From an uncultured Clostridia bacterium (GTDB lineage Bacteria; Bacillota; Clostridia; Christensenellales; UBA1242): a DNA stretch of 64,000 nucleotides. How positions within the stretch are numbered: the first letter of the stretch is position 1; every line of letters begins with the position of its first letter. The stretch covers positions 17,144 through 81,143 of the forward strand of contig CALWPB010000002.1 of NCBI GenBank assembly GCA_944383315.1. The letters are read 5' to 3'. Positions 1 to 64,000 of the stretch are shown here, in pieces. A model generated the notes under the pieces. It saw nothing but the letters and a program-made list of their open reading frames with translations. It made no database searches and had not been told where the DNA came from. The position numbers and the translations under genes are program-made.

Positions 1-1
1 A

Positions 2-274
2 TTTGAAGCAGAAAAATTGTTGAGCGTGCTTGCAAATCAAGACAGAATTGAGATTATTAAATTATTGCTAAATCACAGCGCGACATCTACCGAAATTATG
101 GAAAAATGCGGTTTTGAAACAACGGGCAAGTTTTATCACCACATCAATATGCTAATGAATCTCAACATTATTAAAAAAGTGAGCGATGGCTTGTACGTAC
201 TAGATGCTAAAAGAGTGGGGTATGTAATTCCAATTCTAGCCTGTGTAGGTTATATTTCAGTCAACAACAATTAA
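2..274 (+). CDS. ArsR/SmtB-like winged-helix transcriptional regulator, 5' end cut by the window edge
   Basis: The reading frame is open from nt 2. The sequence LANQDRIEIIKLL..STEIMEKCG..TGKFYHHINMLMNLNIIKK fits the ArsR-type HTH plus wing layout. The listed ORF 17..274 starts at an internal TTG. Confidence 0.55.
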   Translation, partial: FEAEKLLSVLANQDRIEIIKLLLNHSATSTEIMEKCGFETTGKFYHHINMLMNLNIIKKVSDGLYVLDAKRVGYVIPILACVGYISVNNN

Positions 275-276
275 AT

Positions 277-317
277 AAAAGGAGCGCAATAGCACTTTTG
301 CTTGCCGCTCCTTTTTG
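277..317 (+). terminator. rho-independent terminator after the ArsR-like gene
   Basis: Stem aggagcg (280-286) pairs with cgctcct (306-312), flanked by an A-run and followed by tttt. Confidence 0.7.
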
Positions 318-318
318 C

Positions 319-347
319 TTGATTTAAAAGTATATTTGTGCTATAAT
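319..347 (+). promoter_or_regulatory. sigma-A type promoter for tyrS
   Basis: -35 TTGATT (319-324), 17-nt spacer, TGc-TATAAT extended -10 (342-347). Confidence 0.6.
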
Positions 348-378
348 CAAAACATTACAAAACAAAGGAAGGGCTAAA

Positions 379-1572
379 ATGAACGTTTTTAATGAAATGA
401 AAGAACGCGGGCTAATTTACCAAACTATTTACGAAGATGAAATGAAAGAACTTTTAGAAAAAGAACGCGTAGTTTGTTATTGCGGATTTGACCCTACGGC
501 AGACAGTTTGCACGTGGGACATTTGGCATCTATTTTGCAGTTGATACGTATGCAACGTGCAGGACACACACCTATTGCTCTAATTGGCGGAGCAACGGGA
601 AGAATTGGCGACCCAACAGGGCGAAACGATATGCGTCCAATGATTACGCAAGAACAAAGAGATGAGAACGTACGCAAAATAAAAGAGCAACTGGAAGGCT
701 TTTTTGATAAAAATGTACCAAACAAGTTGGTTGTGGTAAATAATGACGATTGGATAAGCAAATTAAGTTATGTTGAATTTTTAAATATTGTAGGGCTCAA
801 TATGAGTGTGAACAAAATGTTGAGTTCGGGTTGCTTTGAGCAGCGTATGGAAAATGGACTTAGTTTCCTTGAATTTAACTATATGCCTATGCAAGCATAT
901 GACTTTTGGTACTTGTTCAAAAATTATGATTGCAAAATTGAATTAGGCGGGAGTGACCAATGGGCAAATATCTTGGCAGGTGCCGAACTTATTCGCAAAA
1001 AAGAAAACAAGCCCGTATATTGTATGACTACACCTTTGCTTACAAAAGCAGATGGTACAAAAATGGGTAAGTCCTCAGGTGGAGCAGTTTGGCTTGACCG
1101 CGAAAAATTTAGCGACTATGATTTCTTCCAGTATTTCCGTAATATAGAAGACAGCAAGGTCGAAGAAGTTTTCCGCATTCTTACACTTTTACCACTTGAC
1201 GAGATAAAAGAAATTTGTGCAGGAACAGGAAAAGCGCTCAATCAAGCAAAAGAACGTTTGGCATACGAAGTAACAAAACTTGTGCGTGGTGAAGAAAGTG
1301 CTCGTACTGCTATGACACAAGCCCGTGCAGCATTTGGCGGAGATGTAGCTGAAATGCCCGAAGTCGAGTTAAGCAAAGAAAACTTAAATATCATTGATTG
1401 TCTTGTAGCACTTGAATTCGCTACTTCACGCGGCGATGCCAAAAAATTAGTGCAGGGCGGTGGTGTAAAGGTTAATGACGAAACAGTTACCAGCCTAGAC
1501 TACACTTGCCCAACAACTGATTTTGTGCTTAAAAAAGGCAAAAAGAATATTGTTAAGGTCAATATAAAGTAA
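379..1572 (+). CDS. tyrS: tyrosyl-tRNA synthetase
   Basis: Class I HIGH motif (HVGH), KMSKS motif (KMGKS) and a C-terminal S4-like domain. RBS aaaggaag lies upstream. Confidence 0.97.
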   Translation: MNVFNEMKERGLIYQTIYEDEMKELLEKERVVCYCGFDPTADSLHVGHLASILQLIRMQRAGHTPIALIGGATGRIGDPTGRNDMRPMITQEQRDENVRKIKEQLEGFFDKNVPNKLVVVNNDDWISKLSYVEFLNIVGLNMSVNKMLSSGCFEQRMENGLSFLEFNYMPMQAYDFWYLFKNYDCKIELGGSDQWANILAGAELIRKKENKPVYCMTTPLLTKADGTKMGKSSGGAVWLDREKFSDYDFFQYFRNIEDSKVEEVFRILTLLPLDEIKEICAGTGKALNQAKERLAYEVTKLVRGEESARTAMTQARAAFGGDVAEMPEVELSKENLNIIDCLVALEFATSRGDAKKLVQGGGVKVNDETVTSLDYTCPTTDFVLKKGKKNIVKVNIK

Positions 1573-2162
1573 TGAAATATCAGTCTATTTTACAAGGTAA
1601 GACTTACACAAGCGAGATTGTAATCAACAAATCTCGCTTTTTGGGTTTTGCTAGGTTTGTAGAGCAGCAGGACGAGGCGGAAAATTTTTTAAAAGATTTG
1701 CGCTTACAGTATAGCGATGCGCGTCATATTTGTTATGCGTATAAATTACTTAATACTGCAAAACAGAGCGATGACGGAGAGCCAAGCGGCACAGCAGGTA
1801 AGCCAATTTTAAATATAATAGAAAAGAAAGGTTTGCAAAATATTATAATCGTTGTTGTTCGCTATTTCGGCGGCATCAAGTTGGGTGCAGGTGGACTATT
1901 GCGTGCATATTCAAATACGGCAACCACCACACTTGACAGTGCAAAAATTGTCGAGTACGAAAACGCAATTAAGTATAGACTTATGTTGCCTTATAGTGAT
2001 TACGAAAATTTTTTAAGTAAAATAAAAAATCGCAAAATCAAAATATTATCCAGCAATTTTGAAAATGGGGTACAACTTGAATTAGTTGCGGCAGAGAATG
2101 AAAAAATAGAAAATGCCACAATAATAGGTGATACCACAATGTGCTTTGAGGAGGGGAAATGA
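1572..2162 (+). CDS. yigZ: IMPACT/YigZ family protein (UPF0029)
   Basis: KSRFLGF..ARHICYAY..DDGEPSGTAGKPIL..VVVRYFGGIKLG is the typical YigZ signature. The start overlaps the tyrS stop (TAATG). Confidence 0.85.
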   Translation: MKYQSILQGKTYTSEIVINKSRFLGFARFVEQQDEAENFLKDLRLQYSDARHICYAYKLLNTAKQSDDGEPSGTAGKPILNIIEKKGLQNIIIVVVRYFGGIKLGAGGLLRAYSNTATTTLDSAKIVEYENAIKYRLMLPYSDYENFLSKIKNRKIKILSSNFENGVQLELVAAENEKIENATIIGDTTMCFEEGK

Positions 2163-2788
2163 GTACTATAACCGATATAAAGCAAGCAAAAGGCAGCAAA
2201 AAGCGCCTTCATATATATATTGATGACGAATATACTTGCACGGTTGACGATTTTACAGCCTTTAAGAACAAACTAAAAGTTGGCAGTGAAATTGACAAGC
2301 ACGAACTTGAAGATATAATCGCCGAAAGTGAGATAACTAGCGGTTTTGAGCGCGCTGTTGATTTGATTTCAAATACCCCAAAGACAAAAAAACAAGTAGC
2401 AGATTATTTACGTCAAAAGGGTTATATGCCAAAAACCGTTCGTGCAGTAGTAGATAAATTGCTTGAATATCATTACATAAATGACGAAAGTTACGCACGG
2501 ATGTATATTGAATCTAATATAGCGCGTTACGGACGTAAAAAACTTCGCTTTAATCTTGAATTGCGTGGTATAGATAAGCAAATAATTGACGATGCTTTGG
2601 ATAGTATTGAAGTGCCTGAAAGTGCAATTTTTGATATGGCAAAAAAATATATGCGGGGACGTGAACCAACTCGCGAAAATATTGATAAACTATGTAGACA
2701 TTTGGCGAGTAAGGGTTTTTCGTGGAATGATATTAGCCCCGTGATTAGCAAATTTAGGAGTAACGACGATTATGAAAGTTGGGATTGA
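2159..2788 (+). CDS. recX: recombination regulator RecX
   Basis: RecX-like three-repeat helical protein (..KTKKQVADYLRQKGY..VVDKLLEYHYINDESYA..). ATGA overlap with the upstream gene. Confidence 0.8.
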   Translation: MSTITDIKQAKGSKKRLHIYIDDEYTCTVDDFTAFKNKLKVGSEIDKHELEDIIAESEITSGFERAVDLISNTPKTKKQVADYLRQKGYMPKTVRAVVDKLLEYHYINDESYARMYIESNIARYGRKKLRFNLELRGIDKQIIDDALDSIEVPESAIFDMAKKYMRGREPTRENIDKLCRHLASKGFSWNDISPVISKFRSNDDYESWD

Positions 2789-3143
2789 TGCGGTAGATAT
2801 TGATCGTTTTAAAGAGAAAGTAAATGACAAATCTTTTTGGAAGCGCATATATACTGCGCGCGAGCAGGCACATATAGAGGAGTTTTCAAATTTAGCAGGG
2901 GTAGCGGAACGAATGGCTGGCAAGTTTGCAGCAAAAGAAGCAGTAGTCAAAATGTTAGGAACGGGCATAGACAAGGGGATAAAATGGACAGATATTGAGA
3001 TTTTGCCTAATAGTTTGGGTAAACCTATGGTAAATCTCACTGGGTTTGCAAAGCAGCATTTTGAAGCCTTTAAATTAAAGGAAATTGATATAAGCATAAC
3101 TCATACAGCCGAATTAGCCACCGCAATTTGTGTGGCGGTTTAA
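2772..3143 (+). CDS. acpS: holo-[acyl-carrier-protein] synthase
   Basis: MKVGIDAVDIDRF..AGKFAAKEAVVK..SITHT are typical AcpS motifs. RBS aggag. Confidence 0.9.
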   Translation: MKVGIDAVDIDRFKEKVNDKSFWKRIYTAREQAHIEEFSNLAGVAERMAGKFAAKEAVVKMLGTGIDKGIKWTDIEILPNSLGKPMVNLTGFAKQHFEAFKLKEIDISITHTAELATAICVAV

Positions 3144-3175
3144 TGTATATTTACTTAATTTTTACAAAATCTAAT

Positions 3176-3197
3176 CAGGCAATCAGCCTGTTTTTTT
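3176..3197 (+). terminator. terminator after acpS
   Basis: caggc-aatca-gcctg hairpin followed by T7. Confidence 0.55.
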
Positions 3198-3239
3198 ATT
3201 TTTTAGGTATATTTAATTAGTTAAAAGGGATAAATTAAT

Positions 3240-3416
3240 ATGCAAGACTTTGATAAATACGTAGCCGAATTATCGAAACTTTCGCACAAAACACATAAAA
3301 CTGCACATATATTGAAAGAGAAAGACTTCGGCTCATTCTTTGGCTTTACTGAACAAGAAATTTGGGGTGAAGCCGATGATTTTTTGAAGTATGAAAAGTG
3401 GTTAAAGGAGCAATAG
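3240..3416 (+). CDS. 58-aa ORF, putative atypical antitoxin partner of MazF
   Basis: Not in the ORF track (<60 aa). Sequence: MQDFDKYVAELSKLSHKTHKTAHILKEKDFGSFFGFTEQEIWGEADDFLKYEKWLKEQ. Its stop lies 3 nt before the mazF TTG start, and the mazF RBS (aaggag, 3405-3410) sits inside it. The call rests on position only. Confidence 0.45.
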   Translation: MQDFDKYVAELSKLSHKTHKTAHILKEKDFGSFFGFTEQEIWGEADDFLKYEKWLKEQ

Positions 3417-3419
3417 ACT

Positions 3420-3764
3420 TTGGACAGTATCAGGCGGGGCGATATATATTATGCAAACTTATCTCCTGTGGTCGGGAGCGAACAGGGCGGAGTCCGTCCC
3501 GTACTGATTGTGCAGAATGATGTAGGCAACAAATTTAGCCCTACCGTAATTGTAGCAGCAATAACAAGTAAAATTAACAAGGCAAAACTGCCTACGCATA
3601 TTGAACTTTCTGCGCATACATACGGGTTAGAGAAAGATAGTGTTGTCTTGCTTGAACAAATTCGCACTCTAGACAAGGCTAGATTACTCGAAAAAATTGG
3701 TGCAACAGACAAAAAAACGCTACACAGCATAGATAATGCATTGTTAATCAGCCTCGGTTTATAA
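3420..3764 (+). CDS. mazF: mRNA interferase toxin MazF/EndoA (PemK family)
   Basis: Near-colinear with B. subtilis EndoA: [65 protein letters not shown] start with a good RBS. Confidence 0.93.
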
Positions 3765-3812
3765 CTAAAACTGCTTTATTTGCGGTTTTTCTTTTTTTAT
3801 TTAAGTTGCATA

Positions 3813-3841
3813 TTGACAAAATTAGCAATTTGGGGTATAAT
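3813..3841 (+). promoter_or_regulatory. consensus sigma-A promoter for the GLUG-repeat protein gene
   Basis: TTGACA (3813-3818), 17-nt spacer, TATAAT (3836-3841). Confidence 0.7.
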
Positions 3842-3882
3842 AATTACGAATTACTAGATGAATAAATAGAGAGGTAGTTTTT

Positions 3883-6800
3883 ATGACAAAAAAATGGCTT
3901 GGAAGCTTTTTAATCTTTTTGCTCATAGTAATCGTAGGCATTAGTATTGGTCTGTCTATTTATTATTTCTTGCGTAACAACGAAGTATTTAGCTTCGGCA
4001 CAGGGGATGAACAGTCAATAACACAATATGCCAATGTGGGCGAAACTTTTGACATTGCAGTAACACGTACAAATGCAAGCAGTGATGAATATTCATTGCA
4101 GAGTTTGGACGAGTCTGTCGCTAAATTTAAAGAAAAATTTAAAGACGATGAATCAGGAAATGTAGAAATTTGGAGATTTGAGGCACTTGCAGGCGGTAAT
4201 ACAACAATTCAGTTGATTACCACCAACGAAGCATACAAAAATCTCAACGTATCTATTTACGTTGGTAATGGTACTGCTGAATACCCATTCTATATACGTT
4301 CTTATCAAGATTTATCTGCAATTAGTGAAGATAACGCAAGCGGAATGACTCTTTCTGCTCATTATCAACAGGTTGCTGATATTGATATGAGTGTTGCAAA
4401 TTCTGTATGGAATCCAATTGGAACTGGTTCAACAGCAGGATTTACAGGTTCTTACAATGGTAATAACCACGTAATTTCTAATTTAGAGTTGATGCAAGAA
4501 GGTTCTGTATTCGCAGATGAAAATACTGTTTATGTAGATGGTACAGTTGAAAATGCTGGTTTGTTTGCACGCGTTGGCAATGGTGGAGTGGTGTCTAGAC
4601 TTACAATTTCAAATGCAATAATAGACGGTAATTTTGTTAGTGCTGGTGCAGTGGCTGGTGTGGTAAACGGCGGTCAAATCAACTTTGTAAATGTTGTTGA
4701 TTCAGTTATTAGCAGTAAATATACCGCAACACCTGTTATTGGTGGAATTGCTGGTAAACTTGTTGGCACAAACTACAATGCTCGTATTCAATACTCTGCT
4801 GTTGTAAACTCTACAATTAGCGCTGGTACTGCTGGCGAAATTGGTGGACTTGTTGGTGAAGCAACAGGTGCATACATCAACAACTCTTATGCAATCGTAT
4901 CATTTGCTACTGACAGTGCTAGTAATCCTATAATTGGTGGGATTGTTGGATTATTAGCAAATGGTAGTGGAAATACTGCAGCAAGCACAAGTACAAAGAG
5001 TGCAGTAGTAAACAACTATTCTGTACTTAAAGAATTAAATATAGCAAATACAAATAATTCACGTATAGGTGCTATTGTCGGCTGGAATAGCAACGGTGGC
5101 GCAAATACTCAAGCAGTTCTCAAACCTACACTTGACGAAGGTGAAGAGAATGTAGAAAACAGAATTTTAGGTAACTTCTACCAGAAAGTAACAGGTCTTA
5201 ACTATGAAATCAATGGTTTGGGTGGTTTCAGCGATGTTTCAAATGCATATCTTGCATACGGTCAAACCGCTGAAAATATGAAGAAAAAACCTACTCAAGA
5301 ACAGTTAGACAATATCGCAACTTCTGGTGTAATAGACAGTAGTCTTGCTTATGTAGGTTACGACATTCAAGGTTTGTTCGCTGGTTGGAACTTTGACCTT
5401 GTTTGGAATATTGAACCCGCACAAAATGATGGATATCCTTTCATTAGAGCAGATGCTGTGGCTATTCCTGATGCTATTTATGACGACTTTGATGTAATTT
5501 ATGTTTCAGGCGCGCAAGCATTGTTAAATGCTTTCAATGCAGACTTGCTCGATGATGGAATCTACAACGGCAAGTACCGTATCGATCACGACATCAACCT
5601 TGCAGAACTAAATTCAGAATGGACTCCAATTGGTACAGCAGAAAACCCATTCAATGGTGAATTCGTAATGGTGGCTGACGAAAGTGGTAATATGCCAAAG
5701 ATATTTAACTTAGTAATTACAACTGACAGAGATTACAATGGTTTCTTTGGTGTAACTGGTTCAAATGCGAATATTCAAAACCTTTACATTGAAGGTGTTC
5801 GCATCACCGCTGGTACTTATGTAGGTGCTATCGCTGCATTAAATGGTGGTAGTATCACTGACTGTACTGTGCGCTCAAATACTGATACCGACTTTACAGG
5901 TATTCAAGTGAACGTAAAGGACAGCAGTCAATATATCGGTGGTGTAGTTGGTTACAATAGCAATGGTGCAATATTGCAGGGTAGTAGCGCAATGTTAAAT
6001 GTTCGTATCGCTGGTACAGAGAATAATCATTCAATCAATATCGGTGGTATCGCAGGTTACAGCGCAGCGAATGCAAATATTACAGGTTGTGCTTATGATG
6101 GCGTAATGGTAAATGGTCAACCTTCTTACACAATCGAAGTAAATATTTCTGCTATTAATAGTGAAGTAGTTGCTGGTGGTGTGGTTGGTAACTTGTATTC
6201 AAGATTAAGCAACTCAAGTTTCTCTGGTAAATTGACAGCACCTTCAATCAATGGTGTAATTGTCGGCGGTGTAGTAGGTAAGTATCAAACTTCAACTACA
6301 ACTACACAAAGTGTAATTACCGCGTGCAAGGCAACAGACATTAACTTAACAGGTTACTTGGCTGGTGGTATTATCGGTAAACTTGATTCAACAAGTAATA
6401 ACGGAGTTACAAACGTAATTTCACAATGTTATTCAACTGGTAGTATTTACGGTGGCAGAATAGGTGGTCTTGCTGGTGAAATTACTCGCGGCGGTATCGT
6501 AAACTCCTACACAACTTGCTACCTTAGTGGTAGTGTAATGGGTGGATTTGCAGCAGATATTCTGTTCGCAAACACATCTGACTTTGGTAGAGTTTCTTAC
6601 TGCTTCTCAAATGCTACATTTGACAAATCAGCAGGTAGCGCTTACGCAGAAACTTCTAGTGAAGTGCGCGCACTTAATAACTGGTGGAATGCTGATACCA
6701 AAGTTGGTGGCTATGTAGAACATTGTATCTATAATGGCGACAACGCAAATGGTGCAGAACGTAGATATGGCTCATTTAGAGTTTTAGGTTGGGCTCCAGA

Positions 6801-6921
6801 ACCTGATGACGGAAAGACAAGTGATGGAGACTGCAAACGTATGGAAACTTTCACAAATCGTGGTTTTGACAGCACAATTTGGAACTTTACAAGCAATTCA
6901 TACCCAACATTAAATATATAA
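3883..6921 (+). CDS. large membrane-anchored surface protein with GLUG-motif repeats
   Basis: N-terminal TM anchor (WLGSFLIFLLIVIVGISIGLSIYYF). There are at least 10 G-G-[ILV]-[AV]-G motifs (IGGIAGKLVG, IGGLVGEATG, IGGVVGYNSNG, IGGLAGEITRG..). Two modules each end in W.F..W....YP[FT][IL]. Confidence 0.85.
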   Translation: MTKKWLGSFLIFLLIVIVGISIGLSIYYFLRNNEVFSFGTGDEQSITQYANVGETFDIAVTRTNASSDEYSLQSLDESVAKFKEKFKDDESGNVEIWRFEALAGGNTTIQLITTNEAYKNLNVSIYVGNGTAEYPFYIRSYQDLSAISEDNASGMTLSAHYQQVADIDMSVANSVWNPIGTGSTAGFTGSYNGNNHVISNLELMQEGSVFADENTVYVDGTVENAGLFARVGNGGVVSRLTISNAIIDGNFVSAGAVAGVVNGGQINFVNVVDSVISSKYTATPVIGGIAGKLVGTNYNARIQYSAVVNSTISAGTAGEIGGLVGEATGAYINNSYAIVSFATDSASNPIIGGIVGLLANGSGNTAASTSTKSAVVNNYSVLKELNIANTNNSRIGAIVGWNSNGGANTQAVLKPTLDEGEENVENRILGNFYQKVTGLNYEINGLGGFSDVSNAYLAYGQTAENMKKKPTQEQLDNIATSGVIDSSLAYVGYDIQGLFAGWNFDLVWNIEPAQNDGYPFIRADAVAIPDAIYDDFDVIYVSGAQALLNAFNADLLDDGIYNGKYRIDHDINLAELNSEWTPIGTAENPFNGEFVMVADESGNMPKIFNLVITTDRDYNGFFGVTGSNANIQNLYIEGVRITAGTYVGAIAALNGGSITDCTVRSNTDTDFTGIQVNVKDSSQYIGGVVGYNSNGAILQGSSAMLNVRIAGTENNHSINIGGIAGYSAANANITGCAYDGVMVNGQPSYTIEVNISAINSEVVAGGVVGNLYSRLSNSSFSGKLTAPSINGVIVGGVVGKYQTSTTTTQSVITACKATDINLTGYLAGGIIGKLDSTSNNGVTNVISQCYSTGSIYGGRIGGLAGEITRGGIVNSYTTCYLSGSVMGGFAADILFANTSDFGRVSYCFSNATFDKSAGSAYAETSSEVRALNNWWNADTKVGGYVEHCIYNGDNANGAERRYGSFRVLGWAPEPDDGKTSDGDCKRMETFTNRGFDSTIWNFTSNSYPTLNI

Positions 6922-6954
6922 ATCAGTTCTAGAAACTAATTAAAAAAATATGTT

Positions 6955-6992
6955 TACAAAAAAGCAAGAGTAAAAATACTCTTGCTTTTTTA
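6955..6992. terminator. bidirectional rho-independent terminator
   Basis: agcaagagta (6963-6972) pairs with tactcttgct (6977-6986), with an A-run before and a T-run after. Confidence 0.85.
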
Positions 6993-7006
6993 TTGTTATA
7001 AGAAAA

Positions 7007-7031
7007 CCACGGGGTATACCCGTGGATTTTT
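7007..7031 (+). terminator. second hairpin terminator in the convergent gap
   Basis: ccacggg (7007-7013) pairs with cccgtgg (7019-7025), followed by atttttatt. Confidence 0.7.
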
Positions 7032-7112
7032 ATTCCTAAATATTCTTATGAGTTTAACTCATAATTGTTAAAATATATACAAAAACAAATAATAAACCTA
7101 AACCGCATAAAA

Positions 7113-7136
7113 AAGAGAACGATTTCACGTTCCCTT
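7113..7136 (-). terminator. terminator of the MerR-family gene
   Basis: On the minus strand: gggaacg-tgaaat-cgttctc followed by ttttttat. Confidence 0.55.
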
Positions 7137-7142
7137 TTAGTT

Positions 7143-8171
7143 TTATGCAACTTTTTCGAATACACAGCAACCTTGAATATATCCGCCGAATATATAGTCG
7201 CCACTTTTCCATTCCATAATCAAGTAATCTTTACCGTTAATGTTTTTTATTTCATAGTGCATAGCAACAGGGACTTCGAAGGTAAAGCCAATCATTCCTT
7301 TGCTCCATTTAGCCTTAAATAATTCCTCTTTCGCATTTGCAACCAACACTTCACCATTTGGCATTATAGATAGAGAAGTAAGCCAAGGTGTACCTGTATA
7401 TTGTTTTTTATTTGGGTCAAATTGTGTATCAGATTTAATAAAATCTACATTTTCCCAAAGACCAAGTGCTTGCTGGTCATTTTCAAATGGTATGTCGATA
7501 TTATCACCGTGCATTAAATCTTTAATAGTGTATTCTTTACTGTCTATTTTGCGATAAACCACAACATCATTTTCACTATTGTCATAAGTGTCTGTAACCG
7601 TAATAAACATATATTCGCCGTCAATTTCATAGTTGAGTAGGGTAGAAGTCCAAGAAACATTTATTTGCCCTTTGCTCCACGATTTAAAGCACCAATACCC
7701 CTTGCCTTCGGGTAAAAATACGATTTCTTTAAAATGCTCAAAAATTTCCTTATTGTCTGTGTACTTTCCTGATAAAAATTCTTGCTTGTTTTTTACAGCG
7801 CAAACGCGTTGCCATTTTCCAATCGCTTGCGCATCATTTACAAAACTATTCATAACAAATTCTCCTTTTTTATTCTTGTGAATAAGATTAAGGGCAGCGA
7901 TATTTTGGCATAGTTTTGCAATATCCATTTCAAGTTGCTTTGTCTTTTGTTGAATGGTATTTTCATCAAATGACGCAATTTCTTTTAGCGAAAAACCAAG
8001 TTTTTTAAGATATACTATTTCGGCTAGCCTTTTAATGCTGTTTTCGTCGTAATAGCGATATCCAGTATAGAAATTTACTTCGGCGGGTGTAAGTAATTTC
8101 TTTTTTTCGTAAAATCTAATTGCCTTGACGGTTACTCCGCTTAACTTCGCCAAATCTCCTATTTTTATCAT
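7143..8171 (-). CDS. MerR-family transcriptional regulator with a duplicated C-terminal domain of unknown function
   Basis: N-terminus MIKIGDLAKLSGVTVKAIRFYEKKKLL..YRYYDE..LKKLGFSLKEI is a MerR HTH followed by a coiled coil. Start moved to the ATG at 8171, which has RBS aaaggag 8 nt upstream. The C-terminal ~220 aa form two related ~105-aa repeats. Confidence 0.85.
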   Translation of the reverse strand: MIKIGDLAKLSGVTVKAIRFYEKKKLLTPAEVNFYTGYRYYDENSIKRLAEIVYLKKLGFSLKEIASFDENTIQQKTKQLEMDIAKLCQNIAALNLIHKNKKGEFVMNSFVNDAQAIGKWQRVCAVKNKQEFLSGKYTDNKEIFEHFKEIVFLPEGKGYWCFKSWSKGQINVSWTSTLLNYEIDGEYMFITVTDTYDNSENDVVVYRKIDSKEYTIKDLMHGDNIDIPFENDQQALGLWENVDFIKSDTQFDPNKKQYTGTPWLTSLSIMPNGEVLVANAKEELFKAKWSKGMIGFTFEVPVAMHYEIKNINGKDYLIMEWKSGDYIFGGYIQGCCVFEKVA

Positions 8172-8202
8172 TTTGCTTGCTCCTTTTCTTATTGACATTT
8201 GC

Positions 8203-8233
8203 AGTTTATCATTACTCTTAAGGGGAGAGTCAA
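8203..8233 (-). promoter_or_regulatory. MerR-type promoter with a 19-nt spacer and internal dyad
   Basis: Minus strand: TTGACT (8233-8228), 19-nt spacer, TGa-TAAACT (8208-8203). The dyad actct-N7-agagt (8214-8230) overlaps the spacer and the -35. Confidence 0.5.
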
Positions 8234-8350
8234 TAGTTTTTTCAAAAAATTTTTTAATTTTTTTATAATGCTAATAAACTTTTAAAATTGATAAGTTTTT
8301 AGTATGAGTTTATTTATAATAGTATATTAATTTTAAGGAATTTAGTCAAT

Positions 8351-8379
8351 AAAAAAGCCTTATTCACGCGAATAAGGCT
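8351..8379 (-). terminator. terminator of the 143-aa membrane protein gene
   Basis: 10-bp stem agccttattc/gaataaggct with loop acgc. The T-run is on the minus strand (A6 at 8351-8356). Confidence 0.85.
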
Positions 8380-8384
8380 AAATA

Positions 8385-8816
8385 TTAGAGATTAATTGTA
8401 GGGTAGTATTGACCGTCTGGAGTCTGAAATTCATAATTTTGCGAAATTTTCTGCTGTTCCATTTGACTGTTTTCTTGAATTTCAGCATTGTTTTGTGTAG
8501 CAGGGGAAACCTCTTCTTGACCTTGCTGCTGTTGTTCGGTTAAGTTTTGGTTCTGGGTTGTTCTTTCTGTCGTTGTTTGATTTGGTTCATTTGTTGCTGG
8601 TGGGTTAAATACATCCATCATCCAAATTTGTGCGCCAAATGACAGTGCAAGGGTTGCGAGAAAAGTAAAATATACAGCAATGCCTACTTTACGCTTTGTA
8701 CTGAGTAGAGGCTTTTTTGTCTCTTTTTCTTTTTTGCTAGTTTCAACATTCCCGCTTTTTTTTGAGGTTTTTGCTGTTGACTTTGTTTCTTTACTTGTGG
8801 TCTTTTTTGTTGCCAT
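8385..8816 (-). CDS. hypothetical single-pass membrane protein (Lys/Thr-rich N-tail, Gln/Asn/Thr-rich exterior)
   Basis: RBS aaggag upstream and one hydrophobic segment (VGIAVYFTFLATLALSFGAQIW). The gene has its own terminator. No family recognised. Confidence 0.6.
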   Translation of the reverse strand: MATKKTTSKETKSTAKTSKKSGNVETSKKEKETKKPLLSTKRKVGIAVYFTFLATLALSFGAQIWMMDVFNPPATNEPNQTTTERTTQNQNLTEQQQQGQEEVSPATQNNAEIQENSQMEQQKISQNYEFQTPDGQYYPTINL

Positions 8817-8943
8817 AATTTTTTACTCCTTGTTTTCTAAACCTAATTTGTGTATAATCGAACAATTTATACATAAATTTACAAAAATATTGGAGCAGAG
8901 CATTAACAAAAATCTATATTTTATTTTTAAACTAAAATTTAAT

Positions 8944-8986
8944 ATAAAAAAGTTGGGCATATCAAATAGATAAAACCCAACTTTTG
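8944..8986 (-). terminator. terminator after the MBL-fold hydrolase gene
   Basis: agttggg (8951-8957) pairs with cccaact (8976-8982); T-run on the minus strand. Confidence 0.65.
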
Positions 8987-8997
8987 TTAAGTTGCTA

Positions 8998-9792
8998 TTA
9001 TGATTTAATTCTATAAATATTACCGACACTATGCTGTTTTGCTATGTCTACATAAATTTCTTTTGCTAGTTCGCCACCGTTTCGCGCCACAACTTCATTG
9101 AGTGCTTGCATAACAAGTTCTGGGGTGTTGTTTTCTTCACTAAGATGCGCGGCAATTAGTCCACGTATTCCGTATCCTAGCATTTTTAAAACTGCTTCTG
9201 CGGTGTCCTTGTTGTTTAGGTGTCCACGTTTTGATAATATTCGCTTTTTTAAATAAATAGGATAGCGGGGGTTGAGATTAAGTCTTTGAATATCGTGGTT
9301 TGCTTCTAATATTACAAGACTACTGTCCGCAAGATTTTTGATAATCTCATCATTAATAAAACCTAGGTCTGTTGCTGTGCTTATCTTTTTGTTGCCGTCA
9401 TAAATACTAAATCCTAGACAATGCGCTGAGTCGTGCGATAGGTCAAAACTACTTATTGCTAATTCATTTATATAAAAATCATTGCCATATATTCCAATGC
9501 GGTGGGTAAGGTCGAGAGTGCCGACTTTTTCTTGCATATTTGCCCAAGTGTCTGGGTGCGCAAATACTCGGGTGTTGTGTTTTCTAGCAAAAGTGCCTAG
9601 TCCTTTGATATGGTCATTATGTTCGTGAGTAATAAGAATACTATCTATGCTGTCAGGCTCAACGCCTATTTGATTGAGCCTATTTTCAATTTCGGAGTTG
9701 GTAAGCCCCGCATCAATTAGTATTCTTGTATTTTCTCCTTCCACAAAGGTACAATTTCCTTTACTTCCACTTGCAAGTACACAAACACGCAT
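8998..9792 (-). CDS. MBL-fold metallo-hydrolase (YycJ/WalJ-like)
   Basis: HEHNDH (HxHxDH) motif; the N-terminus MRVCVLASGSKGNCTFVE is typical of this family. Confidence 0.9.
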   Translation of the reverse strand: MRVCVLASGSKGNCTFVEGENTRILIDAGLTNSEIENRLNQIGVEPDSIDSILITHEHNDHIKGLGTFARKHNTRVFAHPDTWANMQEKVGTLDLTHRIGIYGNDFYINELAISSFDLSHDSAHCLGFSIYDGNKKISTATDLGFINDEIIKNLADSSLVILEANHDIQRLNLNPRYPIYLKKRILSKRGHLNNKDTAEAVLKMLGYGIRGLIAAHLSEENNTPELVMQALNEVVARNGGELAKEIYVDIAKQHSVGNIYRIKS

Positions 9793-9802
9793 TTTTTATC
9801 CT

Positions 9803-10594
9803 CTATTTTCCGTACATTTTAAAAAGTATATAGTTTATAAATTTTTCGGGCAAAATTCGTTTTAAGAAACGTAATAATTTATATTGAGCCCCCACAGTAA
9901 ATGTAGCAGGTGGGTTCTTTTTCTCAATTACTTTGCATACAGCAGCCGCAATGTCCCACGGACTCATTCCGTTTTGCTCATCTTTTTCCATACGAGCAAC
10001 ACTGCGCTCGACACGTTCGCGGTACACAGTGTCCTGCTCCTCATTTGCTTTTACTCTGTTTTTAGTAAAATCTGTTTTGACATCACCAGGGAGAAGACAA
10101 GTAACACGCACTCCAAGTGGGCGGACTTCATTTTTTAGAGCAAGACTAAATCCTTTAACACCCGCTTTTGTCGCAGTGTAAAGTGCTTGAAAGGGAATAG
10201 GGTACTCGCTTGCTACCGAACTAATATTTACTATCATCCCTTTTGATTCGCGCAAATGCGGTAATGCCACAGCCGAACTGTTTACTACACCCAGTAAATT
10301 TACATTAATAATGCGTTCAATATCGTCTGCTGGTTCGTATTCAACAGGTCCACTGATTCCAACTCCCGCATTGTTGACAATACAATCAAGTCTGCCTTGT
10401 TCTTCTATAATTTGCGAAATTGAAAATTCAATAGTATCCCTATTTGACACGTCGCAATAAATAAAATTAATGCGCTCATCTGTGGGTTTGTTGCGCGCAA
10501 GACAATAAACAGTGTATTTCTTTTCAACAAGCATCTGCGCGATGGCAAGACCAATACCGCTTGATGCTCCCGTAATTGCGATAACTTTGTTCAT
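9803..10594 (-). CDS. SDR-family oxidoreductase
   Basis: TGASSGIG cofactor motif and YTATK (YxxxK) catalytic motif. Start moved to the MNKVIAITG ATG at 10594, which has a ggag RBS. Confidence 0.9.
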   Translation of the reverse strand: MNKVIAITGASSGIGLAIAQMLVEKKYTVYCLARNKPTDERINFIYCDVSNRDTIEFSISQIIEEQGRLDCIVNNAGVGISGPVEYEPADDIERIINVNLLGVVNSSAVALPHLRESKGMIVNISSVASEYPIPFQALYTATKAGVKGFSLALKNEVRPLGVRVTCLLPGDVKTDFTKNRVKANEEQDTVYRERVERSVARMEKDEQNGMSPWDIAAAVCKVIEKKNPPATFTVGAQYKLLRFLKRILPEKFINYILFKMYGK

Positions 10595-10757
10595 AACTTT
10601 CTCCAAACTTGTATTATAGCACAAAAACATAATTTTGCAAAGTTTAAACAAAAACTTTTAAAATTTACCAAAATTAGTGCTAAATGCCTTTTAATTGCTA
10701 TTCTGTGCATAATCAAACTTTTAAAACAAGATTTATAATTAAATTTAGGTGAAAGTT

Positions 10758-13034
10758 ATGAATAAAGTCTTTTTTTATGCAAGTTTAAAGTATTTTATCT
10801 TTTTTGTGCTGTTTTATGTTTTGCAGAATGCAAGTATTCAGGGGCTACATCCATTTGCTTTTGGAATGTTGTTTGCTCTTGTATGGTGTAATCAAAAAAT
10901 TTACATACTAGCGCCCTTGTATATTTTAGCGGGCTTTTTGACATTTTTTGATGTTACTCATCTAATAATAGACCTTATTTGTGCAGGTGTATTGCTGCTT
11001 GCTTGCCTTATGCATTACCGTTTCAAAAAACCCTTTAAGTCTGTAATTTTAGGTATGTATGCATTTTTGTCGCAGTTTGGTATGCTCTATTTTGCTTTTA
11101 CGACAACAGACGGAATTTGGGGCGGCATAGTAACTTTGCTTATAGGAATGACCGCAATGTACGCGTATATTCATATTTTACAAAATTTGATTTTGCGCGG
11201 TGTACGTAGGAAATTATTGATTGATGAAATATTATGCGCTGGAGTGCTTGTTTTTGCTGTCGGAGTTGGGCTGTATAGTGTCCCATTAGGTGAATACATA
11301 TATTTTGGAGTGCTTGCGTTGCTAGTGCTTATGAGCGCTTACGTTTTTTCTACTACATTTACGTTAGTTTTTGCGCTTATGCTAGGGCTAGGGGCTGCAT
11401 TTGCTGCCGAAGAACTGTTGCTCATCTCACACGCGATATTATTAGGACTAGTAGCAGTGGCTACAAAATGCTCTAAAAGGGTATATATGAGCATTGCGCT
11501 TATATTAGTTGATATTATTGTTGGTCTTTACTTTATGCCAGTATATACATTGTTTAATTTACTTGCAACAATGATAGGCGCATTGCTTTTCTTGCTTATT
11601 CCAACTAAATTTTATGATAAAATGATTTCGTTTACCATTGACGATAACGAAGATGTTGCTGTTCGCTCTATTGTAAACCGTAATCGCAAGGCATTGTGTG
11701 GTAGGTTATATAATTTAAGTGAAGCCTTTTTTGAAATGAAAAATGTCTTTATAAGTATGGTTCAACATCGCGGTAATTTTAACGACTCGTTAGACTATTT
11801 TGCACAGGATATAAAAAGGCAAATGTGCCTTAATTGTAGTAATAAAACAGAATGTTTACGTATTCAAGCAGAAGAAACGGACAGGGCAATCAAGGAAATG
11901 TTACAATTTGCTTACGATAGGGGGAAGGTGTCGTTATTAGACGTGCCAGCAAATTTGTGTGCTCATTGTATTAAGTTAAACGCACTTATAGCCGCAATAA
12001 ATACTATATCAGACGAATATAAACAAAAGTTACAAGTACAAAATAATCTTGATAGCGGCAGATTACTATTAGGGGAGCAAATGTATGGCATTTCACAAAT
12101 AATGCATTCTCTAGCAACAGAAGTTTCGCTAAATGTTTCCTTTGATTCGGGACTTGAAAATAAAATCATTGAAGGGCTGATGTATGAAGGGGTAGTGTGT
12201 AGTGAAGCCGTGGTTTATCGAAAAAATGAGAAACTTTATAGCGCTACACTTGTAGTTCAAAAGAAAAATATTGATAAAAGCAAAATTATAAAAGTACTCA
12301 CTCAAGTTTTCGGTATGCCAATGTCGATTACAAATATTACAGACGGTGAAAAAGCAGGTTTTAATATTGTTTCAATGTGTACGGCTAATAGGTTTGATAT
12401 TGTGTTCGGCAGTGCGGGGGCGGTCAAGGCGGATAGTAAAGTGAGTGGCGACACACATACTGTTATAAAATTAGATAACAACAAAATACTCCTTGCACTT
12501 TGTGATGGAATGGGAAGCGGGGAGCAGGCAGAACACACCAGTAGCCTAGCACTAGGGCTAATTGAAAATTTTTATAAGGCTGGTTTTGAAAATAGTTTGA
12601 TTCTTTCAAGTGTCAACAAATTACTTGAATTTGGCGGGGAAGAAAGTTTCAGCGCACTTGATGCAAGTGTGCTTGATTTAAATGACGGTACTTGTGATAT
12701 GATAAAACTCGGCTCGCCTGTTACTTATATTAAGTTAAAAGATGAAGTGAAGCGCCTTGATGCTGGGGCTTTGCCACTAGGGATATTAGATGATATTCGC
12801 CCAAATATTCGTTCATTTACCTTAAATGATGGTGATATGATAGTTTTGATGACAGACGGAATAACAGATAGTTTTACTAACATTGACGAATTAGATACTT
12901 TGATTAAAGAAAGTACAACTACAAATCCGCAAATTTTGGCAAATGAAATTTTGAATAAAGCGCTAGCAAATTATAAGAACTTACCAGCAGATGATATGAC
13001 CGTCTTAATAGGAAGAATTTATACAAAAATTTAG
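10758..13034 (+). CDS. spoIIE: stage II sporulation protein E (PP2C phosphatase with polytopic membrane domain)
   Basis: About 10 N-terminal TM segments and a C-terminal PP2C domain (SGDTHTV..LCDGMGSGEQAEHTS..MTDGITD). The ATG at 10758 follows RBS aggtga; the GTG at 10749 is part of that RBS. Confidence 0.9.
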   Translation: MNKVFFYASLKYFIFFVLFYVLQNASIQGLHPFAFGMLFALVWCNQKIYILAPLYILAGFLTFFDVTHLIIDLICAGVLLLACLMHYRFKKPFKSVILGMYAFLSQFGMLYFAFTTTDGIWGGIVTLLIGMTAMYAYIHILQNLILRGVRRKLLIDEILCAGVLVFAVGVGLYSVPLGEYIYFGVLALLVLMSAYVFSTTFTLVFALMLGLGAAFAAEELLLISHAILLGLVAVATKCSKRVYMSIALILVDIIVGLYFMPVYTLFNLLATMIGALLFLLIPTKFYDKMISFTIDDNEDVAVRSIVNRNRKALCGRLYNLSEAFFEMKNVFISMVQHRGNFNDSLDYFAQDIKRQMCLNCSNKTECLRIQAEETDRAIKEMLQFAYDRGKVSLLDVPANLCAHCIKLNALIAAINTISDEYKQKLQVQNNLDSGRLLLGEQMYGISQIMHSLATEVSLNVSFDSGLENKIIEGLMYEGVVCSEAVVYRKNEKLYSATLVVQKKNIDKSKIIKVLTQVFGMPMSITNITDGEKAGFNIVSMCTANRFDIVFGSAGAVKADSKVSGDTHTVIKLDNNKILLALCDGMGSGEQAEHTSSLALGLIENFYKAGFENSLILSSVNKLLEFGGEESFSALDASVLDLNDGTCDMIKLGSPVTYIKLKDEVKRLDAGALPLGILDDIRPNIRSFTLNDGDMIVLMTDGITDSFTNIDELDTLIKESTTTNPQILANEILNKALANYKNLPADDMTVLIGRIYTKI

Positions 13035-13092
13035 TCAAATTATCAATATTTTGCTTTGTTTTGATTTTACTTAAAAATTTAAAATTTATGTC

Positions 13093-13121
13093 TTGAATAA
13101 ACTCCGTTTTTATAGTATAAT
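13093..13121 (+). promoter_or_regulatory. sigma-A type promoter for tilS
   Basis: TTGAAT (13093-13098), 17-nt spacer, TATAAT (13116-13121). Confidence 0.6.
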
Positions 13122-13143
13122 TATAATATAAGGAGATATAAAA

Positions 13144-14490
13144 ATGGAGAAATTGATTGATTTTATCACAAAGGAAAATTTTTTCACTGCGGGCAGTGTT
13201 GTAGGTGTGGGTGTTAGTGGCGGCTCGGATAGTATGGCGCTGTTACACTTTTTAAATTCAAATAAGGATAGACTTGATATAGATGTTGTGGCTATAAATG
13301 TTATTCACGGCACTAGAGAAGCCGATGAAGCAGAAGCAATTTTTGTTGAAGACTATGCCCGCGAACATCATATTAGATTTTACAAATTTAGAGTAGAAGC
13401 AGCATTACTAGCAAAACAAAAAGGTATGGGTATGGAAGAAGCGTGCAGGGAAGCACGTTATGGAGTATTTGAAAGTTTGAGAAAGCGAGGTATTGTTGAC
13501 TATATTTGTCTTGCGCATCATCAACGCGACCAAGCAGAAACTATTCTTATGCATATTTTGCGCGGCAGTGGAATAAAAGGGGCTAGCGGAATGGACTTTG
13601 TTCGCGATGGTTTCTACGTCCGTCCACTATTAGACACACCAAAAGACGAAGTAATGCAATATGTGTATGAAAACGATATTCCATATCTTGAAGATGAGAC
13701 AAATCAGGACACAACTATTAGCAGAAATTTAATTCGCAATGTAGTTATGCCCGAATTGCGTAAAGTTTGGACAAATCTTGATAGAACCCTATGCAATTTT
13801 GGTAAAACTTGCAAGGAAGATGATGCTGTAATTCGCAGTATGATTAATTTTGATGCAGTGCTGTATAATGAAAACTTAATTAAAATCCCACTCACATATT
13901 TTGTTTATAGTAATTCATATATTTTTAGACTACTTGATGACTGTCTAAATAGACTAGGGGTTACACAAAATATAGAACGTAAGCATTTCTTAAAAATAGT
14001 AGACCTTGCGAAAACAGGAGAAAATGGCGCAAAGATAAATTTACCTGAAGATGTAGATGTGTTTAAAGAATATGAGTACATTACTATTGTACGTAAAAAG
14101 CCAAAGTTTGAAGCAAATACTGAATGGGCATTCAAAATTGGTACAATTCAGTTTGGTGATTATGGTAAATTGAGTGTAAAACGAGTAAAGGACCATTCTT
14201 TAAAGGTTGGATACTTGCTTATTGATATGGACAAAGTGCCGAAAGGCGCTGTTTGGCGTGTACGCAAGGACGGCGACTATATAGAAAAATTTGGCGGCGG
14301 AATTAGAAAACTTAAAAGTTACTTAAACGACAAAAAAGTCCCAGCGCGCATTCGAAACTATTTGCCTGTGTTGGCACTCAATAATGAGATATTAGCAGTT
14401 GCTGGAGTTGATATCAGTGAACAATTAAGAGTTACTGATGACACTAAACATTGCGGTTTAATTAAGTATGATATGCAAAATTGGGTATAA
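13144..14490 (+). CDS. tilS: tRNA(Ile)-lysidine synthetase
   Basis: PP-loop motif VGVSGGSDSMAL. Position after spoIIE matches Bacillus. Confidence 0.92.
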   Translation: MEKLIDFITKENFFTAGSVVGVGVSGGSDSMALLHFLNSNKDRLDIDVVAINVIHGTREADEAEAIFVEDYAREHHIRFYKFRVEAALLAKQKGMGMEEACREARYGVFESLRKRGIVDYICLAHHQRDQAETILMHILRGSGIKGASGMDFVRDGFYVRPLLDTPKDEVMQYVYENDIPYLEDETNQDTTISRNLIRNVVMPELRKVWTNLDRTLCNFGKTCKEDDAVIRSMINFDAVLYNENLIKIPLTYFVYSNSYIFRLLDDCLNRLGVTQNIERKHFLKIVDLAKTGENGAKINLPEDVDVFKEYEYITIVRKKPKFEANTEWAFKIGTIQFGDYGKLSVKRVKDHSLKVGYLLIDMDKVPKGAVWRVRKDGDYIEKFGGGIRKLKSYLNDKKVPARIRNYLPVLALNNEILAVAGVDISEQLRVTDDTKHCGLIKYDMQNWV

Positions 14491-14582
14491 AGTCCCAATT
14501 TTTTATTTATTTCTTTGACAAAGTGTTTTTTTAATGATAATATATACCTATAAAAAGTGGTAGCCTTTAAGGGAATTTTTTG

Positions 14583-16148
14583 ATGGACAAGGAAAAAGCG
14601 GGAAAGGAGTTGAATATTACTAGACAGCCTGTTTTGTATAAAAACAAGGCTTTTTTGCCTTGTAAAAAACAAGGGCTTTCTTTTACAGCAACAAACAAAA
14701 CTTCTCTAATAAATCAAGAACAACCTAAAATTGAAGTTTTAAATAAAGAAGAACAGGCTCTCAAAGAAGAAGCAAATTCATCAACTATTACCACAGAAAA
14801 CGCAATACCACATCTTATTAATGAAGCAGAAAAAGAAGTTGAAACAAAAGAAGCGATTGAATCAACTTATGAAACTGTAAAAAATCAACAAAGCAAGAAA
14901 AAACGCATACTAAACGTTGTTTTTTTGCTATTAAACCTTGCTATTCTTGCTGCAATATTTGCTTGGCAATTTACAAGTGAAGAAACTGTTTCGTTTGCCG
15001 ATTTGTTGACAAGTAAATTGAATTGGTGGTGGCTTATAATTGCAATCGCTGTATTTATGCTTATCAATTTTATTGATGCCTCTCGTGTTTATATTGCTAT
15101 CAAAAAGGTAACAGGCAGAAGCAGACCTTGGTTAAGTTATAAATCAGTAATTTGTTGTAGATTTTATGACTCCATTACACCACTTGCTACAGGTGGACAA
15201 CCTTTCCAAGTATTTTATCTCAATAAACGAGGCTTAAATGCAAGTAGTGCTACAAGTGTACCGCTTGCTAAATATATATACTCTCAAATAACTTTTGTAA
15301 TAATGTCTGCTATAATTTTAATTTGTAGCAGTGGTATAGTGTTTAGTGTAGAAATTTCTCCTGTAGTATTGACACTATGTTATATAGGCCTTGGGTTGAA
15401 TATGTTACTCGTGCTTGCAATTTTCTTTCTTTCAATTAGTAAGAAAGTTGCTCCACGTATGATGTTTGGCATTCTTAAAATGCTGAAATGGATGCATATT
15501 ATCAAAGATTCGCGTGCTTTATTTAAAAAGGTAATGCGTATCGTCAAAGAGTATGTGTCAACGTTTAGAATGTTTATGTCGAGTGGCTGGCTAGCATTCA
15601 GTGAGTTTCTTTTAAGTATTCTTTATAATATATTCTTATATTCGCTTGCTTTTATAGTTTATTGTATTTTCTGTCCTTTTGATATTAATCTTTGGTATAC
15701 GTTTTTTGTACTGCAACTTGTTTGCGATCTTGCTATCAGTTTTATTCCTTTACCGGGTGGGGCAGGTACTGCCGAATTATCTTTCCAGTCTGTATTTTAT
15801 TCGTTTTACGCGGCAGCAGGAGCAACAAACGTTCTTGCGTGGGCAGTGCTATTTTACAGAATACTTACGTATTATGGCTACTTGATTCAAGGCGGATTAT
15901 TACTGCTGTATGACTTTGCAATAGGTAATAAAAAAATAGAGCCAATGTTGCAACGGTTTAAGGATGAAGAACAGCGGGCAAAAGAAAGTAATCTTATTAA
16001 AATGTTAGAAAATAATGGGCAAGAAGTTAAAACTGACGAAACCAAATTTTTAGAAAATGTTCAAAGTCAAACAGAACAAGAAAAAATAGAGTCGAAGGAG
16101 GTGAATACAAATGGAGCAGGATTATCCGACAAACAACAATCGTCGTAG
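14583..16148 (+). CDS. membrane protein with LPG-synthase-TM / flippase-like (UPF0104) domain and a hydrophilic N-terminal extension
   Basis: About 8 TM segments. YDSITPLATGGQPFQVFYLNKRG resembles the UPF0104/MprF-TM family signature. The first ~110 aa are hydrophilic. Confidence 0.7.
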   Translation: MDKEKAGKELNITRQPVLYKNKAFLPCKKQGLSFTATNKTSLINQEQPKIEVLNKEEQALKEEANSSTITTENAIPHLINEAEKEVETKEAIESTYETVKNQQSKKKRILNVVFLLLNLAILAAIFAWQFTSEETVSFADLLTSKLNWWWLIIAIAVFMLINFIDASRVYIAIKKVTGRSRPWLSYKSVICCRFYDSITPLATGGQPFQVFYLNKRGLNASSATSVPLAKYIYSQITFVIMSAIILICSSGIVFSVEISPVVLTLCYIGLGLNMLLVLAIFFLSISKKVAPRMMFGILKMLKWMHIIKDSRALFKKVMRIVKEYVSTFRMFMSSGWLAFSEFLLSILYNIFLYSLAFIVYCIFCPFDINLWYTFFVLQLVCDLAISFIPLPGGAGTAELSFQSVFYSFYAAAGATNVLAWAVLFYRILTYYGYLIQGGLLLLYDFAIGNKKIEPMLQRFKDEEQRAKESNLIKMLENNGQEVKTDETKFLENVQSQTEQEKIESKEVNTNGAGLSDKQQSS

Positions 16149-17640
16149 TGGACACAAGTGGTATGTATGGCTTTTTGTAGCCTTACTGTTTGCCTTGTTG
16201 CTTTGGAGTATGGCGGGCGATGTAATTCGTAATTTATTTATGAGTTTGCTTGCTGGTATTACTCCGATTTTAATCGCACTCGTACTGGCATTTATCCTTT
16301 TAAGACCGATTGCATTTATTGAAAATAAGTTATTAAAAAATGCTTTTGTTGGTAACCCTCGTGCGTTAAAGTATAAACGTGCAATTTCGCTTTCTATACT
16401 TTATGTTATAATTATTGCTGTTTTTGTATTGCTTATTGTATTTGCTGTACCAAGTCTTGTTGGTGTTTTTGAGCAATTTCAGGGCGACAATCTTACAGTG
16501 CTTGTAAATAAGGTGAAAGATTCGCTAACAAGCCTTATCGGCGGACTTACAGGCTTGCCTGCGGAACAATTAGATGAAGCAATTACAAATGCAATAAATA
16601 ATATTGGTGATGGTATCCAAAATGCCATTAGCGATGTAGTAAACAATATCACCACTTATCTTATGGACACTGTATCTATAGTATTCTCATTTGTTATGGG
16701 ACTCTTAGTGTCGTTCTTGATGCTCAAAGATAAAGAACTTATTTCAAAAACTTCACGTCGTATGACTTATGCATACAACAATCGTAAGTCTGCTGAAGAG
16801 ATATTGACAGTTACTCATCGTACAAATGATATGCTTAATCAGTATATTATTTCCAACCTTATTGTAATGTTTATTGTCTTTGTTATTGCGTGGATAGGTT
16901 TCCAGATTATGGGAGTGCCTATGGCAATAGTAATGGCACTACTTTTGGGTATATTTACCATTATTCCTTATTTGGGTGGCTTTATTGCGTGTATCCCGCT
17001 TGCAATCGTAACTCTTATGTTTGGTGATACAAATATGATGCTTATGTCGATAATCTTTGCAATTCTCGACTGGGCGATTGTAACCACATTTGTACCAGCA
17101 TTTATAATGAGTAAACGTATGAATACGCGTGCTCTTGTAATAGTAATGGGCTTGATTATAGGTGGAGCATTATTTGGTGTTGTTGGGATGATTCTATCTG
17201 CTCCGATTGTGTCTGTAATTATGATTGTTGCGCAAGAAAGATTAAAGGTAAGGGAAGCACGTCGAGAACACGAAGAAATGGTCGAAGCAGGTATTATAGA
17301 TGATAATTTATTTGATGTTTCCGAAATGCTTGATATGACGCAGGATACAGCATATAATGTGCCTGTTGAAAAAATTGAAGATGATTTTAGACGTTTGCAG
17401 TCATTGAAGAAAGAAACAAGAAAAGATAAGGAAGAAAAAGAGCGGGCAGATGTCGAACTCTCGACAAAGTCTAGTAAGAAACAGAAATTAAACAAACGCG
17501 AACTTACCAAGTCATTAAATAAGGAAGAAGAAATAAAAGCAGAAAAAGAACTTTCTGAAAAACCTAGAAAAGTGTTTACATCTAAAATAAAGACGGAAAA
17601 AAATCTAGCAGATGATGAAGATTTAAGCGATGATTTGTAA
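16111..17640 (+). CDS. AI-2E family (PerM/UPF0118) transporter with a Lys/Glu-rich C-terminal tail
   Basis: Polytopic protein with the typical ..IIPYLGGFIACIPLAI.. segment. Strong RBS aggaggtg. Overlaps the upstream gene by 38 nt. Confidence 0.85.
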   Translation: MEQDYPTNNNRRSGHKWYVWLFVALLFALLLWSMAGDVIRNLFMSLLAGITPILIALVLAFILLRPIAFIENKLLKNAFVGNPRALKYKRAISLSILYVIIIAVFVLLIVFAVPSLVGVFEQFQGDNLTVLVNKVKDSLTSLIGGLTGLPAEQLDEAITNAINNIGDGIQNAISDVVNNITTYLMDTVSIVFSFVMGLLVSFLMLKDKELISKTSRRMTYAYNNRKSAEEILTVTHRTNDMLNQYIISNLIVMFIVFVIAWIGFQIMGVPMAIVMALLLGIFTIIPYLGGFIACIPLAIVTLMFGDTNMMLMSIIFAILDWAIVTTFVPAFIMSKRMNTRALVIVMGLIIGGALFGVVGMILSAPIVSVIMIVAQERLKVREARREHEEMVEAGIIDDNLFDVSEMLDMTQDTAYNVPVEKIEDDFRRLQSLKKETRKDKEEKERADVELSTKSSKKQKLNKRELTKSLNKEEEIKAEKELSEKPRKVFTSKIKTEKNLADDEDLSDDL

Positions 17641-17763
17641 TTTAATTAATTGTTAAGAAATAAAGTGTTTTAGCATCAAATTCTGCGCAAAGTTGTATGC
17701 ATACTATATTGCATAGTACTAAAATAGGTAAGTTAATTAAAAAAGTGTAACTTGATAAACCTT

Positions 17764-17794
17764 AAAAACAGTTGTATTTTAGCAACTGTTTTTT
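17764..17794. terminator. bidirectional terminator
   Basis: acagttg (17768-17774) pairs with caactgt (17783-17789), flanked by A5 and T5. Confidence 0.85.
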
Positions 17795-17795
17795 G

Positions 17796-18020
17796 TTAAA
17801 ATAATGTTTGAGTAATCGTGCCTACGTCAGAAATGATGCGATTTCTACAATTAAAGAAGTTGTCATTCAAATTGTCATTAATTGTAGTAACTCCTGCAAG
17901 TGCAATAAGAGCAATTAAGAGAATTATAAGTATATTTGAATTTGTCGCAAGGTCGGTGTTAGTCGAGCCCGCCCAAACTGAAATTAACAGCACAATTACG
18001 AGTGCTTGAGAAACGGTCAT
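17796..18020 (-). CDS. hypothetical small membrane protein (74 aa)
   Basis: Two hydrophobic segments, a ggggg RBS-like element upstream, and a terminator immediately downstream. No family recognised. Confidence 0.4.
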   Translation of the reverse strand: MTVSQALVIVLLISVWAGSTNTDLATNSNILIILLIALIALAGVTTINDNLNDNFFNCRNRIISDVGTITQTLF

Positions 18021-18086
18021 AATAGCCCCCGTACTTTTTAAATTTTATATGCGTATAATAAAAAAATTGTTAATTTGATTTTGTGA

Positions 18087-18115
18087 TTGAAAAAAATCAA
18101 AAGTTAATGTATAAT
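18087..18115 (+). promoter_or_regulatory. sigma-A type promoter directly abutting the uvrC ATG
   Basis: TTGAAA (18087-18092), 17-nt spacer, TATAAT (18110-18115). The ATG begins 7 nt after the -10. Confidence 0.55.
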
Positions 18116-18121
18116 ATAACT

Positions 18122-19948
18122 ATGGATTTAAAAACGAAAGTAGCAGAACTTCCGCAAAACAGCGGAGTTTATATTATGAAGAATGCGGACGGTGAAGTGA
18201 TTTATGTCGGTAAGGCGAAGAATTTAAAAAACCGTGTTTCGCAATATTTTCAGCATAGCCGCAATCATACTGTAAAAGTAACAAGTATGGTAAAGAACAT
18301 TGCGGATTTTTACTATATCGTAGTACCAAATGAAGCGGAGGCATTGGCACTAGAAAATAATTTAATTAAGAAATATCAACCATATTACAATATTTTACTA
18401 AAAGATGGAAAGTCATATCCTTATATTCGAATTGATTTAAAGCAAGACTTTCCGCGCCTTGATATAGTCCGTAAAATTAAGCGCGATGGTGCTAAATATT
18501 TCGGGCCATATTTTGCAGGTGTTCGCCCGCTTGATTTAATCAAAATGATAAACAATGCATACCCGCTACGTATGTGTAAGGGGAAGTTACCAAAACGTGT
18601 GCGCCCTTGCATCAACTATGACTTAGGGTTGTGTAGCGCACCTTGTTGTAAATTAATTACAAAAGAAGAATATCGCAAGTTGATTAATAAAGCAATGGAC
18701 TTTTTAAACGGCAAATTTGGCGAAGTGCAGCAAATTTTACAGCAGAAAATGACAAGACTTGCAGATAATGAGCAGTTTGAACTTGCGCTTACAATTCGCG
18801 ATGACTTAAATATGCTTGACCGAATCAAACAACACACACTTACATTTATGCCGAATCTTGACAATATTGACGCGTTTGCGTGGGCAAGTAATGGTTCGGT
18901 TGCTAGTGTTGCCGTACTTGTGATTCGTGGCGGCCGTAGTGTTGGGGTGGATTGTTTTCACCTTGTCGACCCTGAACTTAATGTCGAAGATAGTCTTACG
19001 CAGTTTATTACTCAATACTATTCAACTACTGCAATTCCGCCAGAGCAAGTGCTTATTCCATTCGAGCCTGATGGGGTACTAAATGAATGGCTTACCGAAC
19101 AACGTAAGTCAGCCAGCATTGGTAGAACAAGCAAAGTAGAATTACTTTGCCCTAAAAAAGGCGAGAAAAAGAAACTTGTAGCTATTGCGCAACAAAATGC
19201 GGAAATGTATCTTGAAAAAGCAGTTGAGAAGGAAAAGCGCATAAATGACTTTACCGTGGGCGCTAGTGAAAAGTTGGCACAAATCTTGGGTATTACTAAG
19301 CCAATACGCCGTATGGAATGTTATGATATTTCTAATATCGGTGGAGTGTTGAGTGTTGCATCAATGGTAGTTTTTGTAGACGGTGAAGCAAAAAAGAGCC
19401 ATTATCGTAAATTCCGTATCAAAACTGTCGAAGGAGCAAACGACTTTGCAAGTATGCAAGAAGTTATTACCCGTAGGCTCAATGAACTTAAAAACCCTGA
19501 CAGCACTGACCCAAGTTTTAGTAGCAAGCCTGATTTGATTGTTGTAGATGGTGGAAAAGGACAGTTGTCTAATGCTGTTGAGGCAATGCAAAAATGTGGT
19601 TTCAATATTCCAATGATAGGGCTTGCAAAACAGGAAGAAGAAGTATTTGTGCCAAATCGTCCCGAGCCTATTATTATTCCACGAACTCATAATTCATTGA
19701 AGCTCTTACAACGTATACGTGATGAGTCACACCGATTCGCTATTATGTATCACCGCAGTTTGAGAAATAAAATAACAAGTATTTTGCAGGAAATAGAAGG
19801 GATAGGACCTGTAAAACGTAAAAATTTAATAAAAACATTTAAATCTATTGATAATATTAAAAATGCCTCGATAGACGAACTAAAAGCCGTTAATGGCATC
19901 ACAGAAAAAGATGCAGTGAATATTAAAAAATATTTTGATGTCGAATAA
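18122..19948 (+). CDS. uvrC: excinuclease ABC subunit C
   Basis: GIY-YIG N-terminus (GVYIMKN..EVIYVGKAKNLKNRVSQYF), a Cys cluster and a C-terminal HhH. MDLKTKVAELP aligns with the N-termini of other UvrC proteins, so the start is set at 18122. Confidence 0.93.
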   Translation: MDLKTKVAELPQNSGVYIMKNADGEVIYVGKAKNLKNRVSQYFQHSRNHTVKVTSMVKNIADFYYIVVPNEAEALALENNLIKKYQPYYNILLKDGKSYPYIRIDLKQDFPRLDIVRKIKRDGAKYFGPYFAGVRPLDLIKMINNAYPLRMCKGKLPKRVRPCINYDLGLCSAPCCKLITKEEYRKLINKAMDFLNGKFGEVQQILQQKMTRLADNEQFELALTIRDDLNMLDRIKQHTLTFMPNLDNIDAFAWASNGSVASVAVLVIRGGRSVGVDCFHLVDPELNVEDSLTQFITQYYSTTAIPPEQVLIPFEPDGVLNEWLTEQRKSASIGRTSKVELLCPKKGEKKKLVAIAQQNAEMYLEKAVEKEKRINDFTVGASEKLAQILGITKPIRRMECYDISNIGGVLSVASMVVFVDGEAKKSHYRKFRIKTVEGANDFASMQEVITRRLNELKNPDSTDPSFSSKPDLIVVDGGKGQLSNAVEAMQKCGFNIPMIGLAKQEEEVFVPNRPEPIIIPRTHNSLKLLQRIRDESHRFAIMYHRSLRNKITSILQEIEGIGPVKRKNLIKTFKSIDNIKNASIDELKAVNGITEKDAVNIKKYFDVE

Positions 19949-19954
19949 AGTACA

Positions 19955-19996
19955 AGCGTCCTCGCATACAATTTAGCATGTGGAGGGCGCTTTTTT
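19955..19996 (+). terminator. uvrC terminator
   Basis: agcgtcctc (19955-19963) pairs with gagggcgct (19983-19991) with one G-U pair, followed by T6. Confidence 0.65.
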
Positions 19997-21023
19997 GTCT
20001 TTAAATCGAAACGAACGCATCTTTTTTGCAGTGTTTACTGTTATTGTGGCTACATTCTTGTTTGTGGCTCCGTTCTTTATACTTCCACGTATTTATGCGG
20101 GTCGTGAAGGCTGGATAAATACAGCACCGCCAAATTCAGTAATACTAGAACTGTGGGAAATAGATACTTTTGAAGGTGGCAGTGCAAGCCGAGCAAAATT
20201 TTTAGAAAAAAATGCATATCTATATCAAACCGAGGTGCTAGACACTTACGTGTTAGTGCGCGCTTTGGGACTAGAACAAGCGCATACTATGCTTTCACAA
20301 GGTTCACGACCAGATATTGTTAGTTTTGGGATAGGCGCGGGTGAGTTAATACAGCCTATAAGTACAGAATTCGGTGAAATAGATGGTGTGCGTGCTGACT
20401 TGCTCTCGGGTGGTTTATATGAGGGTAATCAATACGCAGTACCGTGGTGCTTAGGTGGTTATGTATTATGTGCAAGCAGTGATTTCGGCGAAATTAGCCA
20501 AGATAATTTTTCACAAAAAGGTGAAACCTGCGGAAATAATTTAATTATAACGGGCTGTAACTACAACGTGCCAACACTAAATTTAAACGAAAATTATTCT
20601 CAATATCTTGCGAATGACAAATACACCCAATACGAAGCATATGATGCATATTTACACAATTTAGAAAATAAGGTGCTATTAGGCACACAACGTGATTTTT
20701 ATCGGCTTAATAATAAAGTTGATAATGGAGTAATTAACGCAATGAATTATGAGTACATCGACAATTACACCGATTTAATACAATATATGACAATAACTAC
20801 TGACAATGAAAAATTTATACCTTATGCTCAAAAGTTTATCGAATTTATCACATCTGCTCGTATACAGCAAAAACTTACAAGCATCAAGATGTTTACAGTA
20901 AATGGTGAGTATATATACAATGATGAATATGCCGATTTTGAAAAGGCACTGAATAATAAACTACAAGTGCTAAATGTATTTACCCCAAATGTAAAATTAA
21001 CAGAACTTCAAAATAAAAGGTGA
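19995..21023 (+). CDS. hypothetical membrane-anchored protein; start uncertain (ORF open from 19980)
   Basis: N-terminal TM segment (IFFAVFTVIVATFLFVAPFFIL) followed by a ~300-aa soluble domain. There is no ATG before the TM. The candidates are GTG 19980 or TTG 19995, the latter 7 nt after ggaggg. Confidence 0.55.
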   Translation: MSLNRNERIFFAVFTVIVATFLFVAPFFILPRIYAGREGWINTAPPNSVILELWEIDTFEGGSASRAKFLEKNAYLYQTEVLDTYVLVRALGLEQAHTMLSQGSRPDIVSFGIGAGELIQPISTEFGEIDGVRADLLSGGLYEGNQYAVPWCLGGYVLCASSDFGEISQDNFSQKGETCGNNLIITGCNYNVPTLNLNENYSQYLANDKYTQYEAYDAYLHNLENKVLLGTQRDFYRLNNKVDNGVINAMNYEYIDNYTDLIQYMTITTDNEKFIPYAQKFIEFITSARIQQKLTSIKMFTVNGEYIYNDEYADFEKALNNKLQVLNVFTPNVKLTELQNKR

Positions 21024-21026
21024 TAT

Positions 21027-21944
21027 ATGTCTGTTTTAACTGATTTAAAAAAGATTTGCACACATACATTTGAAAACTTTTCACTCCGTAGCCTTACGAC
21101 ATTTAAAATTGGCGGAATAGCAAAATATGTTGTTTACCCCGAACAAGCAGCACAGTTGCGTGAAGTTTTTGATTATTGCATAGAAAAAGATTTAGATTGC
21201 TTTGTTTTGGGGGCAGGCTCAAATGTGTTGGCTGATGATAATGGCTTTGACGGTGTGATTATTTGTACTAAAAAACTCAATCAAATTAGCAAAATTTCGC
21301 CGTGTCGAATTCGCGCAGGGGCGGGAGTGTTACTTTCAAGTATTGTGCGATTTTGTGCAGCCGAAGGCTTGACTGGTCTTGAATGGGCGGCAAATATTCC
21401 AGGTACGATTGGCGGAGCGGTCGTTATGAATGCTGGGGCATTTCATGGGCAAATTTCAACAGTAGTCGAGAGTGTAACTGTTTATACAAGTGGGAAAACC
21501 GAGATTTTACCGAAATCAAAACTTTTTTTCGATTATAGGCATAGTGTTTTTACAAACTCAAAAAATTGTGTTATAATGGAAGTTGTTTTGAAATTAAAGA
21601 AAGGCAGTCCAGAACAAATTAATGCAAATATTAGACAAAATGTGCTTGCTCGTGCTAGCACGCAAAATGTTGGCTACGCAAGTGCTGGGAGTGTGTTTAA
21701 GCGGCAAGGTAAAGTTATACCAGCAAGATTAATTGAAGAATGTGGTTTAAAGGGGGAGCGCATAGGTGATGCTATGGTTTCACCTGTACACTCGGGATAT
21801 ATAGTTAATCTTGGTAAAGCCACAGGCAGTCAAGTAAGTGCATTAATTAAAAAAATAAAAGAACGGGTTTTTAATAAATTCCACGAGCAGTTGGAATGTG
21901 AAATTATTTTCCTAAAAGGAGAGAACAAATGCAAAGATTCGTGA
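21027..21944 (+). CDS. murB: UDP-N-acetylenolpyruvoylglucosamine reductase
   Basis: FAD-binding N-terminal domain (TFKIGG..GAGSNVL) and C-terminal SAGSVFK/ECGLKG motifs. Confidence 0.93.
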   Translation: MSVLTDLKKICTHTFENFSLRSLTTFKIGGIAKYVVYPEQAAQLREVFDYCIEKDLDCFVLGAGSNVLADDNGFDGVIICTKKLNQISKISPCRIRAGAGVLLSSIVRFCAAEGLTGLEWAANIPGTIGGAVVMNAGAFHGQISTVVESVTVYTSGKTEILPKSKLFFDYRHSVFTNSKNCVIMEVVLKLKKGSPEQINANIRQNVLARASTQNVGYASAGSVFKRQGKVIPARLIEECGLKGERIGDAMVSPVHSGYIVNLGKATGSQVSALIKKIKERVFNKFHEQLECEIIFLKGENKCKDS

Positions 21945-22660
21945 TGACGGGAGATTATCACACCCATACATTTTATAGCGATGGAACAAGCAGTATTGAA
22001 GATAATGTTATTGTTGCTATTGAGCAAGGTTTAAAAGAAATAGGTATTACAGACCACGGTTTTAATCACGTATCGGGTGGAATAAAACGTACAGATATAC
22101 CCAAAATGCGCGAAGAAATAAATAATTTGCAACAAAAATATCCACAAATCAAAATTTTGCTAGGAATTGAGGCAAATTTGCTTAATTATAATGGAGATGT
22201 AGACCTTACAGAAGACGACATAAAATCCCTTGATTATGTTATTTTAGGTATTCATAAATTGACCTTTGGGAAAGGGGTAAAAGGAAGTTTTCGCTTTAAT
22301 TTGAGAAATTTCTTTTGGGATACTTTAAAGCATAGGCGCAAGATTACACAAAGTTATATCAAGGCTATGGAGCGATATCCTATAAAGGTAATTGTTCATC
22401 CAAATTATGCCACAGGTTGTGATGTAGCAGGACTTGCCAAGGCTTGCGCTGAAAAAGGTGTGTTGATAGAATTTAATGGCAAACGCATTTATTTTGATGA
22501 CCAAGAAATGCAAACTTTAATAGATAGTGATGCAAAATTTATAATCGGTAGCGATGCACACCGTGCTACTAATGTTGGCAAATGTATGCTGCAATATGAA
22601 TTTTTAAAAAATTATAACTTTCCGCTAGATAGAATTGTTAATATAAAATATAACGAATAG
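21929..22660 (+). CDS. PHP-domain phosphoesterase (histidinol-phosphatase-like)
   Basis: GDYHTHTFYSDG..ITDHG..HPN..GSDAH metal-ligand pattern. RBS aaggag. Confidence 0.8.
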   Translation: MQRFVMTGDYHTHTFYSDGTSSIEDNVIVAIEQGLKEIGITDHGFNHVSGGIKRTDIPKMREEINNLQQKYPQIKILLGIEANLLNYNGDVDLTEDDIKSLDYVILGIHKLTFGKGVKGSFRFNLRNFFWDTLKHRRKITQSYIKAMERYPIKVIVHPNYATGCDVAGLAKACAEKGVLIEFNGKRIYFDDQEMQTLIDSDAKFIIGSDAHRATNVGKCMLQYEFLKNYNFPLDRIVNIKYNE

Positions 22661-22714
22661 GCTTTTCAAAATGCAATTTTTGGTATATAATAATCGGTAC
22701 AAAAGGAGAGAGTT

Positions 22715-23695
22715 ATGTCATTTTCTTATGATGCAAAAGCAGAAGTCGCAAATACAGAACTACCCGAGACTGACCATTGCGCCCGCGCAGAACTTGGCGG
22801 GCTTATTCGTACTTGTGCCAAAATTGCCGAAGATTATACAATTACCATTGTTACCGAAATAGAAGATTTATTTAAGCGTGTTTGCGGTCTTATTGAATTA
22901 TTGTATCAGCAAGGAAATATGCTTACTCTCGAACGTTGCGAACGTCCTAATCATGCTATAAGATTTAACATTATATTTCCAAAAGTTTTGAGCGAACAGG
23001 TATTGCGTGATTGTTATATCTTGCGCGAAAATTATGCAGGTAATCTAGAAATTGCAAACGGGGTTTCTAGGCATTTAATTGAAAATGATTGTTGCGAGCG
23101 CGAGTTTATAAAAGGCGTGTTTATGGGCTGCGCTAGCGCAAATATTGTTATAAAAGATATAAATAATTTGAAAAAGCATACAGGCGGTTATCATCTCGAA
23201 TTTGTGTTTTCAAATCATACACTTGCTGGCGACTTTTCGCATATTTTGTCGCAATATGACATTTATAGCAAAATTATGCAACGCAAAAAACTAACTGTTG
23301 TCTATATAAAGGAAGCCGAAGTTGTAAGTGATGTATTAGCACTTGTTGGAGCAACTAATGCTGTGCTTACTTTGCAAAACGAATTTGCGGTGCGTGAAGT
23401 GCGCAATAAATTAAATAGGCAACTAAATTGTATGAATAGTAATCTTGAAAAAATGGTTAATGCAAGTCTTAAACAAATTGCAGCCATTGAATATATTTCA
23501 GATACCGTAGGCTTAGAGGCTTTGCCAGACAATTTGTATGAACTTTGTGTATTGCGACTTGCTAATCCAGAAGAAACACTTGATAATCTTGCAAAACTTA
23601 TGAACCCACCGTTAACAAAAAGTGGTATCAACCATAGATTACGCAAAATTGTTAAATTTGCAGATGAACTAAAAAAGAAAAACGAGGAAGAATGA
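22715..23695 (+). CDS. whiA: DNA-binding sporulation/cell-division regulator WhiA
   Basis: MSFSYDAKAEV..HCARAELGGLIR, a degenerate LAGLIDADG core and a C-terminal HTH. Confidence 0.93.
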   Translation: MSFSYDAKAEVANTELPETDHCARAELGGLIRTCAKIAEDYTITIVTEIEDLFKRVCGLIELLYQQGNMLTLERCERPNHAIRFNIIFPKVLSEQVLRDCYILRENYAGNLEIANGVSRHLIENDCCEREFIKGVFMGCASANIVIKDINNLKKHTGGYHLEFVFSNHTLAGDFSHILSQYDIYSKIMQRKKLTVVYIKEAEVVSDVLALVGATNAVLTLQNEFAVREVRNKLNRQLNCMNSNLEKMVNASLKQIAAIEYISDTVGLEALPDNLYELCVLRLANPEETLDNLAKLMNPPLTKSGINHRLRKIVKFADELKKKNEEE

Positions 23696-26600
23696 TGGAA
23701 AAATTTGTGCATTTGCACTTACATACTGAATATAGTTTGCTCGATGGAGCAGCACGAATAAAGAAGTTAGTCAAGATGCTTAAAGAGCGCGGTGCACCAG
23801 CCTGCGCAATTACTGATCACGGCAATATGTACGGTGCTGTAAAGTTTTATGAAGAGTGCAAGGCAAACGATATTAAACCAATCATTGGTACAGAATTTTA
23901 TGTAGTTGATGACCTAAACTATAAGCAAGGGAAGCCAAATCCCGCGCACCTAATAATTCTTGCGAAAAATGATAAGGGCTACCATAACCTTTGTAAACTT
24001 AATAGTATTGCGTGGGTTGAGGGTTTCTATTACAAACCACGTATTGATTATAAGACTTTGGCTGAATATAGCGAAGGACTTATTTGTAGTTCTGCCTGTC
24101 TTGCGGGGGATATCCCTAGATTACTTGCTCAAGGCAGATTTGATGATGCTGTGAAATTTGGTGAAAAATTGCGTGATATGTTTGCACCGGGGGACTTTTA
24201 TATTGAAGTACAGGACCACGGAATAGAATTGCAACGCCAGATTTTACCTGATTTATTTAAACTTGCTGATGTGCTTGGAGTAAAGACAATAGCCACAAAT
24301 GATGTGCATTATTTGTACCCCGAAGATGCGGAAATGCAGGACATTATGCTGTGTATCCAGACAGGTAAGACAATAGATGACCCAGACCGTATGAGAATGG
24401 ATGGAAATCAGTTTTATCTCAAGACCGAAGCCGAAATGCGTCAAGTTTTTGCAGCACACCCCGAAAGTATAGACAATACCCTTGAAATAGCGGAAAAATG
24501 CGATGTAACTCTTGATTTCCATAGCCAATTTTATCCCAAATTTACAGCGCCAGATGGCAAAAACAATGTTGATTATTTGTGGGAACTCGTAAATGCTGGA
24601 CTTATTAAACGTTATGGCGAGATTACACCCGAGATAAGAGAACGTGCCGAATTTGAAATGAATACGCTTATTCACAGTGGTTATGTTGACTACTATCTTG
24701 TTGTGTGGGACTTTATTAACTGGTCGCGTGAACACGATGTACCTATTGGACCAGGACGTGGCTCGGGGGCGGCTAGTATCTTGGCTTATGCCATAGGTAT
24801 TACACTTATTGACCCCTTAAAGTATGACTTGTGGTTTGAGCGTTTCTTAAACCCTGAACGTATTAGTCCGCCAGACTTTGATATTGACTTTTGCCCTGTA
24901 CGTCGAGAGAAAACCATTGATTATGTTATTGAAAAATACGGTGAGCCAAATGTTAGCCAGATTATTACATTTGGTACAATGGCAGCAAAGGCGGCAATAA
25001 AAGACGTTGCACGTGTATTAAAAATGCCATATAGTGAAGTCGATAAAATGACTAAACTTTTCCCAACAAAAATGCCTCATTCACCAGCAATAGAAAAGTT
25101 GTTTGGGCTGAGTAAAAACCCCGAGGACGCGCAATATGTCGTACCCGACCTAAAAGCAATGTATGATAGTGATGTATTGGTGCAAAAAATTGTAGATACC
25201 GCAATTAAACTTGAAAATATGCCTCGAAATACAAGTATTCACGCGGCGGGTGTCGTTATATGTTGTGATCCTATTTCAGATCACGTTCCACTTGCTAAAA
25301 ACGGTGATATGGTTACAACTCAGTTTGACAAGAACGAAACAGAGCATTTAGGACTTCTCAAAATGGACTTTTTGGGACTCATTACTCTTACTGATTTGGA
25401 CTTGATGTTAAAGACGGTCAAACAACGCACAGGGGAAGACATTGATTTCTATGCTCGTGATTTTCCTTATGATGACCCAGCAGTTTACAAACTTATAGGC
25501 TCAGGCGACAATGACGGTGTGTTCCAACTTGAAAGCGGCGGCATTTCGAACTTTGCAAAGGAAATGAAACCCGTAAACATCGAGGAAATCATCGTTATTC
25601 TTGCAATGTATCGTCCGGGGCCTATGGACGAAATACCTACATATATCAAAAACCGTAAGAACCCTGAGTCTATTGTTTATGCCGACCCAAAAATGAAAGA
25701 TGTGCTTGGTGTTACTTATGGGGTTATGGTGTATCAAGAACAGGTTATGAAACTGTGTCAGGTGCTGGCAGGTTATACAATGGGACAGGCTGACGGTGTG
25801 CGTAAAATTATGGGTAAAAAACTAGCCGACAAACTTCCTATTGAAAAACAGCGTTTTATCTATGGTTGGGAAGACCCAGAAGGCAAGAAGAGCATTGATG
25901 GTGTGTTAAAGCGCGGTATGAAACTTGAAGATGCTGAAAAACTTTGGAGTCAAATGGAAAAATTCGGTAGTTACGCATTTAACAAGGCGCACGCAGCCGC
26001 TTATGCTTTTATTACTTATCAAACTGCTTATATGAAACTTTATCATATTACTGAATTTTATTCGGCAATTATGAACAACCGTATTACAAAAAGTGATGAA
26101 CTTACTCACTATATGGAACTTGCTCGTCAGCACGATATTAAGATTTTGCCCCCAGATGTCAACAAAAGTCAGGCATACTTTAGTGTTGAAGATGACAAGG
26201 TCATAAGATATGGTCTAGGGGGACTTAAAAATGTAGGTGTGGCTATTGTTGAAGACTTGGTAGCAGAGCGCGAGAAGAACGGCGAATTTACAAGTTTACA
26301 GGACTTTATTAGTCGTATGGGTAGCCAAGCACACAATAAGCGATTCCTTGAATCTATGATTTGGTCAGGTGCTTTTGATTGCTTTAAAGTGCCACGCAGT
26401 CAAATGATAGCGGTTTATGAAAAAATTGTGGAGCGTGTTGCTAGCGACCGCAAATCACAAAATCAGGGGCAACTTACACTGTTTGATAATGTATTAAAGG
26501 AAGACAAAACTTTCAATGTAGTACAATATCCAGATATCCCTGAATATGATAACCAACAAAAGTTGCGTTATGAAAAAGATGTATTGGGGGTTTATGTAAG

Positions 26601-27249
26601 TGGGCATATTCTCGACCAGTACAGAGATAAATACAAGGAATTTAACCTAAACAGCAATATGTTGATTCCTATGACAATTCAAAGCGAAGACGGGGAAGAA
26701 GAATTGACTGTTTATGAAGGGCTTGAAGATGGCAAAGCGGTCAAATGTGGCGGTATCATAACAGCGGTTAAACGAATGAATACTAAGGTAGGCAACAAGG
26801 AAATGGCAGTTGTAACGGTCGAAGACTTGTTTGGCAATTTTGAAGTGCTGGTGTTTCCTAAAATTTATGAAAAGTTTAAACATATGCTTCACGTTGATGC
26901 AATGATGACTTTTGTAGGCAAGTTGAGCATAAAGGAAGGCGATAGACCTATAGTATTGCCTGATGATATTATTCCTTGGGAAACTAAAAAGCCAACAACC
27001 CAAGATTTGCCAAAGAAAGTAGAGCCTCAAAAAATCACAAAATTGTATTTAAAATTTGATTTGACAGATGATAATATAAAGAACAATATTATTTCGGTGC
27101 TTTCACGATACCCAGGTAATCACCAAGTTGTAGTAAAGTGTTGCAAGCAAAATAAGGCATTTATGCTTCCATTTAAAGTTGACGGTAGTACGGCTTTGCA
27201 AAATGAACTTTTTGGATATCTCGAACCCGAAAACATAGTGTTGGCTTAA
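23692..27249 (+). CDS. dnaE: DNA polymerase III alpha subunit (DnaE type)
   Basis: PHP N-terminus FVHLHLHTEYSLLDGA; the polymerase core and OB fold are colinear with DnaE. Confidence 0.97.
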   Translation: MMEKFVHLHLHTEYSLLDGAARIKKLVKMLKERGAPACAITDHGNMYGAVKFYEECKANDIKPIIGTEFYVVDDLNYKQGKPNPAHLIILAKNDKGYHNLCKLNSIAWVEGFYYKPRIDYKTLAEYSEGLICSSACLAGDIPRLLAQGRFDDAVKFGEKLRDMFAPGDFYIEVQDHGIELQRQILPDLFKLADVLGVKTIATNDVHYLYPEDAEMQDIMLCIQTGKTIDDPDRMRMDGNQFYLKTEAEMRQVFAAHPESIDNTLEIAEKCDVTLDFHSQFYPKFTAPDGKNNVDYLWELVNAGLIKRYGEITPEIRERAEFEMNTLIHSGYVDYYLVVWDFINWSREHDVPIGPGRGSGAASILAYAIGITLIDPLKYDLWFERFLNPERISPPDFDIDFCPVRREKTIDYVIEKYGEPNVSQIITFGTMAAKAAIKDVARVLKMPYSEVDKMTKLFPTKMPHSPAIEKLFGLSKNPEDAQYVVPDLKAMYDSDVLVQKIVDTAIKLENMPRNTSIHAAGVVICCDPISDHVPLAKNGDMVTTQFDKNETEHLGLLKMDFLGLITLTDLDLMLKTVKQRTGEDIDFYARDFPYDDPAVYKLIGSGDNDGVFQLESGGISNFAKEMKPVNIEEIIVILAMYRPGPMDEIPTYIKNRKNPESIVYADPKMKDVLGVTYGVMVYQEQVMKLCQVLAGYTMGQADGVRKIMGKKLADKLPIEKQRFIYGWEDPEGKKSIDGVLKRGMKLEDAEKLWSQMEKFGSYAFNKAHAAAYAFITYQTAYMKLYHITEFYSAIMNNRITKSDELTHYMELARQHDIKILPPDVNKSQAYFSVEDDKVIRYGLGGLKNVGVAIVEDLVAEREKNGEFTSLQDFISRMGSQAHNKRFLESMIWSGAFDCFKVPRSQMIAVYEKIVERVASDRKSQNQGQLTLFDNVLKEDKTFNVVQYPDIPEYDNQQKLRYEKDVLGVYVSGHILDQYRDKYKEFNLNSNMLIPMTIQSEDGEEELTVYEGLEDGKAVKCGGIITAVKRMNTKVGNKEMAVVTVEDLFGNFEVLVFPKIYEKFKHMLHVDAMMTFVGKLSIKEGDRPIVLPDDIIPWETKKPTTQDLPKKVEPQKITKLYLKFDLTDDNIKNNIISVLSRYPGNHQVVVKCCKQNKAFMLPFKVDGSTALQNELFGYLEPENIVLA

Positions 27250-27262
27250 AAGGATATAGATT

Positions 27263-28240
27263 ATGAAAAAAATAGGTGTAATTACAAGTGGTGGCGATGC
27301 GCCAGGTATGAATGCGTGTTTGAAAACAGTTGTTGAAATGTCATATAATTATGGCTATGAGTGTATTGCGTTTAAACGCGCATACAAGGGAATAATTGCA
27401 AATGATTACTTCAAAATTACCAAGGCAGATGTCGCTAGTATTTTTAATATTGGCGGTAGTATGATTTATTCGGCGCGTAGTAAGGAATTTTATGAGCCCG
27501 AGTACAAGAAAATTGCAGCCGATAATATCAAGGCTTTGGGGCTTAAAGCATTAGTTGTAATTGGTGGCAATGGTAGTTATATGGGTGCGGCAAGCCTCGC
27601 TGAATTAGGGGTAAACGTTATTTGTATTCCTGCTACTATTGATAACGATGTTCACTCTACAACCGAAGCCATAGGGTTTGATAGTGCTGTAAATAATGCT
27701 ACCAATATGATAGACAATATAAAACAGACAATGCAAGCAAACGAGCGAATTTCTATTATTGAATGTATGGGTAGACACGGGGGTAGTATCGCTCTTTATA
27801 GCGCAATGGCAAGTCAAGCGGACATTGTCGCTGTGCCCGAAGATCCATTAAACAAAGAACATATTTATAGATTTATTCGCGACCAGTTGAATTTTGGGAA
27901 TAATAGTCCAACTCTTGTAGTTGCTGAAAAACAATACGATGTCTATGCTCTTGCAAAAGATGTTGAACATGATTTTGGACACGAATGTCGCGCGGTAATT
28001 TTAGGTTATATGCAACGTGGTGGCAGTCCTACAGTTAAGGATAGAATGTTGGCAATAAGATACGGAGTTGCTGCTATTGAAGCAATAGATGCAGGGGAGA
28101 AAAATATCGCCATAGGTCTTGACAATGATAGAATTATTTCAACACCGATTGAAAAAGCAGTGAAAATGCATACAAATTTCAGACAAGATTTGTACGAAGC
28201 ATTTAAATTACTTAATAACCCGCGCAACAAGTCAAAATAA
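27263..28240 (+). CDS. pfkA: ATP-dependent 6-phosphofructokinase
   Basis: IGVITSGGDAPGMNA, IGGNGS, PATIDND and MGR motifs. Confidence 0.95.
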   Translation: MKKIGVITSGGDAPGMNACLKTVVEMSYNYGYECIAFKRAYKGIIANDYFKITKADVASIFNIGGSMIYSARSKEFYEPEYKKIAADNIKALGLKALVVIGGNGSYMGAASLAELGVNVICIPATIDNDVHSTTEAIGFDSAVNNATNMIDNIKQTMQANERISIIECMGRHGGSIALYSAMASQADIVAVPEDPLNKEHIYRFIRDQLNFGNNSPTLVVAEKQYDVYALAKDVEHDFGHECRAVILGYMQRGGSPTVKDRMLAIRYGVAAIEAIDAGEKNIAIGLDNDRIISTPIEKAVKMHTNFRQDLYEAFKLLNNPRNKSK

Positions 28241-28367
28241 TATTTTAAAATATACAAAATAACCTAATTTTGTATATTTAATTACAAAAATTTATAAATA
28301 TACTCAAAAACGTTTGGCTTTTTCGATAAATTTTGCTAAAATATGAATAATTAAAGGAGGTATAAAT

Positions 28368-28559
28368 ATGCCTTTTCAAATTATTTGTATGAAAAACAAA
28401 CAATTTTGGAGTAAGTTTGTTTCAGTTATGTGCGGTTTTGCGCTTGTAATCGCTGCAATGGTGATAGTTTTCCCAACTAATAACACCGATACTAGCCAAA
28501 CTATTCAAACACAAACAACGACAACAACAGCAGAAGCAAGTGATAGCGAGCAACAATAG
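28368..28559 (+). CDS. hypothetical small membrane protein (63 aa, Thr/Gln-rich tail)
   Basis: Strong RBS aaaggagg, one TM segment (FVSVMCGFALVIAAMVIVF), and its own terminator. Confidence 0.5.
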   Translation: MPFQIICMKNKQFWSKFVSVMCGFALVIAAMVIVFPTNNTDTSQTIQTQTTTTTAEASDSEQQ

Positions 28560-28578
28560 TTTGATAATTTTTAGCACC

Positions 28579-28607
28579 AAAAGATACTTTTTTAGTATCT
28601 TTTTTTC
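28579..28607 (+). terminator. terminator
   Basis: aagatact-ttttt-agtatctt followed by a T-run. Confidence 0.7.
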
Positions 28608-28709
28608 TTATTTTATAAAATTGCTTTATGTCCTATATATTATTTTAATAAAATAAAAAAAGAACTCTATCTATTTGATAAAGTCTTTCTTAGATAAATT
28701 ATATTTAAA

Positions 28710-29450
28710 TTATATATCTCCAAAGCCTACAAGTTCGACATCGTCAAAATAGCCTTGTTTTTTCGCTTCGCGCAATACGTTTATTTCATCTTCGCGTACT
28801 AAATAATTTGTTTGACTGCGTGTGTAGTCGTCAATGTAACCAACGTGGGTGAGTACTTCAAGACTAATGTCGCGCTTCCAAAACAAACTTTTTAATACTC
28901 CAAAAGTACTAATATCTACGCCGTTTCCGTGGAATGCAAAACTAAATTCGTCAGTAGTCTTGACACCCATTTCACGCGCACGATTTCGAGCATTTTCGTC
29001 CATACTACGTACGGGGAGTTTGTATTCTTCTGCAAGTTCGAGATATGCTTTTAAAATGTTTGGTATTTCATTAAAGTAGTGATGGTGGTCAAGGTGGTCA
29101 GGTGTAAGCCCACTGTCAAGGAATTTTTCAATTTGTGCGCGCAATTCTTTCTTTGCATCAAGATATTGAGTATAATAGCCTAACATACATACATAGTGAA
29201 AAACGCCATTTTCGTCTACAAGACTTGGCACTTCGCTTGCAGGTAATACTGATTTACCATAAGTTAAATTTAGATGGATACCTATATTTTTAATGTTATG
29301 CTCTTTTGCTAGTTTAATGGCTTCGTCAGTGTAGGGGGTGTTCATCATCATTGTTGTACTACTGATTAGCCCTTCATTAAAACAATCAATTATACCTTTA
29401 TTTACACTAGCACTTAGACCAAAATCATCTGCATTGAGTATTAATTTCAT
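28710..29450 (-). CDS. ChbG/YdjC-family carbohydrate deacetylase
   Basis: MKLILNADDFGLS..SSTTMMMN..HLNLT..HHHY is the YdjC signature. Confidence 0.85.
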   Translation of the reverse strand: MKLILNADDFGLSASVNKGIIDCFNEGLISSTTMMMNTPYTDEAIKLAKEHNIKNIGIHLNLTYGKSVLPASEVPSLVDENGVFHYVCMLGYYTQYLDAKKELRAQIEKFLDSGLTPDHLDHHHYFNEIPNILKAYLELAEEYKLPVRSMDENARNRAREMGVKTTDEFSFAFHGNGVDISTFGVLKSLFWKRDISLEVLTHVGYIDDYTRSQTNYLVREDEINVLREAKKQGYFDDVELVGFGDI

Positions 29451-29475
29451 ATTTGTTTCTCCTGTTTTTATAATT

Positions 29476-29495
29476 AAAAAACTCCCTTGCGGGAG
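29476..29495 (-). terminator. rpsT terminator
   Basis: ctccc-ttgc-gggag hairpin with T6 on the minus strand. Confidence 0.85.
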
Positions 29496-29513
29496 AATGT
29501 AACTTGCAAAAAA

Positions 29514-29786
29514 TTATTGAGCATTTTTTGCATTGTAAAGTTCTTTTGCAAGGCTTGCTTTCTTACGTGAAGCAGTGTTTGCTTGGTAAACGTTGTCCAG
29601 TCTTGCACGGTCAATCAAACTAACTGCGCTTTTAAGAGTTGCTTCTGCAGCAGCAAAGTCCTTAGCCGCAATCTGTTCACGGAACTTGCGAATCTCTGTA
29701 GCAATGCGAGATTTCTTTGACTTGTTAGCAATTCTTGCTTGTTCGTTAGTGATTATTCTCTTTTTCTGTGATTTAATGTTTGCCAC
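29514..29786 (-). CDS. rpsT: 30S ribosomal protein S20
   Basis: ANIKSQKKRI..N...KS is the typical S20 pattern. GTG start with RBS aggag. Confidence 0.95.
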   Translation of the reverse strand: MANIKSQKKRIITNEQARIANKSKKSRIATEIRKFREQIAAKDFAAAEATLKSAVSLIDRARLDNVYQANTASRKKASLAKELYNAKNAQ

Positions 29787-29918
29787 TTTGTTTTCTCCTA
29801 TATAAAAATTTGATACTCATCTATAATAGCATAAAATTTAGTTTTTTGCAAGGGTTATAAATCAATTTTTTGTAAATAATCAAAAAAGCATATTTGAGTT
29901 TTAGAAAAGGGGATAAAA

Positions 29919-30692
29919 TTGTCAAAGCAAGATAAGAATTTAGGCATAATGGGAGAACTCATATTCTCAGGAAAATACGGAGTAAAAAAATATTTTATTG
30001 ATATAAATAGTGATACATTATCAAAGCAATTATCAAAGCGCAAAGGCAAATACTATACTTTAAATTGTTCGCGTTTGTTTTGTACTTCGGAACCTGCCCG
30101 AAAATATATCACAAAACAAGTTGTTGAAATTTTTAGCGATTTTTTACAAGATATAAGCGGTACTGTGATGGTTGTTGGACTAGGCAATGCCTTTTTAGTG
30201 GCAGATAGTTTAGGGGCTGCTGTTGTAAAAAATATACTAACGACCCACAATATCCCTGCAGAAATTAGACAAGACTTAGGCGATGTCTGTGCTTTAATTC
30301 CGGGGGTAAGCGGAATAAATGGCTTTGCAACGGCTGATATAGTGCAAGGCGCGGTTAATACTGTTCACCCAAAATGTGTAATAGTTATTGATGCGCTTAC
30401 AGCAAAAGACGCAAGTAGATTGGGGTGCAGTTTCCAATTTAGCAATACAGGGGTATCACCGGGGGCTGGTATAGGGAACTTCAATAAAGACATATCCAGA
30501 GAAACATTAGGTGTGCCTGTTGTTGCTGTTGGTGTGCCTATGATGATTGAGGCTAGTTCTTTTGGTTATGAGCAAGAATACTTTGTTGTTACACCCAAAG
30601 AAATTGATATCTATACCCAAAATTGCGCAAAAATTTTATCACTCGCTATAAACGAAGTATTGCACGGCAAAAAATATAAAAATTATATGTAA
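29919..30692 (+). CDS. gpr: GPR endopeptidase (spore germination protease), compact form
   Basis: VVGLGNAFLVADSLG and VIVIDALTA carry the two catalytic Asp contexts of Gpr. ISNTGVSPGAGIGN and LGVPVVAVGVPMMI are colinear with Bacillus Gpr. The gene is divergent from rpsT, as in B. subtilis. TTG start with RBS aagggg. Confidence 0.8.
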   Translation: MSKQDKNLGIMGELIFSGKYGVKKYFIDINSDTLSKQLSKRKGKYYTLNCSRLFCTSEPARKYITKQVVEIFSDFLQDISGTVMVVGLGNAFLVADSLGAAVVKNILTTHNIPAEIRQDLGDVCALIPGVSGINGFATADIVQGAVNTVHPKCVIVIDALTAKDASRLGCSFQFSNTGVSPGAGIGNFNKDISRETLGVPVVAVGVPMMIEASSFGYEQEYFVVTPKEIDIYTQNCAKILSLAINEVLHGKKYKNYM

Positions 30693-30730
30693 ATTCACTT
30701 TTTATTACAAGCAAATGAACATAAAAAGGG

Positions 30731-30775
30731 GGCAAGTTTTAGTTGTTTTTACTACAAAATTTGCCTTGTTTTCTT
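30731..30775 (+). terminator. probable gpr terminator
   Basis: ggcaagtttt (30731-30740) pairs with aaaatttgcc (30756-30765) with one G-U pair, followed by ttgttttctt. Confidence 0.5.
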
Positions 30776-30923
30776 AATTTTAGTGCAAATTCAGGGGGCA
30801 AATAAATAAATTATATTGAGTATGTAATATTAGTCAAGTCAATAGTATAATAATTACGAAGCCAAGATAATATCTATTTGATATAATTATCTACTTTAAT
30901 ATATCAAACTCAAAGGAGAAATT

Positions 30924-31685
30924 ATGTATTTAGTTATAAGAAAGAATGCCAAAGATTTTTATTACAGCGAATGTTTCGGTATTTTAAAACAAAATATAAA
31001 AGATAAGTTTGTAAAAGAGAAATTTATAGTTTTTAATAGCGATCATACAAATTTAATACTTACAGAAAAGTATTTTTACTATCGTGATTCTCAAGAAGAT
31101 AAAAAAGATTATCCACCCTATGCTGCTAAAAAATGTATTTTAATTGATACTAATAGAAGTAATTGGGTAGAAGCAAATGATAATTTGCAGGGTTATGATT
31201 TTATAGTAAATAATGACACGATTATGAAAAAATTGCTTAATAATGAGCAACTTGACAATAACATAATAACACAAGCAAAAGAAATTAATGAAAAATACGT
31301 GTTAAGTGAATGGCACAACCTTCAAACTGAATATGATATAAATAACATTAACCAATTAACATTTCATTTTCACGATGCTGAGTTAAAGAAGATAATAAAA
31401 GATGAAAATTCTACTACATTCATTTTTGATAATTGGGGTTTCCTTGTGTACTTAAAATGCGACAAAGAGAGTTGTAGATATAATTTAAAAGTTGAAGACA
31501 TATGCTCTAGTGGCGAGATTATTAAGACGGAGAAAGGATTTAAATTTACAGCTTTTGAAGAATTTTATGGCGAAGTAATAAGTTATTACTTTATTGAATC
31601 AAACAGTATGCAGTGGAAAATTGAGTTGTTACCATTGCCAAACAAAACTTGGTCATATATAGAAAACTCAAAAGATTTAAACTAA
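30924..31685 (+). CDS. hypothetical protein, tandem paralogue A (253 aa)
   Basis: RBS aaaggag. The ORF is intact in very AT-rich DNA, and its paralogue is downstream. No motif recognised, and no TM segment or signal peptide. Confidence 0.7.
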   Translation: MYLVIRKNAKDFYYSECFGILKQNIKDKFVKEKFIVFNSDHTNLILTEKYFYYRDSQEDKKDYPPYAAKKCILIDTNRSNWVEANDNLQGYDFIVNNDTIMKKLLNNEQLDNNIITQAKEINEKYVLSEWHNLQTEYDINNINQLTFHFHDAELKKIIKDENSTTFIFDNWGFLVYLKCDKESCRYNLKVEDICSSGEIIKTEKGFKFTAFEEFYGEVISYYFIESNSMQWKIELLPLPNKTWSYIENSKDLN

Positions 31686-31858
31686 CTAAAATTTTATATA
31701 TTTACTAGGATTATCATAACAGAAATTTAGAATAGACATACATTACAAGCTTAATTATTCATTTTAAATAGTGTCTTTAATATTTTTAAAATTCAAAAAT
31801 TTACTTGATTTACATTAAAAAGAGTTCAGTTAATATTAAATTAATAAAGGAGAAAATT

Positions 31859-32617
31859 ATGTATTTAGTTATAAGAAAGAATGCCAAAGATTTTTATTAT
31901 AGCGAATGTTTCGGTATTTTAAAACAAGATATAAAAGATAAGTTTGTAAAAGAGAAATTTATAGTTTTTAATAGCGATCATACAAATTTAATACTTACAG
32001 AAAGAGATTTTTATTTTCGCGTTTCCAAAGAAAGCAAAAGCACTTTCGCTACTAGAAAATGTTTCCTTTTAGACAACGATAAGAGTAAATGGGTAGAAGC
32101 AAATGATAATTTACAGGGCTATGATTTTATAGTAAATAATAATGCAGTAATGAAGAAATTATTAGATAATGAGCAACTTGATAATAGTATAATAGCACAA
32201 GCTAAAAATATTAATGAAAAATTTGTGCTTAGCGAGTGGCACAATGTTGTTACTGATTATGATATTAGGAATTTTGAGCAAGTCGCAAGTAATTTTGATG
32301 ATGCTTATGTTGAGAAAATCATTGATGATAATGAATCAATCGTTTTTGTATTTGATACAACGTGGGATTATCTTGTATATTTAAAATGTGATAAAAGCAG
32401 TTTACAACATAATATTAAAGTTGAAGAAAAAATAATGTGGTTTTGGGGTGAGGTTGATAAAACAGATAAGGGATTTAAATTCACATCCTTTGAAGAATCT
32501 AGAGACGGAAAACATTATGGTTTTATTGAATCAAACAGTATGCAGTGGAAAATTGATTTGTTACCGTTGCCAAACAAAACTTGGTCATATATAGAAAACT
32601 CAAAAGATTTAAACTAA
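31859..32617 (+). CDS. hypothetical protein, tandem paralogue B (252 aa)
   Basis: The ATG at 31859 (MYLVIRKNAKDFYY, identical to copy A) follows RBS aaaggag. The track ORF from TTG 31805 is an upstream extension. Confidence 0.7.
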   Translation: MYLVIRKNAKDFYYSECFGILKQDIKDKFVKEKFIVFNSDHTNLILTERDFYFRVSKESKSTFATRKCFLLDNDKSKWVEANDNLQGYDFIVNNNAVMKKLLDNEQLDNSIIAQAKNINEKFVLSEWHNVVTDYDIRNFEQVASNFDDAYVEKIIDDNESIVFVFDTTWDYLVYLKCDKSSLQHNIKVEEKIMWFWGEVDKTDKGFKFTSFEESRDGKHYGFIESNSMQWKIDLLPLPNKTWSYIENSKDLN

Positions 32618-32836
32618 CTAAATTTATATAAGTTTGCCTCAGGTTTTTCCAATTACTTTGAATAAATAAACATTATAAGTATAATTATTCATTTCTATGC
32701 GATGGCATTAAAAATTAAAAAATTTTTTAATTTAATAGATTTACATCAAAAAGAGTTCAGTTAATATTAATTAATATTGGCCACTCTTTTTATTTTTACT
32801 ATGTCAAAATAGAAAACATATTCATACATTACTACT

Positions 32837-33610
32837 ATGAAAAAAACAAGACAACCCATTTTAGTAATTGATAGCGGAATAGGTGGGCTTACAGTACTCT
32901 ATAATTTAGTACTGCAAAATCCAAATTGTGATTATATCTATTTTGCTGATTACGTAAATTCACCTTATGGTGATAAAAGCGCAACTTTTTTGCGTAAAAA
33001 ACTCATTGAAAATATAAAAACACTAAATAAGAAATACTCTCCACAAGGAGTAGTGCTTGCTTGTAATACCGCAACAGCAGTTGCTGTGGGTGTGCTTAGG
33101 CGAGTTTTCCCGTATGATTTTATAATAGGAACAGAGCCTGCGGTAATGAGTGCAGTGAACGATAACAAGAAAAATATTCTCGTTTTGGCTACTCCTAATA
33201 CTCTTAAATATAACAAATTAATTGCGGAGCAGTGCCATAATGATAATATAAATCTTGAAGTTTTAGCATTGCCAAATCTTGCTACATATATAGAGGACAA
33301 TATAGATAATTTAAAATTACTTAAACCTATTGTGCAAAGTTATTTATCGCCATTTTTGCCACACATTGATTCGATTGTGCTTGGTTGCACGCATTACATT
33401 TATTTAAAGCCTATGCTGCGTGAAATATTAAGTACTGACATAAAAGTTTATGACGGTAATGTAGGAGTTGCTAAACAAACTCATCGTAAAACCAAATCAT
33501 ACAAAAACGGAAGAATTTACGTAATCACGAATGATGCAAGGAAAGGGGCAAATTTAATTTCTGCTTGGAATTTGTTGGCTAAGGAGGGGAGCATAATATG
33601 TGCGGAATAG
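32837..33610 (+). CDS. murI: glutamate racemase
   Basis: VIDSGIGGLTV, ACNTAT and GCTHY catalytic Cys contexts. Confidence 0.93.
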   Translation: MKKTRQPILVIDSGIGGLTVLYNLVLQNPNCDYIYFADYVNSPYGDKSATFLRKKLIENIKTLNKKYSPQGVVLACNTATAVAVGVLRRVFPYDFIIGTEPAVMSAVNDNKKNILVLATPNTLKYNKLIAEQCHNDNINLEVLALPNLATYIEDNIDNLKLLKPIVQSYLSPFLPHIDSIVLGCTHYIYLKPMLREILSTDIKVYDGNVGVAKQTHRKTKSYKNGRIYVITNDARKGANLISAWNLLAKEGSIICAE

Positions 33611-35460
33611 TTGGTTATATTGGTAATCATTTGGCTATACCTATAACTCTAAAATGTCTTGCTGCTCTTGAATATAGAGGGTATGATTCGGCGGGGCTGG
33701 CTTATCTTGACAGTGGCAATATGGGGGTAGTCAAACGTGTTGGTAAATTAGAAAATCTTAATAATTTTTTAAAAAATAAAATTATTCCAGCATCTTGTGC
33801 AATAGGTCATACAAGATGGGCAACACACGGTAAAGCCACAGTCGAAAATGCTCATCCACATACTGATGCCAATAGTGTTTTGTCTGTCGTGCATAATGGC
33901 ATCATAGAGAATTATGATAGTATAAAAAAAGAGTTGAAAGATAAGGGTATTAAGTTTTATTCGGAGACTGATACCGAAGTATTTGCGAAACTGTTGGGCT
34001 ATAATTTATTTAGCCAAAATCCTGATTTTGATAAGTACTATGCAATGCATAATAGTTTGCATAGTACCTATAAAATAAGTAAAAAACATATACTAAAAGC
34101 GCTTAATACTACAATTTCACAGTGTAATGGTACTTATGCGGTTGCAGTTCTGGTTAAGGGGTATGACGACACTATTTTCTTTGCAAAGTACAAAAGTCCA
34201 TTAATTTTAGGAAAAGGGCAAGACGAAAATTTTCTTGCTAGTGATACCCCCGCATTGCTAGGAGTAGTATCAAAATTTTACTCATTAAAAGACGGTGAAT
34301 GTGGTTACATAGAGAAAGGAAAGATTGTTGTATGTGATGAAAATTTAAAACAAACAAAACCGATATTTAAAAAAATTTCAGTAAAGCCAGAGCAGGTGAT
34401 GTTAGGCAGTTTTAAACACTTTATGCAGAAAGAAATAGAACAGGGTGCAGAGAGTGTTATAAATACTATTGATAGGATAAAAAAACTTGGAATATTAGAG
34501 AGAATACCAGCGCAGATATTTGAGAAAAATTTTAACTTGCATATAACGGCTTGTGGTACGGCACTTCACGCAGGAATGGTTGCCAAGTATATAATTGAAA
34601 ATCAATTGCGCATCCCAGTTTTTCTTGATTATGCAAGCGAATTTCGGTATAAAGAACCATTAATTAATGCGGAGAGTATTTGCTTGTTTATAAGTCAAAG
34701 TGGGGAAACTGCGGATACGCTTTCTTGTGTCGAACTTGCAAAGCAAAAGGGTGCTACAACAATCGCGTTTACTAATGTGCCGGCAAGTCGAATGGAAAGT
34801 ATGGTCGATTATGTAATACCTACAAGTGCAGGGCCAGAAATTGCTGTAGCCAGCACAAAAGCATATCTTGCACAACTGGGTGCATTGTATAGTCTTGTAG
34901 ACTATATAGCAAAAATTCGACATATAACGGTTAATTTTAATATAGATAATGTAAGATTGGCTGCATTAAGTAATGCTAAATTTAATTATGATGAAACTTT
35001 AAATGAAATAGTTGAACTAATAAAAAATGAAGAAAGTATTTACTTTGTAGGACGTGGACTTGACTATATTCTTGCTATGGAAGCGGCATTAAAACTTAAA
35101 GAGGTAAGTTACATTCATTGTGAGGCTTTGCCTGCTGGTGAACTAAAACATGGCAGCCTTGCGCTTATAAAACGTGATTGTGTTGTTATAGCGATACTGA
35201 CACAAGATGATTTGGTTGAAAAAATGCTCAACAATATTCACGAAATAAACAGCCGTGGGGCAAAGGTTATACTGTTTAGTCCTTATGCTGATTTGGAAAA
35301 ATTTGTATCTGCTCACGTTCTCACTCCACAAGTTGATAATATGCTAGAACCTTTTGCTGTAATGAAACCTTTACAAATATTGGCTTATAAGACGGCGCTT
35401 GCTCGCAATCTTGACCCCGACAAACCGCGAAATCTCGCAAAATCTGTAACCGTTGAATAA
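33598..35460 (+). CDS. glmS: glutamine--fructose-6-phosphate aminotransferase
   Basis: MCGIVGYIG N-terminal nucleophile, two SIS domains and a C-terminal ..KPRNLAKSVTVE. Overlaps murI by 13 nt. Confidence 0.97.
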   Translation: MCGIVGYIGNHLAIPITLKCLAALEYRGYDSAGLAYLDSGNMGVVKRVGKLENLNNFLKNKIIPASCAIGHTRWATHGKATVENAHPHTDANSVLSVVHNGIIENYDSIKKELKDKGIKFYSETDTEVFAKLLGYNLFSQNPDFDKYYAMHNSLHSTYKISKKHILKALNTTISQCNGTYAVAVLVKGYDDTIFFAKYKSPLILGKGQDENFLASDTPALLGVVSKFYSLKDGECGYIEKGKIVVCDENLKQTKPIFKKISVKPEQVMLGSFKHFMQKEIEQGAESVINTIDRIKKLGILERIPAQIFEKNFNLHITACGTALHAGMVAKYIIENQLRIPVFLDYASEFRYKEPLINAESICLFISQSGETADTLSCVELAKQKGATTIAFTNVPASRMESMVDYVIPTSAGPEIAVASTKAYLAQLGALYSLVDYIAKIRHITVNFNIDNVRLAALSNAKFNYDETLNEIVELIKNEESIYFVGRGLDYILAMEAALKLKEVSYIHCEALPAGELKHGSLALIKRDCVVIAILTQDDLVEKMLNNIHEINSRGAKVILFSPYADLEKFVSAHVLTPQVDNMLEPFAVMKPLQILAYKTALARNLDPDKPRNLAKSVTVE

Positions 35461-35783
35461 AATAGAAAAATTTTCTACTTTTTGTATAATTATGCAATTT
35501 AATATTTTATAATTTACGAAAATAATTAATGTAATTATTTTAAATTTTAATGCACGTATTTGCTGTAAATTTGTAAAACAAAAATTGATGACTAAATACA
35601 AAAATGTATCAACATAAAAATTAAAATTTTCAAAATCAAAAACTGCGTAACCGCAAAAATTTTAATGCACAAAATACAATATTATATATGTTTAAGAGAA
35701 AAGTAACAAATATGTTGCTTTTTTTGTTTAATTAGGTTATAATTAATTACTAAATTGACTTTTTAAATTCAGGAGAACAGATA

Positions 35784-38195
35784 ATGCAAGATACCGAACA
35801 AAAAAACATTAATACAGCAGAAAATTTAGGTTTAATTGAAAAAATGAAAGGCAGAAAATTTAATGCTCTATATCTGTCAAATATAGTGGCAGTACCGGGT
35901 GTAAATCTTACTTGCGATGTAAACAATGAATTAGATGCAAGTAGTATTCGCGATGCCTTTGATAAAAATGAGCAAATTGTAGTAGTTGCTAGCAAAAATA
36001 TGAGCGAGAACCCAAGCACTAAAGATTTTCTTGAAGTTGGTTGTTTGAGTACAATCAAGCGTATTATTCCGCAAGGTAGTAGTATGCGTGTTATGCTTTC
36101 GGGTGATGCTAGAGTAATGATTCATCGCTTTGATTTGCAAGATAGGTTCACTGTAAATGCTGAAATTGTTACAGATAAAAACACTGATACACCGATGGCA
36201 TTACAACTTATGGACGATATTAGGGACAAAATGCGTGAGTTGACCGCCGACCGAGTGCTTCCAGGGCCTTTACAGGCTGCAATTATTGATGACGAAATGG
36301 ATACATCAACGTTTTCTGATATGTTGGTACACTTTTTGGCAAAAGACAATATGGAAAAGCAGCGCGAGTTGCTTACTCAACTTGATGTTGAACAACGTTT
36401 AAAGACATTAAACGAACTTATGACAATTATGCTTACCAATTATCGTACTCGTAAGGAAATTGAAGAAAAAGTAAACGACAACATTGCGAAAACGCAAAAA
36501 GAGATTTATTTGCGCGAGCAATTACACGTAATAAACGAAGAATTAAATGGCGAAGTTGACGAAGTCGAAGATTTGACTAATAAGGTAAAAGCACTAGGTA
36601 TGCCAAAAGATTCTGAAGAAAAAGTAATAAAAGAAATCAATCGTCTTGGCAAACTTCCTTTTGGTTCTCCCGAACTTGGCTATATTCGTAACTTTATTGA
36701 TACCGTACTTGAATTGCCTTGGACTAAGAAAACCGAAGACAACCTCGACATTAAAAAGGCTAAAAAAGTCCTAAATGATGAGCATTATGCGCTAGACGAT
36801 GTGAAGCAAAGAATTTTGGAAACTTTGGCGGTTGTCAAACTTACTGGCAAGGTAAATGCGCAAATTATTTGTCTTGTAGGCCCTCCGGGTGTTGGTAAGA
36901 CTTCGATTGCAAAATCAATCGCAAAAGCAATGGGACGTGAGTTTGTGCAAGTTAGTCTTGGTGGTGTGAGTGATGAAAGTGTCATTCGTGGACACCGTAG
37001 AACGTATGTAGGTGCTATGTGCGGACGAATTTTAGCGGGTATGAAACAGGCGGGCACTATAAATCCCGTGTTCTTGCTTGATGAAATTGACAAACTTACA
37101 CGTGATGCACACGGCGACCCGTCAAGCGCATTGCTTGAAGTGTTGGACCCAGCGCAAAATGACCATTTCAAAGATAATTTCCTCGAACTCCCTTATGATT
37201 TAAGTCAAGTAATGTTTATACTTACAGCAAATGATATGCGTGGTATCCCTATGCCATTGCGCGACCGTATGGAAATTATCCAATTACGCAGTTATACCGA
37301 AATTGAGAAGATTCATATTGCAAAAAGTTATCTTATTCCAAAGCAAGAAAAAGCAGCAGGTATTCCTGAAGGCACTGTAAAATTAGATGACGATTTGTTG
37401 AAGTTAATAATTAATCAATATACATTTGAAGGTGGTGTGCGTTCATTAGAGCGTAAAATTGCTGAAATTTGTCGTAAATATGCCACATTTATAGTTACTG
37501 GTCAAAAATTTAAAGATATTTGTGCTGAAAATATTGAGGACTATCTTGGACATAATCGCATAAAAGAATTAGACGTTTACAAAGGTGGCAAGGTTGGTGA
37601 AGTTGTGGGGCTTTCTGTAGTTGGTGATATTACGGGCGGGCTGTTGTTGATTGAGGCCATTTTGAGCGAAGGTAAAGGCGAACTGCAACTAACAGGGCAA
37701 CCAGGTAAAATGATGCAAGAGTCGTCAAAAATTGCTTTCTCGCTTATTAAGAGCCGTGCAAAATCTTGGGGTATCCCTATGGATAAAATCAACAAAAACA
37801 ATATTCATTTATCCATTCCTAACAAAAACGGTGTTGAAGGTCCAAGTGCAGGTATTGCTATGACTACCGCAATGGTTTCGGTGTTTACAGGCATACCAGT
37901 AAAGGAAAAATTAGCGATGACAGGTGAAATCAGTTTGAGCGGTAGAGTGTTCCCAATCGGTGGTGTACGCGACAAACTCATTGCGGCTGCGCGCGGCGGT
38001 ATTAAAGAATGTATTATCCCCAAAGATAACGAAGATGATTTGTGGGAATTGCCAAAAGAAATCAAGAGTGTGCTTAAAATTCATAAAGTCAGCAGCATTG
38101 ACGAAGTATTAGCCCTTGCTTTGAAGAAACCGCTAAAACCCTTGACTGATGAAAAGAGTGGCGAGCAAAAGTCTGCCAAAAAAGGTAAAAAATAA
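35784..38195 (+). CDS. lon: ATP-dependent Lon protease
   Basis: Walker A GPPGVGKTS, DEIDK and the catalytic PSAGIAMTTAMVS serine motif. RBS aggag. Confidence 0.97.
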   Translation: MQDTEQKNINTAENLGLIEKMKGRKFNALYLSNIVAVPGVNLTCDVNNELDASSIRDAFDKNEQIVVVASKNMSENPSTKDFLEVGCLSTIKRIIPQGSSMRVMLSGDARVMIHRFDLQDRFTVNAEIVTDKNTDTPMALQLMDDIRDKMRELTADRVLPGPLQAAIIDDEMDTSTFSDMLVHFLAKDNMEKQRELLTQLDVEQRLKTLNELMTIMLTNYRTRKEIEEKVNDNIAKTQKEIYLREQLHVINEELNGEVDEVEDLTNKVKALGMPKDSEEKVIKEINRLGKLPFGSPELGYIRNFIDTVLELPWTKKTEDNLDIKKAKKVLNDEHYALDDVKQRILETLAVVKLTGKVNAQIICLVGPPGVGKTSIAKSIAKAMGREFVQVSLGGVSDESVIRGHRRTYVGAMCGRILAGMKQAGTINPVFLLDEIDKLTRDAHGDPSSALLEVLDPAQNDHFKDNFLELPYDLSQVMFILTANDMRGIPMPLRDRMEIIQLRSYTEIEKIHIAKSYLIPKQEKAAGIPEGTVKLDDDLLKLIINQYTFEGGVRSLERKIAEICRKYATFIVTGQKFKDICAENIEDYLGHNRIKELDVYKGGKVGEVVGLSVVGDITGGLLLIEAILSEGKGELQLTGQPGKMMQESSKIAFSLIKSRAKSWGIPMDKINKNNIHLSIPNKNGVEGPSAGIAMTTAMVSVFTGIPVKEKLAMTGEISLSGRVFPIGGVRDKLIAAARGGIKECIIPKDNEDDLWELPKEIKSVLKIHKVSSIDEVLALALKKPLKPLTDEKSGEQKSAKKGKK

Positions 38196-38779
38196 TGATT
38201 ATAAAATCTGCTGAATTTGTAACAAGTGTTGCAAATGAAAACAAATTACAAGATTTTGGGTTACCTGAATTTGCTTTTGTAGGCAGAAGTAACGTAGGTA
38301 AATCAAGTCTTATAAATGCACTTACAAACCGCAAAAAATTAGCCAAGGCAAGTAGCACCCCAGGACGTACGCGATTAATTAATTTTTTCAAGATTAATAA
38401 TGCATTTATGCTAGTGGATTTGCCGGGTTATGGCTACGCACTAGCAAGTAAGGCAGAGCAAAGTAAATGGCAAGCGCTTATTGGTACTTATCTTGAACAC
38501 AGTACTCGTTTACAACGTGTTTTTGTTCTTGTGGATATTAGGCACGAGCCGAGCGAAAAGGATAAACAAATGCTTGAGTATTTGTATTATTACAACAAGC
38601 CATTTAATGTAATTGCGACCAAAGCGGACAAAATTCCACGTGGACAGGTCGACAAGCAACTGACAATTATAGCAAATGCTTTGAGTATCGGTAAAGATAA
38701 CATTATCCCAACAAGTACAGAAAGCAAACAGGGTACGGATAAAATTTTACAAATTATGGAAAGTTTAATTCAAATTTAA
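38195..38779 (+). CDS. engB: ribosome biogenesis GTPase EngB/YsxC
   Basis: GRSNVGKSSLINAL G1 motif, DLPGYG and TKADK. Follows lon, as in Bacillus. Confidence 0.93.
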   Translation: MIIKSAEFVTSVANENKLQDFGLPEFAFVGRSNVGKSSLINALTNRKKLAKASSTPGRTRLINFFKINNAFMLVDLPGYGYALASKAEQSKWQALIGTYLEHSTRLQRVFVLVDIRHEPSEKDKQMLEYLYYYNKPFNVIATKADKIPRGQVDKQLTIIANALSIGKDNIIPTSTESKQGTDKILQIMESLIQI

Positions 38780-38788
38780 GGACTGAGT

Positions 38789-41035
38789 ATGACATTAAAC
38801 GGAGTAGTAGAAAATATTGTTTTTCAAAACAAGGAGAACGGCTTTACTGTCGCTCGTGTTTCTGCTAACCGTGAACTTATAACCATAGTAGGCAAATTAT
38901 CAAAATTGTATCAAGGGCAAGAAATATGCGCTACTGGGAATTTTGTAACAGATGCCCGCTGGGGTGAGCAATTTAGAGTTGATACTTATACCGTAAGCGA
39001 ACCCAAAACTACAGACGGTATAATTAGATATTTGTCTAGCGGACTGATTAAAGGCGTAGGGCCTATTACCGCTAAAAATATAGTAGACAAATTTGGCGAG
39101 CAAACATTAGATATAATCGAATTAAGCCCACTAAAACTTGCCGAAGTGCACGGAGTTACAGAGAAAAAGGCTGCCGAAATTGGTATTGCCTTTATGGAAC
39201 TCAAAAAAATGCAAGATGTCGTTATGTTTTTGCAAAATTACAATATCAGTACAAATATGGCAATGAAAATATTTAATCGCTATGGCGATAGAGCCCGCGA
39301 GATTGTGCAAAGTAACCCATATAAACTTGTTGAAGATATGTCAAGAGTAGGTTTCAAAACCGCTGATAAAATAGCACTTAGTGTAGGTATTGAGCCTGAT
39401 AGTGAGTTTCGACTTCGTGCTGGACTTGTATATGTACTAAATGAGTCAAGCGAACACGACGGCAATACGTATTTACCTATGGAAGATGTGCTTGTTGATT
39501 TGAGTAAATTACTAAATATAGACGTAACGGAAAAGTTGGAGCAGTTAGAGAGTGTAATAGACCAACTTGTGCTAGAAAGCATAGTAAAGCGCTGTAAATT
39601 TAATGACGTAAATTGTTTAATGCTGGTTAAATACTATACAACCGAATTAAAAATCGCTACCAAACTCATTACACTAAATGAAAGCATTGAACAGTTTAAC
39701 ATAGATGTATCCCAAGAAATTGCAGACTTTGAACGTTTTAATAAAATTGAATTTCACGATGACCAAAAGAAAGCCATTGAACTTGCTGTTAATAATGGTG
39801 TATGCGTAATAACTGGTGGTCCGGGTACGGGAAAGACCACTATAATAAAATGTATCTTGCGTATATTAAAAGGACAATGTGGCAGAATTGCGCTACTTGC
39901 ACCTACTGGACGTGCAGCAAAGCGAATGAGTGAAAGTTGCAAGGAAGAAGCAAGTACTATACACCGCGCACTTATGATAGACTATTCGGGCGGTGAAACC
40001 AAGGAAGATACAGCAATGTTCTTCTTTAATGAAACAAACAAATTTCCGTACGATGCTGTAATTGTTGATGAAGTGTCAATGGTTGATGTCAATCTTATGC
40101 TTTCGTTACTCTCTGCACTCAAAGCAGGTACAAGACTAATTCTTGTAGGGGATAAAAACCAACTGCCTAGCGTGGGGGCGGGGAATGTGCTTGCAGATAT
40201 ACTTAATTCTGGAGTAATAGCGTCAGCACAACTTACACATATATATAGACAGAGTGAAGAAAGTCTTATTATTACAAATGCCCACGCAATAAATGATGGT
40301 AATATGCCAAAGATTGACAATCATAGTAAAGATTTCTTTTTTGAATATCGCGAAAATATAAATGATATTGCCGATACTATATTAAATATGGTAAGTACGC
40401 GTATACCGAAGTTTTTAAATATTAGTCCTTTAAAAATTCAAGTATTAGCCCCTATGCGCGTTGGGGTGTGTGGAATTGATAATCTAAATAACCTTGTGCA
40501 AAATCGCATTAATCCGGCACAGAATGGTAAGAAGGAATACAAACTTGATAATTATGTGTTTAGAATAGGCGACAAAGTTATGCAGACGTCAAACAACTAT
40601 ACGCAAGTTTGGAAAAGGCCAAGGGATAATGGTAGTTGGGAGTTAGGCGAAGCCGTGTTTAATGGTGATATAGGTTTTGTAACTAATATCAATGAAGAAA
40701 CGGACAGTTTGGAAGTTACTTTTGAAGATGGTAGAATATCAGATTATACTCGTGAAGATGCTAAACAAATGATGTTAAGTTATGCAATTACGATTCACAA
40801 AAGTCAGGGTAGTGAATTTGATGTCGTAATAATTCCAATTATCGCGGGGGCGGCTAGTATATTGACACGTAATTTGTTATATACAGCGGTTACGCGTGCA
40901 AAACGTATGGTAGTATTAGTCGGTACAAAGAAAAACTTACATATGATGATAAATAACAATTACACTGCAAAACGATACAGCGCATTAGCTATATTTTTGC
41001 AAAAACAATCTAAAAATATGGGAGATTTAATTTAA
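38789..41035 (+). CDS. recD2: SF1B ATP-dependent DNA helicase RecD2 (YrrC-like)
   Basis: N-terminal OB/HhH region, Walker A ITGGPGTGKTT, VDEVSMVD, and C-terminal SH3 and TIHKSQGSE motifs. Confidence 0.92.
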   Translation: MTLNGVVENIVFQNKENGFTVARVSANRELITIVGKLSKLYQGQEICATGNFVTDARWGEQFRVDTYTVSEPKTTDGIIRYLSSGLIKGVGPITAKNIVDKFGEQTLDIIELSPLKLAEVHGVTEKKAAEIGIAFMELKKMQDVVMFLQNYNISTNMAMKIFNRYGDRAREIVQSNPYKLVEDMSRVGFKTADKIALSVGIEPDSEFRLRAGLVYVLNESSEHDGNTYLPMEDVLVDLSKLLNIDVTEKLEQLESVIDQLVLESIVKRCKFNDVNCLMLVKYYTTELKIATKLITLNESIEQFNIDVSQEIADFERFNKIEFHDDQKKAIELAVNNGVCVITGGPGTGKTTIIKCILRILKGQCGRIALLAPTGRAAKRMSESCKEEASTIHRALMIDYSGGETKEDTAMFFFNETNKFPYDAVIVDEVSMVDVNLMLSLLSALKAGTRLILVGDKNQLPSVGAGNVLADILNSGVIASAQLTHIYRQSEESLIITNAHAINDGNMPKIDNHSKDFFFEYRENINDIADTILNMVSTRIPKFLNISPLKIQVLAPMRVGVCGIDNLNNLVQNRINPAQNGKKEYKLDNYVFRIGDKVMQTSNNYTQVWKRPRDNGSWELGEAVFNGDIGFVTNINEETDSLEVTFEDGRISDYTREDAKQMMLSYAITIHKSQGSEFDVVIIPIIAGAASILTRNLLYTAVTRAKRMVVLVGTKKNLHMMINNNYTAKRYSALAIFLQKQSKNMGDLI

Positions 41036-41895
41036 TGAGTGCAGAAAAAACAAAGGCGGTAAGAAATATCGCTACAAAATCAAAAAGTAAAACAAAGACT
41101 AATGTTTTTGGTAATTGTGCGGGCATATTTGTGAAAATATATCACAAGGCGTGTACGGTTTTGTTTCCGTCAAATATAAAATGCTTGATTTGTGGGGATG
41201 ACTTAAAGCAGAAACAGGATATTGAAATCTGCGACAAATGTCGCCTAAAATTGAGAGAAATAACGGAATCAGAATGTTGTACTCGTTGTGGTTCACCTAT
41301 AGCAGGGCAAGGCAAATTTTGTCTTAATTGTCAAGGCGGTGATGTTGAATTTGATATAGCGCGTAGTGTATTTGTTTATGAAAATGAAGTTAAACATCTA
41401 ATTTCAGGATTAAAATACAACAATAAACCATATCTTTCACGAACCCTATCTTGTTTCCTTGCAGAAAAGTACAAGTCGTTAGGTTGGCAGGCAGACTTGA
41501 TAATTCCTGTACCATTGAGCGAAAGTAGAAAGAAATGGCGCGGATATAATCAAGCGGCATTGCTTGCGGAAGGAGTTAGTGATATAATCGGCGTACCGAT
41601 AAATACTGAAGCACTCGTTAAAATAAAAGATACCGATACTCAAGCAAGCCTGACACTTGCGGAAAGACGTAAGAATTTGAAAGAAAGTTTTAAGGTCGTA
41701 GATAAATATGCGGTAAGGGGCAAAAAAATTTTGCTTATTGACGATGTTATGACTACTGGCTCAACTGCAAATGCCTGTACTCACGAGTTGAAGAAAGCAC
41801 ACGCAGATAGAGTACTTGTACTTACAATAGCACACGGAAAACCCGAAATTCCTACACAAAGCAACATAAATAGCGCAAAAAATTTTACGAATTAA
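41035..41895 (+). CDS. comFC: ComF-family protein (ComFC, phosphoribosyltransferase fold)
   Basis: N-terminal CxxC..CxxC zinc-finger pairs and the PRTase motif ILLIDDVMTTGST. Confidence 0.85.
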   Translation: MSAEKTKAVRNIATKSKSKTKTNVFGNCAGIFVKIYHKACTVLFPSNIKCLICGDDLKQKQDIEICDKCRLKLREITESECCTRCGSPIAGQGKFCLNCQGGDVEFDIARSVFVYENEVKHLISGLKYNNKPYLSRTLSCFLAEKYKSLGWQADLIIPVPLSESRKKWRGYNQAALLAEGVSDIIGVPINTEALVKIKDTDTQASLTLAERRKNLKESFKVVDKYAVRGKKILLIDDVMTTGSTANACTHELKKAHADRVLVLTIAHGKPEIPTQSNINSAKNFTN

Positions 41896-41965
41896 AGCAA
41901 AAAACTTTTCAAAATATGAATTTTATTATATACTGTAACTAATTTTATCAACTGGGAGAACTTAA

Positions 41966-44659
41966 ATGAGTTTATTAACTGTTTTTGCATCAGACAACAA
42001 ACGCAATCTTGCTAAACTTGAAAAGATGGTAAAGAAAATTGAAGATTTAGCACCAAAGTATGCCGAAATGGACAACGATACTTTGCGCGCGCAAACCCCT
42101 GTTTTAAAGGAACGTTTGGCAAATGGCGAAACTTTGGACGATATTTTGTATGATGCTTTCGCACTAGTACGTGAAGCAAGTACTCGCGTACTTAATATGC
42201 GCCACTTCCATTATCAGTTAATGGGTGGTATTGTGTTGCATCAAGGTCGTATTGCCGAGATGATGACTGGTGAAGGTAAAACTATTGTTGCTACTTTGCC
42301 CGCTTATCTTAATGCATTAAATGGAAAAGGTGTTCACGTTGTTACTGTAAACGAATATTTGGCAAGTGTCGGCGCTGAAATAATGGGTAAAGTGTACCGC
42401 TTCTTAGGGCTGACTGTAGGTTGTAGTTTTAGTAATATGACCGCAGAACAGAAACGCAAAGCCTATGCTTGTGATATTACTTATAGTACCAACAACGAAC
42501 TTGCTTTTGACTATCTTCGTGATAACCTTGTCCGTAACAAAAAGGACAGAATGTGTAGGGGGTATGAGTTTGCAATCGTCGACGAGGTAGACTCTATCCT
42601 TATTGACGAAGCCCGCAACCCGCTTATTATCAGTGGACGTGGTTTCAAGTCAAGTGATGCTTATGTTAAGGCACAGCGCTTTATCCGTAATTTAAAACGC
42701 GATGAGGACTATGTCGTAGACGAAGAAAAGAAAGCAGTGCACCTTACTGAAACAGGTACTACAAAGGCAGAAAACTACTTTAATGTAGAAAGTCTTAGTG
42801 ATGCAAATAATGTCGAACTTAACCAATATATCTTAAATGCTTTGCGCGCAAACTTTATAATGAAAGCAGAAAGCGATTATATTGTACGTGATGGCAAAGT
42901 GTTGATTGTCGACCAATTTACAGGTCGTATTATGGAAGGTAGACGTTATAGTAACGGTTTGCATCAGGCCATCGAAGCAAAGGAAGGCTTGCAGATTAAA
43001 GATGAGTTGTTGACAGTTGCAACAATTACTTTGCAGAACTTCTTTAAAATGTATCACAAGTTAAGTGGTATGACAGGTACAGCAAAGACGGAAGAAGTCG
43101 AATTTAACAAGATTTATAGCCTTGATATTGTTACCATTCCTACCAATTTACCTATGATTCGTATTGATGAACCCGATGTTATTTATACGACTATAAAGGG
43201 TAAGTTAGATGCAGTTGTAAACCGTATTAATGAGGCATACGAGCGTGGACAACCTGTGCTTGTTGGTACTGTTACCATTGACCGCAGTGAGAATTTAAGT
43301 AAGTTGTTAAAGTCAAAGGGAATTCCACACAAGGTATTGAATGCAAAGAATCACGCACAAGAAGCCGAAATCGTAGCACAGGCAGGACGTTTCAAAACCG
43401 TTACAATCGCTACAAATATGGCAGGTCGTGGTACTGACATTTTGCTAGGTGGTAACCCCGAATATCTTGCAAAAGCGCAGTTGTATAAATTAGGTTACGA
43501 CCAAAATATTATTGACCAAGCAACAAGTTTCTTGCCAAGTGATGACGAAAAAGTGCAGGAAGCAAAGGAAAATTACGACAAGTTCCTAGCGCATTACAAA
43601 GAAGAAACAGATGCCGAAAAGAAAAAGGTTATCGAAGTTGGCGGCTTGCTTGTTATTGGTACCGAACGCCACGAATCACGTCGTATTGATAACCAGTTGC
43701 GTGGTCGTGCAGGTCGTCAAGGCGACCCAGGACGCAGTGTGTTCTATATTTCACTTGAAGACGATTTGGTGCGTATCTTTGGTGGCGATAAATTAAAGTC
43801 AATTAGTAACTTCTTTAAAATTGACGAAGACACACCTTTCCAAATGAAAATGTTGTCAAAACAAATAGAACGCGCCCAAAAGAAAGTAGAAGCCCGCAAC
43901 TATGCAAGTCGTCGTAACGTGCTTGAATTTGACGATGTTATCAATAAACAACGTAATATTATCTACTCAGAACGTAACAAAATACTTGACGGCGAAGACG
44001 TTCACGAGCAAATCAAGCAAATGTTCCCCGATGTCATTCAAGACGCTTTGTCGCATTGTATTGATATGGAGAAGCCAAGTTTTGAGTGGGATATTGAAGA
44101 AATTAATCATTCACTCGAAGATAAACTCTACAAGAAAGGTACAAATTTTGTTACCCCCGAAATGCTTGAAGATACTGTCTATGACGAACTTTGCGACACA
44201 ATTTTACAAGACGTATTAAAGAGATACGAAGACAAAAAAGCCGAAATTGAAGCGCTAGGTATTCCATTTGAGCAAGTTGAGCGAATGATATTGCTTGACC
44301 GCGTAGACAATGCTTGGATGGAACACATTGACGCAATGTCAACATTAAGCCACGAAATCGTAGTACAATCATTAGGCCGTCAGGACCCTATTGTTGCGTA
44401 CAAACGTGAAGGTTTTGCAATGTTTGACGAAATGATTAGCAATATCCGTGAATCAACAAGTACGATTCTTTTAAATATTGTTGCTCGTCCTACAACTCCA
44501 CAACCTGTAAAACCAAAAGGCGACTTTATAGCAAGTAGTGGCGGCAAACCACAACGTCCGCAGGGTACAGTACACTCAAACAAGACAGTAGGTAGAAATG
44601 ACCCTTGCCCGTGTGGTAGTGGCAGAAAGTACAAAAATTGCTGCGGCAAAAACGAGTAG
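41966..44659 (+). CDS. secA: preprotein translocase ATPase SecA
   Basis: MTGEGKT Walker A, DEVDSILIDEAR DEAD-like box and a C-terminal zinc motif CPCGSGRKYKNCCG. Confidence 0.98.
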   Translation: MSLLTVFASDNKRNLAKLEKMVKKIEDLAPKYAEMDNDTLRAQTPVLKERLANGETLDDILYDAFALVREASTRVLNMRHFHYQLMGGIVLHQGRIAEMMTGEGKTIVATLPAYLNALNGKGVHVVTVNEYLASVGAEIMGKVYRFLGLTVGCSFSNMTAEQKRKAYACDITYSTNNELAFDYLRDNLVRNKKDRMCRGYEFAIVDEVDSILIDEARNPLIISGRGFKSSDAYVKAQRFIRNLKRDEDYVVDEEKKAVHLTETGTTKAENYFNVESLSDANNVELNQYILNALRANFIMKAESDYIVRDGKVLIVDQFTGRIMEGRRYSNGLHQAIEAKEGLQIKDELLTVATITLQNFFKMYHKLSGMTGTAKTEEVEFNKIYSLDIVTIPTNLPMIRIDEPDVIYTTIKGKLDAVVNRINEAYERGQPVLVGTVTIDRSENLSKLLKSKGIPHKVLNAKNHAQEAEIVAQAGRFKTVTIATNMAGRGTDILLGGNPEYLAKAQLYKLGYDQNIIDQATSFLPSDDEKVQEAKENYDKFLAHYKEETDAEKKKVIEVGGLLVIGTERHESRRIDNQLRGRAGRQGDPGRSVFYISLEDDLVRIFGGDKLKSISNFFKIDEDTPFQMKMLSKQIERAQKKVEARNYASRRNVLEFDDVINKQRNIIYSERNKILDGEDVHEQIKQMFPDVIQDALSHCIDMEKPSFEWDIEEINHSLEDKLYKKGTNFVTPEMLEDTVYDELCDTILQDVLKRYEDKKAEIEALGIPFEQVERMILLDRVDNAWMEHIDAMSTLSHEIVVQSLGRQDPIVAYKREGFAMFDEMISNIRESTSTILLNIVARPTTPQPVKPKGDFIASSGGKPQRPQGTVHSNKTVGRNDPCPCGSGRKYKNCCGKNE

Positions 44660-44700
44660 GAGTTAAAATATTTTTGTTATCTTGTTAGACTAGGAGCGTT

Positions 44701-45795
44701 ATGACACTAGAACAAATCAAAGAAAACTTAATAGACGTGCAAAAATCGCTGGATATTATTCGAGCGGTTTTTGACATTAATAAACTATCAGCTGAACAAA
44801 GCGAACTTGTAGCACAGCAGTCCGCCCCAGATTTTTATAGCGATATGGAGCAGGTGCGCAAAGTTGGAAAGAGATTGAGTAGCATTGAGAAGAAAATAGC
44901 CGATTTACGTGATATAGAAGATAGGTACAATATGATAAAAGAATTTGCTAATGACTGCGCTGAAGATGATACAAGTATGCTTGCCGAACTAACAAAAGAG
45001 TTGCAGGAATTAATGCCAAAAGTTCAAGAAATGCGACTTACAGCCCTTTTGCGTGGCAAATATGATAGGCTCGGCGCAATTCTCACTATTCAAGCGGGCG
45101 CAGGCGGAACAGAAGCGCAAGATTGGGCGGAAATGCTGCTCCGTATGTATACACGTTATGCAGAAAAGCAGGGTTTTGATTGCACAACTCTTGACCATAC
45201 TGCAGGTGATGGGGCAGGCATTAAAGGCGCAACTATCAAAATTGACGGCGAAAACGCATACGGCTTTTTAAAGGCAGAAAAAGGTGTGCACCGTCTTGTG
45301 CGCATTTCACCCTTTGATAGCAATGCCCGTAGGCATACAAGTTTTGCATCGGTCGAAGTAATGCCGCAAATTGAGAATGATAGCGAAGTCGAGATAAAAG
45401 ACAGCGATTTAAAGATAGACACGTTCCATAGTGGCGGTTGCGGCGGACAAGGGGTGAACACCACAGATTCCGCAGTGCGTATTAGACATATACCCACAGG
45501 TATAGTTGTGCAATGCCAAAATGAGCGCAGCCAAATACAAAACCGTGAATCAGCGATGAAAGTATTGCGCGCAAAACTCGCCGAACTCGCCGAAGAACAG
45601 AGACAAGCAGATATAAAGCAGGTACAAGGCAGCCTTAAAAAGATAGAATGGGGTAGCCAAATTCGTAGTTACGTATTTTGCCCGTACACTTTGGTAAAGG
45701 ACCACCGCACAGACTACGAAACACCAAATGTAGAAGCAGTAATGGACGGAAATATTCAAGACTTTATACTCGAATATCTCAAAAAGAGCGGATAA
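44701..45795 (+). CDS. prfB: peptide chain release factor 2, encoded in a single frame
   Basis: SPF tripeptide (RISPFDS) and GGQ (GGCGGQGVN). Full length with no internal stop. Confidence 0.95.
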   Translation: MTLEQIKENLIDVQKSLDIIRAVFDINKLSAEQSELVAQQSAPDFYSDMEQVRKVGKRLSSIEKKIADLRDIEDRYNMIKEFANDCAEDDTSMLAELTKELQELMPKVQEMRLTALLRGKYDRLGAILTIQAGAGGTEAQDWAEMLLRMYTRYAEKQGFDCTTLDHTAGDGAGIKGATIKIDGENAYGFLKAEKGVHRLVRISPFDSNARRHTSFASVEVMPQIENDSEVEIKDSDLKIDTFHSGGCGGQGVNTTDSAVRIRHIPTGIVVQCQNERSQIQNRESAMKVLRAKLAELAEEQRQADIKQVQGSLKKIEWGSQIRSYVFCPYTLVKDHRTDYETPNVEAVMDGNIQDFILEYLKKSG

Positions 45796-45858
45796 AATTT
45801 TTAAAAAATTGAAAATAAAAAAGTAACATTAAAAATTTAGTTAATACAAGGTACTTTT

Positions 45859-46929
45859 ATGACATACATTGAGAGAATGAAAGAAAAAGCGGCAGAGATA
45901 CGCAAACAAGATGTTGTGCGTATTTTGGCTATTGAAAGTAGTTGTGATGAAACGAGTGTTGCGGTAGTCGAGAACGGTCGCAAAGTGCTATCAAATATCA
46001 TTTCAAGCCAAATTGATATACACAAACATTTTGGCGGAGTTGTGCCAGAAGTGGCGAGCCGCAACCATATACTTAATATTATTCCACTTGTTGAACAAGC
46101 GCTTGATAAGGCTCATTTGACCTTTAATGATATTGATGCAATAGGAGTTACACAAGGGGCGGGGCTGGTTGGTGCATTGCTTGTGGGGCTTACTACTGCA
46201 AAAGCATTAAGTTATGCTCTTAACAAACCACTTATAAACGTAAATCACATAAAAGGACACATTGCGGCTAATTATTTAGCATTTCCTGAACTTACTCCGC
46301 CTTTTATATGTTTAATTACGAGTGGCGGGCATACCGCAATAGTAAATGTAGATGACTACAATCATTTTACTTTGATAGGCTCCACGCAAGATGATGCAAT
46401 AGGCGAAGCCTACGACAAAGTAGCCCGAGTGCTAGGTCTTGAATATCCGGGCGGGGTGAAAGTAGATAGGCTAGCACAAAATGTAGAGCCTGTAATAAAA
46501 TTTGTGCAGCACGATACTTTGGCAAATAGTTATGACGTAAGTTATAGCGGATTAAAGACTGCGGTTATAAATTATGTGCACAAACTCGAACAAAACGGGC
46601 AGCAAATTGACGTTCCTCAAATTTGCGCGTCTTTCCAGCACGAAGCCGTAGATATGCTGACCGCAAAAGCCTTGCGCGCTTGTAAAGAGTATGGTCAAAA
46701 AAAGTTAGTCCTTGCGGGCGGGGTGGCTGCGAATTCTTATCTCCGCAGTTCGTTGACTGAAAAATGCAAAGAATTAAATATTTCACTATATTTTCCGCCT
46801 ATGGAATACTGCACCGACAATGCCGCAATGATAGGCTCGGTCGCTTATTATCAGTTACTCAGCCAAGACCCAGCCGACCTAAACATCTCAGCACTCCCCA
46901 GTATTTCCCTAGACGAAGCAATAAACTAA
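45859..46929 (+). CDS. tsaD: tRNA N6-adenosine threonylcarbamoyltransferase
   Basis: ILAIESSCDETSVAVV and the HIKGH..H metal site, colinear with Kae1/TsaD. An extra ~20 N-terminal residues make the start slightly uncertain. Confidence 0.93.
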   Translation: MTYIERMKEKAAEIRKQDVVRILAIESSCDETSVAVVENGRKVLSNIISSQIDIHKHFGGVVPEVASRNHILNIIPLVEQALDKAHLTFNDIDAIGVTQGAGLVGALLVGLTTAKALSYALNKPLINVNHIKGHIAANYLAFPELTPPFICLITSGGHTAIVNVDDYNHFTLIGSTQDDAIGEAYDKVARVLGLEYPGGVKVDRLAQNVEPVIKFVQHDTLANSYDVSYSGLKTAVINYVHKLEQNGQQIDVPQICASFQHEAVDMLTAKALRACKEYGQKKLVLAGGVAANSYLRSSLTEKCKELNISLYFPPMEYCTDNAAMIGSVAYYQLLSQDPADLNISALPSISLDEAIN

Positions 46930-46940
46930 ATAAAACAAAA

Positions 46941-46976
46941 AGCACTCTAAAAATCGAATTTAGAGGCTTTTTCTTT
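46941..46976. terminator. bidirectional terminator between convergent tsaD and tmcAL
   Basis: agc(a)ctctaaa pairs with tttagaggct with one bulge, followed by tttttctttt. Confidence 0.6.
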
Positions 46977-46992
46977 TAAATTTATCAAAAGT

Positions 46993-48270
46993 CTATTTTA
47001 TAAACAACGGTTTCATATAAATATCGCTTATGTTAAAGTCTTTTTGTTGGTCTTTCGTAACGTCTAATAATAAAGTGTATAGGAAATTTGCTTTGTCTTC
47101 CGCATACATCAAAATTTGCGCAAACGGGTCTTTTTGGGCAAGGATCGCATCTTGTTTACGAGTAACAAGTATTGTGTTACACTCATTTAGTGCCGCAAGA
47201 ATTTCCTTATTATTTTTACTTGCGAGTAGTTTAATATAAGGGAGTTTGTCTAGTTCATAGATATGCTTTACATATTCGGCACGTAAATTTAATAGGCAAG
47301 CAGTTACTATGCGTTGAATTCGTGATTGCGTAAATCTTCGCGAAGTGCAGGCTTCAATAAATGCACGATATTCGACATTTTCACGAGCGGCAGAAATAAG
47401 TTTATTTTCAATGCCTTCAATTACATCATAATTAAGTGCCAAATCACTAGGGGTGCCAGTGCGGAAACGGTATAGGGCAAGGTTTCCCCAAATTTCTATA
47501 TCAGGAATACCTATTGTGCGCAACGCACTTGCAAATATTTGATAGGGCTCGTTTGGTATAAATTTTCGAATATTCCAAATGCGTTTACTTCTGTACACTG
47601 ATTCACGAATTGCGGTAGCACTGGATAAATTATATTCAAATGCAGCTTCGTCTTTTGCATCGCTTGTTTCGTCTACGCGTTTTACGGTAATAGGAGTTAT
47701 ATCTTTTCTACCACTTGCAAACAATACGCGTAAGTATTCAACAGCCAAAATATTGTTTGGAGTGTCTAAAATATGCGCAACTACTTCGGGACGTGTAAAT
47801 TTTACAAGCCCAGCATCTATACATTCTTGTAATGCGTGAGTTTTTGCTCTGCCAAGAGAAAAACCATCATTTAAGTTGCGCTTTATACGTGCTTTGTAAA
47901 AAGCAGGTTCTTTTGATAGAAATTTTGCAAGTTCGGATAGTGAACGAATATCACCACATTCGCTACCAAAGGAAATGTGAGTAACCGAACCAAAACTTGT
48001 GGCAATTTTTATTGCCGCTTGCGCAAATACTTCAGCATTTCCAGTACAAAAGTAAGTAGGAATCTGTACTACTGCCGAAGCGCCACCAGCAATCGCCATT
48101 TCCGCACGAACGTATTTTTCACAAATCGCAGGTTCGCCACGTTGGGTAAAGTTGCCGCCCATTATACAAAGACAGGCATCGCACCCACTTTGTTTTAGGC
48201 TTTGCTCAATGTGGTATTGGTGTCCATTGTGGAAAGGGTTGTATTCACAAATTATTGCACAAAATTTCAT
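46993..48270 (-). CDS. tmcAL: tRNA(Met) cytidine acetate ligase (YlbM/UPF0348 nucleotidyltransferase)
   Basis: N-terminus MKFCAIICEYNPFHNGHQYHI (HxGH nucleotidyltransferase motif); length and layout match YlbM. Confidence 0.85.
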   Translation of the reverse strand: MKFCAIICEYNPFHNGHQYHIEQSLKQSGCDACLCIMGGNFTQRGEPAICEKYVRAEMAIAGGASAVVQIPTYFCTGNAEVFAQAAIKIATSFGSVTHISFGSECGDIRSLSELAKFLSKEPAFYKARIKRNLNDGFSLGRAKTHALQECIDAGLVKFTRPEVVAHILDTPNNILAVEYLRVLFASGRKDITPITVKRVDETSDAKDEAAFEYNLSSATAIRESVYRSKRIWNIRKFIPNEPYQIFASALRTIGIPDIEIWGNLALYRFRTGTPSDLALNYDVIEGIENKLISAARENVEYRAFIEACTSRRFTQSRIQRIVTACLLNLRAEYVKHIYELDKLPYIKLLASKNNKEILAALNECNTILVTRKQDAILAQKDPFAQILMYAEDKANFLYTLLLDVTKDQQKDFNISDIYMKPLFIK

Positions 48271-48340
48271 TAAATGACCTCGCTAAATTAATTATTTTAT
48301 TATAACATACTTTACAATTTTAGCCAAATGAATAATTATA

Positions 48341-48367
48341 AAAAGGCAACAATTATTGTTGCCTTTT
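48341..48367 (-). terminator. folA terminator (bidirectional geometry)
   Basis: ggcaacaa-tta-ttgttgcc flanked by A4 and T4. Confidence 0.85.
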
Positions 48368-48374
48368 AAAAGAA

Positions 48375-48842
48375 TTATTTTTCAATAATCAAAAATTTAA
48401 AAGAAGGATTTGCTGTTTTTTCATAAATAGTCTTCGCTTTGCTCAAATCGATTTTTGGAAAATAAGCATCTCCATTTTTTACTTCCGTATCTACCAAAGT
48501 TAAATAAAACTTTTTAGCATAGGGAAGAGCCTGTTCATATATGCTTCCACCGCCACAAATAAAAATTTCTTCGCTTGTGTCTTCGTTGGCCTTTAAGTAT
48601 TCTGTTAAATTTTGAATAGTATGACAATCTTCCGTGTTTATTTTTAAGGTATTGCTTACCAAAATTGTTTTTCTATTGGGAAGTATTTTGCCAATTGAAA
48701 GAAAAGTATTTTTGCCCATAACAACAGTATGATTTATAGTATGTTTTTTAAACCATTCCAAATCTTCCTTTATATGCCAAGGAAGTTGTCCATTTTTACC
48801 AATACAAAAATTTTTATCAAAAGCGACAATTATTGAAATCAT
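48375..48842 (-). CDS. folA: dihydrofolate reductase
   Basis: ISIIVAFDKNFCIGKNGQLPWHIKEDLEWFKKHT..VVMGKNTF is the typical DHFR pattern. Confidence 0.93.
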   Translation of the reverse strand: MISIIVAFDKNFCIGKNGQLPWHIKEDLEWFKKHTINHTVVMGKNTFLSIGKILPNRKTILVSNTLKINTEDCHTIQNLTEYLKANEDTSEEIFICGGGSIYEQALPYAKKFYLTLVDTEVKNGDAYFPKIDLSKAKTIYEKTANPSFKFLIIEK

Positions 48843-49015
48843 TATGTTTTCCTTTTTTTGTTTTAATATATTATTTGTTATATAAGCATATATAGTATAA
48901 ATAATTTCTTACTATTTGTCTAATTTCTAAATATAATTAATTGAATGTATGCAATTTTATTTTATAAACCAATTTATAATTGTGTTAAATTTACAATAAA
49001 ATCTCTTTTTTGCAG

Positions 49016-49044
49016 TTGACTTTTTATTTAAAATAGAGTATAAT
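49016..49044 (+). promoter_or_regulatory. sigma-A promoter for rpmF
   Basis: TTGACT (49016-49021), 17-nt spacer, TATAAT (49039-49044). Confidence 0.7.
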
Positions 49045-49091
49045 CGTCTTTGTAAATAATTTTTACATATTTTAAATGGAGGTTACAGGGA

Positions 49092-49298
49092 ATGGCAGTA
49101 CCTAAATCAAAGACCTCTAAAGCAAAGAAACGTTCCAGAGCAGCGAATTGGAAGATTACTTCTCCTGCTATTGTAGAATGCCCACGTTGTCACGAGCCTA
49201 AACTTGCTCACCGTGTTTGCAAAAAATGTGGATATTATGATGGTAAACAAGTACTTGTTTTAGAGAAGAATAAGGAACAAGACAAAAAGAGTGCTTAA
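49092..49298 (+). CDS. rpmF: 50S ribosomal protein L32 (zinc-ribbon form)
   Basis: MAVPKSKTSKAKKRSR and CPRC..CKKCG. Confidence 0.95.
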   Translation: MAVPKSKTSKAKKRSRAANWKITSPAIVECPRCHEPKLAHRVCKKCGYYDGKQVLVLEKNKEQDKKSA

Positions 49299-49316
49299 TT
49301 TATAAGCACTTTTTCT
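49290..49316 (+). terminator. rpmF terminator 1
   Basis: agtgctta-attta-taagcact, which includes the stop codon, followed by tttt. Confidence 0.75.
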
Positions 49317-49346
49317 TTATTTTTACTATAGAAAGCACGAATTTTT

Positions 49347-49369
49347 AGGCAAATTTATTTGCCTTTTTT
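49347..49369 (+). terminator. rpmF terminator 2
   Basis: aggcaaa-ttta-tttgcct followed by T5. Confidence 0.8.
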
Positions 49370-49424
49370 AATATAAATATGTTACACTTAATATAACTTA
49401 TTTTTTATTTTTTTAGAGGTTATT

Positions 49425-50441
49425 ATGTTTAAAATATTATTAGATGCTTACGGGGCAGATGCAGGAGCGCAAGTTGTAATTGATACGGCTTTAGTAGCAC
49501 TTGATAAACATAAAAATATTATTCTTGAAATAGTTGGCAAACAGGACGAGTTAAAATCATTACTCCAAGGTAAACAATACGATACAGAGCGTTTGATTAT
49601 CACAAACGCAGATGAAGAAATTACTTGCAATGAAGCACCAGTTGAAGCCATTAGGGCAAAAAAGAATAGTTCGCTTGTGGTATGTATTGACAAGTTAAAA
49701 ACAGGTGAATATGCAGGAATGGTATCCGCTGGTAGTACAGGAGCAGTATTAAGTGGAGCGGTATTAAAACTTGGTAGACTTTCAGGGCTCTCACGTCCAG
49801 CACTTGCGCCAATGTTGCCAACAATTAAAGGTGGCAGGGTGCTACTTATAGACTGTGGTGCAAATATGGATTGCAAGCCAATTAATCTTTGCCATTTTGC
49901 GCTTATGGGTAGTGAATATATGCGCGTAATGCAAAATGTAAATCAGCCACGAGTTGCATTACTCAATGTCGGTACAGAAGCGGCAAAGGGTAATGAACTT
50001 AGCAAAGTGGCTTATCAGGAATTGCAGAAACTACCTATAAATTTTGTAGGCAATATTGAAGCCCGTGATACTTTAAACGGTGATTGCGATGTTATTGTTA
50101 CTGACGGTTTTTCGGGCAATGTGTTGCTTAAAAGTATTGAGGGCACAATTATCAACTTAATGAAAGTGATAAAGGCTGGTTTAAAATCGACTACAGCAGG
50201 TAAGATTGGCGGACTTTTTGCGAAGAAACCGCTTAAAAACGTCTTAAAAAGATACGATTATCAGGCTTATGGCGGTTCACCATTATTAGGAACTAAACAA
50301 ATAGTTGTAAAAGCGCACGGTTCAGCAAATATTGTAGGCTTGCTTGCAAGTATTGAACAGGTAAAGGACTATGCCGAACGTGATTTGTTGTCTAAAATCG
50401 GTAATACTTTGAGTGAAGTAAAAGTTGATACAGCCGAATAG
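49425..50441 (+). CDS. plsX: phosphate acyltransferase PlsX
   Basis: DAYGADAG.., SAGSTGA and DGFSGNVLLK motifs. Confidence 0.95.
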   Translation: MFKILLDAYGADAGAQVVIDTALVALDKHKNIILEIVGKQDELKSLLQGKQYDTERLIITNADEEITCNEAPVEAIRAKKNSSLVVCIDKLKTGEYAGMVSAGSTGAVLSGAVLKLGRLSGLSRPALAPMLPTIKGGRVLLIDCGANMDCKPINLCHFALMGSEYMRVMQNVNQPRVALLNVGTEAAKGNELSKVAYQELQKLPINFVGNIEARDTLNGDCDVIVTDGFSGNVLLKSIEGTIINLMKVIKAGLKSTTAGKIGGLFAKKPLKNVLKRYDYQAYGGSPLLGTKQIVVKAHGSANIVGLLASIEQVKDYAERDLLSKIGNTLSEVKVDTAE

Positions 50442-50465
50442 TGTACTAAAAAAGGGAGAAAAATT

Positions 50466-53400
50466 TTGAGTTTTAAGAGAATAGAGGTTTTGGGGTTTAA
50501 GTCATTCGCTGATAAACTCGCTGTTGAATTTAGTAGCGGAATTACTGCAATCGTAGGTCCAAACGGTTGCGGTAAGTCCAATTTTGCTGATGCTATTCGT
50601 TGGGTTTTGGGTGAGCAATCATCAAAAAACTTGCGCGGTAGTTGTATGCAAGATGTTATTTTTAAGGGTTCAGAAAATCGCAAAAGTTTGTCTTTTTGTG
50701 AGGTTTCTTTAATATTTACAAATGAAAATCATCAGTTTAATGTGGATTATGACGAAGTAGTCATTTCTCGTAAATTGTATAGGTCTGGGACAAGTGAATA
50801 TAGTCTTAATCATTCACCTTGTTTATTAAAGGATATCAAAAATATTTTGCACGATAGTGGTATTGGTGGCGATGGTTATTCAATTATAGGACAAGGTAAA
50901 GTTGAGCAAATTGTTGCAAGTAAGCCCGAAGATAGACGTGTTATTTTTGAAGAAGCAGCAGGCATTGCTAAGTTTAAAGAGCGTAAAATTGAGGCAGAAC
51001 GCAAACTTACACGTACTCGTGAGAATCTAACTTTGCTTGAAAATACGGTAATAGAAATCGAAAGACAATTAAACCCGATGAAAGAGCAGGCAGAAAAGGC
51101 TAAAAAATATCTTGATTTGCGCGATCAATTAAAATATCAAGAGGTAAATAATTATATTTATCATTATGAAAACGCAAATTCAAACAAGCAACGTATAAAT
51201 GACTTGCTTGACGGCTTGCGTGAACAGTCAGCGGACAAGGAAAAACAAGTTCAGGCAACAATAGACAAGCAAAACCAGTCATTAGAAGGCATAAAAGCCA
51301 TTGATGAGCAAATCCAATCACTTCGTGATGAAATTTTGAAATTGACTGTAAATCTTGAAAAAACTGCGGGCGACCGCCGTGTAGCGCAAGCAAAGTTGGA
51401 GTATTTACAAGAGCAGTCTGTTAAAATTCAAAATGAGATTGAGCAGGACAAAATAGAATTTGTTAGAATTAATGATGAGTTACAGGCAAAGCAGACCGAG
51501 AAATCAGAGAATAATGAACGTTTAAATGCGATGCGTGCTAAATTAGACGAGTTGGAACAAATTTATGCAGGTGTTGCAGAGCAGTTGAGAGTGAGTGAAC
51601 AGGCGGTTAGTGGCTCACAGCAAGAAATGCAAGACGCAATTTCAAAATTAAGTGATATTAAGGCAAATATTTCGCGTCTGGAAACAGAAATTCAAGCGAT
51701 TGCCGAACGTGAAAATGAATTAAATCAGCGACTTGCTTCAGTTGAGAGTAAGCGAGATGGCGCAAAAGTTATTGAGCATCAAGCGCAGGACGATTGTGAA
51801 GTTGCCGAAGCAAATAGGCGTAATGCGTGGGATAACCTAACAGCATTAAGAGAAAATGTTTCAAATGTTGAGCAAGGCGAAGCAGATTTGCGAGCAAGTT
51901 TGGATATTTCAAGTGCTGAACTGGCAAAACTAGAATCTCGCGCAAAATTACTTAACGAAATGCAGGCAGAGTATGAAGGCTATAACGGTACTGTACGTAG
52001 ATTATTGCTTGATGCATCAAAAAATATTGAGTTGCAAAAGTTGCTTATAGGTGTAGTAGGTGAGTTGATAACAGTGCCAACTCAACTTGAAACAGCGATT
52101 GAAATGGCATTAGGTTTTGCAGTGCAAAGTATAGTTACACGTGATGAACAAGACGCAAAACGTTTGGTTAATTACTTAAAATCGCGTAATTACGGGCGTG
52201 CAACTTTCTTGCCTATAACGTCTATGAAACCAAAATACATAAACGAACAATATCGTTCGCTACTTAATACTGCTGGCTGCTACGGTGTTGCGAATGAGTT
52301 GATTCAGTATGATATGAATTTGGAGCCAGTTTTCAAAAACTTGCTCGGTAATACTGTAATTGTTGACACTATGGATACGGCAGTCAGCCTTGCGAATAGG
52401 TCGCATTTTGGCTTTAAAATTGTTACGCTTGATGGCGATGTGATTAATCCAGCGGGTTCAATTACTGGTGGTAGTAAAAAGGCTGAAATAAACAACCTAT
52501 TATCTCGTGAGCGCGAAATTGAAACTATTGCAGAAAAGATAAAATCTCAGCGCAGCAAAGTTGACGAACAGAAGAATACTCTTGCTGTTTATGGCGAAAT
52601 GCTTACTAAACTGGCAAAAGAAATTGATGCTCAGGCTAATATGCTTCACGACTATGATGTCGAGTTAGCGCAGAAAGAAGAAGTATTAAAGCACGCACAA
52701 GAAGATAGTGAATTGTATTCTGGTGAACTTGATGAGATTAATCAAGAATTATCTCGTTTGACAACTCGCCGTGAAATTTTGGAGCAAGAACTGAATACTA
52801 CCAAAGCAATGGATGCAGGTGAAATACCTCAGGCAAAAGGTGGAAGTGGTAATAATCAGTATGACATATTGCGTGAAAAGAGAGATAATCTCACAAATCA
52901 AATTACAGATTTAAAAGTACAAATTGCTACACTTACAACAGAAATTGGCTCTATTGATAATGAGATTGAAAGATTGCTTACAGAACAAGAAGAGTTAAGC
53001 GCAAATATTGATGAGAATAACTCATTATTGGTTAAAAATTCACGCACTATTGAAACCGCAAAAGAACTTGACGCGGGCGCTCAAAATGGAGACGATGCGG
53101 ATACTGTTAGCAAATTAGATGCCGTGAAAACAAAAGTTGCCGAAATGGAAGAATTAAAGCAAGATTTACACGCAAGCCTTGCAACAATTGAGGAAGAACG
53201 TACCCGCGTTACAAATGAGTATGCAAAAATTCAAGAGCGAATTTATCAAGAAGAAGCGCGCCTTGCACAAATTGATACTAATATTGAGAATATGCAAGAC
53301 CGTATTTTAGAAGATTATGAACTTACATATCTTACTGCGCTTGATATTAAGGATGAAAACTTTGATGCTGAAGGCGCACAAACTCGCATTAATGAATTGA

Positions 53401-54032
53401 AACGCGAAATAGGCAAACTAGGACACGTCAACGTAAACGCGATTGAAGACAGCAAAGATTTAGATGCAAGGTATACAGATTTATCAACGCAACTTGACGA
53501 CCTCAAAAAAGCGGAAGAAGATATAATGACAGTTATCAACGAGTTGAGCGCTCAAATGACTGAACAGTTTGACGACAAGTTCCAGAAGATTAATGAGAAT
53601 TTTTCTCGTATATTTAGAGAATTGTTCGGTGGTGGTAAGGCTCGACTTGTATTGACTGATGACGATGTGTTGACCGCTGGTGTCGACATTATTGCAGAAC
53701 CACCAGGGAAGGCGCTCGGCAACCTGAACCTATTGAGTGGTGGTGAAAAATCATTAACAGCAATAGCAATATTGTTTGCAATTTTGAAACTTCGCCCAAT
53801 GCCATTCTGTTTACTTGACGAAATTGACGCAGCATTAGACGATGCAAATGTTGAACGTTTTGCGAAATATCTGCACCGCTTTGCTGGTGAAACTCAATTT
53901 ATCGTTATTACTCACCGTAAGCCAACTATGGAACTCGCAGACAACCTGTACGGTGTAACAATGGAACAGAAAGGTGTAAGTAAGGTTGTATCTGTTAAGT
54001 TAAGCGAAGCAATACAGACCGCAACATCGTAG
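50466..54032 (+). CDS. smc: chromosome segregation protein SMC
   Basis: Walker A GPNGCGKSN, a long coiled coil, a hinge, the signature LSGGEKSLTA and Walker B LLDEIDAALD. TTG start 7 nt after gggag. Confidence 0.97.
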   Translation: MSFKRIEVLGFKSFADKLAVEFSSGITAIVGPNGCGKSNFADAIRWVLGEQSSKNLRGSCMQDVIFKGSENRKSLSFCEVSLIFTNENHQFNVDYDEVVISRKLYRSGTSEYSLNHSPCLLKDIKNILHDSGIGGDGYSIIGQGKVEQIVASKPEDRRVIFEEAAGIAKFKERKIEAERKLTRTRENLTLLENTVIEIERQLNPMKEQAEKAKKYLDLRDQLKYQEVNNYIYHYENANSNKQRINDLLDGLREQSADKEKQVQATIDKQNQSLEGIKAIDEQIQSLRDEILKLTVNLEKTAGDRRVAQAKLEYLQEQSVKIQNEIEQDKIEFVRINDELQAKQTEKSENNERLNAMRAKLDELEQIYAGVAEQLRVSEQAVSGSQQEMQDAISKLSDIKANISRLETEIQAIAERENELNQRLASVESKRDGAKVIEHQAQDDCEVAEANRRNAWDNLTALRENVSNVEQGEADLRASLDISSAELAKLESRAKLLNEMQAEYEGYNGTVRRLLLDASKNIELQKLLIGVVGELITVPTQLETAIEMALGFAVQSIVTRDEQDAKRLVNYLKSRNYGRATFLPITSMKPKYINEQYRSLLNTAGCYGVANELIQYDMNLEPVFKNLLGNTVIVDTMDTAVSLANRSHFGFKIVTLDGDVINPAGSITGGSKKAEINNLLSREREIETIAEKIKSQRSKVDEQKNTLAVYGEMLTKLAKEIDAQANMLHDYDVELAQKEEVLKHAQEDSELYSGELDEINQELSRLTTRREILEQELNTTKAMDAGEIPQAKGGSGNNQYDILREKRDNLTNQITDLKVQIATLTTEIGSIDNEIERLLTEQEELSANIDENNSLLVKNSRTIETAKELDAGAQNGDDADTVSKLDAVKTKVAEMEELKQDLHASLATIEEERTRVTNEYAKIQERIYQEEARLAQIDTNIENMQDRILEDYELTYLTALDIKDENFDAEGAQTRINELKREIGKLGHVNVNAIEDSKDLDARYTDLSTQLDDLKKAEEDIMTVINELSAQMTEQFDDKFQKINENFSRIFRELFGGGKARLVLTDDDVLTAGVDIIAEPPGKALGNLNLLSGGEKSLTAIAILFAILKLRPMPFCLLDEIDAALDDANVERFAKYLHRFAGETQFIVITHRKPTMELADNLYGVTMEQKGVSKVVSVKLSEAIQTATS

Positions 54033-54387
54033 GTTGTCAAGAGTTCCATTGCCAGCCGTACAGTAAATGTAGTAGTAGAAAGACAAAGTAACAAACGGCT
54101 GTCAATTTTTCGCAGACAACCTGTACGGTGTAACAATGGAACAGAAAGGTGTAAGTAAGGTTGTATTTGTTAAGTTAAGCGAAGCAATACAGACCGCAAC
54201 ATCGTAGGTTGTCAAGAGTTCCATTGCCAGCCGTACAGTAAATGTAGTAGTAGAAAGACAAAGTAACAAACGGCTGTCAATTTTTCGCAGACAACCTGTA
54301 CGGTGTAACAATGGAACAGAAGGGTGTAAGTAAAGTTGTGTCGGTTAAGTTGAGTGAAGCAATACAGACTGCAACATCGTAGGTTGT
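53935..54387 (+). repeat. 175-bp tandem repeat, 2.6 copies (98-nt smc 3' tail + 77 nt)
   Basis: Copy 1 is 53935-54109. Copy 2 is 54110-54284 (1 mismatch). Partial copy 3 is 54285-54387 (7 mismatches, all at smc-frame third positions). Confidence 0.95.
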
Positions 54388-54459
54388 ATTTTAAAAATTT
54401 TGAATTTTGAATTAGGAATTTAGTATTAAGGGGAAATAATATTTCTAGGTAGGCAAACT

Positions 54460-55356
54460 ATGGGTTTTTTCAATAAAATTAAAGAAGCATTTAAAAAGAC
54501 TAAAACATCAATAGACAACAAATTAATGTCTATAATGTCGCACGGCGAACTTGATGACGAATTTTTTGACGAGTTGACGGATATTTTAATTTCGTCAGAT
54601 TTGGGAGTAGAATGTTCGGAAGAAATTGTGGAACGTCTGCGCGCAGAAGCCAAAAAGACAAAGTTACGTAACCAAGACGACGTAAAACAAGCATTGCGCG
54701 AAATAATGCAGGACATTTTGGAACAAAATGAATTGCCAGAAATTACATATCCGCTTGTGCTTATGATTGTTGGGGTAAATGGAGTAGGCAAAACTACAAC
54801 TATCGGCAAACTTGCTAATTTTTATAAGAATAAAGGCAAGTCAGTATTGCTCGTTGCTGGGGATACTTTTAGAGCCGCTGCAAGTGAACAACTAGCGATT
54901 TGGGCAAATAAAAATAGTGTAAAAATCGTACGTAATGATGACGGTGCAGACCCTGCAAGTGTTGTTTTTGACGGTATATCTAGCGCAAAAGCGAAAGGAA
55001 CAGACGTAGTTATTATTGATACTGCGGGCAGATTGCATAACAAAGCAAACCTTATGGAAGAATTGAAAAAAGTTTCCAAGGTTGTTACAAATAATTGGGG
55101 TGAGGCTTGTTATCAAAAACTGTTAGTTCTTGATGCTACAACAGGACAAAATGCATTGAGTCAAGTAGAATATTTTGACGAAGCAATAGAACTTGACGGC
55201 TTGATTGTTACCAAATTAGACGGTACTGCAAAAGGTGGAGTAATTCTAGGAATAGCACAAGAGTACAATACTCCCGTTATGTTTATTGGTACGGGTGAGA
55301 AGATAGACGATATAGACGAGTTTGACGCAAAAGAATTTGTTGAAGCAATTATTTAG
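54460..55356 (+). CDS. ftsY: signal recognition particle receptor FtsY
   Basis: NG domain with GVNGVGKTTTIGKLA, DTAGR and TKLDGTAKGG. Follows smc, as in Bacillus. Confidence 0.95.
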   Translation: MGFFNKIKEAFKKTKTSIDNKLMSIMSHGELDDEFFDELTDILISSDLGVECSEEIVERLRAEAKKTKLRNQDDVKQALREIMQDILEQNELPEITYPLVLMIVGVNGVGKTTTIGKLANFYKNKGKSVLLVAGDTFRAAASEQLAIWANKNSVKIVRNDDGADPASVVFDGISSAKAKGTDVVIIDTAGRLHNKANLMEELKKVSKVVTNNWGEACYQKLLVLDATTGQNALSQVEYFDEAIELDGLIVTKLDGTAKGGVILGIAQEYNTPVMFIGTGEKIDDIDEFDAKEFVEAII

Positions 55357-55363
55357 ACATCCT

Positions 55364-55412
55364 AAAAACAACCACGAAGAAAGTAATATAACTTTTAATT
55401 ATGGTTGTTTTT
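55364..55412 (+). terminator. probable ftsY terminator (large loop)
   Basis: aaaacaacca pairs with tggttgtttt across a 27-nt loop. Confidence 0.5.
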
Positions 55413-55527
55413 AATTTTCCTATATTAGTAAAAAATATATAGTGAAATATACTCAAATATCTAAATGTGAGTGAAAGTGTCGTTCTTTTTTAATAAATGT
55501 ATGATATAATGCTTGCGGAGGTGGAAA

Positions 55528-56028
55528 ATGAAATTTAGTGATAAGTTAAAAAAATTAAGAAAGGAAAATAATCTTACGCAAGACGAATTGGCAGATAAAT
55601 TGTTTGTTACAAGGACTGCTGTTTCTAAATGGGAAACTGATAATGGATATCCAAGCATAGAGAGTTTGAAATTGCTTTCAAATCTTTTTCATACAACTAT
55701 TGACGAACTCATTAGCGATGAAGACATTGAAAATAAAAAACATTTGGAAGATAAAATTGCTAAAAATTTCTATTGGGGAGTACTGGCAAGTTTCTTAATT
55801 GCGTTAGGTTTTGCTATCGCAACGTGGATTACGGATATCCCTTATTTTATAATAGGTAGTTTTATAGGAGTGCTTGCATACTGGGTATTTGCATATTTTA
55901 CAGTTCCTAGATATAAGAGAATAGAAGCCCGCAAAAATGGTAGTTTTACAAAATTCTTAATTATTAGATTAGCAATTTTAGCATTTTTGATTGTAATTAT
56001 TATTTTAACAGCGATTCAAACTTTTTAG
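55528..56028 (+). CDS. XRE-family HTH protein with C-terminal transmembrane segments
   Basis: LKKLRKENNLTQDELADKLFVTRTAVSKWE is a Cro/C1 HTH, followed by three hydrophobic segments. The ATG at 55528 follows ggaggtgg. Confidence 0.8.
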   Translation: MKFSDKLKKLRKENNLTQDELADKLFVTRTAVSKWETDNGYPSIESLKLLSNLFHTTIDELISDEDIENKKHLEDKIAKNFYWGVLASFLIALGFAIATWITDIPYFIIGSFIGVLAYWVFAYFTVPRYKRIEARKNGSFTKFLIIRLAILAFLIVIIILTAIQTF

Positions 56029-56084
56029 TTTAAAAAATGTTAAAATTTAAATTTTATTATGCTTAAACATTTATTATTTAATAT

Positions 56085-56114
56085 AAAAAACACGGAGTAT
56101 TATCCGTGTTTTTA
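56085..56114. terminator. bidirectional terminator
   Basis: acacgga-gtatta-tccgtgt flanked by A6 and T4. Confidence 0.85.
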
Positions 56115-56861
56115 TATACTAGGCTCAAAGTCTTGAAATATAATATTGTCTACATATTTTACGATTTCTAGATATTGAGTTTGAGATTTGACTGTCCAGC
56201 CTAAAATGGGTAGACCTTTACATTTGTGTGCTTTCACAAATCTACTAGGTAAGTCAAGCACGTTATAAGCAATAAATTGCGGCTGTGCACGTTTATTAAA
56301 CCACATTTTACGTAAAGCAAGCCTTTTTATCCAAGATTTTGGGCGGTCAGTCATATTTTTAGCAAATTTTGCACTAAGTAGTCCGCGAATTACTTCAGGA
56401 GCATTGTTTTTAAACCATTCAATACTGAAAGGGTTAAAAGATTGTACAGCATATTCGCCACTGTAATTTTTTAAAACTTCGTATATTTTTGCTTCATCAG
56501 CGCCGACTTTTACATTTTCAGATTTGATTTCCACTAAAATTGGAGTACGTCCATTTACAAAATCAAGTACTTCCTGAAAAGTTGGAATGGTGTACTCTGT
56601 ACCAGCCAACTTGTAGTTTTTTAGGTCGTCTGCTTTTAAATTTTTTAAATAACCGTCTTGTCCTGTCATACGTCCAAGTTTGCTATCGTGGAACACAACC
56701 ACAGTACCATCCGAAATTACGTGAACATCTAATTCAATAGCATATCCTTTTTCTATAGCTTTCTCAAAGGCAGGAAGAGAATTTTCTGGTATATCTTCGT
56801 TATTAAAAAACCCCCTGTGCGCTATAAATTTTTCAACCAACCAAGATTTGAATATTTCCAT
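56112..56861 (-). CDS. glycerophosphodiester phosphodiesterase family protein
   Basis: HRGF..ENSLPAFEKA..ELDVHV..VVFHD is the GDPD signature. Confidence 0.9.
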   Translation of the reverse strand: MEIFKSWLVEKFIAHRGFFNNEDIPENSLPAFEKAIEKGYAIELDVHVISDGTVVVFHDSKLGRMTGQDGYLKNLKADDLKNYKLAGTEYTIPTFQEVLDFVNGRTPILVEIKSENVKVGADEAKIYEVLKNYSGEYAVQSFNPFSIEWFKNNAPEVIRGLLSAKFAKNMTDRPKSWIKRLALRKMWFNKRAQPQFIAYNVLDLPSRFVKAHKCKGLPILGWTVKSQTQYLEIVKYVDNIIFQDFEPSI

Positions 56862-57147
56862 ACACTTTCCTCTACTTTTTTACAGTATAACAAAATGCGA
56901 CAAAATTATCTACTAATTTTTTATATTTTATGCAAAATTAAAAGGAAAATGACGAATTTAGACAAGAAAATCGCATTTTTTTACATTTATATATCACTTT
57001 TGATTGTTAAATAAGTATTAAAAGTCTTGAACAAAAAAAATAAAGAGTAAACCAACAATAAAAATATATTGCATTATTTAGTTACTTTTTGTATAATAAG
57101 ATGATTATTTTAAATTGTTAAATTCAACAAATTTAGGAGTAACATAA

Positions 57148-58947
57148 ATGGACGACAGACAGAAGTATATTCGTAATTTTTGTATAGTTGCACATATAGA
57201 CCACGGCAAAAGCACATTAGCAGACCGTTTGCTAGAAGAAACAGGCACTGTTGCAAAACGTGATTTACAAGAGCAACTGCTTGACAGTATGGATTTGGAA
57301 CGTGAACGTGGCATAACTATTAAACTCACACCAACCCGTATGAAATATACTTACGAAGGACACGAATATATATTAAATCTTATTGATACCCCAGGGCACG
57401 TAGACTTTACTTACGAAGTTAGCCGTTCTCTTGCTGCTTGTGAAGGGGCTATTTTGATAGTTGATGCAGGGCAGGGAGTAGAGGCTCAAACACTTGCAAA
57501 TGTTCATCTTGCGCTTGATAATAGACTTGAGATTTTACCTGTAATCAATAAAATAGATTTGCCAAGTGCAGAACCTGAAAAAGTTAAGCACGAAATTGAG
57601 GAAGTAATTGGGATTCCTGCTATGCACGCACCCTGCATTTCTGCAAAAGAAGGGACGAATATTAAAGATGTGCTTGAAGGAATTATAAAAGAATTCCCAG
57701 CCCCAAGGGGTAATGAAGATGCTCCTATGAAATGTTTGGTATTTGATAGTTATTATGATAATTTTAAGGGCGCAATTTGTCTTGTTCGTGTGTTTGACGG
57801 AAATGTCAAAAAAGGCGATAAAATCAAATTTATGCAGACAAATAATGAGTTTGAAGTAACCGAAGTAGGTTATTTTACTCCAAAGCCAGTTGAAAGTGAA
57901 ATTTTAAGAGCAGGTGAAGTAGGATATATTGCTGCAAGCATCAAGAAAGTCAGTGAAGCCCGTGTCGGCGATACTATTACAAGTGCTACTAATCCCGCCA
58001 GCGAAGCATTACCGGGATACAAGCAAGTAAAACCAGTTGTATTTAGTGGTATTTTCCCTGTTGATGGTAGTAAATATGGTGAACTTAAAGATGCGCTTGA
58101 AAAACTCAAACTAAATGATAGCGCGCTTGAATATTCTCCTGAAACTTCGGTTGCACTCGGCTTTGGTTTCCGTTGCGGTTTTTTAGGGCTTTTGCATATG
58201 GAAATTATTCAAGAAAGGCTAGAGCGTGAGTTTAATCTTGATATTATTACAACAGCACCAGGGGTAAGTTATCACATATACAAGACAAACGGAGAAATGC
58301 TTGAAGTTAGTAACCCAAGCAATTTGCCAGAAGCAAGTCTAATTGAAAGAATGGAAGAACCCTATGTAAATATGCACATTTTTACACCGCCCGAATATAT
58401 GGGGGCAATTATGGAACTCTGTACTGACCGTCGTGGTGAAAATACAGATGTTGTGTACCTAGATGAAAAACGCGTGCGCCTTGACTATTCAATTCCACTA
58501 AATGAGATAATTTACGACTTTTTTGATAGTCTAAAAAGCCGTACGCGTGGTTATGCGAGTCTTGACTATGAATTAAGCGAGTATAAGCCAAGCAAACTTG
58601 TTAAACTTGATATTTTGCTAAAAGGTGAAATTTGTGATGCTTTAAGCCTTATTGTTCACCAAGATAAAGCCTATGAGCGCGGCAGAATAATGGCTGAAAA
58701 ACTGAAAGAAGTAATACCAAGGCAAATGTTTGAAGTGCCTATTCAAGCAGCAATAGGCGGCAAAATTATTGCCCGTGAAACTGTAAAAGCATTTCGCAAA
58801 GATGTACTTGCAAAGTGTTATGGTGGTGATGTAACTAGAAAGCGTAAACTTCTAGAAAAGCAGAAAGAAGGTAAAAAGAAAATGCGCAATATTGGTTCTG
58901 TTGAAGTACCAAGTGATGCATTTATCAGTATTTTAAAAATAGACTAG
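57148..58947 (+). CDS. lepA: translation elongation factor 4 (LepA)
   Basis: [29 protein letters not shown] and NKID motifs, plus the LepA-specific C-terminal domain. Confidence 0.98.
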
Positions 58948-59067
58948 GGGTGATTATGGTAACAATACAAGTACTAAAAAATGCTAGACAAGTTTTAGAT
59001 AATAAAAACACTATAAATAAAGAACAATTTTTATCTAAATAAAATTGAATTTACAAAAGGAATTTAA

Positions 59068-60192
59068 ATGTCTAAATCGCAATTTGCCTTATATATTCAT
59101 ATACCGTTTTGTGTGTCCAAATGCAGTTATTGTGATTTTTGTTCCTTTGTGCCCAAGTTAGAGCAAGTAACAACCTATATTTCTGCACTAAAACAAGAAA
59201 TAGAGTCAGCAAAGGAAAAAACGAAGGGGAGGCAAGTATCATCTATTTATATAGGTGGTGGTACTCCGTCCACACTCCCAGCGGGAGCCGTTGAAGAAAT
59301 TATGGCTTGTGTCCGCAAAAATTTTGATTTGGTCGAAAATTGCAGCATAACAATAGAAGCCAACCCAAATTCTTTTGATAGCGAAAAAGCAAAGGAATAT
59401 GCACGCGCTGGTTGTAACCGTTTGAGTTTGGGACTCCAAAGCGATAATGATAAAATTTTAAAAGTATTAAATAGGGCTCATAATTTTAATGATTGCGTAA
59501 ATGCCGTACAGTTTGCTCTAAATAATAATATCAATGATATTAATGTTGATATAATGCTTGGAGTTCCTCAGCAAACTAAACGCGATTTGGAAATTACTTT
59601 GCAAAAAGTGATTGACTTGCCAATAACGCATATTTCGGCTTATGGCTTGATTTGCGAACCAAATACGCCATTAACTAATGCAATAAGACAAGGTAAATTA
59701 ATTTTGCCCAGTGATGACGAAGCGGTTGAAATGTATGACTATACGGTAGATTTTCTTGCAAAACACGGTTTTAAAAGATATGAAATCAGTAATTTTGCAA
59801 AAGAAGGGTATAGGTCAGCACATAATATGAATTATTGGAAACGTGGGGAATATTTAGGACTTGGACTTGCTGCTCACTCGTTTTATAATGGTACGCATTG
59901 GCACAATACTGAAGATTTTACTAAATATCTGCAAAACCCAACAAATTGCCGTGAAGACATCGAACACGAAACCATACAAACAGCAAAAGAAGAAATGATA
60001 ATGCTCGCCTTGCGTACAACAGATGGATTAGACATTGAAAAATATAACAACACTTTTTCTTGCGATTTTTTACAAGAATATAAGTCTGCTATAAATAAAT
60101 TACTAGAAAATGATTTGATACAAATCAAAAACGGGGTAGTTAGAATCAAAAATCTTTATATTTCAAACGCAATTATTGCAGAATTTTTTTAA
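59068..60192 (+). CDS. hemW: radical SAM heme chaperone HemW (HemN-like)
   Basis: YIHIPFCVSKCSYCDF (CxxxCxxC). Follows lepA, as in Bacillus. Confidence 0.92.
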   Translation: MSKSQFALYIHIPFCVSKCSYCDFCSFVPKLEQVTTYISALKQEIESAKEKTKGRQVSSIYIGGGTPSTLPAGAVEEIMACVRKNFDLVENCSITIEANPNSFDSEKAKEYARAGCNRLSLGLQSDNDKILKVLNRAHNFNDCVNAVQFALNNNINDINVDIMLGVPQQTKRDLEITLQKVIDLPITHISAYGLICEPNTPLTNAIRQGKLILPSDDEAVEMYDYTVDFLAKHGFKRYEISNFAKEGYRSAHNMNYWKRGEYLGLGLAAHSFYNGTHWHNTEDFTKYLQNPTNCREDIEHETIQTAKEEMIMLALRTTDGLDIEKYNNTFSCDFLQEYKSAINKLLENDLIQIKNGVVRIKNLYISNAIIAEFF

Positions 60193-60280
60193 ATCGAGAA
60201 ATTTAGTAAATTTAAGCAAGTTTTAAGTTAACAAAAAGTAGAGAAATTTCATATAAAAAGTAAAATTTGATTTAAAATAC

Positions 60281-60309
60281 TTGCAAAGATACTTTAAATA
60301 TGTTAAACT
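60281..60309 (+). promoter_or_regulatory. promoter for the tRNA-Cys/Leu unit
   Basis: TTGCAA (60281-60286), 17-nt spacer ending in TGT, TAAACT (60304-60309). Confidence 0.55.
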
Positions 60310-60331
60310 CATTCTACAATTTTGTTAAAAT

Positions 60332-60406
60332 GGTGCCATAGCCAAGTGGTAAGGCCAAGGTCTGCAAAACCTTTATTCACCAGTTCGAATCTGGTTGGCA
60401 CCTCCA
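60332..60406 (+). tRNA. tRNA-Cys (GCA), CCA encoded
   Basis: Acceptor stem ggtgcca/tggcacc, anticodon arm aaggt-CTGCAAA-acctt and T arm accag-ttcgaat-ctggt. Confidence 0.93.
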
Positions 60407-60409
60407 TTT

Positions 60410-60496
60410 GCCGAAGTGGCGGAATTGGCAGACGCAAGGGACTTAAAATCCCTCGAGAGCAATCTCGTACCGGTTCGAGTCCGGTCTTCGGCACCA
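60410..60496 (+). tRNA. tRNA-Leu (UAA), long variable arm, CCA encoded
   Basis: Acceptor stem gccgaag/cttcggc, anticodon arm aggga-CTTAAAA-tccct, variable arm cgagagcaatctcg and T arm ccggt-tcgagtc-cgg. Confidence 0.93.
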
Positions 60497-60637
60497 ATCA
60501 CAGTTTCGGCTGTTTTTTTGTTTTTTAGGGATTTTAAGCCCCTGCGGGACTTAACTCTGTTGAGCCAGACCGCAGCGAAGCTGCTCCCAGCTTTGGCTAA
60601 AAACAGCACGCCTGTGCTATTTTCTTAACGCGTCGCC

Positions 60638-60690
60638 CCCTCGAGAGCAATCTCGTACCGGTTCGAGTCCGGTCTTCGGCACCAATCACA
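60638..60690 (+). repeat. perfect 53-nt duplicate of the 3' part of tRNA-Leu(UAA) plus 7 nt of trailer
   Basis: Identical to 60450-60502, running from the 3' strand of the anticodon stem through CCA and aatcaca. It lacks any 5' half, so it is not a functional tRNA. Confidence 0.95.
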
Positions 60691-60716
60691 CCTTTAAAGT
60701 TTAAAGGTGTTTTTTT
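60689..60716 (+). terminator. strong terminator after the partial tRNA-Leu copy
   Basis: cacctttaa-agt-ttaaaggtg followed by T7. Confidence 0.9.
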
Positions 60717-60800
60717 AAACCATTTATTATAAAAATATAACTTAATAGGTTTTAAAACTAAAAATTTTTGAAATTTTTTTGATTTTTTTATAAAAAACGC

Positions 60801-60829
60801 TTGCAATGATTGAAAATATTTGTTATTAT
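60801..60829 (+). promoter_or_regulatory. promoter for the tRNA-Val/Gly unit
   Basis: TTGCAA (60801-60806), 17-nt spacer ending in TGT, TATTAT (60824-60829). Confidence 0.55.
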
Positions 60830-60861
60830 ATATTCGTTCACTCGTAAGAGTTGAACACCTT

Positions 60862-60937
60862 GGGAGCTTAGCTCAGTTGGTAGAGCATCTGCCTTACAAG
60901 CAGAGGGTCACAGGTTCGAGTCCTGTAGCTCCCACCA
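60862..60937 (+). tRNA. tRNA-Val (UAC), CCA encoded
   Basis: Acceptor stem gggagct/agctccc, anticodon arm tctgc-CTTACAA-gcaga and T loop ggttcgagtcc. Confidence 0.93.
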
Positions 60938-60944
60938 TTATTAT

Positions 60945-61020
60945 GCGGGAGTAGCTCAGTTGGTAGAGCGTTACCTTGCCAAGGTAAATGTCGCGGGTTC
61001 GAGTCCCGTCTCCCGCTCCA
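60945..61020 (+). tRNA. tRNA-Gly (GCC), CCA encoded
   Basis: Acceptor stem gcgggag/ctcccgc, anticodon arm ttacc-TTGCCAA-ggtaa and T loop ggttcgagtcc. Confidence 0.93.
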
Positions 61021-61037
61021 CTAAAAATATAAAATGT

Positions 61038-61066
61038 GAGTCCTTGTCGGGACTCTTTTGTTTTTG
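61038..61066 (+). terminator. terminator after tRNA-Gly
   Basis: gagtcc-ttgtcg-ggactc followed by ttttgttttt. Confidence 0.85.
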
Positions 61067-61297
61067 CTGTGTAGAGCAAAAACAAGCACTTTTTATAAGT
61101 GCAACCCGCGACAGTTTGAACCTGCGGTTCAATCAACTACGCAAAGTTGAGTTAATAAATTACTCAACAACTTGCTTATTGGCGCAAGTTCTTGTTCGTC
61201 CCCGCTTTGTTTTTGCTTTTAAAAACTTTTGTTCTAAAACAATTTACAAATATCTATACTTTGTGTTAAAATTTATACATATTGTTTGGGGAGGCAT

Positions 61298-61789
61298 ATG
61301 TTGCGTATTTTAGGTATTGACCCAGGTTATGGTATAATTGGTTTTAGTGTTATTGATAAAAGTAACAGTGGTAATAGTGTGGTAGATTATGGAGTAATTA
61401 CAACACCAAAAGATATGCCATTTGACCAACGTTTAAAAGTAATATACGAAAGTATGAATACGCTTATAGACAAGTTCTCACCGCAAGAATGTGCTATTGA
61501 AAAGCTGTACTTTAATAAAAACATTACGACAGGTATACCCGTAGCAGAAGCAAGGGGAGTAATATTATTAAGTATAGTAAATAGAAATATTCCAGTATTT
61601 GAATATACTCCGCAACAGATAAAGATGGCACTTACTGGGCTTGGGAAAGCGGACAAAAGTCAAGTACAGTTTATGGTAAAAACTTTGTTGCACCTTGCCA
61701 AAATTCCACGCCCAGACGATGCAGCAGATGCGGTTGCAGTGGCACTTTGCCATAGCCAAACAAATCAACAAATGTTAGGATTGAGATAG
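61298..61789 (+). CDS. ruvC: crossover junction endodeoxyribonuclease RuvC
   Basis: MLRILGIDPGYG... with DAADAVAVALCH at the C-terminus. The ATG at 61298 follows ggggagg. Confidence 0.93.
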   Translation: MLRILGIDPGYGIIGFSVIDKSNSGNSVVDYGVITTPKDMPFDQRLKVIYESMNTLIDKFSPQECAIEKLYFNKNITTGIPVAEARGVILLSIVNRNIPVFEYTPQQIKMALTGLGKADKSQVQFMVKTLLHLAKIPRPDDAADAVAVALCHSQTNQQMLGLR

Positions 61790-61790
61790 T

Positions 61791-62390
61791 ATGATAAGTT
61801 TTGTTAAAGGAATAATTGCAGATAAAGGTCTTGGGACAGTTACACTTGATAACAACGGAGTAGGCTTTGAGATAAATGTGAGCAGTTTTTGTTGGGAGTC
61901 CATAGGAGAAATAGGTGAAGAAGCCAAGTTGCTTACATATATGCACGTCAAAGAAGATGAAATGTCGCTGTTTGGCTTTATAGATAAGTTTGAAAAAGAA
62001 GTCTTTATGAAATTAATTTTAGTCAATGGTGTAGGTCCAAAAATGGCCATTAATATTTTAAGCGGTATTAGTGCACAAGACCTGAGTTTCGCTATAGCCA
62101 CTCAAAATGCAAGTGTATTTAAAGGCATAAAAGGTGTTGGCACTAAAATTCGCGACAGAATTTTACTCGAACTGAAAGAGAAGATTGATGCGCTTTCTCA
62201 TCTGGCAGAAGTGAATATGACAGCAACTGAAATCAACAGTAGCGAGAATTTCGCTCAGGCACTCAATGTGCTTATTGATTGGGGGGTACCTAGACCACAG
62301 GCTCAGGATATTTTGACAAAAGTTTACGATACGAAAGATACAATGGAAGACTTGATTGCAAAGGCATTTAAAGAATTAGGGAGAAAATAG
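61791..62390 (+). CDS. ruvA: Holliday junction DNA helicase RuvA
   Basis: MISFVKG.I, an OB domain and the HhH pair (LILVNGVGPKMA, KGIKGVGTK). Confidence 0.93.
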   Translation: MISFVKGIIADKGLGTVTLDNNGVGFEINVSSFCWESIGEIGEEAKLLTYMHVKEDEMSLFGFIDKFEKEVFMKLILVNGVGPKMAINILSGISAQDLSFAIATQNASVFKGIKGVGTKIRDRILLELKEKIDALSHLAEVNMTATEINSSENFAQALNVLIDWGVPRPQAQDILTKVYDTKDTMEDLIAKAFKELGRK

Positions 62391-62393
62391 CAA

Positions 62394-63446
62394 ATGGAAG
62401 ATGACGAAAGATTTATCGCAAGTACAAAGTCTGATATTGACGAAGTTATTGAAAATAGTTTGCGACCAAATACTTTGCGTGAGTATGTAGGGCAGAAAAA
62501 AATAAAAGACAGCCTTTCTATATATATACAAGCAGCAAAAGCACGTAATGAAGCCCTTGACCACGTGCTGCTTTTTGGCCCTCCAGGGCTAGGAAAGACC
62601 ACGCTTTCGCATATCATAGCAAACGAACTTGGAGCGCAACTTCGTGTAACCAGTGGACCAGCAATAGAACACGCAGCAGACTTGGCAGCAATTTTAACTA
62701 ATCTCGGCCGCAATGACGTGCTATTTATAGACGAAATACACAGGCTCAGTAGAGCAGTTGAAGAAGTGCTTTATCCTGCTATGGAAGACTTTGCTCTTGA
62801 TTTCGTAGTAGGGAAAGGTCCTGCAGCCAAAAGTATAAGACTAAAAATTCAGCCTTTTACACTAATAGGCGCAACTACGCGTGCGGGTATGTTAACAGGT
62901 CCATTGCGTGATAGATTTGGTGTAATGGGCAGACTTGAATTGTATGAGCCAGATGAGTTAAGCGAAATTTTGACGCGTTCAGCTAAAATTCTAAATATTG
63001 ATATTACACCCGATGCGTCGCTGCTAATCGCTCGTTCTTCTCGTGGAACACCGCGAATAGCAAATAGATTTTTAAAACGTATTCGTGATTATGCAGATGT
63101 AAAAGGTACGGGTAAAATTGATGCAGACATCACCCATAAGGCGCTAAAAATGATGGAAGTGGATGATTTAGGGCTTGATTTTATCGACCATAGGTTACTC
63201 GAAACTATTATAGACAAATTTAATGGTGGACCTGTTGGACTTGATACTTTAGCCGCTGCAACAGGTGAAGAAGCAACAACTATCGAAGAAGCTTATGAAC
63301 CATTCCTTATACAACAAGGTTTTATTGCTCGCACAAGTAAAGGACGTGTTGCAATGCCACGTGCTTACGAACATTTAGGTAAAAAACTTGAAGAAAATAA
63401 GGAAAAACAACTAAATTCGCTCGCAAACGACACAATGCCCGAATAA
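62394..63446 (+). CDS. ruvB: Holliday junction DNA helicase RuvB
   Basis: LRP..L.EYVGQ, Walker [16 protein letters not shown] and RGTPRIANR motifs. Confidence 0.97.
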
Positions 63447-63527
63447 AAGTCAAATTTTGAGCCGATTTTAATTGATTTATTTGGGAATTTATGTATAATT
63501 ATTATTATAAACTTAAAGGAGAAAATA

Positions 63528-64000
63528 ATGTTTTCATTAATTGCAAATGGTGCAGAGTCAGGTGGTGGTGGTAACGCAACTTTGTGGATACTTTTAGTAT
63601 TGCTTGTCGTGTTGATTGTTGCATATATTTTTAGTTATATAAAACGCAAAAAATACAATCAAGAAACTACAAATATGTTAAATAGTCTCAAACCAGGCGA
63701 CAAAGTAAAGACCTATAGCGGTTTTTACGGTACCGTTGTATCAATTCGCGAAACAACAGATGGTAAAGTAGTTACACTTGAAACGGGTGATGACGAGCAC
63801 AAGAGTTATACCACAATAGACAGCAACGCAATTTATTGTATCGACAAGAAAGAAGATATCGTTTATGATATGGATGGTAATGTCGTTATGCCTGCTAGCG
63901 AAGAAGAAAAGCAAGCAGCAGCGGAAAGTGCAAATTCTGTTGAGATAGATAAAGCTACAGAAGAAATCGCCGAAGTTGTTAATTCAACAGCAGAAGAAAG
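63528..64000 (+). CDS. yajC: preprotein translocase subunit YajC with an extended acidic C-terminus, 3' end cut by the window edge
   Basis: Not in the ORF track because no stop falls inside the window. RBS aaaggag, one TM segment (LWILLVLLVVLIVAYIF) and the YajC motif LKPGDKVKTYSGFYGTVVSI. Confidence 0.8.
   Translation, partial: MFSLIANGAESGGGGNATLWILLVLLVVLIVAYIFSYIKRKKYNQETTNMLNSLKPGDKVKTYSGFYGTVVSIRETTDGKVVTLETGDDEHKSYTTIDSNAIYCIDKKEDIVYDMDGNVVMPASEEEKQAAAESANSVEIDKATEEIAEVVNSTAEE

Follow-up and report, generated by a model that had tools for sequence, protein, structure and literature searches.

An old tandem gene pair between gpr and murI whose ends were probably homogenised by gene conversion

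Two adjacent paralogous genes, here called A and B, lie between gpr and murI in the stretch of DNA that we analysed, which comes from an uncultured gut Clostridia bacterium (64 kb at its full length, hereafter the window). They are probably an old tandem duplicate whose ends have been homogenised by gene conversion, with unequal crossover possibly acting on the same pair. The locus is a clear but ordinary instance of concerted evolution.

Gene layout of the gpr-murI locus

The upstream flank is gpr, encoding the spore germination protease (GPR endopeptidase; 29919-30692, + strand; TIGR01441, 8e-61), and the downstream flank is murI, encoding glutamate racemase (32837-33610, + strand; TIGR00067, 3e-51). 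Between them, copy A (30924-31685, + strand, 253 aa) has an A-type core and a ribosome-binding site (RBS), AGGAG, at 30914-30918, while copy B (31859-32617, + strand, 252 aa) has a B-type core and the same AGGAG at 31848-31852. The two are arranged head-to-tail with a start-to-start distance of 935 bp; an earlier note on this DNA, which described a duplication of about that length between gpr and murI, was correct in both arrangement and coordinates. The protein of copy B is identical to P0003 in our collection of relatives. Because the two-copy region (30600-32900) is present at 100% identity in four other metagenome assemblies, the two-copy structure is no assembly artefact. Peptidase_A25 is found on the gpr side in all syntenic loci, and a search with the family HMM over all ORFs of the window and of loci L001-L021 gave no third or degenerate copy. 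Rfam matches in the window are tRNAs only, far from the locus.

The block had been described as more AT-rich than its neighbours, and its GC content is indeed 0.21-0.29 against 0.33-0.45. A foreign origin was considered on this ground and rejected. The low GC content is mostly a product of an amino-acid composition rich in Lys, Asn, Ile, Asp and Glu; the GC3 of A and B (0.22-0.24) is near that of the neighbours (0.25-0.32), and the single-copy orthologue in the outgroup locus L010 has the GC content of its own neighbours. For these reasons the low GC content is no evidence of foreign origin, and the gpr-murI synteny with the single-copy outgroup is kept.

Conversion tracts in the window

Comparing A with B along their length, we observed two tracts of near-identity enclosing a diverged core. 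The 5' tract runs over 150 nt from 30919 to 31068 in A and from 31854 to 32003 in B (both + strand), with mismatches only at 30965 and 30993, and the 3' tract over 101 nt from 31590 to 31690 in A and from 32522 to 32622 in B (both + strand), with mismatches at 31625 and 31634 in the coordinates of A. The earlier counts of two differences in the first ~150 nt and two in the last ~100 nt thus hold. Similarity had also been said to continue past the stop codons; this is true of the first 5 nt, over which identity is perfect, but beyond them the spacers are only patchily similar (~60-70%). The core, reported as diverged with indels, is ~70% identical overall and 50-80% identical locally at the nucleotide level, with three small indels. 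None of 10000 column shuffles produced a tract as long as the 150-nt 5' tract with its two mismatches, the longest shuffled tract being 65 nt.

Uniform divergence along the genes, which the earlier note had named as evidence against its reading, was not seen: by the Nei-Gojobori method, used for all dS and ω values here and applied to few sequences, dS between A and B in the window is 0.043 in the 5' segment, 1.19 in the core and 0.086 in the 3' segment. Since dS is 0.04-0.09 at the ends and ~1.2 in the core, we take the ends to be recent conversion tracts. In the 5' segment, identity between A and B is 0.99, and that between orthologues 0.81-0.93. The signs by which concerted evolution is recognised are therefore all present, namely greater identity between A and B than between orthologues within the tract, a collapse of dS and a tract length beyond chance.

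Orthologous A and B types in related genomes

We examined 21 distinct related loci, all of them from metagenome assemblies (a further entry, L022, is the L018 contig again). Among GTDB species representatives one locus only was found, the outgroup MAG L010, which carries a single copy at the same gpr-murI site with 37-41% amino-acid identity. A-type and B-type orthologues occur in three species: that of the window, that of L005, and the lineage of L007, L008 and L009. Across the three lineages, core identity is 0.83-1.00 between A types, 0.74-0.83 between B types and 0.67-0.72 between A and B, so that the cores group by type and not by genome. From the core dS of ~1.2 and the presence of both types of orthologue in three species we conclude that the duplication is old. 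The values of ω, 0.12-0.15 between orthologues (0.13-0.15 in the core) and 0.21-0.36 between paralogues, indicate purifying selection on both proteins; the former values, together with the strong RBSs, argue that both genes are functional. Diversification of the core, as the earlier note had suggested, does not agree with these values, and the divergence of the core is simply old.

Taken by itself, the pattern in the window is compatible with a young duplication, in which the core would have diverged fast or under positive selection and the ends would be leftovers of the original identity; the ends of the repeat unit, including the 33-nt element described below, are indeed still recognisable. 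This explanation is contradicted by the A-type and B-type orthologues in L005 and in L007, L008 and L009 and by the clustering of the cores by type; moreover, the core dS of 1.19 has reached the saturation seen between species, and the ends in L005 have diverged as far as its core (dS between A and B of 1.49 in the 5' segment, 0.84 in the core and 1.07 in the 3' segment). We give it next to no credence. In L005 the homogenised tract lies elsewhere, at nt 241-330 of the gene, where the copies are 92-95% identical, and the ends are diverged. A fixed design of constant ends and variable core, as read from the window in the earlier note, is not borne out in this sister species.

Further evidence comes from strain alleles. 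The A allele of L006, which is conspecific with the window, shows zero differences from A of the window at 546 core sites, yet its 5' end is only 93% identical, with a dS of 0.255 and a 15-nt indel. The long 5' form, which encodes IKDKFVKEKF, belongs to the B-type gene in L005 (P0004) and is missing from A-type orthologues. By parsimony over these few sequences, conversion at the 5' end probably ran from B to A, with 31854-32003 as the probable donor. We also observed that 5' haplotypes are specific to strains and common to their A and B alleles: D9, V20 and I31 are found together in P0156 and in P0145, and the IF variant in P0154 and in P0147, again A and B alleles.

These observations bear on a further alternative, namely that there was no recombination and that the ends were kept, while the core drifted, by strong purifying selection acting on the protein or else on some RNA or regulatory signal. 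The ends are in fact the most constrained part of the protein in L005 (ω of 0.06-0.07 against 0.36 in the core), and the wide family as a whole shows conservation of the N-terminal residues. Synonymous sites, however, are not preserved by selection on the protein, and the ends have a dS of 0.04-0.09 in the window against 1.1-1.5 in L005; the collapse of dS inside the tracts therefore excludes selection on the protein as its cause. The L006 allele has an identical core and yet another 5' end, indel included; the A and B alleles co-vary in 5' haplotype across strains; and the 3' tract continues beyond the stop codon. On the sequences at hand, the contrast in dS effectively refutes this alternative, whose chance of being right we consider very slim. 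Gene conversion between the copies, which the earlier note had proposed, is supported by the drop in dS at the ends, the conflict between end and core phylogenies and the shared 5' haplotypes.

Single-gene alleles and unequal crossover

In L020 and L021 we observed a single gene, made up of upstream-of-A sequence, a short 5' end of A type, a B core with 95-100% identity to that of B in the window, and downstream-of-B sequence. L020 is a 53-kb scaffold, and its type of protein, P0141, is present on at least two contigs among the places listed. L007 shows a structure comparable to theirs in the third lineage. In L006 an A core is followed by downstream-of-B sequence, and the contig stops within the 33-nt element, where one would expect it to stop at the boundary of a repeat. 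The joints in L020, L021, L007 and L006 are as expected for crossover, and the single-gene alleles look like its products. All are short-read metagenome assemblies, however, in which an artificial path through the 5' or 3' segment common to both copies could mimic such alleles; the two-copy form was resolved five times by these same pipelines. With this caveat, the joints would support the contraction by unequal crossover that had been suggested. A survey of copy number and core variants at the gpr-murI site, as the earlier note had advised, does show one-copy and two-copy alleles in the metagenome assemblies; none of the loci examined has more than two copies, and the division into A and B types is stable.

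We hypothesize the following course of events. A gene encoding a soluble and acidic ~30-kDa protein would have stood between gpr and murI before the split from the single-copy relative. An ancient tandem duplication would then have copied a repeat unit composed of the RBS, the gene and ~155 nt of downstream spacer, the unit ending in the loop of the terminator hairpin that belongs to the gene. The two copies would have remained functional and diverged into the A-type and B-type orthologue groups, their residual homology permitting RecA-type recombination between them. In the window strain, B sequence would recently have replaced the first 150 nt of A, importing the 15-nt insertion, and a second exchange would have homogenised the last 101 nt; in other strains, reciprocal unequal exchange in the same segments may have given rise to the single-gene derivatives.

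Comparison with concerted evolution in other bacteria

The tufA/tufB genes and the rRNA operons are classic examples of bacterial paralogues that evolve in concert through gene conversion. The pair described here resembles them in that paralogues are closer than orthologues over discrete tracts, dS drops sharply inside these tracts, the phylogenies of tract and flank conflict, and the same homology may permit deletion by unequal exchange. It differs from the usual case in that the gene family is uncharacterised and in that conversion is partial and patchy, affecting the ends in one species and the middle of the gene in another, and for this reason A and B remain distinct types that are not fully homogenised. 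The locus is therefore a compact natural case of partial concerted evolution, in which an old pair is kept as two types although short tracts pass between them time and again, and in which the donor, the recipient, an unconverted allele and candidate single-gene deletion products are all visible among wild strains. Cases of gene conversion in prokaryotes have been surveyed (PMC6053082), and in Mycobacterium tuberculosis gene conversion has been reported, in a preprint, as a driver of diversity hotspots (PMC13061034).

Promoter-like elements and terminator

The spacer between A and B contains a 33-nt element (31807-31839, + strand) with a promoter-like arrangement, TTTACA-16-TAATAT, at 31809-31836; the ATG of B follows 22 nt further on. 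As the earlier note had seen, the element recurs after copy B with one mismatch, at 31816; this third copy (32738-32770, + strand; hexamers at 32740-32767) closes the second repeat unit. The TTTACA-16-TAATAT arrangement, which matches the promoter consensus at 9 of 12 positions, occurs at two sites in 64 kb where 0.09 would be expected, and in three species (those of the window, L005, and L008 and L009) the hexamers are invariant while the spacer between them varies. No hairpin is predicted in 31807-31839 (-3.2 kcal/mol, z +1.1). We take this element to be the likely promoter of copy B: it would be a sigma-A-type promoter core whose internal copy came with the duplication and may now drive B. 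A tandem duplication can in this way give a downstream copy a ready-made promoter; here that would result from the end of the repeat unit having fallen within a region where terminator and promoter overlap. L020 and L021, the single-gene alleles, have the element once, before murI.

The earlier note saw no third gene after the third element and called the element a truncated third leader. A gene is nevertheless present there, for murI begins 67 nt downstream, and the element is not a vestige but the repeat-unit tail, combining an arm of a predicted terminator with a promoter-like site before murI. The terminal copy overlaps the 5' arm of a hairpin at 32748-32791, which, with the U-run that follows (UUUUUAUUUUU), forms a terminator-like end of the array (32748-32799, + strand; predicted by folding), just upstream of murI. 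The hairpin has a folding energy of -15.4 kcal/mol (z -3.0), and none of 200 shuffles was as good; the same hairpin sequence in L020 gives a z of -3.8, and L010 and L007 have a hairpin and U-run of different sequence at the equivalent place before murI. A hairpin followed by a U-run is what defines an intrinsic terminator, and we predict that the array ends in one. A simple consensus terminator scan did not call it, since its stem is AU-rich and has an inner loop. The spacer between B and murI holds a second promoter-like site, TTGAAT-16-TATAAT (32658-32685, + strand; 10 of 12 matches), and the corresponding block, TTGAATAAATAAACAT..TATAATTATTCA, is kept in the B-murI spacer of L005 and in the A-B spacer of L009.

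Copy A seems to have a promoter of its own, the likely -10 of which is a TATAAT box at 30846-30851 (+ strand) within a conserved block: TAGTATAATA is kept in the window, L005 and L008, and L010 has TGTTATAAT. A consensus scan of the + strand did not call this box, which is without a good -35. Between it and the RBS of A lies an imperfect palindrome, AGATAAT...ATTATCT (30865-30892, + strand), possibly an operator or a hairpin in the 5' UTR; L005 and L008 keep both of its arms, and L010 keeps the right one.

Protein family

A and B are soluble proteins that belong to an uncharacterised family of ~110 Clostridia proteins. Profile and structure searches, as the earlier note had recommended, yielded a confident model and no assignment. 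When A, B and 61 family members were scanned against Pfam, NCBIfam, PADLOC and PHROGs, no family passed the threshold; a confident match to a housekeeping family, which the note had named as evidence against its reading, was thus not among the results. A first AlphaFold model, built from 7 sequences, was poor (pLDDT 56), and a later one reached a pLDDT of 95.5. Foldseek with the confident model found nothing in the PDB at E<=1e-3, all TM scores being below 0.25, and no structural neighbour in BFVD; a profile search of PDB sequences returned only chance-level matches of 40 residues. Two JGI metagenome scans added nothing new, and no family members were found in IMG/VR or among plasmids and phages.

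Two curated families are the only ones with any signal in the wider family, and neither brings a biochemical function that could be transferred. DUF4085 (PF13315) matches two of the 61 wider-family members (best E 7.3e-6) and, below the cut-off, P0020 (6e-4); its HMM does not match A or B of the window. MC4 (PF20290, the ABC-3C middle component 4) scores 18.9 and 13.5 bits against a cut-off of 28.1 (sub-threshold, E=0.002) and is likewise sub-threshold in three of the 61. We rejected the assignment to MC4 and ABC-3C systems: the match is sub-threshold, it lies in a biased, K/E/N-rich helical linker that also matches ATP synthase subunit b, and there are no operon partners, neither the window nor any of the 21 distinct related loci having an ABC ATPase with effector neighbours. 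A literature search on DUF4085, PF13315 and PF20290 found no papers.

Copy A retains the FHDA motif, which is near-invariant in the family, and in copy B the near-invariant His is replaced (FDDA). Our best guess is a non-essential accessory protein of the cytoplasm with a conserved His-Asp site that A retains and B has lost; on this view the two copies would have sub-functionalised and would not form a diversifying immunity set. A bolder and unlikely proposal is that the family has an undescribed two-domain fold of uncultured Clostridia with a conserved Tyr/Gly/His-Asp site and acts as a stand-alone conflict or stress module, A and B being an enzyme and pseudo-enzyme, or a sensor and its partner, with conversion preserving a common N- and C-terminal interface. 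Some family members are fused to a membrane anchor. With ~110 representatives, a confident model and no neighbour in the PDB or BFVD, the family is a reasonable, though not urgent, target for structural and functional work.

The question of an immunity array

Tandem arrays of Imm-family immunity genes occur in polymorphic toxin systems, and the earlier note read the locus as an immunity or conflict-related array, that is, a set of cassettes whose cores diversify under antagonistic selection, whose constant ends permit exchange and which expands and contracts. A and B resemble the members of such arrays in being small, soluble, cytoplasmic, tandem, lineage-restricted and the fastest-evolving genes at the locus, with an apparently polymorphic copy number. 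Some distant relatives also lie in variable islands, near toxin-antitoxin or Imm genes: that in L018 is beside AbiEi/AbiEii and an Imm26-domain gene, that in L017 follows a Fic gene, and that in L015 begins 16 nt after a gene for an AAA_33/zeta-like kinase. To these may be added the sub-threshold match to MC4 and a weak Foldseek match of the first, poor model to a PIM7 immunity protein (E 0.016, TM 0.37).

The PIM7 match was gone with the confident model, and we rejected it; that to MC4 stays below its cut-off, inside the biased linker. The ω values given above show no gene-wide positive selection, and the divergence of the core is old, with saturated dS, rather than accelerated. There are only two copies at most, of two orthologous types that are stable across three species, and the mosaic takes a different form from one species to another. 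The 64-kb window, which is housekeeping throughout and whose gpr-murI synteny is stable, contains no toxin, defence or mobile gene, and none of the 61 family members matches PADLOC (at E<=0.01), an Imm family or PHROGs. Another relative lies within a thyA-folA operon. We therefore consider an immunity or conflict array an unlikely reading of this locus, and stress as a warning for annotation that conserved ends and a variable core are by themselves no sign of a conflict cassette. Given the islands in which the distant relatives lie, a conflict-related role for the family is still conceivable. The neighbours that give the L018 locus the look of an array (230, 244 and 211 aa) are not paralogues.

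Layout and age of the tandem pair

Genes A and B are an old tandem duplicate of a lineage-restricted, uncharacterised gene, and they are in patchy concerted evolution. The two ORFs (A, 30924-31685, + strand, 253 aa; B, 31859-32617, + strand, 252 aa) are flanked by gpr, encoding the GPR endopeptidase (TIGR01441, 8e-61), and by murI, encoding glutamate racemase (TIGR00067, 3e-51); their start codons lie 935 bp apart and each is preceded by a strong AGGAG ribosome-binding site. A 5′ tract of 150 nt (30919-31068 in A) differs from B at two positions (30965 and 30993), and a 3′ tract of 101 nt (31590-31690 in A), extending 5 nt past the stop codon, also differs at two (31625 and 31634). In the repeat-unit alignment the core between these tracts is 50-80% identical, with three small indels. 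A tract of 150 nt was reached in none of 10,000 column shuffles, the longest shuffled tract being 65 nt. We also observed that a 33-nt element in front of B (31807-31839) recurs at 32738-32770 with one mismatch (31816), and that the GC content of the block is 0.21-0.29, against 0.33-0.45 in its surroundings. The earlier note had described the near-identical ends, the diverged core, the 33-nt recurrence and the low GC content correctly, and all were recovered. Four metagenome assemblies obtained independently (L001-L004) match the window at 100% identity over 30600-32900, which shows that the two-copy structure did not arise in assembly.

The close family is very small: in a set of 5.8 billion proteins it makes up six clusters at 90% identity. 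In loci L001-L008, whose contigs are long enough to hold a flanking gene, the family member always adjoins gpr, murI or both; the L009 contig is too short to show either flank. The proteins fall into an A-type group (window A, P0001, P0002, P0005) and a B-type group (P0004, P0006 and window B, the last being identical to P0003). Across three lineages, the nucleotide identity of the core is 0.83-1.00 for A/A, 0.74-0.83 for B/B and 0.67-0.72 for A/B comparisons, and A-B synonymous divergence there has reached saturation (dS 1.19). In a more distant MAG, 'uncultured Clostridia bacterium BRZ_PQ bin18' (L010), just one copy, 37-41% identical, lies between the same gpr and murI. From the grouping of the cores and this single-copy outgroup, we infer that the gene is ancestral at the gpr-murI site and that the duplication is older than the split of the three two-copy lineages.

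An identical frameshift splits the third-lineage A-type copy (179 aa + 87 aa) in two contigs of separate samples (L008:566-1316 and L009:94-844), both of which continue into the start of B; its recurrence suggests a real A pseudogene. The B-type copy is intact in another locus of this lineage, L007.

Gene conversion between the copies

The main evidence on the cause of the near-identical ends is the contrast in synonymous divergence between ends and core. In the window, dS between A and B is 0.043 at the 5′ end, 1.19 in the core and 0.086 at the 3′ end; the corresponding values in the sister species (L005) are 1.49, 0.84 and 1.07, with ω of 0.07, 0.36 and 0.06. The contrast therefore has two layers: constraint on the protein is everywhere strongest at its ends, and in the window lineage the DNA of these ends has in addition been homogenised. 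Most telling is the comparison of window A with the A gene of a conspecific strain (L006), which shows 0 differences in 546 core sites and only 93% identity, plus a 15-nt indel, over the first 145 nt. An inserted peptide, IKDKFVKEKF, is a B-type feature in the sister species (P0004) and is missing from A-type P0001, P0002 and P0005. The simplest reading of these sequences is that the 5′ end of A was probably overwritten by B in the window strain. Strain alleles drawn from the family clusters repeatedly show this process: P0156 (A) and P0145 (B) have the private variants D9, V20 and I31 in common, P0154 (A) and P0147 (B) share an 'IF' variant, and a short 5′ form is common to P0001 and P0155 (A) and to P0141, P0142 and P0144 (B). 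Gene conversion, as the earlier note had proposed, is thus well supported by the collapse of dS at the ends, by the L006 allele and by the 5′ haplotypes shared between A and B. Prokaryotic paralogues are known to evolve in concert (for example PMC6053082), and a recent preprint on Mycobacterium tuberculosis reports that gene conversion generates diversity at the level of loci (PMC13061034).

In the sister species, A and B are 92-95% identical over nt 241-330 of each gene (L005:2566-2655 and L005:3419-3508), compared with 80-87% in the window, an independent conversion event in a different segment. Because this tract is mid-gene and the ends there are diverged, the position of the homogenised tract is lineage-specific. 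The same locus rules out a fixed architecture of constant ends and variable core.

Putative copy-number variants

Two loci, a 53-kb scaffold (L020) and a contig from a different study (L021), have one gene each between gpr and murI, and the L020 gene (P0141) is carried by at least two contigs. In both, the upstream-of-A region, 97-100% identical to the window, and a short A-type 5′ end lead into a B core that matches window B at 95-100% identity, with the downstream-of-B spacer after it. The third-lineage locus L007 has an analogous single-gene arrangement, and in the conspecific L006 an A core is followed by the downstream-of-B spacer, the contig ending inside the 33-nt element. Unequal crossover within the common 5′ or 3′ segments, the route of expansion and contraction suggested in the earlier note, would be expected to give such forms and is a plausible origin of all four. 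Identical single-gene joins could also arise if an assembler ran through a shared segment; however, the two-copy form was resolved five times by the same pipelines (ONAT22 and BRZ sample series), which favours real deletions.

A 947-aa protein in the representative library (P0009) starts with ~80 residues of the third-lineage B-type N-terminus (compare L009:988-1107), which run in frame into choline-binding-like repeats and GLUG motifs; it is probably a chimera produced in assembling the repeated locus.

The 33-nt element and the spacers

Inside the 33-nt element is the sequence TTTACA-16-TAATAT, which has two sites in 64 kb against 0.09 expected. The last ~70 nt of the A-B spacer before B are kept in three species whose synonymous sites are saturated, and across species both hexamers of the element are invariant while the spacer between them varies, so that the element looks like a promoter. 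The internal copy lies 22 nt before B and the terminal copy 67 nt upstream of the murI ATG. The right half of the terminal copy serves as 5′ arm in a hairpin (32748-32791; -15.4 kcal/mol, z -3.0) that has UUUUUAUUUUU after it; the A-B spacer copy has no 3′ arm and no fold. Hairpins with U-runs, different in sequence, occupy the equivalent place before murI in L010 and L007. The repeat unit therefore ended inside the loop of the putative terminator. Single-gene alleles have the element once only, before murI, and a family HMM run over all ORFs of the window and L001-L021 found no third copy. The terminal element is the tail of the second repeat unit, and not, as had been suggested, the leader of a vestigial third gene. 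The sister species retains only the left part of its terminal element; the 32/33 match seen in the window's species thus probably reflects one more short stretch of homogenisation.

Three further features were observed in the spacers. Upstream of the terminator hairpin, a promoter-like TTGAAT-16-TATAAT (32658-32685, 10/12) is kept in the B-murI spacer of L005 and the A-B spacer of L009, and is degenerate in the window A-B spacer; if active, it would send a transcript into the hairpin, and an attenuator-type murI leader is conceivable. The gpr-A spacer contains two conserved G-rich blocks (30725-30815), AAAAAGGGGGC and AGGGGGCAAATAAATAAATTA, common to L005 and third-lineage L008 and without a match in Rfam; by eye, AAAAAGGGGGC looks like part of a hairpin with a T-run, resembling a gpr terminator. 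Between a conserved TATAAT box and the ribosome-binding site of A, an imperfect palindrome (AGATAAT..ATTATCT, 30865-30892), its arms kept in L005 and L008, could be an operator or a 5′-UTR hairpin.

The protein family and selection on it

Both proteins are acidic (pI about 5.1) and hydrophilic, and with a maximum 19-residue Kyte-Doolittle mean of 0.5-0.7 neither a membrane segment nor a signal peptide is expected. An exhaustive profile search recovered 111 representatives at E<=1e-3, mostly of 220-250 aa; where a source is named, in a few cases, it is an uncultured Clostridia MAG, Candidatus Borkfalkia being among these. The AlphaFold model, built on a 61-sequence alignment, is confident (pLDDT 95.5, pTM 0.90) and shows a beta-rich N-terminal domain (1-91) joined through a helical linker (92-145) to an antiparallel sheet at the C terminus (152-235). 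Foldseek against PDB and BFVD gave nothing at E<=1e-3, with all TM scores <0.25. Neither Pfam, NCBIfam, PADLOC nor PHROG covers the family group, the sole signals being MC4, below threshold and confined to the K/E/N-rich linker, and DUF4085 in 2/61 distant members. What remains novel is the family: no relative of it is annotated, and the structure libraries searched (PDB, BFVD) gave no neighbour.

Across the wide family Tyr13, Gly90, His150 and Asp151 are nearly invariant. Every A-type copy, like the single-copy outgroup, has the motif FHDA, which is FDDA or FYDA in all B-type copies (His150 codon of A, 31371-31373; aligned B codon, about 32300); retention of this histidine in A and its loss in B hints at a functional asymmetry of the paralogues. 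A and B are the fastest-evolving genes at the locus, being 80-81% identical between the window and L005 (neighbours, 89-100%) and 39-41% identical between the window and L010 (neighbours, 61-96%). The orthologue ω of 0.12-0.15 indicates purifying selection and does not support the diversifying core that had been proposed.

In family members of 461-473 aa (P0044, P0127 and P0050, from Candidatus Borkfalkia faecipullorum and relatives), the C terminus is extended by ~230 aa; this extension has hydrophobic segments, a possible PH-like end and no Pfam match, and one such cluster has 66 member sequences.

Genomic context

The window is ordinary core chromosome, encoding SpoIIE, TilS, UvrC, DnaE, PFK, YdjC, RpsT, Gpr, MurI, GlmS, Lon, EngB, RecD2-like, SecA, PrfB, TsaD, FolA, PlsX, FtsY and LepA, and we found no toxin, defence system, integrase or transposase within its 64 kb. 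With these housekeeping surroundings, nothing at the locus supports the immunity or conflict array envisaged in the earlier note. Searches of plasmid, phage, IMG/VR and JGI collections likewise found no family member, except on one already-known JGI contig. Among distant relatives, one gene lies 16 nt after an AAA_33/zeta-like kinase gene, one after a Fic gene and one in an island with AbiEi/AbiEii and an Imm26-domain gene. Another, P0067 (243 aa), occupies a thyA-X-folA operon in L011-L013 (e.g. L012:7157-9207, GCA_017473605.1); with a gap of 13 nt to thyA upstream and a 29-nt overlap with the start of folA, it is apparently co-transcribed with genes of thymidylate synthesis. These neighbours offer weak and inconsistent guilt by association; for the wider family a conflict-related role is conceivable.

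Elsewhere in this otherwise well-annotated housekeeping region, ORFs of 1012 aa (3883-6921) and 347 aa (19980-21023) have no Pfam match at 1e-5. A 63-aa ORF (28368-28559) with one hydrophobic segment and a Thr/Gln-rich tail, to which no family was assigned, has a gene call at the equivalent position in L002, L004, L006 and L020. An Rfam scan placed a cluster of four tRNA genes at 60332-61017.

Follow-up and report, generated by a model that had tools for sequence, protein, structure and literature searches.

Organization of the smc-ftsY region

The window (the whole stretch of DNA that was analysed, 64,000 nt in length) contains on its + strand an ORF of 1188 aa (50466..54032 in the ORF list) for smc, a gene that organises the chromosome, followed on the same strand by ftsY (54460..55356, ORF list), which also comes next after smc in all relatives in which its position was found. 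The Pfam domains SMC_N and SMC_hinge were matched in the smc orthologue (L002-L004), and an exact look-up of the SMC protein from the window returned no match. The 3' end of smc is reiterated: Tandem Repeats Finder reports 2.6 copies with a period of 175 nt, spanning 53935-54387, with 96% matches and no indels. Each unit joins a "tail", made up of the final 98 nt of smc and 5 further nt, to a spacer, termed X here, whose left part repeats in inverted orientation the smc sequence at the left edge of the repeat.

All members of the array are on the + strand. Tail copy 1 (53935..54037, delimited by direct comparison and Tandem Repeats Finder) is of the A type and is expressed; it comprises the last 31 codons of smc, the stop codon and GTTGT. 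It is followed by X copy 1 (54038..54109), with a left inner arm GCCAGCCGT (54051-54059), a right inner arm ACGGCTGTC (54095-54103) and a purine-rich loop of 35 nt between them. Tail copy 2 (54110..54212), also of the A type, is silent, and is followed by X copy 2 (54213..54284), which is identical to X copy 1 and has a hairpin closed by pairing with the first part of tail copy 3 (54290-54305). Tail copy 3 (54285..54387) is silent and of the B type; its likeness to the other copies stops past GGTTGT (54387), where the intergenic DNA of empty alleles begins. The 72-nt spacer occurs twice in the window and nowhere else in it (0 occurrences expected from shuffles).

The sole difference between unit copy 1 (53935-54109) and unit copy 2 (54110-54284) is C/T at 53992, in the second codon position; the T at 54167 in copy 2 would turn Ser to Phe. 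Within the 103 nt of the tail, differences between copies 3 and 1 are found at positions corresponding to 53972, 53984, 53990, 53993, 54002, 54005 and 54020, all seven of which are synonymous changes in the third codon position of the smc frame. The three copies otherwise translate alike, as ADNLYGVTMEQKGVSKVV, then Ser or Phe, then VKLSEAIQTATS and the stop. Synonymous changes make up 23.3% of all possible single-base changes in the tail, which gives P ~4e-5 for seven out of seven. The description of the array in the first-pass annotation (2.6 x 175 nt, Ser to Phe in copy 2, seven synonymous changes in copy 3) was reproduced exactly by our re-analysis. A diversity-generating retroelement, in which the differences between template and variable repeats are confined to adenines, was considered and rejected, as the seven differences are A/G, G/A, A/G, T/G, A/G, C/T and C/T and no reverse transcriptase was found among the scanned ORFs.

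Strain alleles and the number of units

The relatives are seen as short metagenomic contigs and the focal DNA is one 64-kb window, which is almost certainly metagenome-assembled as well, because all relatives are. A single unit (tail-X-tail) is typical of the ~12 near-identical strain assemblies, none of which has two units, and this one-unit layout is reproduced across many independent assemblies; among the assemblies of its species, only the window has two. Empty alleles were confirmed in L009 and L129 only. Both are missing exactly one tail plus X, so that the tail runs straight into ATTTTAAAAATT; L005, whose contig begins inside the tail, and L006, where a scaffold gap hides X, were not scored as empty. 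Alleles with no unit and with one unit exist side by side in the window species, as they do in the L017 species, in agreement with the copy-number polymorphism anticipated in the first-pass annotation. The absence of X from the empty alleles led us to reject a simple tandem duplication, which would build the unit solely from DNA that is contiguous in the unduplicated allele, as the origin of the unit; the gain of the second unit, on the other hand, fits such a duplication.

The extra unit of the window could be either a true intermediate of unequal crossover or an assembly loop traversed twice in a mixture of strains. With flanks 100% identical to those of the window, L007 and L008 carry the allele A(C)-X-B and L100 carries A(T)-X-B, one unit each, and the window allele A(C)-X-A(T)-X-B is therefore open to both readings. 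According to the second of them, which we regard as possible though not probable, unit 54110-54284 is an assembly artefact produced when a de Bruijn-graph loop was walked twice in a sample containing two strains that differ by the C/T SNP of tail 1, and the true genome has one unit. Besides the one-unit C and T alleles and the lack of a second two-unit assembly in the window species, this would agree with the frequent breaks or spurious gaps of scaffolds at the repeat (N runs in L001, L006 and L125, with 55 nt duplicated on either side of the L001 gap; contigs of L005 and L127 starting within the repeat). However, the loop walk requires k-mers in which X runs on into a tail of the A type (with A at repeat position 38), and since these are absent from strains of the L007 and L100 types, a third strain type (like L002, L003 or L010) would be needed too. 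Moreover, a biologically coherent route leads from A(C)-X-B through A(C)-X-A(T)-X-B to A(T)-X-B, and this also accounts for the Phe at an otherwise invariant Ser in the expressed copy of L100, the T allele of the silent window copy 2 being the expressed-tail allele there. A multi-unit array is found in L023 too, albeit in a short-read assembly; L127 was considered as an independent two-unit case and rejected, since its first 55 nt are an X-to-tail junction k-mer. The artefact reading touches copy number only and fits either origin model discussed below.

Spacer X as a conserved hairpin

The first-pass annotation regarded the 72 nt of X as unique cargo. We found instead that X is a conserved hairpin, confined to the smc-ftsY locus in the 1.59 Mb of related DNA searched, and that its left arm reproduces smc sequence in inverted orientation. 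X and the first bases of the next tail fold into an interrupted hairpin of ~25-30 bp, the loop of which measures ~35 nt (54025..54130, + strand; RNA fold -30.6 kcal/mol, z = -4.1, with 0/200 shuffles as stable; DNA fold z = -3.9). In the outer stem, 54025-54038 (CATCGTAGGTTGTC, which includes the smc stop codon) pairs with 54115-54130 (GACAACC..TACGGTG, at the start of tail copy 2), and the inner stem lies wholly within X. The fold is far more stable than those of shuffled sequences in the window, L014, L017, L020 and L023 (z = -3.5 to -5.1); the advantage over shuffles is reduced in L019 (z = -2.6) and unclear in L025 (z = -1.4).

Hand tabulation of the stems revealed that 8 of the 9 positions of the inner stem are paired in 10/10 sequences (6 haplotypes), with the position of the single mismatch conserved and with compensatory pair changes at positions 4, 8 and 9; one compensatory change occurred inside the L017 species (GAAAT/ATTTC to GGAAT/ATTCC). 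The outer stem is perfect over 7-13 bp in nine sequences from eight species, and tracks each species' own smc codons. The spacing of the arms is 33-39 nt, with the exception of L020 (52 nt). The left arm matches, in inverted orientation, the smc sequence that the species itself has at the boundary of the repeat (window, p = 0.006; L023, p = 0.002; L019, p = 0.07); this inverted likeness is short (17 of ~22 nt in the window), and the inverted copy straddles the insertion point, also in L127. Stem pairs are nearly all Watson-Crick, and a comparison of the two strands for RNA-level asymmetry (G-U pairs, fold energy per strand) found none, so that any role of the stems may lie at the RNA or the DNA level, and the apparent covariation could be mimicked by mutational "quasipalindrome correction".

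Searches for a known class of element to which the hairpin might belong gave no assignment. Rfam covariance models matched the region 53500-54800 at chance level only (E > 4), and a scan of the region for promoters and terminators yielded nothing useful. An intrinsic terminator (a short GC-rich stem, a loop of 3-8 nt and a T run) was rejected, as there is no terminator-like site in 53600-54600, the loop is ~35 nt and a T run is present in some species only. The hairpin resembles REP/REPIN sequences in having two inverted arms of ~10-25 nt around a spacer just downstream of a gene, possibly with an mRNA-stabilising role; unlike these elements, which are dispersed, multi-copy and free of any gene-tail duplication, X is found only at smc-ftsY. 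A dispersed hairpin repeat (REP/REPIN/MITE) was rejected on these grounds, the motif having this single location in 1.59 Mb and X occurring just twice in the window. A metagenome-wide exact search with the left end of X reported chance matches only, in high-GC soil contigs, from a collection evidently devoid of these gut lineages.

Distribution among related species

The tail-spacer-tail layout was found in ~10 species of a Christensenellales-like clade of uncultured gut Clostridia. Carriers of tail-X-tail are the window species, L014, L017, L019, L020, L022, L023, L117 and L108/L115; in L025 and L011, X is present without an intact second tail. The gap between smc and ftsY is shorter than 900 nt in 74/80 species representatives, and in the remaining 6 the contig ends before ftsY. 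Occupied and empty species are interleaved on the ftsY tree; the distribution of X tracks the host phylogeny with scattered losses, and its sharing is largely vertical. The left boundary of the repeat lies at three different positions of smc depending on the lineage (termed ADN, KGVS and SDAL), the KGVS type being found in the L022/L023/L025 subclade plus L020. In the ADN and KGVS types the left boundary is always at the foot of the outer stem.

Exchange and decay of the tails, and the case for an integrative element

The first-pass annotation proposed that the silent distal copy is a genuine smc terminus from another lineage. This is borne out twice: the B-type tail is expressed in strain L001, and the two tails of L115, from a sister species, differ at 12 codons (15 nt), all of them synonymously. 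In L115 the distal tail is that species' own type, and the proximal tail matches none of those sampled, except that its first 23 nt are native and the remainder foreign; the same foreign-proximal, native-distal pattern is weaker in L019 (compared with its sister L018). Mosaics of A and B tails in L003, L004 and L010 indicate homologous recombination and gene conversion, which can yield such a pattern without an integrase. Other silent tails carry indels (L022), a garbled segment (L017) or amino-acid changes (Glu to Lys in L002, Ser to Phe in window copy 2), or are lost (L025). The silent tails fall into those that resemble alleles functional until recently and those in visible decay.

Duplicated att sites of this general appearance are known from ICEs, IMEs and CIMEs, such as ICESt1/ICESt3 and CIMEs at the 3' end of fda in Streptococcus thermophilus, as well as from tRNA and tmRNA genes. 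The smc locus resembles them in several respects: direct repeats from the 3' end of the target (103 nt) flank the insert (the 72-nt X), the proximal copy completes the gene and the distal one is silent, three repeats are possible by accretion, and presence/absence is polymorphic. The unit could thus be a miniature att-flanked integrative element, i.e. a decayed or trans-mobilised CIME-like relic, that entered the 3' end of smc by site-specific recombination and left the replacement tail at attL and the displaced native tail at attR, with tandem accretion giving three repeats. The insertion relative to empty alleles, which is exactly tail plus X rather than a plain duplication, its precise presence or absence within species, the foreign proximal and native distal tails of L115 (and, more weakly, L019 versus L018) and the presence in the window of a tRNA-Leu(taa) gene with its 3' part duplicated in the classic manner, polymorphic between strains, would all fit. 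We nonetheless consider this reading unlikely. No recombinase domain was found in 20 ORFs of the window, in line with the first-pass annotation, although the genome may encode a recombinase elsewhere, and no integrase, relaxase or related autonomous element was found at this site in ~130 related loci (including L100-L140). Nothing longer than ~200 nt separates the tail copies in the 74 species representatives with ftsY located and in ~50 strain loci. Phages, plasmids and IMG/VR gave no match to X, and a search of IMG/VR for sequences like the smc tail found none; the cargo, only 72 nt long, consists not of leftover element genes but of a conserved hairpin that is partly derived from the target. 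The implied crossover point (the left edge) varies between lineages among homologous X elements, which is unexpected for a sequence-specific recombinase, and the tails recombine as ordinary homologous sequences, as indicated by the mosaics and by the crossover inside tail 1 of L115. Finally, the distribution tracks the host phylogeny. Of the first-pass interpretation, therefore, the silent tail as a true smc terminus and the polymorphism are supported, and the recombinase-driven integration is not supported by direct evidence.

The tRNA-Leu insertion and a possible hairpin-guided cassette

The insertion at tRNA-Leu(taa), in which the duplicated 3' part of the gene is accompanied by 135 nt of cargo, has a further feature in common with the smc unit: within its cargo, immediately 5' of the repeat, the anticodon arm is present in inverted orientation. 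tRNA genes are canonical targets of integrases. A more unusual explanation for both loci, to which we assign a low probability, is a gene-less mobile cassette in which the inverted target sequence of the spacer would base-pair with the target itself or, folded as single-stranded DNA, imitate its duplex form, in the manner of CTX-phage attP or integron attC. Insertion would thereby be guided to the stem foot, the target restored and the formation of tandem arrays made possible. Such a cassette would explain why the left edge of both ADN- and KGVS-type repeats lies at the foot of the outer stem, even though this edge is shifted by 33 nt between the two types, and why the inverted copy spans the insertion point. 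The conserved mismatch of the inner stem and the constant arm spacing are as in DNA hairpins recognised by proteins, and tandem arrays are present in the window and L023. However, the hairpin occurs at one locus in 1.59 Mb, its distribution is largely vertical and no candidate enzyme was found. Furthermore, both boundary types come after a repeated ACNATGGA motif in smc, so that a 33-nt deletion could derive one from the other, and the tracking of smc codons by the stem is explicable by quasipalindrome correction together with gene conversion. A true integron attC site (RYYYAAC ... GTTRRRY, with crossover in GTT) was rejected: the stem ends GGTTGTC ... GACAACC have the opposite polarity, and are wholly different in L020 and L023. 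It would be a long shot to propose that the smc unit and the tRNA-Leu insertion represent an undescribed class of gene-less "tail-replacement" cassettes at the 3' ends of essential genes, with the inverted target copy serving as a nucleic-acid guide or folded target mimic for a host or trans-encoded enzyme.

A proposed fold-back duplication followed by homologous recombination

Altogether, the locus gives the impression of an old local structure that is prone to recombination, and not of a recent insertion by a mobile island. The explanation that we prefer, with a confidence close to even, is that of an old, clade-wide "tail-hairpin-tail" fold-back duplication of the smc 3' end, as opposed to a recent integrase-bearing insertion. 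The unit would have arisen a single time, the simplest route being fold-back with template switching at the smc 3' end (an event of the DUP-INV-DUP type), and its later evolution would be due to ordinary homologous recombination. Gene conversion between the two tails, and exchange of the expressed tail with alleles of other strains or species, may have produced foreign proximal and native distal tails with synonymous differences only. Tail-by-tail crossover would delete the unit and give the empty alleles, and unequal crossover within the first 37 identical nt would give the second unit of the window. The hairpin has probably been retained for a putative RNA or DNA role between smc and ftsY, e.g. 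as a stabiliser of the mRNA 3' end or a processing site.

DUP-INV-DUP rearrangements and quasipalindrome correction resemble the smc structure in that a direct duplication is split by an inverted copy of the boundary and complementarity between the arms persists; the smc hairpin also has a 35-nt loop and a conserved mismatch, neither of which this model predicts. We infer the fold-back origin solely from the inverted similarity, and the loop would be unexplained filler. Fold-back and template-switch rearrangements are known mainly as sporadic mutations, and to our knowledge there is no report of a fold-back structure conserved across species at an essential gene. Further points count against the fold-back model. 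Long persistence of the unit between 103-nt direct repeats requires selection or re-creation; the left boundary, which differs between lineages and lies at the stem foot in the ADN and KGVS types, hints at a mechanism that fixes its position; and the tRNA-Leu mini-insertion of the same architecture suggests a recurrent process rather than a single accident. A partly similar outcome has been described in fungal mitochondria, where partial C-terminal duplications of atp6 and cob are separated or flanked by ORFs of GIY-YIG and LAGLIDADG endonucleases (PMC6279837). There, as in smc, a replacement C-terminal segment is fused to the gene and the displaced or duplicated segment is silent downstream, but the smc copies reside in a bacterial chromosome and have no ORF between them, and no endonuclease candidate was found.

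If the fold-back and recombination reading is right, the smc locus would be a clean natural example of a silent duplicate of the end of an essential gene that is kept "coding-like", by means of gene conversion and the exchange of alleles. Variants can also pass from the silent copy back to the expressed gene, as illustrated by the Phe allele, silent in the window and expressed in L100. The locus further cautions that att-like geometry with purely synonymous divergence is by itself no proof of integrase-mediated insertion. The hairpin between smc and ftsY, conserved and specific to this locus, may serve as a regulatory or structural element in this uncultured gut lineage, and the fixed relation between hairpin and repeat boundary, together with the parallel case at tRNA-Leu, leaves room for a more unusual mechanism of insertion.

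Tandem reiteration of the smc 3' end

The region 53935-54387 of the window forms a single array of 2.6 copies with a period of 175 nt and no indels, which begins in the end of smc (50466-54032, + strand) and stops short of ftsY (54460-55356, + strand). The repeat unit consists of a 103-nt tail (the final 31 codons and the stop of smc, followed by GTTGT) and a 72-nt spacer, referred to here as X, of which no copy was found elsewhere in the window. Copies 1 and 2 differ only at 53992/54167, where a C to T change at the second codon position replaces Ser by Phe. Copy 3 comprises the tail alone, without X, and differs from copy 1 at 7 sites, 7/7 of them third codon positions and 7/7 synonymous; as 23% of the possible single-base changes in the window tail are synonymous, this outcome has P ~4e-5. 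Tandem Repeats Finder and direct comparison reproduced in full the coordinates, unit and differences of copies 2 and 3 described in the first-pass annotation. The tail haplotypes of copies 1 and 3 are termed A and B, and the alleles at 53992/54167 A(C) and A(T).

Elsewhere in the window (30919-31690), three blocks of 51-150 nt recur at ~930 nt offset in a set of four tandem ORFs (29919-33610, about 255-270 aa, low GC of 0.29-0.33), the first of which matches the germination protease Peptidase_A25; these ORFs are probably tandem paralogues. A distant relative (L062, 15808-16055) has a 97-nt GC-rich segment with an exact repeat 151 nt downstream, at the contig end.

Variation among near-identical strains

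Exact look-up of FtsY and the downstream HTH protein retrieved about a dozen contigs (gut metagenome assemblies and one MAG) with flanks 99-100% identical to the window. Copy number is polymorphic among them: most (L002-L004, L007, L008, L010, L100) carry one unit (tail-X-tail), and L009 was confirmed as an empty allele (0 units), whose single tail passes directly into the ftsY leader. L005 (contig start within the tail), L006 and L001 (scaffold gaps at the repeat) are not simply scorable for unit number. The L001 gap at the repeat is spurious, because the 55 nt on either side of it are identical. The 100-N gaps in public assemblies (L001 5360-5459 and 12610-12709, L006 1794-1893, and those of L057 and L125) are all flanked by identical 55-nt sequences, i.e. 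overlapping contig ends, and are therefore spurious; gene calls that span them are lost, e.g. smc in L001.

The tails of the close relatives are mosaics of the A and B haplotypes (e.g. tail 2 of L003/L004 is A-B-A), which indicates gene conversion or crossovers inside the repeat.

No close-relative assembly except the window contains two units. The window reads A(C)-X-A(T)-X-B. L007/L008, with A(C)-X-B, and L100, with A(T)-X-B, share its flanks at 100% identity, and the window may represent a real intermediate between these forms: an unequal crossover within the initial stretch of 37 identical nt would generate the second unit, a mutation would arise in the silent copy, and a later deletion would move the Phe allele to the expressed position, the state found in L100. 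Alternatively, the assembler may have passed twice through a graph loop created by a mixture of strains; since such a loop would also require k-mers that join X to an A-type tail, supplied by a third type of strain, we give this assembly artefact a sizeable minority chance. The expressed smc tail of L100 (~1620-1640, equivalent to window 53992) has TTT (Phe), the allele that is silent in window copy 2, on a scaffold of 85 kb that matches the window at 100% elsewhere. Apart from these two Phe alleles, Ser is conserved at this site in every tail seen.

Origin of the silent tails

The suggestion that the distal copy was once a working smc terminus gains support from several loci. The expressed tail of L001 is of B type, silent in the window as copy 3, and B is therefore a genuine functional terminus in this population. 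In L115, a second allele of the species of L011, 12 codons (15 nt, including TCC/AGT and TTG/CTT) distinguish the two tails over the 66 nt compared, and the encoded peptide is identical. The L115 distal tail has 4-10 differences from other tails of its own species and the proximal one 15-20 from every sampled tail; the latter is native over its first 23 nt, which points to a crossover within the tail. L018, the sister of L019, has one tail, from which the distal tail of L019 differs at 6 positions and the proximal one at 10. Silent tails elsewhere look as unselected DNA should: L022 has indels, L017 a scrambled segment, L025 has lost the tail, and L002 and window copy 2 carry non-synonymous changes.

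The pattern of foreign proximal and native distal tails, earlier ascribed to site-specific integration, does not require an integrase: provided that two tails pre-exist, homologous replacement of the expressed tail by another lineage's allele yields the same picture.

Distribution across related species

The wider survey, with one genome per species, covered 80 loci of uncultured Clostridia, many of which carry the label Christensenella or Christensenellales. Reiterated tails occur in the closest clade (L014, L017, L019, L020, L023, L022): L023 has three identical 163-nt units followed by a tail, and in L022 the second tail has decayed. L025 keeps X with the second tail reduced to 7 nt, and in L011/L012 the X left arm precedes a 125-nt element bounded by terminal inverted repeats. 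Further look-ups added tail-X-tail alleles in the L011 species (L108/L115), a repeat of 33 nt (L117/L118) and an empty allele within the L017 species (L129). A repeat variant that starts at the smc residues KGVS, rather than ADN, is found in the L022/L023/L025 subclade and in L020. In the ftsY tree occupied and empty species are interleaved; with the KGVS distribution, this suggests that tail-X-tail inheritance is old and mainly vertical, with repeated loss.

Elements of ~125 nt that are bounded by terminal inverted repeats (TTAAC...GTTAA) and 72-78% similar to one another occur in L001 (5585-5708 and 5787-5911), L011 (10928-11052) and L104-L116, with smc-ftsY as their only locus in 1.59 Mb. 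One lies directly 3' of the X left arm in two species, and in L001 another splits a third silent smc tail of greater divergence.

The first-pass annotation regarded the repeat as the relic of an att-flanked, CIME-like integrative element. The att duplication geometry of ICE/IME/CIME elements is the same, but their defining enzyme and cargo features were not found at the smc locus. The 20 window ORFs scanned are all housekeeping genes and include no recombinase, no related locus examined has a larger cargo between tails, and the 80 species loci contain neither a second tail at greater distance nor a genomic island at this site. No relative examined has an integrase-bearing element here: ftsY lies <900 nt 3' of smc in 74/74 loci where it is locatable, the contig ending before ftsY in the remaining 6/80. 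Nothing similar to X was found in phages, plasmids or viral contigs, and the viral contigs also yielded no sequence resembling an smc tail. We consider such a relic unlikely. The C-terminal gene duplications beside homing-endonuclease ORFs in fungal mitochondria (PMC6279837) likewise match in geometry but not in enzyme and cargo.

Spacer X as a conserved hairpin

X, together with the post-stop bases and the start of the next tail, is predicted to fold as a long interrupted hairpin (window: -30.6 kcal/mol, z = -4.1 against shuffles; z = -3.5 to -5.1 in L014, L017, L020 and L023), weaker in L019 (z = -2.6) and not clearly above shuffles in L025 (z = -1.4). In the inner 9-bp stem, 8/9 positions are paired in 10/10 sequences (six haplotypes), with the mismatch at the same second position in all ten and compensatory pair changes at positions 4, 8 and 9; a compensatory change also distinguishes two strains of the L017 species. 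The outer stem, formed by the post-stop bases and the first bases of the next tail, is perfect over 7-13 bp in nine sequences (eight species), and its sequence tracks the smc codons of each species and the repeat boundary, at ADN or at KGVS. The left arm of X reproduces, in inverted orientation, smc sequence of the same species from the left boundary of the repeat (window p = 0.006, L023 p = 0.002, L019 p = 0.07). Arm spacing is 33-39 nt, with the exception of L020 (52 nt). The motif occurs at this locus only within 1.59 Mb of related DNA. The 72 nt described as unique in the first-pass annotation thus belong to a conserved hairpin with an inverted smc copy as left arm. The repeat locus has no Rfam match, and a canonical terminator at the hairpin was rejected, as none was found. 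Neither strand is favoured in fold energy, and nearly all pairs are Watson-Crick; these data do not distinguish an RNA from a DNA role.

A second mini-insertion of the same architecture is present in the window at tRNA-Leu(taa) (60410-60496; region 60410-60700). A 53-nt repeat, the last 48 nt of the tRNA plus ATCAC, recurs exactly 188 nt downstream (60450-60502 and 60638-60690) and encloses a 135-nt cargo (60503-60637) with its own terminator at the start, an inverted copy of the anticodon arm (AGGGATTTTAAGCCCCT) and a predicted long hairpin fold. The cargo has no Rfam, phage or plasmid match. The insertion is present in strain L001, and strain L002 has an empty site; in species L013, with ftsY only about 79% identical, a 92% identical cargo lies beside that species' own tRNA-Leu in other genomic surroundings. 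A further 3' duplication of tRNA-Leu(taa), with a 131-nt cargo, occurs in L065. Because of this parallel, and because the outer stem has its base at the repeat edge in both ADN and KGVS types, a hairpin-guided cassette stays a candidate for smc, albeit an improbable one.

Fold-back or template-switch rearrangements account for the inverted boundary copy in X, but leave the conserved loop length and mismatch of the hairpin unaccounted for. The most economical account, to which we give about even credence, is an old fold-back duplication evolving by recombination. It would have produced the order tail, inverted boundary copy, loop, direct copy, tail; the duplicated tails would then have evolved by gene conversion, allele exchange, deletion and unequal crossover. 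The smc locus is classed as a duplication of a gene's 3' end whose spacer is a conserved hairpin, a variant of a known geometry, in which the hairpin would be retained for some putative function.

Follow-up and report, generated by a model that had tools for sequence, protein, structure and literature searches.

Partial duplications of tRNA genes are routinely taken as the footprints of integrases. Does the 3' flank of tRNA-Leu(UAA) in an uncultured gut Clostridia bacterium, where the 3' part of the gene is repeated shortly downstream, carry such a footprint, as the initial annotation of this locus proposed (the remnant of an island or a minimal insert), or is it a structure of another kind? 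The window analyzed here is a 64-kb stretch of this genome, with the tRNA-Leu(UAA) 3' flank as the site under study. The neighborhood is of a housekeeping nature: plsX, smc, ftsY, an HTH regulator, GDPD, lepA and hemW are followed by the tRNA genes and then by ruvCAB. The remaining window is likewise housekeeping, with TyrRS, RecX, SpoIIE, TilS, UvrC, MurB, WhiA, DnaE and Pfk as well as GlmS, Lon, RecD2, ComF, SecA, RF, TsaD and DHFR. The relatives used for comparison are MAGs of uncultured gut Clostridia, a few of which are labelled Christensenella; HemW is 54-74% identical in the closest reference species.

The site consists of a 188-nt unit (one 53-nt tRNA-Leu 3' part and a 135-nt cargo) that is positioned between the tRNA-Leu(UAA) gene and the native terminator of this gene (Table 1). 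The perfect 53-nt duplicate at a spacing of 188, the weak hairpin after its first copy and the strong one after its second, the GC-rich 135 nt in between with two hairpins, and the 9-mer gggacttaa had all been reported in the initial annotation, and all are present. The strong hairpin has 10 pairs followed by T7. A perfect repeat of 53 nt cannot be due to chance. The G+C content of the cargo amounts to 0.49-0.55, while that of the spacers nearby is 0.13-0.25. In 5' to 3' order, the cargo comprises the terminator t1, a T-rich spacer, an inverted copy of the anticodon arm, the 9-mer and an 83-nt core with two to three hairpins. In the related species L003 and L009, t1 is a 6-pair AACAGCTTCGGCTGTT hairpin that is scored as a terminator. 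The inverted anticodon arm had escaped the initial annotation, as had the degraded tRNA-Gly module and the tandem smc units described below. The loop of its core is complementary to the tRNA-Leu anticodon loop at 7/7 positions, and a Smith-Waterman comparison of the cargo with the reverse-complemented tRNA-Leu yields z = 4.06, with 1 out of 1000 shuffles scoring as well. The direct 9-mer is not significant when taken alone. For the 83-nt core, no match as a source was found in the neighboring tRNAs, the spacers, the Gly cargo or the smc cargo, in either orientation.

Several known structures were considered for the cargo and the second copy and rejected. The similarity of the cargo to a decayed direct tRNA 5' half, or to an older copy of the 3' part, is not significant. 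Copy 2 does not qualify as a functional tRNA gene, as neither ARAGORN nor Rfam reports a tRNA at 60503-60690 and direct similarity to the tRNA 5' part is not significant. A group I intron has a group I core, is no shorter than about 200 nt and interrupts the anticodon loop of a tRNA that is complete apart from it; here, merely 83 nt lie between gggacttaa and ccct, no 5' half is located upstream and no Rfam intron family matches at E <= 1. Similarly, Rfam 15 (including T-box, YrlA and tmRNA) gives no match over 60497-60720 at E <= 1.

Table 1. Features of the tRNA-Leu(UAA) 3' flank and of the sister modules within the window (positions in the window).
Feature	Position	Strand	Description
smc 3'-end module	53935-54387	+	2.5 tandem units of 175 nt
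tRNA-Cys(GCA)	60332-60406	+	First gene of the Cys-Leu operon; ARAGORN; Rfam tRNA 66 bits
tRNA-Leu(UAA)	60410-60496	+	Intact, CCA encoded; ARAGORN; Rfam tRNA 58 bits
Repeat copy 1	60450-60502	+	Anticodon-stem 3' strand through CCA plus a few trailer bases; CCCTCGAGAGCAATCTCGTACCGGTTCGAGTCCGGTCTTCGGCACCAATCACA
t1	60500-60519	+	Weak cargo terminator (acag/ctgt plus T-run); not in the empty site of L099
Inverted tRNA-Leu anticodon-arm copy	60518-60546	+	Core 60527-60543 agggattttaagcccct
Direct 9-mer gggacttaa	60546-60554	+	Equals the anticodon stem 5' strand and the loop up to the anticodon
Cargo core (83 nt)	60555-60637	+	Hairpins; no local source detected
Core hairpin gcagc-gaa-gctgc	60572-60584		
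Core hairpin agcac-gcct-gtgct	60605-60618		Within 60599-60626 (A-run, T-rich tail); terminator-like match at 60605-60618
Repeat copy 2	60638-60690	+	tRNA-Leu 3' part; 100% identical to copy 1; spacing 188
t2	60688-60717	+	Native strong terminator of the tRNA operon; 10-pair stem (hairpin 60688-60710) plus T7
tRNA-Val	60862-60937		ARAGORN and Rfam
tRNA-Gly(GCC)	60945-61020		ARAGORN and Rfam
Degraded module 3' of tRNA-Gly(GCC)	about 61057-61217	+	Hairpins; delimited by the 12-nt repeat tttgtttttgct
Inverted tRNA-Gly T-stem to D-loop copy	61103-61138	+	Inverted similarity z = 4.5
Decayed second tRNA-Gly 3' end	about 61186-61205	+	

The structure is genuine and fixed within the species. L071 and L072, which were assembled independently from other samples, span the whole tRNA-Leu structure collinearly at 99.9-100% identity, and a third contig (L001) ends exactly inside the 53-nt repeat; short-read assemblers tend to break contigs at repeats. 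A close relative, L099 (GCA_964315415.1), provides the corresponding empty site. Its HemW is 98%, its four-fold degenerate sites are 97% and its locus flanks are about 97-99% identical to the window. In this genome, the strong hairpin t2 follows directly 3' of tRNA-Leu, and at this site the window has exactly one repeat and the cargo (188 nt) in addition. The unit thus constitutes a presence/absence polymorphism with precise boundaries. As t2 adjoins tRNA-Leu directly in L099, it is t2 that is native, and t1 is derived from the cargo. L099 is also devoid of a 149-nt segment after tRNA-Gly, delimited in the window by the 12-nt repeat, and its smc locus is shorter by one 175-nt unit. Each of the three differences belongs to the type that arises when direct repeats recombine. 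The SNP density near the 188-nt indel is not raised between both genomes.

Among the other relatives, L003 and L009/L107 possess an orthologous cargo and a second tRNA-Leu 3' part at the same site. The tRNA-Leu module is absent from L005/L101 and L108, and in L008 a decayed second tRNA-Leu copy is recognizable only as a marginal trace. Three further contigs that were reached via RuvC (L105, L106 and L109) have a differing context or too little upstream sequence. A covariance model of the cargo, applied to 1.02 Mb of related sequence, retrieved four orthologous copies, exclusively at the tRNA-Leu site, and no dispersed copies. A MITE or another insertion-sequence derivative was discarded on the basis of the single site, the size of the duplication (47-53 nt) and a cargo without terminal inverted repeats.

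The cargo is conserved well above neutral expectation. In the pairwise comparisons of the window, L003 and L009, the four-fold degenerate sites of HemW are saturated (28-36% identity), while the 135-nt cargo retains 87-91% identity in every pair, compared to 77-91% for the operon promoter region, 60-70% for the native terminator and 54-62% for the shuffled baseline; this conservation, like the covariation below, rests on three independent cargo sequences, one per lineage. An identity of 87-91% in spite of saturated four-fold sites means that the cargo is not a neutral, decaying remnant. Either purifying selection or a fairly recent exchange accounts for this; since the distances between pairs of cargos form a star and disagree with the species tree, they do not tell the two causes apart. 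Across the three species, 96% of the cells in the cargo helices are paired (RNAalifold and pair counting), against about 40% in slid controls. Four cargo helices display 4 double-sided (compensatory) changes, a number that is reached in 11 out of 500 shuffles. This is suggestive of a conserved cargo structure, though not conclusive. As for the repeats, copy 2 carries in each species the variable-arm and T-stem variants of its own lineage's tRNA-Leu, and the same lineage-specific allele is present in the sister genomes with an empty site. Because copy 2 tracks the resident tRNA allele, the two repeat copies evolve in concert. The acceptor strand of copy 2 in L003 has accumulated three uncompensated changes (tcttagacacca), from which it follows that copy 2 itself is not strictly constrained.

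The layout recurs at other gene ends. A gene 3' part, an inverted copy, hairpins with a T-run and the repeated gene 3' part succeed each other at four sites in one clade (tRNA-Leu, tRNA-Gly, smc and yebC), often in tandem. At each of the four, what is inverted is the stretch at the left boundary of the duplicated gene 3' part or immediately preceding it. The module 3' of tRNA-Gly(GCC), degraded in the window, is intact in L003 and forms a tandem array of 2.3 units in L108. For both tRNA loci, the similarity of the inverted copy to the neighboring tRNA body is significant (z = 4.1 for Leu and z = 4.5 for Gly). At smc, each 175-nt unit comprises a 98-nt repeat block up to the smc stop and a 77-nt cargo. 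In the window, the third copy of the smc coding end has 7 differences from the functional end, all synonymous, and the middle copy has one non-synonymous change. The smc module is present in the window, L099, L003, L004, L008, L010 and L011. The yebC module occurs in L099 and L003, and the displaced yebC end of L099 encodes a different C-terminus. The initial annotation had already compared the tRNA-Leu layout with that of smc. This resemblance is real and extends to tRNA-Gly and yebC, but the smc locus consists of 2.5 tandem units and not of a single duplication. The link that it drew between the Leu and smc cargos from a shared cggctgt followed by a T-run does not hold, as 26% of the shuffles share at least one 7-mer and the Smith-Waterman comparison gives z = 1.8. 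Indeed, the cargos of different loci are mutually unrelated in sequence. Each locus-specific cargo is nonetheless kept between lineages (e.g., z = 12 for yebC). In the smc and yebC modules, the inverted bit changes together with synonymous codon variants of the local gene; covariation is seen in the cargo stems, too. L005 (at smc) and L101 (at tRNA-Gly) have the inverted bit but no duplication, and this bit is therefore a property of the 3' flank and not a mere by-product of an insertion. The end of the HTH-regulator gene in L101 resembled a fifth target, but its duplication flanks a run of Ns and is an artefact of a scaffold gap.

How did such modules arise and what maintains them? We tentatively favor the reading that the 188-bp unit is a dispensable, lineage-restricted 3'-flank module with a constrained cargo, run by homologous recombination and originating from a duplication-inversion event. 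Ordinary homologous recombination, with no dedicated integrase, would drive the module: gene conversion would hold the two tRNA parts identical, crossing-over between these parts would remove the unit exactly (cf. L099), and unequal exchange would alter the number of units at the sister loci. The architecture may have been created by a duplication-inversion template switch at a hairpin-forming gene end. The cargo may be retained for a cis action on the operon transcript, to which it would supply an extra terminator and a structured trailer for read-through RNA. The finding that all three differences between the window and L099 are of the direct-repeat recombination kind counts in favor of this reading. 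Its weak points include the high conservation of the cargo, which could mean recent horizontal exchange instead of selection. In addition, t1 is a good terminator in L003 and L009, such that most transcripts may exclude the cargo, which weakens the case for a function at the RNA level.

A natural precedent for the proposed origin is found in tandem inversion duplication (TID) and quasi-palindrome template switching, which are reportedly the work of the Roth and Lovett laboratories. Both the TIDs and the modules consist of a direct copy, a short inverted copy of adjacent sequence and again a direct copy. The junctions here are located at natural hairpins (anticodon arm, T arm and terminators), and subsequent remodelling takes place by deletion and by amplification via unequal exchange. 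In contrast, a TID usually extends over kilobases, is unstable and owes its selection to gene dosage, whereas the present units measure 120-190 nt and are conserved across species. Two features of the modules, both of which also count against the favored reading, depart from the TID scheme: no local source could be detected for the 83-nt core, and the renewed direct copy that a TID predicts after the inverted bit is not significant at tRNA-Gly and amounts to just a 9-mer at tRNA-Leu.

The main alternative, possible but doubtful in our assessment, holds that the unit is a minimal integrase-derived element, i.e., a CIME-like att scar or a non-autonomous mini-element mobilized in trans. A tyrosine-recombinase island would have entered tRNA-Leu with a replacement 3' part and terminator and would have shrunk to 135 nt; the remnant would be its att arms, still excisable or integrable in trans by an integrase encoded elsewhere. 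The observed conservation and patchy distribution would follow from such trans-mobilized arms. A CIME (cis-mobilizable element) is what remains of an ICE or IME after loss of the integrase, with att sites on both sides. As in a CIME, direct repeats of the 3' part of the target gene, here 53 nt long, perfect and starting at the anticodon arm, flank a gene-less insert. The element side provides the new 3' end of the gene and a terminator, with t1 preceding the native t2, and the empty sites are precise. The spread is patchy: in each of three pairs of lineages, one genome is occupied and the other is empty. The displaced smc and yebC ends differ from the functional ones (synonymous and coding changes, respectively), as replacement ends would. 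This is the classical signature of an incoming element and as such counts against the favored reading. Integration at a gene 3' end with a replacement end is known for e14 and phage 21 in icd; the synonymous-only changes of the displaced smc copy and the different C-terminus of the displaced yebC copy are reminiscent thereof, but hairpins of 77-135 nt separate the copies here and no phage or island is present. Extra anticodon-arm-like sites in the cargo could serve as recombinase-binding sites. Finally, the tandem arrays resemble the accretion at attR, i.e., at the downstream repeat, that was described for CIME-IME tandems (PMC5704250).

Nonetheless, the enzyme and the parental element that this alternative calls for were not encountered. 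No integrase, recombinase, transposase or reverse transcriptase is encoded in the 64-kb window. The tRNA-Leu site was checked for a larger occupant in the window, L099, L003, L005/L101, L008, L009/L107 and L108, and no integrase-bearing island was found in these about 8 lineages. Similarly, none of the four site types harbors an integrase or larger element in about 8-14 genomes; both counts refer to MAG contigs, which often break at repeats or mobile elements, so that large occupants of the sites could be missed. Scans of the IMG/VR viral contigs detected neither the cargo nor the tRNA-Leu 3' part, and a BLAST search of phage and plasmid records returned no match to the cargo. The JGI metagenomes proved to be without the element as well: a first scan had no match, and a gapped pattern gave 26 matches, all of which are chance matches inside coding sequence.

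The position and the content of the repeat speak against an integrase too. Williams is said to have reported in 2002 that the crossover segment at anticodon-arm sites is the 7-nt anticodon loop. In all three species, the identity block opens past the anticodon loop (at ccct in the window, where copy 2 is preceded by gcgtcgcc and not by cttaaaat). Since identity begins after the loop, the loop overlap expected for a crossover in the anticodon loop is missing upstream of copy 2. Furthermore, copy 1 is the native allele of the lineage and not a foreign one, and a 188-bp circle is very small for site-specific synapsis. For this 135-nt remnant to occur in three species, the mini-element would itself have to be mobile, and the unrelated cargos at the four loci would call for four different systems. 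The comparison with CIMEs meets similar difficulties. Known CIMEs are kilobases long and are located near, or derived from, integrase-bearing elements, whereas the present insert measures 135 nt and no parent was found. A gene-less remnant should decay neutrally, whereas this cargo is conserved across species like functional sequence (0.87-0.91 versus 0.28-0.36 at four-fold sites). It also holds an inverted copy of its target, and the upstream copy is the lineage's own allele.

The proposal of an island remnant or minimal insert thus survives in part: a discrete unit that is bounded by repeats does exist and has a precise empty site in L099, but no integrase, island, phage or plasmid match accompanies it and its cargo is not decaying. 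Of the two states at tRNA-Leu for which the relatives were to be checked, an island or an empty site, empty sites are present (L099, L005/L101 and L108), while an island was found in none of the about 8 lineages. Conservation of the module in all relatives with no island was in turn considered incompatible with that proposal. The actual distribution goes half of this way, as the module is kept in some relatives and absent in others, with no island.

We regard it as unlikely that the cargo and the tRNA half constitute a stand-alone small RNA with a regulatory or tRNA-interacting role. Such an RNA could bind the anticodon loop of tRNA-Leu(UAA) via UUUUAAG, or act as a tRNA-like decoy that displays a variable arm, a T arm and CCA. 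A cargo conserved at least as well as the operon promoter region, hairpins with compensatory changes and 7/7 complementarity to the anticodon loop would all fit this role, as would the T arm, variable arm and CCA that are intact in the window and L009, and the strong terminator after copy 2. However, no promoter is predicted inside the cargo, which would consequently be transcribed solely by read-through of t1, a terminator upstream of it. The consensus fold predicts that stems bury the anti-anticodon segment, which is thus not exposed in a loop. No Rfam family matches, including T-box and YrlA. The acceptor strand of copy 2 is mutated without compensation in L003, the second copy appears decayed in L008, and the module is dispensable in near-identical genomes. 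Two more specific forms of an RNA role were rejected: a minus-strand antisense small RNA, for which the promoter-like sites are weak and absent in L003, and a tRNA-like closure by pairing of the copy 2 acceptor 3' strand with the cargo, for which no covariation is seen. The cargo does share some properties with T-box leader RNAs, namely a segment with the Leu codon UUA that is complementary to the anticodon loop of tRNA-Leu(UAA), and competing hairpins beside a terminator-like stem. Unlike T-box leaders, it has no Rfam T-box match, no downstream regulated gene and no UGGN bulge matching the ACCA end, and its complementary segment is predicted to be paired.

It is quite improbable that the modules form an undescribed class of gene-3'-end elements in which a target-complementary guide is joined to the target 3' part, be it as non-autonomous mobile units that are inserted in trans with target duplications of 40-100 nt, or as selected antisense RNA modules (with anticodon-arm pairing in the case of tRNA-Leu). 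A so far undescribed guide-bearing mobile module, with the cargo as an antisense guide to the boundary of the duplicated segment and with a trans-acting enzyme (a reverse transcriptase, HUH nuclease or RNA-guided recombinase) that inserts the cargo and duplicates the target, is in our opinion very unlikely. It would explain why, at four targets, the cargo holds an inverted copy of sequence from the left edge of the duplicated block or from immediately upstream of this edge, and why at smc and yebC this copy varies in step with the local target, and it agrees with a duplicated block that is the local allele and with the patchy distribution. Yet, the cargos have no common sequence or structure, each site holds one copy and none is dispersed, and the window encodes no candidate enzyme. 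The inverted bit without duplication at smc (L005) and tRNA-Gly (L101) is at odds with such insertion, and covariation of short inverted repeats can also be produced by quasi-palindrome template switching. Finally, an artefact of assembly or scaffolding, by which a repeat-like tRNA segment would have been duplicated (the gap-flanking duplication in L101 illustrates that false duplications can occur in MAG assemblies), is effectively refuted by the identical structure in three independent assemblies from different samples, by the orthologous modules in other species from other studies and other assemblers, and by a 135-nt cargo that is unique sequence and no duplicated allele.

What resembles the footprint of an integrase can instead be a conserved and dispensable module with its own terminator, an antisense copy of its target and a structured cargo, and the same logic applies within one clade to two tRNA genes and to the ends of two protein genes. 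Events of this kind break short-read MAG assemblies at these points, which makes them relevant to annotation and island-detection pipelines. If the cargo is functional, it would represent a new kind of 3'-flank RNA element linked to tRNA-Leu(UAA). A mobile unit, in turn, would be either the smallest of all known site-specific integrative units or the product of a new insertion mechanism. Even the conservative reading documents the concerted evolution of a 50-nt repeat and the recurrent, precise gain and loss of such units at the ends of housekeeping genes.

Downstream of tRNA-Gly, the window holds a degraded module of the kind in which a gene 3' part is followed by a reverse-complement copy of neighbouring gene sequence (the inverted bit), hairpins and the gene 3' part again. 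Its boundaries are formed by the 12-nt repeat tttgtttttgct. Within it, positions 61103-61138 repeat in inverted orientation the part of tRNA-Gly that extends from the T-stem to the D-loop, and the tRNA 3' end recurs as a decayed second copy. The near-identical contig L099 (GCA_964315415.1) lacks the 149 nt that separate these repeats in the window. A tandem array at tRNA-Gly is present in L108, a contig from a related uncultured Clostridia MAG whose tRNA-Leu site is empty; every unit of the array combines the 3' end of the tRNA with a terminator, hairpins and the inverted bit aacccgcgacag.

The 3' ends of the protein-coding genes smc and yebC are repeated as well. The 175-nt smc units of the window share 99% identity, and the third copy of the coding end differs at seven sites, all seven being synonymous. 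The start of the repeated smc block is complementary to the sequence immediately 3' of the stop codon, and a comparison across species reveals that both sides of this pairing covary. In L099, the smc array is one unit shorter and its final copy is of the A type. At yebC, the cargo (the stretch between the repeats) opens with the initial ~19 nt of the repeated block in inverted orientation, and its hairpin combines a conserved loop with stems that covary between lineages. The last, displaced yebC copy codes for a different C-terminus.

Features in the window and in contigs of related MAGs, with their coordinates
Feature	Location	Details
yebC 3'-end tandem duplication	L099 16183-16452; L003 15091-15505	L099 units 122 nt
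smc 3'-end tandem array	window 53935-54459	two 175-nt units and a third coding-end copy
Degraded module 3' of tRNA-Gly	window 61057-61217	hairpins, inverted copy, decayed second tRNA 3' end
tRNA-Gly tandem array	L108 8498-8919	2.3 units of 182 nt, identity 98-100%
Inverted Cys-Leu tRNA block	L009 11383-11731; L107 7962-8310; L108 7948-8114	orientation vs hemW, Val-Gly block
Two neighbouring paralogous ORFs	window 30919-32770	253 and 270 aa, about 930 nt apart
Large ORFs	window 3883-6921; 19980-21023	1012 aa; 347 aa
98-nt direct repeat	L008 9914-10381	85% identity, copies 373 nt apart

The paralogous ORFs of the window, flanked by the germination protease gene on one side and a racemase-like gene on the other, have a DNA identity of 72-92%, and neither has a Pfam match. 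Likewise, no Pfam family was found at E<=0.001 for the two large ORFs. Between the two copies of the direct repeat in L008 lie a poly-G run and a short stretch that resembles an ORF.

In the group of L009, L107 and L108, the Cys-Leu tRNA block, including any module it carries, has the opposite orientation with respect to hemW and the Val-Gly block, which implies that the entire small Cys-Leu operon underwent inversion.

An apparent duplication, 55 nt long and perfect, of the end of the HTH-regulator gene (L101 4145-4354) was rejected as a module: its copies flank a run of 100 Ns and represent a scaffolding artefact. Short-read contigs of this clade begin or end exactly within 3'-end repeat modules, as seen for the ends of L001, L003 and L008, so that the modules systematically fragment MAGs here.
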